NCBI GenBank assembly: GCA_031459875.1 | Contig: JAVKHQ010000027.1 | Span: 1-34,301, forward strand | DNA from: Candidatus Fervidifonticultor sextus | GTDB lineage: Bacteria > Sysuimicrobiota > Sysuimicrobiia > Sysuimicrobiales > Humicultoraceae | Length of the DNA: 34,301 nt | Direction of reading: 5' to 3' | Shown: positions 1 to 34,301 of the stretch, in pieces | Numbering within the stretch: position 1 is the stretch's first letter | How the letters are laid out: each line of letters opens with the position of its first letter | Notes under the pieces: model-generated | What the model was told of the DNA's origin: nothing | The model's database searches: none | The model's input: only the letters and a program-made list of their open reading frames with translations | Position numbers and translations under genes: made by a program

Positions 1-2
1 CG

Positions 3-206
3 CGGCGCACCCGGGTGGCGGTCGTGGTGCCCGAGGGCATCGCGCAGGAAGTCCGGATCGTCGTCATCGACGAGACCGGCGTCCGCACCGTCTACCGGGC
101 GCAGCACGGGCCCGGCGACCGCGTCGACCAGGTGGTGCACAGCCAGGGCTACACCATCATCCAGGTCTACCTCGGCAACCGCCTGGTCCAGGAGATCCGG
201 CCGTGA
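3..206 (+). CDS. C-terminal end (5'-truncated) of a probable PASTA-domain protein / Stk1-PknB-type Ser/Thr kinase
   Basis: Frame is open from the window edge. Beta-rich tail (EVRIVVIDETGVRTVY...IQVYLGNRLVQE) resembles the domain that ends PASTA kinases, which commonly precede rpe. Stop overlaps the rpe start (GTGA). Confidence 0.55.
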   Translation, partial: RRTRVAVVVPEGIAQEVRIVVIDETGVRTVYRAQHGPGDRVDQVVHSQGYTIIQVYLGNRLVQEIRP

Positions 207-883
207 CAGCCGACGCGGGAAGACCGGGAAGGGTGCAGATCGCCGCCAGCATCCTCAGCGCGGATTTCGCCGCGTTGGGCGAGGCGATCCGGGCCGCGGA
301 GCGCGGCGGAGCCGACCGCGTGCACGTGGACGTGATGGACGGCCACTTCGTCCCGCCCATCACCATGGGGCCGATGGTCGTCGAGGCGGTGCGCCGGGTC
401 ACCCGGCTGCCGGTCGACGTCCACCTGATGGTCGCCCATCCGGAACGCCACCTGGAAGCCTTCGTCAGGGCGGGAGCCGACAGCCTGACCGTGCACGTGG
501 AGGCGACCCCGCATCCGCACCGGGCCCTGGCCGAGATCCGGGCGCTGGGCGCCCAGGCCGGCGTGGCCCTCAACCCCGGCACGCCCGGAGAGGCCTGCGC
601 CGAACTCCTGGAGGTGCTCGACCTGATCGTCGTCATGAGCGTGAACCCGGGGTACGCGGGGCAGGCGTTCCTCCCGTCGGTCCTGCCGAAGATCGGCCGC
701 CTGCGGACGCTGCTGGCCGGGCGGCCGGTCCGGGTCGAGGTCGACGGCGGGATCTCCGTGCGGACGGCGCCGGCCGCGGTCGCCGCCGGCGCCGATGTGC
801 TCGTGGCCGCCTCGGCGATCTTCCAGGCGCCCGAGGGCATCGAGGCGGCCATCGCCGCGCTGCGTGCCGCGGCCGCGCCGTGA
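203..883 (+). CDS. rpe: Ribulose-phosphate 3-epimerase
   Basis: Motifs ASILSADF, HVDVMDGHFVP, DVHLMV, MSVNPG, VDGGI. Confidence 0.97.
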   Translation: MTADAGRPGRVQIAASILSADFAALGEAIRAAERGGADRVHVDVMDGHFVPPITMGPMVVEAVRRVTRLPVDVHLMVAHPERHLEAFVRAGADSLTVHVEATPHPHRALAEIRALGAQAGVALNPGTPGEACAELLEVLDLIVVMSVNPGYAGQAFLPSVLPKIGRLRTLLAGRPVRVEVDGGISVRTAPAAVAAGADVLVAASAIFQAPEGIEAAIAALRAAAAP

Positions 884-1923
884 GCACGACACTGCTGGTC
901 TGGCACCCGGCGTGCGAGCGTCACCTCACCGGTCCAGGGCATCCTGAGCGGCCCGAGCGCCTGCGCGCGATCCGGCGCGCCGTGGAGGCGAGCGGGCTCG
1001 AGCATCTGGTGGAGGTCGCCGATGTCGAGCCCGTCGAGCGCGAGGTCCTGGAGGACGTCCACACGCGGGCGTACATCGCCCGGGTGGAGGCGCTGGCGGC
1101 CGAGGGCGGGGGGTGGTTCGACCCGGACACGCCGGTCAGCCGGGAGTCTCCCACCGCCGCGATGATGGCGGCGGGCGCCGCCGCTCACGCCGCCCGGTCC
1201 CTGTGCGCCGGCCTGGCAGCCAGGGCCTTCGTGGCCATCCGGCCCCCAGGACACCACGCGCTACCGGACCGCGCGATGGGCTTCTGTCTGTTCAACAACG
1301 CGGCTGTCGCCGCCGCCACCGCCCGGCGCGCGGGCCGGCAGCGGATCATGATCGTGGACTGGGACGTCCACCACGGCAACGGGACGCAGACCGTCTTCTG
1401 GCGCGACCCCGGGGTGCTCGTTGTCTCCCTCCACCAGGAGTACTGGTACCCGGGCACCGGAGCGGTGGATGAGATGGGGGAGGGGCCCGGCGAGGGGTTC
1501 ACGGTCAACGTCCCGCTGCCGGCGGAGACCGGAGACGGCGGCTATCAGGATGTCTTCACCGAGATCGTCATGCCGCTGGCTGCGGCCTGGCGGCCGGATT
1601 TCGTGATCGTCTCGGCCGGATACGACGCGCACTACGCCGACCCGCTGGGAGGGATGGTCCTGACCTCGCGCGGCTTCGGCCGCCTGGCCGGACTGCTCGA
1701 CGAGGCGGCCCGGGCGCAGAAGGCGCCGGTGCTGGCGGTGCTGGAGGGGGGCTACGACCTGGAGGCGCTGGGCGCGTCCGTGCTCGCGACCCTGGAGGCC
1801 ATGACCGGCCGGACCGCCTGGGGTGCGCCCTCCGAGCGGGCGCCGTCCGAGGCCCCGCCGACCGTCATCGGGGCCCGCATCAGGGCGGTCCGAAGCGCCT
1901 TGCTGGCCCACTGGCGGATCTGA
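880..1923 (+). CDS. Histone deacetylase family Zn-dependent amidohydrolase
   Basis: HPE, RPPGHHA, GFCLFNN, DWDVHHGNGT, SAGYD and LEGGY motifs all present. GTGA overlap with rpe. Confidence 0.95.
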   Translation: MSTTLLVWHPACERHLTGPGHPERPERLRAIRRAVEASGLEHLVEVADVEPVEREVLEDVHTRAYIARVEALAAEGGGWFDPDTPVSRESPTAAMMAAGAAAHAARSLCAGLAARAFVAIRPPGHHALPDRAMGFCLFNNAAVAAATARRAGRQRIMIVDWDVHHGNGTQTVFWRDPGVLVVSLHQEYWYPGTGAVDEMGEGPGEGFTVNVPLPAETGDGGYQDVFTEIVMPLAAAWRPDFVIVSAGYDAHYADPLGGMVLTSRGFGRLAGLLDEAARAQKAPVLAVLEGGYDLEALGASVLATLEAMTGRTAWGAPSERAPSEAPPTVIGARIRAVRSALLAHWRI

Positions 1924-2078
1924 GCCTCCGGCCTGCGGAGGGTGACGCCGCCGGGGCCCCCGGACCGGCGGCTGGCGGGTCGGGAGGAACCCCCCACCGG
2001 ACGGAGAAGTACACATGACACCTCTGGCTACTGATCCAGCCCCAGGGTGCCGGATGCCTTGAGGGGGCGACGAACGGG

Positions 2079-3335
2079 ATGGAGGAAGAGACGGTCACGG
2101 CCGAGCAGCAGGGGGTGAAGGGCGAGGCCCTTGACCTCGCCGACGCGGTCCCTGCGTTGCAGGAGCGGCAGATCGTCAAGGGGACGGTCGTCCGCGTGGA
2201 CACGGAGGGGGTGCTGGTCGACATCGGGGCGAAGTCCGAAGGGCTGATCCCGCTACGTGAACTGGCCCGCCGCGGGGATGAGCCCGAGCCCGTGGCCGTG
2301 GGCGACCGGATCAACGTGATGGTGATGCGCGTGGAGGGCGAAGAGGGGAACATCATCCTCAGCAAGAAGCGGGCCGACTTCATGACGGCGTGGGAGCGCG
2401 TCATCGCCGCCCACGAAGCGGGGAGCATCCTGCATGCCATGGTGGTAGACAAGGTCAAGGGTGGCCTGGTGGTGGACCTGGGGATCCGCGGGTTCGTCCC
2501 CGGGTCGCACGTGGATCTCTCCCAGGCCAAGGGCCGGCGCTTCGAGTGGTTCGTGGGCCAGTCCATCCCCCTCAAGGTGATCGAGGTGGACCGCGGCAAG
2601 GGACGGGTGATCCTCTCGCACCGGCTGGCGGTCGAGGAGGACCGGCGCGCGCGACGGGAGGAGATGCTGGCCTCGCTGCAGGAGGGCGCCATCGTCGAGG
2701 GCACGGTCAAGCGCATCACCGACTTCGGCGCCTTCATCGACCTGGGCGGCGTCGACGGTCTGCTGCCCATCAGCGAGATGGCCTGGACCTACATCCGGCA
2801 TCCCTCGGAGGTCGTGCGGCGCAACCAGCGCCTGAAGGTGCAGGTGCTGCGCGTGGACCGCGAGGGCGGCAAGATCTCGCTAGGCCTCAAGCAGATCCGG
2901 GATGACCCGTGGGCCGAGGTGCCCGAGCGCTACCGCTCCGGCGAGGTCGTCAGGGGCAAGGTCGTCCGCACCGTCGCGTCAGGGGCCTTCGTCCGGCTGC
3001 GGGACATCGACGCCTTCCTGCCCATCTCGGAGATGGCCGAGAAACGGGTGGGGAAGGTCGAAGACGCGGTGGCCGTAGGGCAGACGGTCGAGGTAATGAT
3101 CACCGACATCCGGCCCGACGAGCGGCGGATGATCGTCAGCCTGCGCCGCGTGGCGCGCGAGGCCGAGCGCAAGCGTGTGAAGGAGTACATGCGGGCCCAG
3201 GAGGACGAGGGCCGGGTGACGATCGGCGACGCGGTCGGGGAACTCCTCCGGCAGGTCGTGGAGCCACGGCCGGAGGACGGCGAGCCGTCCTCCGCGCCCG
3301 CCGGCGAGGGATCCAGGGAACCCACCGACGCCTGA
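2079..3335 (+). CDS. rpsA: 30S ribosomal protein S1 (short, four-S1-domain type)
   Basis: Four S1 repeats (VDIGAKSEG, GIRGFVPGS, FGAFIDLGGVDGLL, GAFVRL..IDAFLPISE) and a C-terminal TIGDAVGELL tail. Confidence 0.93.
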   Translation: MEEETVTAEQQGVKGEALDLADAVPALQERQIVKGTVVRVDTEGVLVDIGAKSEGLIPLRELARRGDEPEPVAVGDRINVMVMRVEGEEGNIILSKKRADFMTAWERVIAAHEAGSILHAMVVDKVKGGLVVDLGIRGFVPGSHVDLSQAKGRRFEWFVGQSIPLKVIEVDRGKGRVILSHRLAVEEDRRARREEMLASLQEGAIVEGTVKRITDFGAFIDLGGVDGLLPISEMAWTYIRHPSEVVRRNQRLKVQVLRVDREGGKISLGLKQIRDDPWAEVPERYRSGEVVRGKVVRTVASGAFVRLRDIDAFLPISEMAEKRVGKVEDAVAVGQTVEVMITDIRPDERRMIVSLRRVAREAERKRVKEYMRAQEDEGRVTIGDAVGELLRQVVEPRPEDGEPSSAPAGEGSREPTDA

Positions 3336-3336
3336 C

Positions 3337-3365
3337 TTGCCCCCCTTCCCTCCCGCGGCTACAAT
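3337..3365 (+). promoter_or_regulatory. Sigma70-type promoter for tRNA-Pro
   Basis: TTGCCC-17 nt-TACAAT, ending 11 nt before the tRNA 5' end. Confidence 0.75.
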
Positions 3366-3376
3366 GGGAGCGGCGT

Positions 3377-3455
3377 CGGGGAGTGGCGCAGCTTGGTTGA
3401 GCGCGCAGCGTTCGGGACGCTGAGGCCGGGGGTTCAAATCCCCCCTCCCCGACCA
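3377..3455 (+). tRNA. tRNA-Pro, anticodon CGG
   Basis: Cloverleaf: acceptor CGGGGAG/CTCCCCG, D stem GCGC/GCGC, anticodon stem CAGCG/CGCTG with loop TTCGGGA, T arm GGGGG-TTCAAAT-CCCCC, discriminator A, encoded CCA. Confidence 0.97.
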
Positions 3456-3467
3456 GGACTCGCCGGT

Positions 3468-3504
3468 GAGGACGTGGGGTCTTCCTCGCGTCCTCGATCT
3501 TTTT
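3468..3504 (+). terminator. Probable intrinsic terminator after tRNA-Pro
   Basis: 12-bp stem GAGGACGTGGGG/CCTCGCGTCCTC (two G-U pairs), loop TCTT, followed by GATCTTTTT. Confidence 0.7.
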
Positions 3505-4106
3505 GTCGCAGACTTCGGCATGGGGGTAAGGGGCAGCGTCGGTAGAACCAGGTGAGGGAGTCCGGGTTGCAATGGAGACGCGGCCGAAGGATTTCGCCAG
3601 ATGAATCCGAAGCGCTCCGTTCGAGCCTCATCTCGTCTCCTCTTCCGCTCAGACGTGGAAACCTTGGACGGGGCGAAGACCGCATTTGACGGAGCGCGAG
3701 GCCGGCTTTAGCAAGACCGAACGCAGCAGACGAGAGGGGGAGCAGGTTCGAAAAGTACCGTCGTTCAGCGGTGGCAGGGGGCGAGACAACCAGCCCCGTT
3801 CCTCCCAGGTCGGGTCAGGCCCGGAACGATCTTCCGCTCCGACATCCGCGTCACGAATTCTATCGACTGTCAAATCGGGTGCTCTGCTCTGGTTGCTCCG
3901 CCTTCGCCCGGGGCACTTCCGCCACTCCGGCCGCAGAAGCCGCTCGGATTCGGTAGCGTCCGCCTGGACGCAGAAGAGGTGACCCGTCAGGGAGCGGAGC
4001 CCGACACAGACTGGCGGGCGACAGAGGAATGGCCCGCGCACAGGACAATGCGCTTATCGCAGGCAGGGCTCCCCGCCCGGCCCCGATGACGCAACGTCCT
4101 CGATCT
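3489..4106. repeat. 12-bp direct repeat CGTCCTCGATCT (3489-3500 and 4095-4106) flanking a ~0.6 kb segment with no clear gene
   Basis: Exact 12-mer seen at both positions. Confidence 0.6.
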
Positions 4107-4129
4107 GCGGTCTCCGGGCCAGGCGGGAT

Positions 4130-4158
4130 TTGACCCGCGCCGGGAAACGAGGTACACT
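4130..4158 (+). promoter_or_regulatory. Sigma70-type promoter for the HAD hydrolase gene
   Basis: TTGACC-17 nt-TACACT. It overlaps the TTG start used by the ORF track, which argues for the downstream GTG start. Confidence 0.7.
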
Positions 4159-4231
4159 TCGAGCGGGCCCTGTACGCCGGTTAGCGGCAGGGTCTTCTGT
4201 TTGCACGGGCGGTCGACGAGATGAGTCGCAG

Positions 4232-5038
4232 GTGAGAAAGCACTACCTGCTGGTGAACGACTTCGATCAGACCCTGAGTTTCAACGACTCCGGGCTGGTC
4301 CTCAGCGAGATACTTGGAATTCCAGGATTCCGGGAGCGGGTGGCAGGCCTCTCGCGCCTCAACCTCGTCCAGCAGGGCGGGGAGCTCGCGTACCTGCTCC
4401 GCCACGACCCGGAGTACCGCCGGGTCCGGCGGGAGCACCTCTGGGAGGCCGGACGTCGGATCCGGTTGAAGCGGAACATCCCGCTGCTTGTCAGATGCCT
4501 CGAAGACGGGATCGCAGGCTATCGCTTCGAGTTCTACGTGGTCTCGGCGGCTCCAGAAGACGTCATCCGGTCCGCGCTGCGAGATGTTCTCGCGCCGGAC
4601 CGCGTCGTCGGGACACAGTTCGCCTACGATCCCGTCTCGGGAGAGATCGCGTCCATTGTGCTGGTCCCCGCCGGGTACGGCAAGGTCGAAGTGGTCGACG
4701 GGCTGCAACGGACTCTCGGGATCCCGCAGGACCGGACGGTCTACGTGGGGGATGGGAGCTCGGACATCCACGTGATGCTGCACGTGAACCAGCGGGACGG
4801 ATTCACCATTGCCGCGTCTGAAGCCAGATACATCGCCCAGGTTGCGAGGCGGACCATCATCAGCGACGATGCCCTCAGCGTGCTGGTGCCGATCCTGGAG
4901 GAGATTGTCGGCTACGGGCCTGGCGAGATCCGGACCTTCTTCGAGCAGCACGGGTTCCTGATCCAGGAATGGGACAAGGTGCGGACCGACTGGGTCACCA
5001 TCCGGGAGATCGCCGGGCTTGTCAACCCAGGCGCCTGA
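4232..5038 (+). CDS. HAD-superfamily hydrolase (phosphoserine-phosphatase-like, substrate unknown)
   Basis: Motif I DFDQT, motif II VVSAA, motif III GYGK, motif IV GDGSSD. Start placed at GTG 4232 just before motif I. Confidence 0.88.
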
Positions 5039-5117
5039 CGGTACACTGGGCAGGGCGGCGGGCGGTCGGCGGCCGCTGGTTCCGCCCGAATAGCTATAGA
5101 CGCCGATGGACCCGCGC

Positions 5118-5149
5118 GGGGCGGCGCGAGCGCGCCGCCTTGTGACTTT
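5118..5149 (+). terminator. Possible terminator hairpin downstream of the HAD gene
   Basis: Stem GGGGCGGCGC/GCGCCGCCTT with loop GAGC, followed by a weak T-rich tail (GTGACTTT). Confidence 0.45.
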
Positions 5150-5192
5150 CTGAGGGAACGGGCAGAAACACCGTGAGGAGCCGACGGTTGCC

Positions 5193-5696
5193 GTGAGCGG
5201 ACCCGAGGCGGTCGAGATCAAGCGTAGCCTGGACGGCGCCGAGCACCGGTTCCGCTGCACCCTGCTGGCGCGCGGGACCGGCTGGGCCGCGCTGCGCTAT
5301 GTGACGGCGACCCCGGTGATGGTCGGCAGCCTGCTGCTACCCGCCGGGACGGAGACGGTCGGGTACTTCTGGGCGGACCGGCCGTACACCGCCTACCACT
5401 GGATGGACCGGGACGGCCGCACGCTGGGCGTCTACCTGAACGCGGCCGCAGACGTCGAGATCGGCGCCGAGGAGGTCCGCTGGCTGGACCTGGCCCTCGA
5501 CGTGCTCGTGACCCGTGAAGGCGGCGTCGAGGTGCTCGACGACGACGAGGCCCGGGCCGCGCCGGTCTGGGTGCAGCCCCGCATCGAGCAGGCGCGCCGG
5601 CTCCTGTTGACCCAGGCGCCCGCCATCGCCGCCGACGTGCGGGCGCTCAGCGAACAGGTCCTGGCCGCTGCGGCCGACCGGAGGAAATCCCCGTGA
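5193..5696 (+). CDS. DUF402 domain-containing protein
   Basis: YFWxDRPY, YxN, WLDLALDVLV and EVLDDDE acidic metal-binding pattern typical of DUF402. Confidence 0.8.
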   Translation: MSGPEAVEIKRSLDGAEHRFRCTLLARGTGWAALRYVTATPVMVGSLLLPAGTETVGYFWADRPYTAYHWMDRDGRTLGVYLNAAADVEIGAEEVRWLDLALDVLVTREGGVEVLDDDEARAAPVWVQPRIEQARRLLLTQAPAIAADVRALSEQVLAAAADRRKSP

Positions 5697-5773
5697 CGGC
5701 GCGAAGCACTCGGCGATGTGCGACGCCGGACGCGCGCCGATCGCCGGCCGGACGGGCGTGGGGTCATGACGGC

Positions 5774-6961
5774 ATGACGGGCGGCGGGGACCCTGTGCGC
5801 GTCGGGATGTTCTCGGACTCCTATCTGCCGCGCATCAGCGGCGTCGTTCGCTCGGTGGCCTCTTTCGTGACCGAACTGCGACGGCAGGGACACTACGCGG
5901 CGGTCTTCGCCCCGGGTTACCAGGGCTACCGGGATGCCGATCCGGATGTGGTCCGGTTCCCCTCGGTGCGCGCGCCCACCGTGCCCGACTTCCCCCTGGC
6001 CATTCCGTTCGCCCGGCGCTTCCTCCACGACCTCCGGCGGCGCCGGCTCACCGTGATCCACACCCACTCGCCGTTCCTGATGGGAACGGCGGGCCGGTAT
6101 GCGGCGCGCCGGCTGCGCCTGCCCCTGGTCTTCACGCACCACACCATGTACCCCGAGTACGTGCACTACATGCCCCTGGTCTCCGAGCGCCTTTCGCGAG
6201 AGGTGGTGGCGCGCTACACGGCCCGCTACTGCAACCGGTGCACCCTGGTCATCGCGCCCTCCCAGACGGTCAAGACGTGGCTGACCTCGCTGGGGGTGCG
6301 GACGCGCATCGAGGTCCTGCCCACCGCGGGCCTGGAGTTCGAGCGGCTGGATCGCCTGGACCCGTCCTGGGTGCGGCCGCGCTACGGCATTCCGCCGGAT
6401 GCGCCGCTGATCATCACGGTGGGCCGGCTGGCCCGGGAGAAGCGCTTCGACGTGCTGCTGGATGCCTTCGCGCGGGCCGCGCGGGGCGGCCCCGCGCGCC
6501 TGTTGGTCGTCGGCGGGGGGCCGCAGGAGAGCGGCCTGCGCGCCGCAGCCGCGAGGCTGGGGATCGGCGGGCAGGTGGCGTTCGCCGGCTCGCTGGAGCA
6601 CGATCGGGTCCTGGACTGCTATGCGGCCGCCGACCTGTTCGCCTTCGCGTCGCCCACGGAGACGCAGGGGCTCGTGGTCGTCGAGGCTATGGCGGCCGGG
6701 CTGCCGGTGGTGGCCGTGGCCGCCGGCGGCGTGGCGGAAGTCGTGGCGGATGGCCGCACCGGGTTGCTGGCCGATCCGGATCCGCGGGCGCTGGCCGCGG
6801 CGATCCGCCGCATGCTGGACGATCCGGGCCTGCGCAGCCGCTGCGCAGAGGCGGGCCGGGAGGCGGCGCAGGAGTACGCCATCGGCGAGATCGTGGCGAG
6901 GCTGGTGGACCTGTACCGTCAGGCAGCGGTCGAGAGACCTGTCGTCGCAGCACCCGAGTAG
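5774..6961 (+). CDS. Glycosyltransferase family 4 (resembles diacylglycerol alpha-glucosyltransferases)
   Basis: N-terminal MFSDSYLPRISGV, IHTHSPF, VGRLAREK, SPTETQGLVVVEAMAAG (EX7E). Start uncertain (GTG 5693, ATG 5774 or GTG 5795). Confidence 0.9.
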   Translation: MTGGGDPVRVGMFSDSYLPRISGVVRSVASFVTELRRQGHYAAVFAPGYQGYRDADPDVVRFPSVRAPTVPDFPLAIPFARRFLHDLRRRRLTVIHTHSPFLMGTAGRYAARRLRLPLVFTHHTMYPEYVHYMPLVSERLSREVVARYTARYCNRCTLVIAPSQTVKTWLTSLGVRTRIEVLPTAGLEFERLDRLDPSWVRPRYGIPPDAPLIITVGRLAREKRFDVLLDAFARAARGGPARLLVVGGGPQESGLRAAAARLGIGGQVAFAGSLEHDRVLDCYAAADLFAFASPTETQGLVVVEAMAAGLPVVAVAAGGVAEVVADGRTGLLADPDPRALAAAIRRMLDDPGLRSRCAEAGREAAQEYAIGEIVARLVDLYRQAAVERPVVAAPE

Positions 6962-7036
6962 GCCTGGTCCGCCACGGCGTGGCGGCCAGGCGACGGGCGG
7001 GCCGCCAGACGGCCCGAGTCGAGGAGGAGACGCAGC

Positions 7037-10000
7037 GTGCAGCTTCGCCGGCTTGAGCTCGCAGGCTTCAAGACTTTTGTGGACCGCACCGAACTGGAAT
7101 TCCATCCCGGCATCACGGCCATCGTCGGGCCCAACGGCAGCGGCAAGAGCAACATCTTCGACGGGATCCGGTGGGCGCTCGGGGAGACCAACGCGCGCCT
7201 GCTGCGCGGCCTGCGCATGGAGGATGTGATCTTCTCCGGCTCCGCCCACCGCAGGCCGTTGGGGATGGCCACGGTCGCCCTGACGCTGGACAACAGCGCC
7301 GGGGGACTGCCGGTGGAGTTTGCCGAGGTCACCGTGTCGCGCACCGTCACGCGCGGCGGCGAAGGCGCCTACGCCATCAACGGGGTGGACTGCCGGCTGC
7401 GCGACGTGCAGATGCTGTTCCTGGGGACCGGGCTGGGCGGTCGCTCCTATGCGCTGATCGGTCAGGGCGAAGTGGACGCGGTGCTGCGCGCCACGCCCGT
7501 CGAGCGCCGCCACTGGCTGGAGGAGGCGGCGGGACTGGCCCGCCACAAACGCCAGCGGATCGAGGCCGAGCGCCGGCTGGATCATGCCCAGGCCTACCTG
7601 GACCGCCTCGGCGACCTGCTCGACGAACTCGGGCGCCAGCAGCAGGCGCTGGCGGTGCAGGCCGAAGCGGCCGCCAGGCACCGGGCGTACACCACCGAAC
7701 TCCGTGACCTGGAGGTGGCCTTGTTCGCCGACGAGGCCCGCCGGCTACTGGGTGCCACCCGGCGCCTGGCGGCGCAACTGGCCGTCGAGCGCGAGCAGGC
7801 CGCCGCATCCGAGCGGCGCGCGGCCGAGGCTGCCGCCGATGTGGCCCTGGTGGAGGCGCACTTGGCGAACGCGACGGCGGCGTGGGAGCAGGGCCAGCAG
7901 GCCCTGCTGGATGGCGCAGAGGCACTGCGCGCCCGGGCCGCCGAGGTCCAGGCCCTGGATGCCCAGGCTGAGGGCCTGCGCGGACAACTCACCCACGTGG
8001 AGGCGGAACTGGCGCGGCTCGATGAGGAGCGGGCGGCACTGGCCGGCGACGCCAACGCGCTGACGGCGCACTTGGCCGACGCGGTGCGCAGGCACCAGGC
8101 CGCCGCTGACGGCCTGGCGGTCGCCGAGGCGGACCTGGAGCAGGCCGCTGCCGTGGCGCGGGAGGCGGAAGCCCATCTGGGTCGCCAGCGGGACGAGGCG
8201 ATGGAGGTGGTGCGGACGCTGGCCCAGACGCGCAGCGACCTGGCCGCACTCCGCGGCCGGGCCGAGGTGGTGGCCCAGAGCGTCGAGGCAGCCGCGCAGC
8301 GGGTCGGCGCGCTGGGTCAGGCCGCCGCGCGCCTGGCGTCGGAGCGCGAGGCCGCCGCGCGCGCCGCCGAGGCGGCCCGGGCGGTGCTGCGGGCCGCAGA
8401 GGACGCCCTGGTCGCCGCCACCTCGCAGGTGGAGGCGCGGCGGGCTGACCTGACCTCGGCCCGGGAGCGCGTCCACACCGTGGAACTCGAGGTCCACCGC
8501 CTGCGCAGCCGGCTTGTTGCCCTCGAGGAGGCCGCAGCCCAGTTCGTCGGTTTCGAGGACGGCGCACGGGAAGTGCTGCGCGCGGCGCGCACCCATCCTG
8601 AGCGCTTCCCCGGGCTGCGCGGCGCCCTGGCCGACCTGATCGTCGTGCCCCAGGAGTTCCAAGGCGCGGTCGCCGCCGCCCTCGACCGCCGGCTCCACTG
8701 CCTGGTCGTCGAGCGCGCCGCCCAGCTGGAGCACGTCGTGCGCTTCCTCACGGAGGAGGCGCGGGCCGGAGGCATGCTGGTGGCGATGGACGCCCTCCCC
8801 CGCGGCGATCCAGCGGCGAGGACCTCTGCCCCCGCCGTCGTCGCTCGGGCCGCCGAGGTCGTGGGGACCGATCCCGACCTGCGCCCCGTCGTTGACGCCC
8901 TGATCGGCGATGCGGTGATCGTGGACGACCTCCCCACGGCCTGGGAGCTCGCCGCGGCGGGCCATCCGGGCAGGATCGTGACGCGGGGTGGGATCGTGCT
9001 CGCCCCCGACGGTGTGGTCTCCGTGGCCGGGCCCACCAACGGGGAGGCAGCGCCGCTGGGCCGGGGCCAGGCGATCGCCGGGTTGCAGCGTGCCCTGGCC
9101 GACGCCGAAGCGCGTCACCTGGAGGCCGAGTCCGCGCAGGCGGATGCCGCCCGGGCGCTGGCGGCCGCCGAGGCGGCCCTGCGCGCGGCCCGGGCCGATC
9201 GGGAGGCCGCCGCCTCGGCTTGCGGTGAGCACGAGCAGCACGTGGGACGCCTGGCCGCCGAGGCCGCGCGACTGGCCGACGAAGAAGCTGCGGCCTCGCA
9301 AGACGCGCAGGCCGCCACAGACTCCCTGCGGCGTCTGGAGGCCGAGATCGCGCAGTCCCAGGCCGACCTGGAGTACCTCGAGGGCGCCCTGCGCGACCTC
9401 GAGGCCCAGGTCGCAACCGCCGAGGACGAGGTCCGCCGGACGGCTGGGGCGCGCGACGACATGGCCGAGGCCGTGGCCGCCCGCCGCCTGGCCCTGGTCC
9501 AGGCCGAGGGGGTGGTGGCATCGCTGCGGGAACGGCTGTCCGACCGGACCGCGGCGCTGTCCGACCTGGAAGCGCGCCGCGCCGAGGTGGCCGCCACCGC
9601 GCACCGCCTGGAGGCCGACCTGGCTGCGATCAGGGCGCGGCGTGACGAAGCCGCCTCCGCGTGCGACCGGGACGCCGCCGCACACACGGCCACCAGGGAC
9701 GAGGTCGAACGCCTGGCCGCCGAGCGGGTGCGCCTGCGCGAGGCGATGGCCGGCCGGCAGGCCGAGCACGCCGCCGCCGTGGAGGCGGCGCGCTCGGCCC
9801 AGGCGGCGGTACACAAGACCGAACTGCGCGCGGCCCAGGCTGAGGCCGAACTCCACGCGGCGGCGGCGCGCCTGCAGGAGGAGTGTGGCATCGGGCTGGA
9901 GGACGCCGCCGCGCGACGGCTGGAGGGCTCGCGGGAAGACGCCCGCCGCCGCGTGGAGGAACTGCGGGGCGCCCTGCGCGACCTGGGGGCTGTGAACCTG

Positions 10001-10669
10001 CGGGCGATTGAGGAACACGCGGCGCTGACCGAGCGGCTGGAGGCCCTGCGGGCCCACGTGGACGATCTCCAGAGAGCCCAGGCGGCGCTGCGGGCAGCGA
10101 TCAAGCACATCAATGCGGCCCTGCGCGTGCGGTTCCGCCAGACGTTCGACCAGGTGAACCAGGAGTTCGGCCGCCTCTTCGTGGAGTTGTTCGAGGGCGG
10201 AGAAGGATCCCTGGAACTGGTGGAGGACGAGGCGGGCGGCGAGCCCGGGCTGGAGGTCATCGCCCAGTTGCCCGGCAAGAAGCGCCGGCCGCTGGTGGCG
10301 CTGTCCGGCGGCGAACGGGTGCTGGTGGCCCTCGCGCTCATCTTTGCCATGTTGCGGGTGCACCCCAGCCCGTTCTGCATCTTTGACGAGGTCGAAGCCG
10401 CCCTCGACGACGTCAACACGAAGCGGTTCACGACGCTGCTGCGCGAGCTGGCCCGGCAGACGCAGGTGATCATCATCACGCACAACAAGGGCACGATGGC
10501 CGCTGCCGACGTCCTCTATGGGGTCACGATGCAGGAGCCCGGCCTCTCGTCCATCGTGTCCGTCCGCCTGGTGCCGCCGTCCCCCAACGGCGAGCAGCCG
10601 CCGGATGACGGATCGCGGGCGCGGGCGGGCGCCCCGGCGGCTCAGACGGCGGCGCTGCCGGCCGAGTAG
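7037..10669 (+). CDS. smc: Chromosome segregation protein SMC
   Basis: Walker A GPNGSGKSN, long coiled coils with central hinge, LGAVNLRA, signature LSGGE, Walker B/D-loop DEVEAALD, ITH. GGAGGAG RBS. Adjacent to ftsY. Confidence 0.97.
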   Translation: MQLRRLELAGFKTFVDRTELEFHPGITAIVGPNGSGKSNIFDGIRWALGETNARLLRGLRMEDVIFSGSAHRRPLGMATVALTLDNSAGGLPVEFAEVTVSRTVTRGGEGAYAINGVDCRLRDVQMLFLGTGLGGRSYALIGQGEVDAVLRATPVERRHWLEEAAGLARHKRQRIEAERRLDHAQAYLDRLGDLLDELGRQQQALAVQAEAAARHRAYTTELRDLEVALFADEARRLLGATRRLAAQLAVEREQAAASERRAAEAAADVALVEAHLANATAAWEQGQQALLDGAEALRARAAEVQALDAQAEGLRGQLTHVEAELARLDEERAALAGDANALTAHLADAVRRHQAAADGLAVAEADLEQAAAVAREAEAHLGRQRDEAMEVVRTLAQTRSDLAALRGRAEVVAQSVEAAAQRVGALGQAAARLASEREAAARAAEAARAVLRAAEDALVAATSQVEARRADLTSARERVHTVELEVHRLRSRLVALEEAAAQFVGFEDGAREVLRAARTHPERFPGLRGALADLIVVPQEFQGAVAAALDRRLHCLVVERAAQLEHVVRFLTEEARAGGMLVAMDALPRGDPAARTSAPAVVARAAEVVGTDPDLRPVVDALIGDAVIVDDLPTAWELAAAGHPGRIVTRGGIVLAPDGVVSVAGPTNGEAAPLGRGQAIAGLQRALADAEARHLEAESAQADAARALAAAEAALRAARADREAAASACGEHEQHVGRLAAEAARLADEEAAASQDAQAATDSLRRLEAEIAQSQADLEYLEGALRDLEAQVATAEDEVRRTAGARDDMAEAVAARRLALVQAEGVVASLRERLSDRTAALSDLEARRAEVAATAHRLEADLAAIRARRDEAASACDRDAAAHTATRDEVERLAAERVRLREAMAGRQAEHAAAVEAARSAQAAVHKTELRAAQAEAELHAAAARLQEECGIGLEDAAARRLEGSREDARRRVEELRGALRDLGAVNLRAIEEHAALTERLEALRAHVDDLQRAQAALRAAIKHINAALRVRFRQTFDQVNQEFGRLFVELFEGGEGSLELVEDEAGGEPGLEVIAQLPGKKRRPLVALSGGERVLVALALIFAMLRVHPSPFCIFDEVEAALDDVNTKRFTTLLRELARQTQVIIITHNKGTMAAADVLYGVTMQEPGLSSIVSVRLVPPSPNGEQPPDDGSRARAGAPAAQTAALPAE

Positions 10670-10701
10670 GCCGGCAGCGCACAGGATGTGATCCCCGGGC
10701 C

Positions 10702-11610
10702 GTGACCCCTGAACCGTCGGGCTGGCTGGCCCGGCTGCGTACATCGCTGGCGCGCACCCGCGAGGCGTTCGCCGGGCGTCTCGACGGGTGGCTGGCCGCC
10801 CTGCCCGATGAGGCGTCCTTCGAGGCGCTGGAGGAGGCGCTCATCCGGGCGGATGTTGGCGCCGCGCTGGCCGCCGAGATCGTCGACCGCCTGCGCGGGG
10901 AGCCGTCGGCGCGCACGCCGGAGGACATCCGCGCCGCGCTGGCGCGCATCCTCCAGCAGATCCTAGGCCCTCCCCGCACCCTGCAGCTGGCCCCGCCGCC
11001 GGCAGTGGTCCTCATGCTGGGTGTCAACGGCTCTGGCAAAACCACCACGATCGGCAAACTCGCCCACCGCCTGCAGGCCGAGGGCCGGCGCGTCCTGCTG
11101 GCCGCGGCCGACACCTTCCGGGCCGCGGCCATCGAGCAGCTCGTCCTGTGGGGCGAGCGGGTCGGCGCGCCGGTGGTCCGCCACCAGGCCGGGGCCGATC
11201 CGGCGGCCGTGGTGTTCGACGCGGCGCAGGCCGCCGTCGCGCGGCGGGCCGACGTCCTGATCGTGGACACCGCCGGACGGCTCCACACGAAGGTCAACCT
11301 CATGGAGGAGCTCAAGAAGATCGACCGGGTCATCGCGCGGGCCCTGCCCGCCTCGCCTGTGGAGCGGCTGCTGGTGCTCGATGCCACCACCGGGCAGAAC
11401 GGTCTGGCGCAGGCCCGCCACTTCCACCGGGCCGTCGGCCTCACCGGTGCCGTGCTGGCCAAACTCGACGGCACGGCCAAGGGGGGCATCGTGGTGGCCG
11501 TGGCCCGCGAGTTGGCGATCCCGGTCGTCTTCGTGGGCACCGGGGAGGGCCCGGACGACTTGGTCCCCTTCGACCCCGCCGCGTTCACCGCCGCCCTCCT
11601 GGCCGCCTGA
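10702..11610 (+). CDS. ftsY: SRP receptor FtsY (NG domain only)
   Basis: GVNGSGKTT, DTFRAAA, DTAGR, KLDGTAKGG, GTGE. Confidence 0.97.
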   Translation: MTPEPSGWLARLRTSLARTREAFAGRLDGWLAALPDEASFEALEEALIRADVGAALAAEIVDRLRGEPSARTPEDIRAALARILQQILGPPRTLQLAPPPAVVLMLGVNGSGKTTTIGKLAHRLQAEGRRVLLAAADTFRAAAIEQLVLWGERVGAPVVRHQAGADPAAVVFDAAQAAVARRADVLIVDTAGRLHTKVNLMEELKKIDRVIARALPASPVERLLVLDATTGQNGLAQARHFHRAVGLTGAVLAKLDGTAKGGIVVAVARELAIPVVFVGTGEGPDDLVPFDPAAFTAALLAA

Positions 11611-11637
11611 CCGCCGCCCTCCGACGCTCCCCGGCCG

Positions 11638-11667
11638 TTGACGCCGCACCGCCTCCCCGTGTATGGT
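11638..11667 (+). promoter_or_regulatory. Probable sigma70-type promoter of the ylxM-ffh operon
   Basis: TTGACG-18 nt-TATGGT in an AT-richer intergenic patch. Confidence 0.55.
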
Positions 11668-11678
11668 AGAAAGAGTCT

Positions 11679-11698
11679 GTCAAGGATTATTCCTTGAC
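11679..11698. promoter_or_regulatory. Perfect inverted repeat GTCAAGGA-TTAT-TCCTTGAC, operator-like
   Basis: 8-bp arms with a 4-nt spacer, just downstream of the predicted -10 and upstream of the RBS. Confidence 0.6.
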
Positions 11699-11722
11699 GA
11701 TATGGTGATGACGGAGAGGCCG

Positions 11723-12637
11723 ATGGACCGCACGCTGGCCGACCGCGACCGCACCAACCGGCTGATGGACGCTTACGGGGCGCTGCTGACGGCCCGGCAG
11801 CAGCGGATGCTGCGGCAGTACTACCAGGACGACCTGTCCCTGGGCGAGATCGCCGGACAGATGCGGGTGTCGCGGCAGGCGGTCCACGACGGCCTGCGTC
11901 GGGCGCTCGCGGCCCTGGAGCGCTACGAGGCCGCCCTGCGCCTGGTGGATCGGCCCGATCGCCCCCCAAGGCCCGCCGCCCGGCCGCCCGGCGCCCGGGG
12001 CGGCGAGCACTACTTCGTCCCTGCACCCCGGTCGCGCCTGCGGTCCCGCGTGCTCCGGGTCACGCTGCGCGGCCGGCCCTGGACTTTCCAGACCGCCTCC
12101 GGCGTGTTCTCGCATCGTGCGCTGGATGCCGGTACGCGGCTTCTGGCCGAGAGGATGCGCGTCGGGCGCGCCGAGCGCGTCCTCGATATGGGCTGCGGCT
12201 ACGGGGTGATCGGACTGGTGGCGGCGGCGTTGGCCCCCCAGGCGGAGGTGTGGATGACCGACACCAACCAGCGCGCGGCGGCCCTGGCCCGGGCCAACGC
12301 CGCGCGGCACCACCTGGCCAACGTCCGCGTGGTGGTTGCCGATGCCGCCGGCCCGATCAGGGGTTGCTCCATGGATCTCGTGTTGACCAACCCGCCCATC
12401 CGGGCGGGCCGCCGCGTCGTGAGGACGTTCATCGAGGAGGCCTGGCGCGTGCTCCGCCCGGGAGGGCGATTCTACCTCGTGGCGCGCACCGCGCAGGGCG
12501 CCAGGACCCTGGCCCGGCTCATCGAGGAGCGGTTCGGCGGGATCCGACAGGTGGCGGTATCTGGCGGCTACCGTGTGTACGAGGCGACACGGAGCCAGCC
12601 AGCCGGCCGATCGTCCACGGAGGCGGCCGGTGTTTGA
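11723..12637 (+). CDS. Fusion: N-terminal YlxM-family HTH domain + C-terminal YbxB/RsmC-like class I SAM methyltransferase
   Basis: YlxM pattern LMDAYGALLT.RQ...YY.DDLSLGEIA...VSRQAV.D; Pro/Arg linker; then EHYF, SGVFS..LD.GTRLL, LDMGCGYG, TNPPIRAG. Single open frame. Start chosen after GGAGAGG. Confidence 0.88.
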   Translation: MDRTLADRDRTNRLMDAYGALLTARQQRMLRQYYQDDLSLGEIAGQMRVSRQAVHDGLRRALAALERYEAALRLVDRPDRPPRPAARPPGARGGEHYFVPAPRSRLRSRVLRVTLRGRPWTFQTASGVFSHRALDAGTRLLAERMRVGRAERVLDMGCGYGVIGLVAAALAPQAEVWMTDTNQRAAALARANAARHHLANVRVVVADAAGPIRGCSMDLVLTNPPIRAGRRVVRTFIEEAWRVLRPGGRFYLVARTAQGARTLARLIEERFGGIRQVAVSGGYRVYEATRSQPAGRSSTEAAGV

Positions 12638-13973
12638 AGGCCTGCAGGCGCGGCTGGGGGAGATCGTCCGGAAGCTCACTGGCCGGGGGACGCTGAGCGC
12701 CGAGGAGGTCGACGCCGCCCTCCGCGATGTGCGCCTGGCGCTCCTGGAGGCCGATGTCAACTTCAAGGTCGCCCGCGACCTCGTCGAGCGCATTCGCGCC
12801 GCGGCCGTCGGTCAGGAGGTCTGGAAGCACCTGAGCCCGGGCCAGCAGGTCGTCAAGATCGTCCACGAGGAGTTGACCCGGCTGCTCGGGGGCGCGGCGC
12901 GCGAGGTGCGCATGGCGAGCCGGCCTCCCACGGTGATCCTGCTGGTGGGCCTGCACGGCGTCGGCAAGACGACCACCGCGGGCAAACTCGCCGCGTGGTT
13001 CCGCCGGCGCGGCCGCCACCCGCTGCTCGTGGCTGCGGATCCCAAGCGGCCGGCGGCCGTCCGGCAACTCCAGGTGGTCGGCGGTCAGGTGGCTGTCCCG
13101 GTGTTCGCGCCCGGAGATAGGGTCCCGGGAGGACCGGAGGCGGCCGACCCGGTCGGGCTGGCTCAGGCCGCCCTGGGGTGGGCCGTCCGGGAGGGCTGCG
13201 ACGTGGTCGTCATCGACTCGGCCGGGCGATTGCACGTCGACGACGCCCTGATGGCGGAACTGGCGACGATGCATGGAGCGCTGCGCCCCCACGAGACGCT
13301 GCTGGTCCTGGATGCCATGGCCGGTCAGGACGCCGTGCGGTCTGCGGAGCAGTTCGCCGCGCGCCTGCCGCTGGACGGGTTCATCCTCACGAAAGTGGAC
13401 GGCGACGCGCGGGGCGGGGCGGCGCTCTCGGTGGTCGCGGTGACCGGCAAGCCCATCCTGTTCCTCGGGGTCGGCGAGCGGCCCGACGCGCTGGAGCCCT
13501 TTCACCCCGACCGGATGGCGTCCCGCATCCTGGGGATGGGCGATGTCCTCTCGCTCATCGAGCGGGCGGAAGCCGCCACCACCGCGGAGCGGGCCGCCGA
13601 ACTGGCGCGCAAACTCCGGCGGAACCAGTTCACGCTCGCCGATTTCCTGGAGCAGTTGCGCCAGGTCCGGCAGATGGGGCCGCTGGACCAGCTCCTGGAC
13701 ATGCTCCCGGGGTTCTCGCGCGCGAGGCTGTCGGGGATCACCGTGGACGAGGGCCAGCTCAAGCGGATCGAGGCGATGATTCAATCCATGACGCCGCAGG
13801 AGCGCGCGCACCCGGCCATCATTGACGGCAGCCGGCGGCGCCGGATCGCGCGCGGCAGCGGCACTGCGGTCCAGGACGTGAACCGGCTGTTGAAGCAGTT
13901 CGAGCAGGTCCGCCGCCTCATGCGTCAGGCCGAGGAGCACGGGCGCGGGGGACCATTTCGACTGGGGAGGTAG
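12630..13973 (+). CDS. ffh: Signal recognition particle protein Ffh
   Basis: ALLEADVNFKV, GxxGxGKTT, TKVDGDARGGAALS, FHPDRMASRILGMGD, M-domain SMTPQER...SRRRRIARGSG. GTG start after GGAGG. Confidence 0.97.
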   Translation: MFEGLQARLGEIVRKLTGRGTLSAEEVDAALRDVRLALLEADVNFKVARDLVERIRAAAVGQEVWKHLSPGQQVVKIVHEELTRLLGGAAREVRMASRPPTVILLVGLHGVGKTTTAGKLAAWFRRRGRHPLLVAADPKRPAAVRQLQVVGGQVAVPVFAPGDRVPGGPEAADPVGLAQAALGWAVREGCDVVVIDSAGRLHVDDALMAELATMHGALRPHETLLVLDAMAGQDAVRSAEQFAARLPLDGFILTKVDGDARGGAALSVVAVTGKPILFLGVGERPDALEPFHPDRMASRILGMGDVLSLIERAEAATTAERAAELARKLRRNQFTLADFLEQLRQVRQMGPLDQLLDMLPGFSRARLSGITVDEGQLKRIEAMIQSMTPQERAHPAIIDGSRRRRIARGSGTAVQDVNRLLKQFEQVRRLMRQAEEHGRGGPFRLGR

Positions 13974-13976
13974 GGG

Positions 13977-14249
13977 ATGGCCGTCAAGATTCGACTCATG
14001 CGAATGGGGGCCAAGCACCAGCCCTTCTACCGGGTGGTGGTGGCGGACGCGCGCGCCCCGCGCGGAGGCCGGTACCTGGAGGCCATCGGGATCTACAATC
14101 CGCGGCGCGAGCCGTCGCTGATCCAGATCGACGAGGCGAAGGCGCGGACCTGGCTGCAGCGGGGCGCGCGGCCCTCGGAGGCCGCACGCGTGCTGCTGGA
14201 GAAGACCGGGATTCTCCAGCGCTGGGAAGCCAGCCGCGGCGGTTCCTAG
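13977..14249 (+). CDS. rpsP: 30S ribosomal protein S16
   Basis: [26 protein letters not shown] signature. Confidence 0.98.
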
Positions 14250-14262
14250 TTCCGGCGATCCG

Positions 14263-14508
14263 ATGCCGCCGGCCGACCTGCGGGCGCTGGTGGAGTTCGT
14301 GACCCGGGGGCTGGTGGACCACCCGGAGGCGGTCAGCGTGCGTACCGTCGACCACGACCGGATGACCGTGATCGAGATCCGGGTGGCGCCCGAGGAGGTC
14401 GGCAAGGTCATCGGCCGGCGGGGCCGGATCATCGGCGCCATCCGCACGCTGGTCAAGGCCGCCGTCGTGCGCAGCGGCCGGCGCGTGGTGGTGGAGATCG
14501 TCGGTTAG
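14263..14508 (+). CDS. khpA: KH-domain RNA-binding protein KhpA (YlqC)
   Basis: LVDHPEAV, GKVIGRRGR (GxxG), AIRTLV; position after rpsP. Confidence 0.93.
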   Translation: MPPADLRALVEFVTRGLVDHPEAVSVRTVDHDRMTVIEIRVAPEEVGKVIGRRGRIIGAIRTLVKAAVVRSGRRVVVEIVG

Positions 14509-14510
14509 TC

Positions 14511-14939
14511 ATGTCGAACATGCTGGAGGCCCAGATGGGGATCACAGTCGTTCGGCCGGTGGTGGTGAAGGCCATCGTGACCGAGACTTTCAAGAAGCAG
14601 TACCTGGCCGAACTGGAGGACACGGTGAAGCGGCTGGACGCGGTCATCGCACAGATCGACGTCCAGATCCGCCGCGCCGAACTGGAACGACAGGTCAGCC
14701 CGCAGGTGCGCGCCTTCCGCCAGCAACTGGAGGTGGAGCGGTCGCGGCAGGAGGCGGCGCGCATGGAACTGCAGGCGCGGATCAAGGAAGCCGAAGCCCT
14801 GGAACTCAACTCCGAGTTCTCCCAGGGGACCATCGAGGGCCTAGTCGACCTCAGCGTCGGCGACAACTTCTTCGTGCGGCTGGCGCGGACCGAGGTGGTC
14901 ATCAAGGATGGCATCGTCATCGAGATCCGCGAGGGCTAG
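14511..14939 (+). CDS. ylqD: YlqD family protein
   Basis: RPVVVKAIVTE start, coiled coil, VGDN...EVVIKDGIVIEIR end; position between khpA and rimM. Confidence 0.88.
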   Translation: MSNMLEAQMGITVVRPVVVKAIVTETFKKQYLAELEDTVKRLDAVIAQIDVQIRRAELERQVSPQVRAFRQQLEVERSRQEAARMELQARIKEAEALELNSEFSQGTIEGLVDLSVGDNFFVRLARTEVVIKDGIVIEIREG

Positions 14940-15498
14940 GGCCCCGCGCGCCTCGGCCGGCCGGGCCGCAGGGTGCCCGGCAGATCTGGTCACGGTCGGG
15001 CGCGTGGCCGCCCCCCACGGGTTGCGGGGCGAGGTGCGGGTGGCCCTGGAGACCGACTTCCCGCAGCGGTTCGCGGGGTTGCGCGCGGCCTACCTGGTAC
15101 AGGGCGGCCGCGCAGAGCCCGTGGAGATCACGGGGTCGCGTCCCCACCGGGGCGGGGTCCTGCTGCGCATCCGCGGAATCGACGACCCGGAGGCGGCGGG
15201 CCGCCTGCGGGGAGCCGCGATCGCGGTGCCGCGCAAGGCCCTGGTGCCCCTCGGCCCCGACGAGTTCTACGTGTTCGAGGTGGTGGGCCTGCGGGCGGTG
15301 GCCGAGGACGGCCGGCCGCTGGGCACCGTGGACGCCGTGATGCGGGGGCCGGCCCACGACGTCTACGTGATCCGGGGCGACGCCAACGAGGTGCTGGTGC
15401 CGGCCGTGCGCCAGGTCGTGCGCCGGATCGACCTGGAGCGGCGTGAGATGGTGGTGGCGCTGCCGCACGGGCTCGGAGATGCGCGCCATGCGCATTGA
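14908..15498 (+). CDS. rimM: Ribosome maturation factor RimM
   Basis: VGRVAAPHGLRGEV, DEFY..EVVG, AHDVYV, VLVPAV. Start uncertain; the only in-frame ATG overlaps the end of ylqD. Confidence 0.93.
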   Translation: MASSSRSARARAPRASAGRAAGCPADLVTVGRVAAPHGLRGEVRVALETDFPQRFAGLRAAYLVQGGRAEPVEITGSRPHRGGVLLRIRGIDDPEAAGRLRGAAIAVPRKALVPLGPDEFYVFEVVGLRAVAEDGRPLGTVDAVMRGPAHDVYVIRGDANEVLVPAVRQVVRRIDLERREMVVALPHGLGDARHAH

Positions 15499-16213
15499 CA
15501 TCGTCTCGATCTTCCCCGAGGCGCTGGCGGCCCTGGACGTCTCGATCCTCGGCCGGGCCCGGGAGCGGGGGCTGGTGGAGATCGTGGTGTGGAACTTGCG
15601 GGACTTCGCCCCCGACCGGCACCGCCAGGTCGACGACGTCCCCTACGGGGGCGGGCCCGGGATGGTGATGAAGCCCGAGCCGTTCTTCGCCGCCGTGGAG
15701 GCCATCGCTCCGCCGGGCGGAGACCGGCCGCGCATCCTGCTGACCTCGCCGCAGGGGCGGCGGTTCGACCAGCGCATGGCAGAGGAGCTCGCGCGCGAAC
15801 GCCGCCTGCTGATCCTCTGCGGCCGGTACGAGGGCGTCGACGAGCGGGTGGCCATCGGGCTGGGCGCCGAGGAGGTGTCCATCGGCGACTACATCCTGAC
15901 CGGCGGCGAGCTGGCCGCGATGGTCATCGTGGACGCCACGGTCCGGCTGCTGCCCGGGGTGGTGGGCGAGGCCCGGTCGGTGCAGGAGGAGTCGTTCGCG
16001 GCGGGGCTGCTGGACTACCCGCACTACACGCGGCCGGCGGAGTTCCGCGGGATGCGCGTGCCCGAGGTGCTGCTGTCAGGGCATCATGAGCAGATCCGGC
16101 GGTGGCGGCGGCGCGAGCAGCTCCGGCGCACGCTGGCGCGCCGGCCCGACCTGATCGCCTGGGACCGGCTGACCGACGAGGATCGGGCGCTGCTGGCGGG
16201 AGACGTGCCCTGA
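15488..16213 (+). CDS. trmD: tRNA (guanine37-N1)-methyltransferase
   Basis: VDDVPYGGGPGM, CGRYEGVDER, SIGDYILTGGE, YTRP, LLSGHH. Confidence 0.98.
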   Translation: MRIDIVSIFPEALAALDVSILGRARERGLVEIVVWNLRDFAPDRHRQVDDVPYGGGPGMVMKPEPFFAAVEAIAPPGGDRPRILLTSPQGRRFDQRMAEELARERRLLILCGRYEGVDERVAIGLGAEEVSIGDYILTGGELAAMVIVDATVRLLPGVVGEARSVQEESFAAGLLDYPHYTRPAEFRGMRVPEVLLSGHHEQIRRWRRREQLRRTLARRPDLIAWDRLTDEDRALLAGDVP

Positions 16214-16241
16214 CCGACGCGTCGGCGTCCGCCGGGAACTG

Positions 16242-16250
16242 TGCTACAAT
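16242..16250 (+). promoter_or_regulatory. Extended -10 element upstream of rplS
   Basis: TG-C-TACAAT about 58 nt before the rplS start. Confidence 0.55.
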
Positions 16251-16307
16251 TCCGAATCGTGACTGCGGCGCTGCGACAGGATGCCGGTTGACGGGAGGCG
16301 AGCACGC

Positions 16308-16649
16308 ATGGACAAGATAAAGCTGGTGGAGGCGGCGCAGCGCAAGAAGGCGGGGCCGGACTTCGCGCCGGGGGACACGGTCCGGGTGCACATCAAGGTC
16401 ATCGAGGGCGGACGCGAGCGGGTGCAGGCGTTCGAGGGCACGGTGATCGCACGCCGGGGGGCCGGAATGGGCGAGACGTTCACGGTCCGCCGCATCAGCC
16501 ACGGGGTCGGGGTCGAGCGGATCTTTCCTGTGCACTCCCCGCGCCTGGAGCGCATCGACGTCATCCGCCGCGGCCGCGTGCGGCGGGCCAAACTGCACTA
16601 CCTCCGGGGCAAGATCGGCAAGGACGCCCGGATCAGGGAAGAGCGGTAG
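16308..16649 (+). CDS. rplS: 50S ribosomal protein L19
   Basis: [44 protein letters not shown]. Confidence 0.98.
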
Positions 16650-16667
16650 TCGACCGTCACGGACACG

Positions 16668-17321
<654 letters not shown>

Positions 17322-17331
17322 GCGCCGCCCC

Positions 17332-18135
17332 ATGACCCGCTCTGCGGGCCGGCCCACGCTCGCCGCCCTCGCGGACGTCCTGCGCGAAGGCACCTTCGAC
17401 CCGACCGTCTTCGCCGCCGATCCGCGGGCTGGCGCCCGGGCCCTGGCGGCGCGCTGGGTGCGGCGGCAGGCCCGGGTCGAGGCCGAGCGGCGCCGCGTGG
17501 CCGGCCTGTTCGCGCCGGAACGCGACGCCTGGGCCGCAGGGCACACGGCCGTGGCCGGCGTTGACGAGGTCGGCCGCGGTCCCATCGCGGGCCCGGTGGT
17601 GGCCGCGGCGGTCGTCTTCCGCGCCGAGTGTTTCATCCCGGCCCTGCGCGATTCGAAGCAGCTGCGGCCGGCCGACCGGGAGGCGGTCTACCAGGCGATC
17701 CTGGGCCAGGGCGCCTCGGTCGGCATCGGCGCAGCCGAGGTCTGGGAGATCGACCGTCTCAACATCCTGGGCGCCACCCGGCTGGCGTGGGTCCGGGCGC
17801 TGGCCGCGCTCCCGCAGCCTCCGTCGTTCGTCCTGCTCGACGGCAACATTCCGGCACCGGTGCCCATCCCCCAGCGCACGATCGTCCACGGCGACGCGCG
17901 GTGCGCCTCAATTGCGGCGGCGTCGGTGGTCGCCAAGGTCACCCGTGACCGCCTGATGGTCGCCCTGGACGCGCAGTATCCCGACTACGGGTTCGCCCGG
18001 CACAAGGGGTACCGGACCGCCGACCACCTGCGGGCGCTGCGGCGCCATGGCCCCTCCCCGGTGCACCGCACCCGGTACCTCCCCGACGACCTCCTCCAGC
18101 GCCCGCTGGCGCCGGGATGGGGGGCGCACGAGTGA
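17332..18135 (+). CDS. rnhB: Ribonuclease HII
   Basis: GVDEVGRGPIAGPV, DSK, LLDG, IAAASVVAKVTRD, HKGY. Confidence 0.97.
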   Translation: MTRSAGRPTLAALADVLREGTFDPTVFAADPRAGARALAARWVRRQARVEAERRRVAGLFAPERDAWAAGHTAVAGVDEVGRGPIAGPVVAAAVVFRAECFIPALRDSKQLRPADREAVYQAILGQGASVGIGAAEVWEIDRLNILGATRLAWVRALAALPQPPSFVLLDGNIPAPVPIPQRTIVHGDARCASIAAASVVAKVTRDRLMVALDAQYPDYGFARHKGYRTADHLRALRRHGPSPVHRTRYLPDDLLQRPLAPGWGAHE

Positions 18136-18266
18136 TCGTGAACATGAGGTGCCAGGGGCAGCGTCCAGGACCCGGACGCGAAGATCTGCTCGAGTCGGTG
18201 GCCTCCCGTCGGCGCTGCGCGACGCCCTGCAACGCCGTGGCCCGGCGGCCGATCATGCAGGGTGGG

Positions 18267-18662
18267 ATGGGACAGGCCTGGCGGGGCCATGACACCTCGC
18301 GCGCCGATCTCGGGGCGGCGGGCGAAGAAGCGGCCGCCGCGTGGCTCCAGACCCATGGCTATGAAATCCTGGACCGCAACGCCCGTTCGCGCTACGGCGA
18401 GATCGACCTGGTCGCCCGCATCGGGGGTGTGGTCGTCTTCCTGGAGGTGAAGAGCCGGACCAGCGCCCGCTTCGGCCATCCCGCGGAAGCCATCGTGGCG
18501 CGCAAGCAGCGGCGGCTGCTGCGGCTGGCTGAAGCGTACCTCCACAGCCGCCATCTGGAAGGGTGCGCGGTCCGGTTCGACGCGGTGGCGGTGCACCTCG
18601 ATGCGACCGGCAGGACGGTGGAGATCGAGCACATTCCTGATGCCTTTCGCGCGGGCGGGTGA
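18267..18662 (+). CDS. yraN: YraN / UPF0102 family protein
   Basis: LG..GE..AA, GEIDLV, FLEVKSR, RFD. Start uncertain (GTG 18132 overlapping the rnhB stop, ATG 18255 or ATG 18267). Confidence 0.92.
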   Translation: MGQAWRGHDTSRADLGAAGEEAAAAWLQTHGYEILDRNARSRYGEIDLVARIGGVVVFLEVKSRTSARFGHPAEAIVARKQRRLLRLAEAYLHSRHLEGCAVRFDAVAVHLDATGRTVEIEHIPDAFRAGG

Positions 18663-18723
18663 CGCCCGCGTCTCTCATCGGGGCCGGAGCGGTATCGGGA
18701 CGTGTGTCTGGTCGTGGGCGACC

Positions 18724-20187
18724 TCACGCCGCCCGGATCTCATCCACGAGGCGCCTGGCCGCCTCCGTCCCCTGCCGGATGCAGTCCGGGATGCCGATGC
18801 CCCGGTAGCCCGCGCCGGCCAGCGCCACGTGGGGCAGCGCCCGCAGGCTGGCTTCGATGGCCTCCAGCCGTTCCAGATGGCCGGGCAGGTACTGCGGCAT
18901 CGCGCGGAACCAGCGGGCGACCCGGGCAAAGACCGGCTCCGCCTCGATCCCCATGGTGATCCGCAGGTCTGCACGGGCGAGGCCGACGAGGTGCGCATCG
19001 TCCTCCTCCACGACCGCCTCGCGCCCGGCGGCGCCGAGGTAGCAGCGCAGGAGCACCAGGTCCGGCGGCGCCCGGTGCGCCCACTTGGACGAGACCCAGG
19101 TGCAGGCCGTGATCGCCAGCGGCTCCCCTCGGGCGGCGACGAATCCGTGGCCGTCGAGGGGGTGATGGATCGTCTCCCGGCGAAAGGCCAGCGTCACCGC
19201 CGCCGTTGAGACATAGGGGATGGCACGCAGGCTGGAGGCCGCCTGCGGCGCCAGCGGTTCAAGGAGCGCGGCACTGGCAAACGCCGGGGCGGCCAGCAGC
19301 AGAGCATCGGCGTCTAGCGTCCGGCCGTCGTCGAGGTCCACCAAGTACGAGGTCCGGCCCGCCTCGATCCGGCGGAGGACGCGCCTGGCCGTGCGGCCGA
19401 CCAGCAGGGTGACGCCCTCGGCGTCCTCCAGCGAGGCGCCCAGGTGCTCGACCAGCTCGCCCAGGCCGCCGACCAGGCTGAGGAAGATGGACCCGCCACC
19501 GGTGCCCTCCGGCCGTGCCGCCCCTGGTGTCGTCTCTGCGCTTCGGGTGTGCGCATTCCGCTGCCGTGCCAGCGCAGCCAGCACCAGGCTGCGGTGGACA
19601 GCCTCCCAGTCCGCCAGCACGGGAAAGGTGGCGCGCAGGCTGAGCCGGTCCGGATCGCCCGCGTAGATGCCGCCCAGCAGCGGGCCCGCCAGGCGGTCTG
19701 CCACCGCACCGCCCAGCCGCCGCCGGACGAACGCGCCGACCGTCTCGTCGCCCGATCCATGGCCCCGAGGCAGGACGAGGTCGGCGGCGGCCCGCAGTTT
19801 CTCTGTGGGCGAGAGGAGGCCGGTGCGCACGAGCGGCCACACCCGGGTCGGGATGCCCAGCGCCATTCCGTCGGGGAGGGGGTGCAGGCGGCCCCGGTAG
19901 GCGACGTACACGGCGCGACCCGGCGTCGTCCCGATCAGCCGGTCGCCCAGGCCCAGGGCGCGGCAGAGGTCCGCCGCCTGCGGCTTCGTCGCCAGGAACG
20001 AATCCGGCCCGTGCTCGATCAGGCACTCTCCGACGCGCTCGGTGCGCAGTTTGCCGCCCAGGCGCGGCTCCCCCTCGATCAGGGTGCAGCGCCACCCGGC
20101 CGTCCTGGCGCGGGGATCCGTCGCGAACGCGTAGGCCGCGGCCATCCCGGTGATGCCGCCGCCGATGATGACCAGATGCCTGCTCAC
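18724..20187 (-). CDS. cgoX: Coproporphyrinogen III / protoporphyrinogen oxidase, HemY type (CgoX)
   Basis: FAD-binding IIGGGITG, RLGGK, GPDSF, GIYAGD, AMPQY..GH, GIGIPDCI. GTG start after GGAG. Confidence 0.93.
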   Translation of the reverse strand: MSRHLVIIGGGITGMAAAYAFATDPRARTAGWRCTLIEGEPRLGGKLRTERVGECLIEHGPDSFLATKPQAADLCRALGLGDRLIGTTPGRAVYVAYRGRLHPLPDGMALGIPTRVWPLVRTGLLSPTEKLRAAADLVLPRGHGSGDETVGAFVRRRLGGAVADRLAGPLLGGIYAGDPDRLSLRATFPVLADWEAVHRSLVLAALARQRNAHTRSAETTPGAARPEGTGGGSIFLSLVGGLGELVEHLGASLEDAEGVTLLVGRTARRVLRRIEAGRTSYLVDLDDGRTLDADALLLAAPAFASAALLEPLAPQAASSLRAIPYVSTAAVTLAFRRETIHHPLDGHGFVAARGEPLAITACTWVSSKWAHRAPPDLVLLRCYLGAAGREAVVEEDDAHLVGLARADLRITMGIEAEPVFARVARWFRAMPQYLPGHLERLEAIEASLRALPHVALAGAGYRGIGIPDCIRQGTEAARRLVDEIRAA

Positions 20188-20238
20188 GTCGCGCTCCCCG
20201 CCGTGCGCTGCCGGCGCAGCGTTGCGCCCGGGCACCCC

Positions 20239-21183
20239 TCAGTGCGCTGCGACCGCATCCGCGGGCGGCTCGACGGCATGGTGCTGGACCAAGTCGGAGA
20301 GGGCCTCGATCAACAGCGGGTGATCGTTGAGCGATCCGGCGCGCACGAACCGCAGGCCCAGCGACCCGGCCAGCCCCTTCGCCTCGATGTCGAGATCGTA
20401 GAGGACTTCCAGGTGGTCGGCGATGAAGCCCACCGCGCAGACCGCCACCGCGCGCGCGCCCGACCCGTGCAGGTGCCGGATCGCCTCACCCACGTCGGGG
20501 CCCAGCCACCGGTCGGCCGTGCGGCCCGCGCTCTGGTAGGCGAAGACCCACTGCCGGATGCCGGCGCGCGAGGCGACCGCCGCCGCGGTCCGGCGCAGTT
20601 CCTCCGGATAGGGATCGCCCCAGGTCAGGATCTTTTCCGGCAGACTGTGGGCCGTGAAGATGACGGGCGTCTCGGTGCGCTCGTCCTCGGGCAGCGTCGC
20701 CATGGCGGCCTGCAGGCGGTCGGCCAGCGCGTCGATGAGGCGCGGGTGCTCGCCCCACCGCTGGACGTAGCGCATGGCCAGCGGCGGCGTCAGGCGCCTC
20801 CGGGCGGCCTCGGCGGTGCCGATGTACGTTCCGATGCTCATGCGGGAGTAGTGGGGCGCCAGCGCCACGCCGACCCCCTCCCGGAGGCCGTCGGCGGCCA
20901 TGGCGGCGACGGCCTCGGCGATAAACGGCGGGGAGTGCTTCATCCCGATGTAGACCCGGTAGCGGCCCGGCGCCTCGCGGTCCAGCCGCGCCTGCAGGGC
21001 ATCGGCCTGTCGCCGGGTGACGCCCAGTAGCGGCGAGCGCCCGCCGATGGCCCGGTAGCGCGCGGCCAGGTCCGCCAGCATCTCAGGGGACGGCCGCCGT
21101 CCGCCGCGGATGTGCGTGTAGTACGCCTCCAGGTCCTCCGGGCTGCCGGGGCTCCCGTAGGCCATCAACAGGACGCCGATCAT
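20239..21183 (-). CDS. cpfC: Coproporphyrin ferrochelatase (HemH/CpfC)
   Basis: LLMAYGSP, Y..IGG.SPL, LAPHYS, FTAHSLP, WLGPD, DHLEVLYDLD. Confidence 0.94.
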   Translation of the reverse strand: MIGVLLMAYGSPGSPEDLEAYYTHIRGGRRPSPEMLADLAARYRAIGGRSPLLGVTRRQADALQARLDREAPGRYRVYIGMKHSPPFIAEAVAAMAADGLREGVGVALAPHYSRMSIGTYIGTAEAARRRLTPPLAMRYVQRWGEHPRLIDALADRLQAAMATLPEDERTETPVIFTAHSLPEKILTWGDPYPEELRRTAAAVASRAGIRQWVFAYQSAGRTADRWLGPDVGEAIRHLHGSGARAVAVCAVGFIADHLEVLYDLDIEAKGLAGSLGLRFVRAGSLNDHPLLIEALSDLVQHHAVEPPADAVAAH

Positions 21184-22226
21184 CGTCCGCTCGGCCCGGC
21201 CACGCGCGATGCCAGCGTGGCCTCGTGGACCAGGTCCACGAGGCGCCGCAGGTGGTCCGCCGGGGTCTCGGGGAGCACCCCGTGGCCCAGGTTGAAGATG
21301 TGGCCCCGCCGCCCGCCGGCCTGCGCCAGGACGTCCCGCGCGGCCCGCTCGACGACCTCGAAGGGCGCCAGCAGCACCGCCGGGTCCAGGTTGCCCTGGA
21401 TGCCGGCTTCGCCGATCTGCGCCCAGGCGTCGTCGAGCCGGATGCGCCAGTCCACGCCGATGACGTCGCCGCCGGCCTGCGCCATCAGCCGCAGCAGCCC
21501 GGCGGTGCCGGTGCCGAAGTGGATCGTGGGGACCCCAAGCGCCCGCAGGCCGTTGAAGAGCCGGCGCATGTGGGGCAGGACCGCCCGCTCGTAGTCAGAG
21601 GGGGCCAGGGCCCCGACCCACGAGTCGAACACCTGCACCGCCTGAACCCCGGCGGCCACCTGCGCCCGCAGGTAGGCGAGCGTCGCGTCGGTCAGGTGGG
21701 CCATCAGCCGGTCCCACAGCGCCGGGGCTTCCAGCAGCATCCGCCTGGTCAGCAGGCAGTCGCGCGAGCCCCGGCCCTCGATCAGGTAACTGGCGAGGGT
21801 GAACGGCGCGCCCGCGAACCCGATGAGCGGGACCGGCGACTCGCGCCGGACCAGGCGGATCGCCTCCAGGAGGTAGGGCACGTCGCGCTCGGGCTCGAAG
21901 GTGCGCAGGGCCGCCACATCGGCGTCGCGGCGGATGGGGTGTCGGATGACCGGGCCCTGCCCCTCCACCAGATCGAACGCCACGCCCAGCCCGGCCAGGG
22001 GCAGCGCGATGTCGGCGAAGAGGATCGCCGCGTCCACCCCCAACTGCGCCACAGGCCGCAGCGTGACCTGCGCGCACAGTTCAGGAGTCCGACAGATGTC
22101 CAGCAGGGCGTAGCGCTCGCGCAGCGCCCGGTACTCGGGCTGGGAGCGGCCGGCCTGACGCATGAACCACACGGGCGTGCAGTCGGTCGGCTCTCGCCGG
22201 CAGGCGCGCAGGAACCGGTCGGTCAT
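21180..22226 (-). CDS. hemE: Uroporphyrinogen decarboxylase
   Basis: PVWFMRQAGR, DAAILF.DI, IGFAGAPFTLASY, QGNLDP, FNLGHG. True ATG at 22226; the ORF-track N-extension is spurious. Confidence 0.97.
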   Translation of the reverse strand: MTDRFLRACRREPTDCTPVWFMRQAGRSQPEYRALRERYALLDICRTPELCAQVTLRPVAQLGVDAAILFADIALPLAGLGVAFDLVEGQGPVIRHPIRRDADVAALRTFEPERDVPYLLEAIRLVRRESPVPLIGFAGAPFTLASYLIEGRGSRDCLLTRRMLLEAPALWDRLMAHLTDATLAYLRAQVAAGVQAVQVFDSWVGALAPSDYERAVLPHMRRLFNGLRALGVPTIHFGTGTAGLLRLMAQAGGDVIGVDWRIRLDDAWAQIGEAGIQGNLDPAVLLAPFEVVERAARDVLAQAGGRRGHIFNLGHGVLPETPADHLRRLVDLVHEATLASRVAGPSGR

Positions 22227-23383
22227 GTCGGGACGTAGGGGCACAGCGGGTCGCTCGCCAGGACGTTGCCCGTGTGCGCAAACGCCCGCGCGCGCGATCC
22301 GCCGCAGATCATCCGATACTCGCACCGGCCGCAGCGGTCCTGGAAGCGGGAGGGATCCCGCAGCGAGGTGAAGAGCGCGCTGGACCGGTAGAGGTGTGCC
22401 AGGGGCGTCCGCCGGACGTTGCCGGCCGCCAGGGGCAGGAAGCCCGAGGGGGTGACCTCGCCGGTGCGCGAGATGAACAGGATGCCGTTGCCGTCCCGGA
22501 TGCCGAAGCCCCGCCCGATACCGCTGCGCCGGATCCGCTCGCCGTCCCACCCGGCCGCGCGCATCTTCTGGAGGGCGACGCGGCGGAAGGACGGCGCCTC
22601 GGTGGTCTTGATGGCAAACGGCGCGCTGCCCATCAGGTCGTAGAGCCAGCCCATCAGGCGCTCGGCGGCCTCGGGCGCCAGCTCGCGCAGCGCGACGCCG
22701 CGGCCCACCGCGATCAGGAAGAACAGGCTCCACCGCTCGATGCGCATCCCGGTGAGCAGGGCGTAGACCGCCGGGAGGTCGGCGGCCGTCTCGCCGGTGA
22801 CGAGGGTGTTGATCTGCAGCGGGATGCCGGCCTCGATGGCCCAGCCCGCCGCGCGCATCGTCGTCTCGAAGCAGCCCGGGACCCCCCGGAAGGCGTCGTG
22901 GCGCGCTGCCGATGAGCCGTCCAGCGACAGCGACATGCTCTGGATGCCCGCCTCGCGCATCCGGAGGATCGCCTCGCGGGTCAGCAGGGTGGTGCCCGAC
23001 GGCGCCAGCGAGACGCCGATGCCCAGGTGCGCGGCCTCTTCGAGCAGGTCGAAGAGGTCCGGACGCTTGAGCGGGTCGCCGCCGGTCAAGACCACGTGCG
23101 GCAGCGGGGCGCCGAAGTCGAGCACCTGCCGCAGGACGCCGACGGCCTCCGGGGTCGAAAGTTCGTCGGGATCACGGTCGACCACCGCCTCGGCCCGGCA
23201 GTGCCGGCAGGCCAGGTCGCACGCCCGCGTCAGTTCCCAGTAAATCAGCATGGGCGCGCGGTCGTAGACGTACCCGGTCTGGACGGCGCGCACCGCCTCG
23301 TACGACGGTGCCGGCCGGGGTGCCGGCCTCGCGGAGGCCGCTGGCGCGGCGGCCGCCGGGCGGACCTCGGGGGCCTGGCTCAT
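22223..23383 (-). CDS. Radical SAM/SPASM protein, NirJ/AhbD-related (resembles the TIGR04053 family)
   Basis: WELTRACDLACRHCRAEA (CX3CX2C), TGGDPL, SLSLDG, C-terminal CGRCEYRMICGGSRARA...DPLC. True ATG at 23383. Confidence 0.88.
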   Translation of the reverse strand: MSQAPEVRPAAAAPAASARPAPRPAPSYEAVRAVQTGYVYDRAPMLIYWELTRACDLACRHCRAEAVVDRDPDELSTPEAVGVLRQVLDFGAPLPHVVLTGGDPLKRPDLFDLLEEAAHLGIGVSLAPSGTTLLTREAILRMREAGIQSMSLSLDGSSAARHDAFRGVPGCFETTMRAAGWAIEAGIPLQINTLVTGETAADLPAVYALLTGMRIERWSLFFLIAVGRGVALRELAPEAAERLMGWLYDLMGSAPFAIKTTEAPSFRRVALQKMRAAGWDGERIRRSGIGRGFGIRDGNGILFISRTGEVTPSGFLPLAAGNVRRTPLAHLYRSSALFTSLRDPSRFQDRCGRCEYRMICGGSRARAFAHTGNVLASDPLCPYVPT

Positions 23384-24084
23384 GACCGCACCTCTTCGGC
23401 GACCGGCGCGCCCAGCAGCGCCAGGATCGAGCGTAGCGGACGGTGGATCCCGGTCAGGATGGGGGTGTCGCGCAGCGTGTAGCGCCGGGCCTGGGTGGCC
23501 CGCAGTGCCTGCACCAGGTCCTGGAAGGCCTCCAGGTCGTCGGTCTCGTAGGCGACGATGAACTCCTGGTCGTCCAGTCCGAAGGAGTACGCCAGGAGCT
23601 GCCTGACCATCGGGAACTGGTGGCCGACCTTGATGTGCTCGTTCATCATCGTCTGCCGGGCCTCGCGGTCCAGCAGATACCACTCGGTGGTCTTGACGAA
23701 GGGATAGACGATGAGGTAGCGCCAGCGCTCGCCGACGAACATCGCCTGCTCCTGCACCGTGGGCTTCTTCACGTAGGCAGACGGCCGGACCAAGCCCAGC
23801 ATGGCGTGGGCGACCGTCATGAACCGCCCGATCCCTGCGGCCAGCAGGCCCGCCGCGGTCTCCTCCAGCGCCTCCGCCGAAGGGCCTAGCCGCCAGAGCA
23901 GCAGGTCCACATCGGCCCGCAGCCCCACCATGGAGTAGGTGTAGGTCTTCACCTGCTCCGCGGCCCGGGACACGGCCTGCCCGAAGGCGGCCGCGTCCCC
24001 TGCCCGGGCGTCGTCGGGCAGCCGCCGCCACGCAGGATCGACCTTGAGGGCCAGCACGTGCACGAACCGCCACGGCTCGTCCAT
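23380..24084 (-). CDS. chdC: Coproheme decarboxylase (HemQ/ChdC, chlorite-dismutase fold)
   Basis: VYPFVK (catalytic Tyr, Lys), WYLL...R..MM.EH (proximal His), SFGLDDQEF, YT..DTP; heme operon context. True ATG at 24084. Confidence 0.87.
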   Translation of the reverse strand: MDEPWRFVHVLALKVDPAWRRLPDDARAGDAAAFGQAVSRAAEQVKTYTYSMVGLRADVDLLLWRLGPSAEALEETAAGLLAAGIGRFMTVAHAMLGLVRPSAYVKKPTVQEQAMFVGERWRYLIVYPFVKTTEWYLLDREARQTMMNEHIKVGHQFPMVRQLLAYSFGLDDQEFIVAYETDDLEAFQDLVQALRATQARRYTLRDTPILTGIHRPLRSILALLGAPVAEEVRS

Positions 24085-25085
24085 CAGACCTCCTCCTCGC
24101 CCAACCATCGCGCCGCATCGGATGCCGCGTAGGTGATGATGATGTCGGCGCCCGCCCGCCGGATCGCCGTGAGGACCTCCAGGGTGGCCCGCCGCTCGTC
24201 CAGCCATCCCTGGGCGGCCGCCGCCTTGAGCATCGCGTACTCCCCGCTCACCCAGTAGGCGGCCAGCGGCAGCATGGTGGCCTCGCGCGCGGCCCGGATG
24301 ACGTCCAGGTAGGCGAGCGCGGGCTTGACCATGACCACGTCCGCCCCCTCCTCGACGTCCAGCGCGATCTCGCGCAGCGCCTCGCGCAGGTTCGCCGGGT
24401 CCATCTGGTAGGAGCGGCGGTCGCCGAACTGCGGGGCCGAGGCGGCGGCTTCGCGGAACGGGCCGTAGAAGGCCGAGGCGTGCTTGGCCGCGTAGGCCAT
24501 CACGGCCACCTCGGTCCACCCCGCCGCGTCCAGCGCCTCGCGGATGGCGCCGACCTGCCCGTCCATCATGGCGCTGGGGGCCACGAAGTCCGCGCCGGCG
24601 GCCGCATGCGAGACGGCGGTGCGCGCCAGCAGTTCCAGGGTGGCGTCGTTGTCCACCTCGCCGCCGACCACGACGCCGCAGTGGCCGTGGTCGGTGTAGC
24701 CGCACAGGCAGACGTCGGTCATGATGACCAGGGAGGGATGCCGCCGCCGCAGTTCCCGCACCGCCTGCTGCACGACGCCGTCGTCGGCGTAGGCCCCGCT
24801 CGCCTCGGGATCTTTGTGGTCGGGGATGCCGAACAGCAGCACCGCGCCCACGCCCAGGGCGAGCAGCTGCTCGACCTCCCGATTGAGTTCGTCGGGCGAG
24901 ACTCGCACCTGGCCGGGCAGCGACTGGATGGGCTCTCGCCGGCCCCGCCCCGCGCGTACGAACAGCGGCGCGACAAACCCCGACGGGTCTAGCCTCGTCT
25001 CCCGCACCAAGGTCCGCAGCGCCTCGGTCCGGCGCAGCCGCCTCGGTCGGCGGACCAGCTTACCGCGCAGCGCGATCTCGGGCAT
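24084..25085 (-). CDS. hemB: Porphobilinogen synthase (ALA dehydratase), Zn-type
   Basis: [46 protein letters not shown]. Confidence 0.98.
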
Positions 25086-25911
25086 CGTGGGCTCCTCTCT
25101 GTGTCCGGCGGGCGTGCGACACCAAAGCGTCGAGCAGGCCCTCCGTGGTGTGTTCGGTGGCGACGACCGTCGGCGCGAAGCCTTCTTCGACGACGGCCGC
25201 GGCGGTCACCGGGCCGATACAGGCAATCGCCAGCGCACCCAGCGCTCTGCGCTCGGGGCCGAGCAGCCGCACCAGCCCGCGAACCGTCGAGGCGCTGGTG
25301 AAGATCACGGTGTCGACGCGGCGCCCCCCGATGAGTCGTCGCGCCCTGGCGCGCGACGCGGCCGGGGCCAGCACGGTGCGGTAGGCGGCGACCTCGTCGA
25401 CGACGGCACCCCGCTGGCGCAACGTCTGCGCCAGCGCCGGAGGGGCGGCATCCGTTCGGGGCAACAGGATCCGGGCGCCCGCCACATCCCGCAACGCCTC
25501 CGGGATGGCCTCGGTGACAAAGCGCGAGGGCATTGCCGCGACGGCGATCCCGGCCGCGCGCAGCACCCGGGCGGTTGCCGGGCCGACGGCCGCCCACCGG
25601 ACGGTGCGGATCGGGGCAAGATCCATGCGGAGGGCGCGCGCCCGCTCCATGATGGCGCGCGCGCCGTTCGCGCTGGTCGCGATCACCCAATCGTACCGGG
25701 CGATGCGCCGCAGGGCGTCGTCTAGGGGACCGCCGGGACGCGGCGGTTCGATGGCGATGGACGGAACGGCGAAGGCCTGCGCGCCCAGGCGCCGCAGCTG
25801 CCCACACAGCGTCCGGCTCTGATGGCTGGGCCTGGTCACCAGGATCCGGCGGCCGGCGAGCGGACGGGATCCGGCGTGTTGCTCTTCGTGTCGTCGGATC
25901 CGGGGCCTCAC
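25060..25911 (-). CDS. hemD: Uroporphyrinogen-III synthase
   Basis: ILVTRP, TSANG, AVGPATA, AYRT, FTSASTV, IGPVTA. Start uncertain; GTG 25911 overlaps the hemC stop. Confidence 0.93.
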
Positions 25912-26816
25912 GGGGCGACCTCAGCCAGCAGGCGCTGCGCGCCGGTCGCGCGCAGGCGGGCAGCCAGGTCCACGCCCACCTCGGCCGGATGGGAGGCGGG
26001 GCCCTCGAGGGTGTCGCGGACCATCGCCGTCCCGTCGCGGTCGAGCACCGCGCCCTCGAGCCGGAGCCGGGGACCCGAGACGGTGGCCAGCGCCGCGATC
26101 GGCCGCTGGCACCCGCCGCCGAGTGCGGCCAGGAACGCCCGCTCGGCCGCGACGGCCGCGCGCGTCGGCGCGTGGTCGACGGCGGCGAGGTGCTCGCGCA
26201 GGGCCGCGGCGTCGGCGCGGGTCTGGACCACCACGGCGCCCTGGCCCACCGCGGGGAGCATGACCGCGGGGTCGAGGACCTCAGCGACGCGGCCGGCCTG
26301 GCCCAGGCGTGCGAGGCCGGCGGCCGCCAGGACCAGGGCATCGACCTCGCCGGCGGACAGCTTCCGGAGGCGCGTGTCGACGTTGCCCCGGATGCCACGC
26401 ACCCCGAGGTCCGGCCGCGCCGCCAGCAGGAACGCGCGCCGGCGCGGGCTGTCGGTCCCGACCAGGGCGCCGGGCGGCAGCGCCGCCAGCCCCCGCCCGT
26501 CACGCGTCACGAGGGCATCCCGCGGGTCCTGGCGGGGCAGGAAGGCCGCCAGCACCAAGTCGCAGGAGGTCCCGCCGGGCAGGTCCTTCGCGCTGTGGAC
26601 CGCCAGGTCAATTCGCCCCTCCAGCAGCGCGGCCTCCAGGTCTTTCACGAAGGCGCCCACCCCCAGCGACGCGGCCGGCCGGTCGGGGTGGCGGTCTCCG
26701 AGGGTCCGGATGGGCACCACCTCGCAGGTGAGACCCATGCGTGCCAGCAGCGAGGTGACCTGCACCGTCTGGGCCAGCGCGAGCGCGCTGCCGCGGGTGC
26801 CGACGCGGACGATCAC
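25908..26816 (-). CDS. hemC: Hydroxymethylbilane synthase (porphobilinogen deaminase)
   Basis: GTRGSALALAQ, AVHSAKD, RGNVDTRL, PAVGQG, LGGGC..PI (cofactor Cys). Confidence 0.97.
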   Translation of the reverse strand: MIVRVGTRGSALALAQTVQVTSLLARMGLTCEVVPIRTLGDRHPDRPAASLGVGAFVKDLEAALLEGRIDLAVHSAKDLPGGTSCDLVLAAFLPRQDPRDALVTRDGRGLAALPPGALVGTDSPRRRAFLLAARPDLGVRGIRGNVDTRLRKLSAGEVDALVLAAAGLARLGQAGRVAEVLDPAVMLPAVGQGAVVVQTRADAAALREHLAAVDHAPTRAAVAAERAFLAALGGGCQRPIAALATVSGPRLRLEGAVLDRDGTAMVRDTLEGPASHPAEVGVDLAARLRATGAQRLLAEVAP

Positions 26817-27487
26817 GGCACGGCCGCTCCCGGTCCCGCCGGCGCCGGGGTCCCGTGTGCTGTCCGTTCCTGACGGTCCCAGGCCCGGAGGATGGCGGCA
26901 AAGATGGCGTCCAGCACCCCGCTGACCTCCAGCAGCGTGCGGATCTGCTCCTCGTCCAGCATGCCGCCCCGGCCGCGGGGTTCGGTGACGAGCTTCAGGA
27001 CCAGGGTGCGGAAGTGACCGAACGCCTCCGCGGCCTCGGCGGGGGTGACGCCGGCGTCGCGGAGGTCGACCCCGTACTGCCGGCCCGCTGCCAGGACACG
27101 TTCCCTGATCTCCCCGCGCGCCGCCGGCTCGGCAACGTACCTGACCACCTCTCCGAACACCTGTCGCCCGTAGGCGCGGGCCCGGGCGCGCAGAGTCTCG
27201 TCCAGGGAGGCGAACCAGGCTCGGGTCTCCAGCGGCCTGGCCGGCGAATCCGCCAGCACCCTGGCGCTGCGCCGCTCCACCAGGTGGCCCAGGTCGTCGA
27301 CTTTGGGGATCTCCCGCGTCATGAGGGTGCGCAGGTCGTCCTCGAGGAACCGGCGGTGTCCCCCTGGCGTCCGGAAGGTCCTGATCCGGCCCGTGTCGGC
27401 CCAGTGGCGCAGCGTGGCCTCATCGACCCCCAGCCACGCGGCCGCCTCGCCCAGCGACAGCCACCGTCCGCTCCGTTCCCTCGCCAT
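26813..27487 (-). CDS. Transcription regulator: BldC/excisionase-like (MerR-superfamily) HTH + helical, possibly globin-like C-terminal domain (224 aa)
   Basis: WLSLGEAAAWLGV...TLRHWAD.G.I..FRTPGGHRRF. ATG 27487 preceded by GGAG; GTGA overlap with hemC. Confidence 0.85.
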   Translation of the reverse strand: MARERSGRWLSLGEAAAWLGVDEATLRHWADTGRIRTFRTPGGHRRFLEDDLRTLMTREIPKVDDLGHLVERRSARVLADSPARPLETRAWFASLDETLRARARAYGRQVFGEVVRYVAEPAARGEIRERVLAAGRQYGVDLRDAGVTPAEAAEAFGHFRTLVLKLVTEPRGRGGMLDEEQIRTLLEVSGVLDAIFAAILRAWDRQERTAHGTPAPAGPGAAVP

Positions 27488-27500
27488 GGACTCCGTTTCA

Positions 27501-27540
27501 GATTCTGTCAAAGTCTGCGCAATCCTGCATCTCTCTGCGA
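27501..27540 (-). promoter_or_regulatory. Four direct repeats phased at exactly 10 bp upstream of the regulator (candidate operator)
   Basis: Plus-strand 10-mers gattCTGtca, aagtCTGcgc, aatcCTGcat, ctctCTGcga. Confidence 0.55.
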
Positions 27541-27740
27541 TCCCTCGGGCGACGCTAGCCATATGGTGGCCCACCGGGCGCGGGCGGGCGATAGGGTGGG
27601 CGCCCGATTTGCGCAGGGTCCCGGTCGCGCCGCCCGGGGGAATCCGGCGCCCGCCCGATTCCTCGGCGGATCGCATGTGGTAACGTGGTCTCGTAGACTT
27701 GTCAGGTGTGAGAACCCGGATCGTCTGGGAGGGAGATCGG

Positions 27741-28736
27741 ATGAAAGTTCATCGCCTGTTGATTGCGTTCGCAGTGCTTGCGCTGGTCCTGGCCGGGCCT
27801 GCGGCCCAGGCCCAACCCAAGCCAGGGTGGCCCAGGAGCGTGACGATCGGCTCCGCGTCCATCGGCGGCGTCTACTTCGTCGTGGCCGGCGGCTATGCCC
27901 GGGTCATCGGAGAAAAGATGGGGCTGGCGGCCACGAACCGGGTGACCGGCGGTCCGGTCCAGAACGTGCAGCTGGTCGCGACGAAGGAAATCGAGTTGGG
28001 CATGACGACCATGGGTCCGGCGTACGAGGCGTTCAACGGGATCGGGGAGTTCAAGGGCAGGAAGCTGGACATGATCCGCATCGCGTTCCCCATGTACACC
28101 TCCTACGCCCACTGGATGGTCAACGCCGACTCGCCCATCCGCTCGGTGACCGATCTGACCGGCCGCGTGGTCAGCCTGGGTCCGCGGGGCGGGTCGGCGG
28201 AGTTCGTGGGCGACCGGGTGCTGGAGTTGTTCAACGTCAGGCCGCGGCGGGTCGTCTATCTGGGCTTCGCCGACGGCGCCACCGCCATGCGGGACGGCGT
28301 GGTGGACGCCAACTTTGGCGTCATCGGCATCCCGGTCCCCGCGTGGGTGGAGGCGTCCATCACCCGTCCGACCCGGTTCTTCGGGTTCACCAAGGAGCAG
28401 ATCGAGACCCTGACCAGCCGCTACCCCTACCTCGCCCGCGCGGCGATCCGGGCCGGCGTCTACCGCGGCCAGGACGAGGTGATCCACACCGTCCAGATGT
28501 GGAACGCCGCGGTCGTGCACAAGGACATGCCGGAAGACTTCGTCTACGAACTGGTGAAGACCATCTTCGCCAACCGCGACTTTTTGGCCACCGTCCATCC
28601 GACGTCCAACGAAACGCTGCCGGTCAACGTCTTTTACACCCGGCTGCCGCTGCACCCCGGCGCGGTGAAGTATTTCCGCGAGCAAGGGGTGAGGCTGACC
28701 GATGACCAGATCCCGCCGGACATGAAACGGGGTTGA
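27741..28736 (+). CDS. TAXI-family TRAP transporter solute-binding protein
   Basis: Signal peptide; IGSASIGGVY, TGGPVQN, DLTGRVVSLGPRGG, PLHPGAVKYFRE. ATG after GGGAG. Confidence 0.93.
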   Translation: MKVHRLLIAFAVLALVLAGPAAQAQPKPGWPRSVTIGSASIGGVYFVVAGGYARVIGEKMGLAATNRVTGGPVQNVQLVATKEIELGMTTMGPAYEAFNGIGEFKGRKLDMIRIAFPMYTSYAHWMVNADSPIRSVTDLTGRVVSLGPRGGSAEFVGDRVLELFNVRPRRVVYLGFADGATAMRDGVVDANFGVIGIPVPAWVEASITRPTRFFGFTKEQIETLTSRYPYLARAAIRAGVYRGQDEVIHTVQMWNAAVVHKDMPEDFVYELVKTIFANRDFLATVHPTSNETLPVNVFYTRLPLHPGAVKYFREQGVRLTDDQIPPDMKRG

Positions 28737-28792
28737 CCACGGTGAGATCCGCCGGAACTGGAGCCGGCACCGCCATGCCCGCGGGCTGACCG

Positions 28793-30751
28793 GTGGCAGA
28801 TCCCACTTCCGGGCTCCCGGTCGACATCCAGCAGCTGGGAGACACCTCGGAGATCCGCACCCGGCATCTCCGGGGTGTGTTCGCGTTGCTGGTCCAGGCG
28901 CTGGGCGTGGTGATGGCCGCCTACCACATCCTGCAGCTCGGCGGGTTCTTCGGCATCGTCACCGATCCCCAGAAGCTGTACACCGTCCACCTGACGTTTG
29001 TGCTCGTGCTGGCCTTTCTGCTGCTCCCCGGCCGCCGCGGGGAGGCGGGGCCCACGCCTATCGACTGGGCGTTGATCGCCGCCAGTCTGGTGGTCCTGGT
29101 CTACGTCTTCGCCGTGTTCAAGGAGCTGACCGGGCGCGCCGGAGTCTTCCCCACGCGCGAGGATGTCATCGTCGGGACGCTCCTCGTCGTCGCGGTCCTG
29201 GAAGCCGCCCGCCGCTCCACGGGTCTGGCGCTGCCCGTCCTGTGCGGTATCTTCATCCTCTATGTCTTCGTCGGGCCCTGGCTGCCAGGACTGCTGGCGC
29301 ACAAAGGCTTTCGGTTCGCCTCGCTCATCTCGTTCCTGTTCAGCGACAACGGCATCTACGGGGTGCCCATCGGCGTCTCGGCGCGCTATGTCTACCTGTT
29401 TATCCTGTTTGGGGCCTTCATCGAGGCGTCAGGGATCGGCAAGTTCATCGTGCACCTGGCGCTGTCCATCGCTGGCAGCAGGCGCGGTGGGCCTGCCAAG
29501 GTCTCCATCATCACCAGCAGCCTCTTCGGGACAGCCAGCGGGTCATCGGTGGCCAACGTCATGGTGGATGGGGTTATCAACATCCCCCTGATGAAGGCCA
29601 CCGGCTTCCGGGGCGCGGTGGCCGGCGGGGTGGAGGCCATGAACAGCACCGGCGGACAGATCGTCCCGCCGGTCATGGGCGCGGCGGCCTTCCTGATGGC
29701 GGATATCATCGGCGTCCCCTACTCGCAGATCGCCATCGCCGCTGTCGGTCCCGCATTGCTCTACTATGTGGCGGCCTACTGGATGATCGACTTCTACGCC
29801 GCGTCGGCCCACCTGCACGGGTTGCCCCGGGAGCAGTTGCCGCGGTTTCGGGCGGTCATCCTCCAGCACGGGTACCTGCTGCTGCCCTTAGTCGTGCTCC
29901 TCTACATGATCATGGGTGCCGGCGCCTCGCCCTTCCGCGCCGCGCTGTACGCGCTGGCGACCACAGTGGTCCTCTCCTGGCTGCGCGCCGACACGCGGCT
30001 GGATCTCCGCAAGATCGTCGGCGCCATGGAGGACGGCGCCAAACGCACTATCGAGATCGGCGCGACCTGCGCCGCGGCGGGGATCATCGTCGGAGTCCTG
30101 TCGCTGACCGGGCTCGGCGGAAAGTTTTCAGAGCTGCTCATCGACATCGCTGGCGGTCGTCTGCTCTTAGCGCTGGTTGCGACCATGATCGTCGCCATCG
30201 TCCTGGGCATGGGGATGCCGACCACCGCTGCCTACGCCATCGGGGCCAGCGTGCTGGCGCCGGCGCTGATCAAACTGGGCGTGGCGCCGCTCGCCGCGCA
30301 CATGTTCCTCTTCTACTTCGCGGTCATCTCGGCGGTGACGCCGCCGGTGGCCCTGGCCTCCTTCGCCGCAGCCAGCCTGGCCAAGGCGCCCATGTGGGAG
30401 ACCGCCCTGCAGGCGGTCCGACTCTCGATCGCCGGGTTCATCGTCCCCTACATGTTCGTCTACGGCCCGGCGCTGCTGGTCGGCATGGACGCCTGGCAGT
30501 CGACGATCCTGGCACTGGCCACCGCGACGATCGGCACCCTGTGCCTGGCCGGCGCCGCGATCGGCTACCTCCTGCGGCCGGCCCTGATGGTGGAACGCGT
30601 CCTGCTGCTGGTGGCGGCGCTGACGCTGATCCGGCCTGGGATCAGCACCGATCTGATCGGCCTGGGGCTGCTCGGGCTGGTCATCATCCTGCAGCGCGCG
30701 CGGAGGGCCCCCGCCAGTCCGACGGCCCTCCCCGCTGCCGCCGACCGGTAG
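28793..30751 (+). CDS. TRAP transporter fused 4TM/12TM permease (TAXI type)
   Basis: LEAARR, GGPAKV, SGSSVANV, STGGQIVPPVMGAAAF, LGMGMPT, TPPVALASFAA. Confidence 0.95.
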   Translation: MADPTSGLPVDIQQLGDTSEIRTRHLRGVFALLVQALGVVMAAYHILQLGGFFGIVTDPQKLYTVHLTFVLVLAFLLLPGRRGEAGPTPIDWALIAASLVVLVYVFAVFKELTGRAGVFPTREDVIVGTLLVVAVLEAARRSTGLALPVLCGIFILYVFVGPWLPGLLAHKGFRFASLISFLFSDNGIYGVPIGVSARYVYLFILFGAFIEASGIGKFIVHLALSIAGSRRGGPAKVSIITSSLFGTASGSSVANVMVDGVINIPLMKATGFRGAVAGGVEAMNSTGGQIVPPVMGAAAFLMADIIGVPYSQIAIAAVGPALLYYVAAYWMIDFYAASAHLHGLPREQLPRFRAVILQHGYLLLPLVVLLYMIMGAGASPFRAALYALATTVVLSWLRADTRLDLRKIVGAMEDGAKRTIEIGATCAAAGIIVGVLSLTGLGGKFSELLIDIAGGRLLLALVATMIVAIVLGMGMPTTAAYAIGASVLAPALIKLGVAPLAAHMFLFYFAVISAVTPPVALASFAAASLAKAPMWETALQAVRLSIAGFIVPYMFVYGPALLVGMDAWQSTILALATATIGTLCLAGAAIGYLLRPALMVERVLLLVAALTLIRPGISTDLIGLGLLGLVIILQRARRAPASPTALPAAADR

Positions 30752-30861
30752 CGTCCCGCCGAAGGGCTTACCGGCGTATCGTCTGCCCGGCAGGACCCAT
30801 CGGAGCCCTACAACCCCGACCGTGCGTGCCGATAGACATGGCGGGAGGTGGCTGCCGTGCC

Positions 30862-32394
30862 ATGCTGGCCTCCATCCTGAGCGCCACCCTTGTCGGCCTG
30901 GAGGCGCTGCCGGTGTCCGTGGAAGTCGACATCGGGCCCGGCCTGCCGTCGTTTGCCATCGTGGGCCTGCCTGATGCGGCGGTGCAGGAGGCCCGCGAGC
31001 GCGTCCGCGCCGCGATCCGCAACTCCGACTTCGCCATGCCCCCGCGCCGCACCGTGGTGAACCTGGCCCCCGGCGACCGGCGCAAGGAAGGGCCGGCGTT
31101 CGACCTCCCGATCGCCCTGGCCGTGCTGGTCGCCACCGGCCAGCTGCGTCCTGACCTGGTCGCGGGCTACCTGGCGCTGGGCGAACTGGCGCTGGACGGC
31201 AGCCTGCGGCCCACCCCGGGGACCATCGCCGTCGCGCGGGCAGCTCCCACCATCGGAGCACGGGGCCTGCTGGTGCCCGAGCCCAATGCCCGCGAGGCCG
31301 CCGTCGTGGAGGAGGTGCCCGTGTATGGATGCGCGACCCTGCGGGCCGCCGTGGAGCACCTGGCAGGCTCCCGGCCGCTGGCGCCGCTGCGCGCCGCGGC
31401 CGGCCAGCCGCCACCGGAATCGGACGCTCCCGAAGATCTCGTGGAGGTGCGCGGGCAGGCGGCGGCGCGCCGTGCGCTGGAGATTGCCGCGGCGGGCGGG
31501 CTCAACCTCCTGCTGGTCGGCCCGCCGGGCGTCGGCAAGACCATGCTGGCCCGGCGCCTGCCCACGATCCTCCCGCCGCTGGAACGCACGGAGGCCCTGG
31601 AGGTGACTACGATCTACAGCGTGGCCGGCCTGCTGCCCGCCTACAGCGGGCTGCTGTGGCGCCGGCCGTTCCGCGCGCCGCACCACACCGCGACGGCCTC
31701 CGCCCTCATCGGCGGCGGAGCCGGCTCGCGGCCCGGTGAGGTGACGCTGGCACACCACGGCGTGCTCTTCCTGGACGAGTTGCCGGAGTTCCGACACGAT
31801 GCCCTCGAGGCGCTCCGTCAACCGCTGGAAGACGGGGCGGTCAGCGTCGCGCGTGCCGCCGGGACCGTGCGCCACCCTGCGCGGTTCGCGCTGGTCGGCG
31901 CCATGAATCCCTGTCCCTGCGGCTTCCGCGGCGATCCGCGGCGGGAGTGCACGTGCACCCCCGCACAGGTGCAGCGCTATCTGGCCCGGCTGTCGGGGCC
32001 GCTGCTGGACCGCATCGACCTCCACGTGGAGGTCCCAAGGCCCGCCGCGATCGAGGTGCTGACCGGCCCGGGCGGCGAACCGTCGCAGGCGGTCAGGGTT
32101 CGCGTGGTCGCGGCGCGCGCCCGCGCCGCCGCTCGCGTGGGCCGCGCCTCGATGCGGGCGCCGCGCGGCCCGGCGCGCTGGGGTCCGGTGGAGCCCGAGG
32201 TCCTGGCCTTCCTGCGTGCGGCCGGTGATCGGCTGGGATTCGGCGCGCGCGCGATGGAGCGCACGCTGCGCGTGGCGCGCGTCATCGCCGATCTCGACGC
32301 CGCCGAGGCCGTCGGACGCGCCCACGTGGCCGAGGCGCTGCAATACCGCGTCCTCGACCGCGCGCGGGCTCCGGCCCTTGACACCCTGTGCTAG
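30862..32394 (+). CDS. yifB: YifB/ComM family Mg-chelatase-like AAA+ ATPase
   Basis: VGLPDAAVQEARERVR, VNLAP, GPPGVGKT, RPFRAPHH, GVLFLDE, AMNPCPCG, SGPLLDRID. True ATG at 30862 after GGAGGTG. Confidence 0.95.
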   Translation: MLASILSATLVGLEALPVSVEVDIGPGLPSFAIVGLPDAAVQEARERVRAAIRNSDFAMPPRRTVVNLAPGDRRKEGPAFDLPIALAVLVATGQLRPDLVAGYLALGELALDGSLRPTPGTIAVARAAPTIGARGLLVPEPNAREAAVVEEVPVYGCATLRAAVEHLAGSRPLAPLRAAAGQPPPESDAPEDLVEVRGQAAARRALEIAAAGGLNLLLVGPPGVGKTMLARRLPTILPPLERTEALEVTTIYSVAGLLPAYSGLLWRRPFRAPHHTATASALIGGGAGSRPGEVTLAHHGVLFLDELPEFRHDALEALRQPLEDGAVSVARAAGTVRHPARFALVGAMNPCPCGFRGDPRRECTCTPAQVQRYLARLSGPLLDRIDLHVEVPRPAAIEVLTGPGGEPSQAVRVRVVAARARAAARVGRASMRAPRGPARWGPVEPEVLAFLRAAGDRLGFGARAMERTLRVARVIADLDAAEAVGRAHVAEALQYRVLDRARAPALDTLC

Positions 32395-32402
32395 AGTGTA
32401 GG

Positions 32403-33512
32403 ATGAACTTCGCGGCTGCCCCGTCTGACCGTGGGACGATCGCTGAGGCGGAGGTGGCCGCGAGCGTCGGACTCGGGCTGCTGCCCGGCGTGGGCCCGCG
32501 TACCATCAGACGGTGGCTCGATGCGGCGGGGTCGGCCGAAGCCGTCTGGCAGATGCTGCCCGGCCTGCTCGGCGCGCGGGCAGATCGCCATGAGGTGCTG
32601 GCCGCATGGCGCTCGGCGGATCCAGGCACCGTCGTCGGCACGGCGCGCGCCAAGGGGATGGCGGTCATCGCCTTCGCCGACCCCGCGTATCCGTGGCGGC
32701 TGCGCGCGATCCCCGACCCGCCTCCGGCGCTCTACGTGCGCGGGCGCCTCGATGAGGCGGCCGCGGTGGCGATCGTCGGGTCGCGCCGCGCCACGCCCTA
32801 CGGCCGGGCAGCCGCAGAGCGGCTGGCCTACGACCTGGCGCTCGCCGGCGTCACCGTCGTGAGCGGCCTGGCGCGCGGCATCGACGGCGCCGCGCATCAG
32901 GCCGCGCTCGATGCCGGCGGCCGGACGGTAGGGGTGCTCGGATGCGGGGCGGACGTGATCTACCCGCGCGAACACCGGCGGCTGGCTGCCGCCGTGGCCG
33001 CGTCGGGCGCGCTGGTCAGCGAGTTCCCACCGGGGACGCCGCCGCTGCCCGGCCACTTCCCGCGCCGCAACCGGCTGATCAGCGGCCTGGCGATGGGGGT
33101 GGTCGTCGTCGAAGGGACCGAGGACAGCGGGGCCCTGGTGACCGTGGACTACGCGCTGGATCAGGGCCGGGAGGTCTTCGCCGTGCCCGGCAGCATCTTC
33201 AGTCCCCGCAGCCGCGCGCCGCATGCGCTGTTGCGGGAGGGCGCGCGGGTGGTGGAGCGGGTCGAGGACATCTTGCACGAACTGGGCCTGCAGACCGCGC
33301 AACCGCGGGCGGTGGTCATCGGGTCGGGCGATGAGGCCCGCCTGCTGGCCCTCCTGGAGGCCGGGCCGCGGCAGGTCGACGACCTGGTCGAGGCGAGCGG
33401 GCTGCCGGCGGCGCGCATCGCGGTCCTGATCACCACGCTGGAGGTGCGCGGTCTGGTCCGGACGCTTCCCGGGCAGATGGTCATGCAGACCCCACGAGGG
33501 GTGAGGCGGTGA
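32403..33512 (+). CDS. dprA: DNA-processing protein DprA
   Basis: [43 protein letters not shown]-terminal winged helix. Confidence 0.96.
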
Positions 33513-33516
33513 AGGT

Positions 33517-34301
33517 GTGAGCCAGCCCAAGGCCCTGGTGGTCGTGGAATCGCCGACCAAGGCCCGGACGCTGTCCCGGCTGCTGTCCAGGCCCTACGAG
33601 GTCAAGGCGTCCATGGGCCACGTCAAGGACCTCCCCAAGAGCCAGCTGGGCGTGAACGTCGAGGACAACTTCGCGCCCAAGTACATCGTCATCAAGGGAA
33701 AGGGCCCCATCCTCAAGGACCTCAAGGAAGCCGCTAAGCGGGCCCAGGCGGTCTACATGGCCACCGACCCCGACCGGGAAGGCGAGGCCATCTCCTGGCA
33801 CCTCTTTGAGGTCCTGCGGCCCGTCAACCCCACGATCCGGCGCATCGAGTTCCACGAGGTCACCAAGGAAGCGGTCCAGCGGGCCCTGAAGCATCCGCGC
33901 GAGATCGACCAGAACCTGGTCTGGGCCCAGCAGGCGCGCCGGATCCTCGACCGCCTGGTCGGCTACAAGTTGAGCCCGCTGCTGTGGCGCAAGATCCGGG
34001 GCGGGTTGTCCGCCGGGCGCGTCCAATCGGTCGCCGTGCGCCTGATCGTGGACCGCGAGCGCGAAATCGAAGCCTTCGTCCCCAAGGAGTACTGGTCGAT
34101 TGCCGGCCTCTTCCGCACCGAGGGTGGGCAGACGTTCGTCGCACGGCTGGCGTCCCGCAACGGCCAGCGGTACGGCACACCGTCGGACGAGGGCGCCGTG
34201 GTCATTGCCACGGAGGCGGAGGCCCGCGCCCTGGTCCTGGCCGCGCGGCCACAGGCCTATGCCGTCGGCGAGGTCCGGCGCAAGGACCAGGCGCGCCATC
34301 C
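33517..34301 (+). CDS. topA: DNA topoisomerase I (3'-truncated by the window; missing from the ORF track)
   Basis: Manual translation from GTG 33517: [52 protein letters not shown]. Confidence 0.97.

What the first reader, a model, noticed from the sequence alone, without database searches (positions are those of the whole stretch)
11723..12637. YlxM fused in-frame to a YbxB/RsmC-like RNA methyltransferase inside the SRP operon
Seen: one ORF with a YlxM domain (~11723-11947), a Pro/Arg linker (DRPDRPPRPAARPPGARGG) and a complete class I MTase starting at EHYF (12005), with no ATG/GTG in the linker for a separate start. Its stop overlaps the ffh GTG. Established: YlxM is normally a ~110-aa stand-alone protein upstream of ffh; YbxB-like MTases begin M.EHY, usually lie between rplL and rpoB, and NPP in motif IV marks amino-group methyltransferases. 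The usual YlxM C-terminal helix appears to be replaced by the linker. Inference: a Rosetta-stone link suggesting that the MTase is tethered to SRP or the ribosome and might methylate SRP RNA, rRNA or Ffh, or that SAM status feeds into regulation of the operon. I do not know of a description of this architecture.
Basis: partly seen in the sequence, partly recalled or inferred. Interest (0 to 1): 0.75.

Follow-up and report, generated by a model that had tools for sequence, protein, structure and literature searches.

The report
YlxM fused to rRNA methyltransferase
In one branch of an uncultivated bacterial phylum, a small DNA- and SRP-binding protein (YlxM) has been permanently joined to the ribosomal-RNA methyltransferase that is its next-door gene in all related bacteria, which hints that the two work together.

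Summary
Window 11723-12637 (+) is one 304-aa ORF holding a complete YlxM helix-turn-helix core, a disordered Pro/Arg linker and a complete YbxB/MJ0882-type class I methyltransferase. Its stop overlaps the ffh GTG.

It is not an artefact or a singleton. 87 of the 120 listed protein clusters share the architecture, and 23 of 94 species genomes of the phylum carry it. On an Ffh+FtsY+RpsP tree the fused genomes form one fully supported clade, so one fusion event suffices.

In every other lineage of the phylum, ylxM and the methyltransferase are separate neighbours between ftsY and ffh. In 28 of 31 such loci their stop and start lie within 14 nt or overlap. The fusion removed YlxM's C-terminal helix. 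The methyltransferase is the genome's only YbxB-type enzyme, and rplL-rpoB holds none.

A 22-bp palindrome (TGTMAAGG-N6-CCTTKACA) sits between a promoter and ylxM in all 53 loci examined, and before hsp20. It also precedes ylxM in Bacillota and Dormibacterota. It is probably the YlxM operator.

Both modules most likely keep their ancestral jobs. Retargeting to SRP RNA or SAM-dependent regulation is untested.

The scan had already noted this fusion in another genome (e1-7782023).

The parts
10702..11610 (+). ftsY (SRP receptor), the gene upstream
   Evidence: Pfam SRP54 E 4.3e-75 and SRP54_N. It lies in the same position in the related loci whose contig reaches that far.
11638..11667 (+). Promoter-like site TTGACG-18 nt-TATGGT
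   Evidence: It is the only promoter-like hit in 11500-11800; shuffles gave a mean of 0.0. A comparable TTGAC...TAnnnT pair stands in the same place in most aligned upstream regions.
11678..11699 (.). 22-bp palindrome TGTCAAGGATTATTCCTTGACG; candidate operator, probably bound by the YlxM domain
   Evidence: It is the only match in the window with up to 2 mismatches; 0 of 100 shuffles reached it. It is present in 53 of 53 loci before ylxM. 73 of 94 genomes have a site, against 1 of 94 for the reversed control. The same motif precedes ylxM in 24 of 80 loci of an all-bacteria scan and in 17 of 28 Bacilli loci.
11713..11719 (+). Shine-Dalgarno-like GGAGAGG
   Evidence: Read from the sequence.
11723..12637 (+). 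Fusion gene ylxM::ybxB-like methyltransferase (304 aa plus stop)
11741..11953 (+). YlxM / sigma-70 region-4-like HTH core (residues 7-77); recognition helix VSRQAVHD at 11867-11890
   Evidence: PF04297 E 4.4e-21, Sigma70_r4 E 4.1e-07, NF045758 at 85.8 bits. PDB 1S7O and 1XSV match. R51, Q52, A53, V54, H55 and D56 are invariant in 79 fused proteins.
11951..12004 (+). Disordered Pro/Arg/Gly linker (residues 77-94), which replaces YlxM's C-terminal helix
   Evidence: pLDDT below 50. Among the 22 fused loci the stretch between the shared LGL(V/A) and the (E/D)HY motif runs from 4 to 28 residues with no conserved sequence.
12005..12634 (+). YbxB/MJ0882-type class I SAM methyltransferase (residues 95-304); motif I VLDMGCGYG at 12179-12205, motif IV TNPPIRAG at 12386-12409
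   Evidence: PF05175 covers 2-170 of 170. 1DUS MJ0882 matches at E 1.4e-38. D155, G157, C158, G159, Y160, G161, N223, P224, P225, R227 and G229 are invariant in 79 fused proteins.
12630..13973 (+). ffh (SRP54 homologue); its GTG start overlaps the stop of the fusion gene by 8 nt
   Evidence: Pfam SRP54_N, SRP54 and SRP_SPB; sequence.

Best explanation
A single in-frame gene fusion arose in the ancestor of eight genera of one family of a small uncultivated phylum. It joined two genes that are translationally coupled neighbours everywhere else in that phylum. One is ylxM, a sigma-4/KorA-like helix-turn-helix protein reported elsewhere as an SRP accessory factor and a transcriptional repressor. 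The other is a YbxB-type SAM-dependent methyltransferase, whose B. subtilis counterpart puts one m2G on 16S rRNA helix 34. The fusion deleted YlxM's C-terminal helix and the stop/start junction and left a flexible linker of variable length. Both halves remain under purifying selection and most likely keep their ancestral activities. The N-terminal HTH probably binds the conserved palindrome TGTMAAGG-N6-CCTTKACA, which lies just after the -10 box, over the expected transcription start of its own operon (ylxM-MTase-ffh-rpsP-khpA-rimM-trmD). A second copy of the palindrome lies before hsp20. The HTH may also contact Ffh and SRP RNA. The C-terminal domain methylates 16S rRNA. The fusion fixes 1:1 stoichiometry and co-localisation of two proteins that already acted in one expression unit. 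Shown here: the gene is real, conserved and of single origin; the ancestral state was a coupled pair; both domains are constrained; the methyltransferase is YbxB-type; the palindrome is conserved. Inferred: DNA binding by the YlxM domain, the 16S target, and whether the two halves cooperate.
For: The architecture is confirmed and the junction is intact in independent contigs.

The fusion recurs. 87 of 120 listed clusters carry PF04297 and PF05175 at 58-94% identity. 82 of 83 YlxM-domain proteins of 167-532 aa are this fusion.

It is fused in 23 of the 90 genomes with a match, out of 94 searched, all within 8 genera of family f1 (the count includes unpublished G022).

The order ftsY-ylxM-MTase-ffh-rpsP is kept in the 53 loci as far as each contig reaches. 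Of 31 split loci, 17 have a 4-nt stop/start overlap, 2 a 1-nt overlap, 1 abuts and 8 have gaps of 2-14 nt.

On the Ffh+FtsY+RpsP tree the 21 fused rows form one clade (SH-aLRT 100), and one change of state suffices.

The YlxM-to-Ffh distance ratio is 1.06-1.15 in fused pairs and 1.15-1.37 in split pairs. The catalytic motifs and the recognition helix are invariant in 79 fused proteins.

The fusion holds the only full-length MTS domain and the only YlxM domain in the 96% complete genome. The rplL-rpoB gap is 312 nt with no methyltransferase. The homologues in two Bacillales genomes lie between rplL and rpoB.

For YbxB, passages of bioRxiv 10.64898/2026.05.25.727669 assign it one m2G on 16S rRNA.

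For YlxM, it binds Ffh and scRNA and modulates GTP hydrolysis (passages of PMC8546722 citing Williams 2014). It represses the rpsP operon in M. pneumoniae (passages and supplements of PMC6721554). Its fold resembles the DNA-binding domain of KorA (PMC2665229).

For the palindrome.
Against: No experiment exists on any protein of this phylum. The 16S target is extrapolated from a homologue of 35-36% identity. YlxM binding to the palindrome is inferred from co-occurrence alone, and another regulator could bind it. Loss of the C-terminal helix may have removed the dimerisation element, going by the KorA analogy used in PMC6721554's supplement. It is then unclear how a fused monomer would read a palindrome. 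That all 22 fused genomes analysed kept the fusion could also mean it gives a new, coupled function rather than mere co-expression.
Confidence: 0.6

Rival explanations
1. Trigger-enzyme reading. The fusion is a regulator whose DNA binding is controlled by its enzyme half. When the methyltransferase domain is occupied by SAM/SAH or by unmethylated, immature 30S subunits, the HTH leaves or binds the operator. Expression of the SRP and 30S-biogenesis operon and of hsp20 would then follow ribosome-assembly or methyl-donor status.
For: An HTH joined to a ligand- or substrate-binding domain is the usual build of one-component regulators (established knowledge). The operator is kept in the fused clade: 21 of the 22 loci have at most 1 mismatch. 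Five fused-clade genomes keep the hsp20 site. The fused protein is the only YlxM in the genome. The operon holds the 30S factors rpsP, rimM and trmD. All fused genomes analysed kept the fusion.
Against: Most of the phylum manages with two separate proteins. The linker varies in length and is predicted disordered, so no fixed inter-domain contact is evident. There is no evidence of allostery.
Confidence: 0.17
2. Retargeted methyltransferase. The YlxM domain docks the enzyme on Ffh or SRP RNA, so that it methylates SRP RNA, Ffh or ribosomes engaged with SRP.
For: S. mutans YlxM binds Ffh and the SRP RNA directly. The gene lies between ftsY and ffh and overlaps ffh.
Against: The methyltransferase is the genome's only YbxB-type enzyme and shows ordinary conservation of the family motifs. 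So it presumably still has to do the housekeeping 16S modification. Its divergence rate relative to Ffh is similar in fused and split genomes, 1.35-1.89 against 1.19-1.62. No methylated SRP RNA or Ffh appears in the passages I read, and I ran no search aimed at it.
Confidence: 0.08
3. The YlxM domain has been recruited as an RNA-binding or substrate-recognition module of the methyltransferase. It would be the functional analogue of the extra N-terminal domain of two-domain RsmC, and it would no longer act on DNA or SRP.
For: E. coli RsmC and RlmG carry an extra N-terminal domain that the YbxB/MJ0882 type lacks. YlxM binds RNA in S. mutans.
Against: The genome would then have no free YlxM, yet the palindromes before ylxM and hsp20 are kept in the fused clade. 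The recognition helix is invariant. The YlxM core evolves no faster after fusion.
Confidence: 0.1
4. Assembly or frameshift artefact, or a recently decayed gene pair.
For: None found. High-GC metagenome assemblies can carry indel errors (general knowledge).
Against: The same in-frame fusion occurs in 22 species genomes analysed here and in 87 protein clusters from several sources. Contigs from three DNA runs show 0 gaps. Both domains are conserved.
Confidence: 0.01

Closest known systems
YlxM / UPF0122 (PF04297, NCBIfam NF045758; B. subtilis and S. mutans YlxM, M. pneumoniae MPN424; PDB 1S7O, 1XSV)
   Same: It has the same four-helix sigma-4-like HTH core, over the curated cut-offs. It occupies the same place after ftsY at the head of the ffh operon. 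The same 22-bp palindrome precedes the gene.
   Different: The C-terminal helix is missing (profile positions 74-101 of PF04297). The protein continues into a methyltransferase. ffh does not follow directly.
YbxB of B. subtilis / MJ0882 of M. jannaschii (PDB 1DUS): single-domain MTS methyltransferases
   Same: The MTS domain is full length, with an N-terminal (E/x)HY(F/Y) and motif IV TNPPIRAG; 1DUS matches at E 1.4e-38. The best and only homologues in Shimazuella and Alicyclobacillus lie between rplL and rpoB, the ybxB position. YbxB installs m2G on 16S rRNA (passages).
   Different: Here the gene lies between ylxM and ffh and is fused to YlxM. Identity to the Bacillales proteins is only 35-36%. 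The target is not tested.
RsmC (E. coli 16S m2G1207 methyltransferase, PDB 2PJD) and RlmG (4DCM)
   Same: Its C-terminal catalytic domain is homologous, E 2.3e-15 to 2PJD. It has the NPP motif of amino-group methyltransferases. If the protein acts like YbxB, its target would be a helix-34 m2G; that YbxB's m2G is the RsmC G1207 site is my recollection, not a call.
   Different: NCBIfam RsmC equivalog NF007023 scores 77 bits against a cut-off of 295. There is no MTS_N or second methyltransferase-fold domain.
KorA/TrfB of plasmid RP4 (PDB 2W7N)
   Different: There is no detectable sequence family membership. KorA dimerises through a C-terminal domain, and the fusion has lost the corresponding region.
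Trigger enzymes with a DNA-binding domain (BirA, PutA, NadR; recalled from my own knowledge)
   Same: One polypeptide carries an HTH and an enzyme.
   Different: No evidence here that enzyme state controls DNA binding, and the enzyme acts on rRNA rather than a metabolite.

Membership tests
YlxM / UPF0122 | Match to the family profile over the curated cut-off | tested here: met
   PF04297 scores 75.5 bits against a cut-off of 22.7. NF045758 (equivalog) scores 85.8 bits against a cut-off of 80 and covers 4-71 of 72.
YlxM / UPF0122 | Stand-alone protein of about 110 aa with a C-terminal helix after the HTH core | tested here: not met
   The Pfam match stops at profile position 73 of 101. Split relatives have 119-156 aa with a helical tail, whereas fused proteins have a linker instead.
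YlxM / UPF0122 | Gene at the head of the ffh operon, after ftsY | tested here: met
   The order is ftsY, fusion, ffh, rpsP, although a methyltransferase module intervenes before ffh.
YlxM / UPF0122 | Binds Ffh and SRP RNA and modulates GTPase; represses the rpsP operon | not testable with these tools
   Known only from S. mutans and M. pneumoniae.
YbxB/MJ0882-type MTS methyltransferase | Complete PF05175 domain with SAM motif I and motif IV NPP | tested here: met
   PF05175 covers 2-170 of 170 at E 9.3e-43. Motifs VLDMGCGYG and TNPPIRAG are invariant in 79 fused proteins. 1DUS matches at E 1.4e-38.
YbxB/MJ0882-type MTS methyltransferase | Orthology to the gene between rplL and rpoB of Bacillales | tested here: met
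   It is the only hit at E <= 1e-8 in G094 and G095, full length, flanked by rplJ-rplL and rpoB (gene names read by eye from the translations). The own genome has no other full-length MTS domain and an empty rplL-rpoB gap.
YbxB/MJ0882-type MTS methyltransferase | m2G formation on 16S rRNA helix 34 | not testable with these tools
   Shown only for B. subtilis YbxB (passages of a preprint).
RsmC (NF007023 equivalog) | Score over the equivalog cut-off and a two-domain build (MTS_N plus MTS) | tested here: not met
   77 bits against a cut-off of 295; only profile positions 169-338 of 342 match. No MTS_N.

The most novel reading that the evidence does not exclude
YlxM, in this phylum and in Bacillota and Dormibacterota, is a sigma-4-like autorepressor. 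It reads an inverted pair of -35-like hexamers (TGTMAAGG-N6-CCTTKACA) placed just after the -10 box of the SRP/30S-biogenesis operon, and here also before hsp20. In the fused clade this repressor has become a trigger enzyme: the rRNA methyltransferase half reports SAM or unmethylated 30S subunits to the operator, coupling protein targeting, ribosome assembly and a small heat-shock protein.
Probability: 0.17. Interest if true: 0.8.

Novelty: new variant of a known kind. Interest (0 to 1): 0.5.

Why it matters
YlxM is essential in a minimal cell (PMC9483919) and conserved in several phyla, yet its job is disputed. It has been called an SRP accessory protein in S. mutans and a transcriptional repressor in M. 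pneumoniae.

A phylum-wide, translationally coupled pairing with a 16S rRNA methyltransferase, made covalent in one clade, is a natural Rosetta-stone link between YlxM and small-subunit maturation.

The deeply conserved palindrome before ylxM gives a concrete DNA site on which the repressor hypothesis can be tested in B. subtilis or any other model organism.

The case also documents step by step how a fusion arises. The ancestral state was a coupled pair, often with a 4-nt overlap. Part of the sister clade also shortened YlxM but stayed split. In the fused clade the tail is gone and the frames are joined.

Tried and rejected
Complex prediction. I submitted full-length split YlxM and its neighbouring methyltransferase from G028, each with a 28-row alignment. 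The result was no verdict, score 0.01 against a mark of 0.32. This counts neither for nor against binding.

Independent fusions elsewhere. Among the best 150 of 13,581 hits in the 1.84-billion representative library, only P0048 aligns over both domains. Four N-terminally extended methyltransferases (P0155, P0189, P0261, P0249) and four others carry no YlxM domain. Weaker independent fusions below the top 150 cannot be excluded.

RNA-element reading of the palindrome. There is no Rfam match at E <= 1. It can fold as a hairpin (-19.5 kcal/mol, z -2.44). However, the central variable position is non-complementary in 19 of 53 loci, which speaks against a strictly selected stem. The reading is not excluded.

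Right half-site as a -35 box for ylxM. No -10-like hexamer follows at 16-18 nt (read), so I rejected this.

Literature. 'ylxM' occurs in 38 papers, of which 20 were listed. 'ylxM' with 'methyltransferase' and 'fusion' gives 5 papers, 'UPF0122' gives 2, and 'ylxM' with 'palindrom' gives 1, the KorA paper. No listed title or abstract concerns this fusion or the ylxM palindrome. One search was too loose to be useful. This covers the held library only. The supplements of PMC6721554 gave no YlxM binding motif as text; the motif may be in a figure.

Expression. Contigs from an RNA library (X4) cover 11897-11981 and 11952-12159 across the linker. DNA carry-over cannot be excluded, so this is only a weak hint of transcription.

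Not done. I did not run a fold search of the model, because the sequence matches to solved structures were already clear.
Full report
**Observation.** The window holds one ORF at 11663..12637 (+). The start conserved among relatives is ATG 11723, behind GGAGAGG, and gives a 304-aa protein, P0001.

- Pfam finds UPF0122/YlxM at residues 7-77 (profile 3-73 of 101, E 4.4e-21) and the MTS methyltransferase domain at residues 120-287 (profile 2-170 of 170, E 9.3e-43).
- NCBIfam's YlxM equivalog (72 positions) is matched at 4-71 and scores 85.8 bits against a cut-off of 80. The RsmC equivalog reaches only 77 of the 295 bits required.
- The 19-residue Pro/Arg linker has no in-frame start codon, and the stop overlaps the GTG of ffh.
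- An AlphaFold2 model built on 79 fused relatives has mean pLDDT 85.3 and pTM 0.68. It shows a four-helix N-terminal domain (residues 2-72), a methyltransferase fold (108-289) and a linker (77-94) below pLDDT 50.
- Contigs of two DNA runs that may be the source are identical across the junction. A third run of the same study holds a relative with 40 substitutions and no gap over 11823-12508. Contigs from an RNA library cover 11897-11981 and 11952-12159; the RNA result is only a weak hint of expression.

**Not a singleton.** In the 5.8-billion-cluster protein collection, 87 of the 120 best listed clusters (P0002-P0088, 58-94% identical) carry both PF04297 and PF05175. Their sources name them 'methyltransferase', '16S rRNA (guanine1207-N2)-methyltransferase' or 'YlxM family DNA-binding protein' of 'Armatimonadota bacterium'. 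After them come stand-alone methyltransferases of about 205 aa.

A search with the YlxM part alone among proteins of 167-532 aa gave 83 hits. 82 are this fusion and one, P0122, is a YlxM-Ffh fusion from a single 2.2-kb contig.

A full HMMER scan of 1.84 billion representatives (50% identity clusters) gave only one representative, P0048, aligned over both domains among the best 150. Eight other candidates checked had no YlxM domain. So the architecture is confined to one narrow clade.

**Distribution and ancestral state.** The genome's phylum, as grouped by the genome tool, holds 94 species genomes in one order and seven families. 90 of them have a match.

- A single uninterrupted match over both domains occurs in 23 genomes. 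All belong to eight genera (g1, g4, g5, g6, g7, g8, g10, g11) of family f1. This count includes G022, an unpublished genome used only for the count. G049 is cut by a contig end.
- In the other four genera of f1 and in all 19 genera of the other six families, YlxM and the methyltransferase match as separate neighbours.
- I fetched 52 loci and analysed them with the window. The order ftsY-ylxM-MTase-ffh-rpsP is kept wherever the contig reaches. 22 loci are fused and 31 are split.
- Of the 31 split loci, the ylxM stop and the methyltransferase start overlap by 4 nt (GTGA/ATGA) in 17 and by 1 nt in 2. They abut in 1, are 2-14 nt apart in 8 and 73-149 nt apart in 3. This is the signature of translational coupling.
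- Outside family f1, YlxM has 119-149 aa with a C-terminal amphipathic helix of about 45 residues. In f1, genus g2 keeps a long tail (156 aa). Genera g3, g9 and g12 have a short YlxM of 83-92 aa. The fused proteins have a linker instead; between the shared LGL(V/A) and (E/D)HY motifs it is 4-28 residues long and unrelated in sequence from genus to genus.

**One event, then retention.** I built a maximum-likelihood tree of concatenated Ffh, FtsY and RpsP (48 rows; 5 of 53 were left out for lack of enough Ffh). The 21 fused rows form one clade with SH-aLRT 100. It is sister (support 83) to the split f1 genera, and one change of state suffices.

Within the fused clade the YlxM core diverges about as slowly as Ffh, with a distance ratio of 1.06-1.15. 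The ratio is 1.15-1.37 among split genomes. The methyltransferase ratio is 1.35-1.89 in fused and 1.19-1.62 in split genomes (the pairs are not independent). The recognition helix (R51-D56) and the SAM and NPP motifs are invariant in 79 fused proteins. Neither half is decaying.

**What the methyltransferase is.** Its closest solved relative is the single-domain MJ0882 (1DUS, E 1.4e-38), which shares TNPPIRAG. The catalytic domains of RsmC and RlmG follow at E 1e-13 to 1e-15.

- The own genome is 96% complete and has only this one full-length MTS domain and only this one YlxM domain.
- Its rplL and rpoB are 312 nt apart with no gene between them.
- In Shimazuella alba and an Alicyclobacillus genome, the only homologue at E <= 1e-8 (35-36% identity, full length, same N-terminal xHYY) lies between rplL and rpoB. 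That is the ybxB position. I read these gene names from the translations by eye.
- A Dormibacterota genome has a 32% homologue elsewhere. Paraclostridium and Thermincola gave no match with this query.
- Passages of a 2026 preprint (10.64898/2026.05.25.727669) assign B. subtilis YbxB about one m2G per 16S rRNA. They place the modification on helix 34 and report cold sensitivity and streptomycin resistance of the deletion strain.

So this is a YbxB-type enzyme that has moved in this phylum from the rplL-rpoB gap into the SRP operon. None of 41 ylxM loci from other phyla (24, 17) has a methyltransferase between ylxM and ffh.

**What YlxM is said to do.** These points come from passages, not whole papers.

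- S. mutans YlxM binds Ffh and the SRP RNA, does not bind FtsY, and modulates GTP hydrolysis (PMC8546722 citing Williams 2014).
- It is essential in JCVI-syn3A (PMC9483919).
- In M. pneumoniae it was retained on DNA columns and in a DNA pull-down. It is classed as a transcription factor that represses the single operon mpn656-660. MPN660 is rpsP, which rises by log2 1.26 in the dominant-negative/knock-out consensus (PMC6721554 text and supplements).
- The DNA-binding domain of the palindrome-reading repressor KorA is its closest structural relative (PMC2665229).

**A conserved palindrome.** Aligning the regions upstream of ylxM showed a 22-bp inverted repeat, TGT(C/A)AAGG-N6-CCTT(G/T)ACA. It lies a few bases after a TTGAC-17/18-TAnnnT promoter and mostly 7-15 nt before the start codon.

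- In the window it is 11678-11699, behind TTGACG-18-TATGGT at 11638-11667.
- It is present, with at most 3 substitutions, in 53 of 53 loci.
- With at most 1 mismatch it occurs in 73 of 94 genomes of the phylum, usually once. The reversed control pattern occurs in 1 of 94.
- The own genome has exactly two sites. The second is about 140 nt before an hsp20 gene.
- Of 14 second sites examined in other genomes of three families, 11 lie 80-150 nt before the hsp20 orthologue.
- The variable fourth position is complementary to its partner in 31 loci, G/T in 3 and non-complementary in 19. That fits two protein-binding half-sites better than a selected RNA stem. No Rfam family matches.
- Each half-site contains a -35-like hexamer (TTGACA or TTTACA), and YlxM matches sigma-70 region 4, the part of sigma that reads -35 boxes.

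In 24 of the 80 the palindrome stands directly before ylxM. These come from Clostridia, Bacilli, Negativicutes, Dormibacterota and one 'Actinomycetes' MAG. In 5 more it lies downstream of ffh. In L182 it is 41 nt before an RpsP-like ORF, and in L131 and L153 it is 33 and 60 nt before RimM-like ORFs; I named those ORFs by eye.

In 61 genomes drawn evenly from the class of Shimazuella, 28 have a site with at most 1 mismatch, against 9 for the reversed control. In 17 of the 28 loci fetched, the site directly precedes ylxM.

My results agree and extend it. Because the element travels with ylxM across phyla, YlxM itself is the most economical candidate for the protein that binds it. This is an inference.

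**How it most likely works.** The fusion is best read as two ancestral activities made covalent.

- The first is a sigma-4/KorA-like HTH that probably autoregulates the operon, and here hsp20, through the palindrome. It may also contact Ffh and SRP RNA.
- The second is a YbxB-type 16S rRNA m2G methyltransferase.
- The operon also carries rpsP, khpA, rimM and trmD, so a small-subunit methyltransferase fits its theme.
- That the coupled pair is universal in the phylum, and that the fusion is retained in every fused-clade genome seen, argues that equal dosage or proximity of the two matters.

Nothing here shows a new substrate, and nothing shows control of one half by the other. The trigger-enzyme reading, the SRP-RNA/Ffh-target reading and the substrate-recognition-module reading remain open at lower odds (see Rival explanations).

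One open puzzle is dimerisation. A palindrome calls for a dimer, yet the fused proteins, and the short YlxM of three split genera, lack the C-terminal helix. By analogy with KorA, that helix might have made the dimer.

**Novelty.** Both families are known. Their fusion, and the phylum-wide ylxM-methyltransferase pairing, are not described in the papers I could search. Databases label the protein merely as a methyltransferase. The scan had already noted the same fusion in another genome (e1-7782023), with the same reading.

I rate it a new variant of a known kind. The palindrome before ylxM is the more general lead.

**Claims that rest on unpublished genomes.** The counts '23 fused', 'g11 2 of 2' and '73 of 94 with a palindrome' include G022. 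G013 is one of the four genomes without a match.

Noticed in passing
window 11678-11699; also L022-L073 upstream of ylxM, L105-L184, L241-L268: A 22-bp palindrome TGTMAAGG-N6-CCTTKACA lies between a promoter and ylxM. It is conserved across this phylum, Bacillota and Dormibacterota. Each half-site looks like a -35 box. It is a candidate YlxM operator and I found no description of it in the papers searched.
   Followed up: yes
G000:C63:4684-4705 (L074 1501-1522), about 140 nt before hsp20 at L074 1644-2078: A second, perfect copy of the palindrome precedes a small heat-shock protein gene. 11 of 14 such second sites in the phylum precede the hsp20 orthologue, which suggests a two-operon regulon of the SRP operon and hsp20.
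   Followed up: partly
L182 (site 1501, RpsP-like ORF 41 nt after); L131 and L153 (RimM-like ORFs 33 and 60 nt after); L152, L171: In some other phyla the same palindrome lies downstream of ffh, before rpsP or rimM. This recalls the reported repression of the rpsP operon by M. pneumoniae YlxM. I named the ORFs by eye, not with a family scan.
   Followed up: partly
P0122 (497 aa, one 2.2-kb contig): A YlxM-Ffh fusion protein carries UPF0122, SRP54_N, SRP54 and the start of SRP_SPB. It is a single record and could be a real fusion or a frameshift.
   Followed up: partly
L052, L053, L056 (genomes G031, G037, G058, family f2): ylxM and the methyltransferase are in the same reading frame, separated only by one stop codon and 0-3 nt before the next start. 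A single base change would fuse them.
   Followed up: no
G030 (family f7): This genome has 6 palindrome sites with at most 1 mismatch, where other genomes have 1 or 2. Their neighbours were not examined.
   Followed up: no
L146, L142, L168 (Oscillospiraceae and Acutalibacteraceae): Among palindrome hits not next to ylxM, three lie beside or inside ORFs that look like the rRNA methyltransferases RsmG, RsmH and an RsmB/F-like enzyme. I named them by eye. This may be chance among about 50 unrelated hits.
   Followed up: no
window 14511-14939 (+): A 142-aa ORF lies between the KH-domain gene (14263-14508) and rimM (14908-15498). This is the position of ylqD in B. subtilis (recalled). It was not scanned.
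   Followed up: no
window 7037-10669 (+): A 1210-aa Smc-like coiled-coil ATPase lies directly upstream of ftsY. It is named from its N-terminal Walker motif and length by eye, and was not scanned.
   Followed up: no
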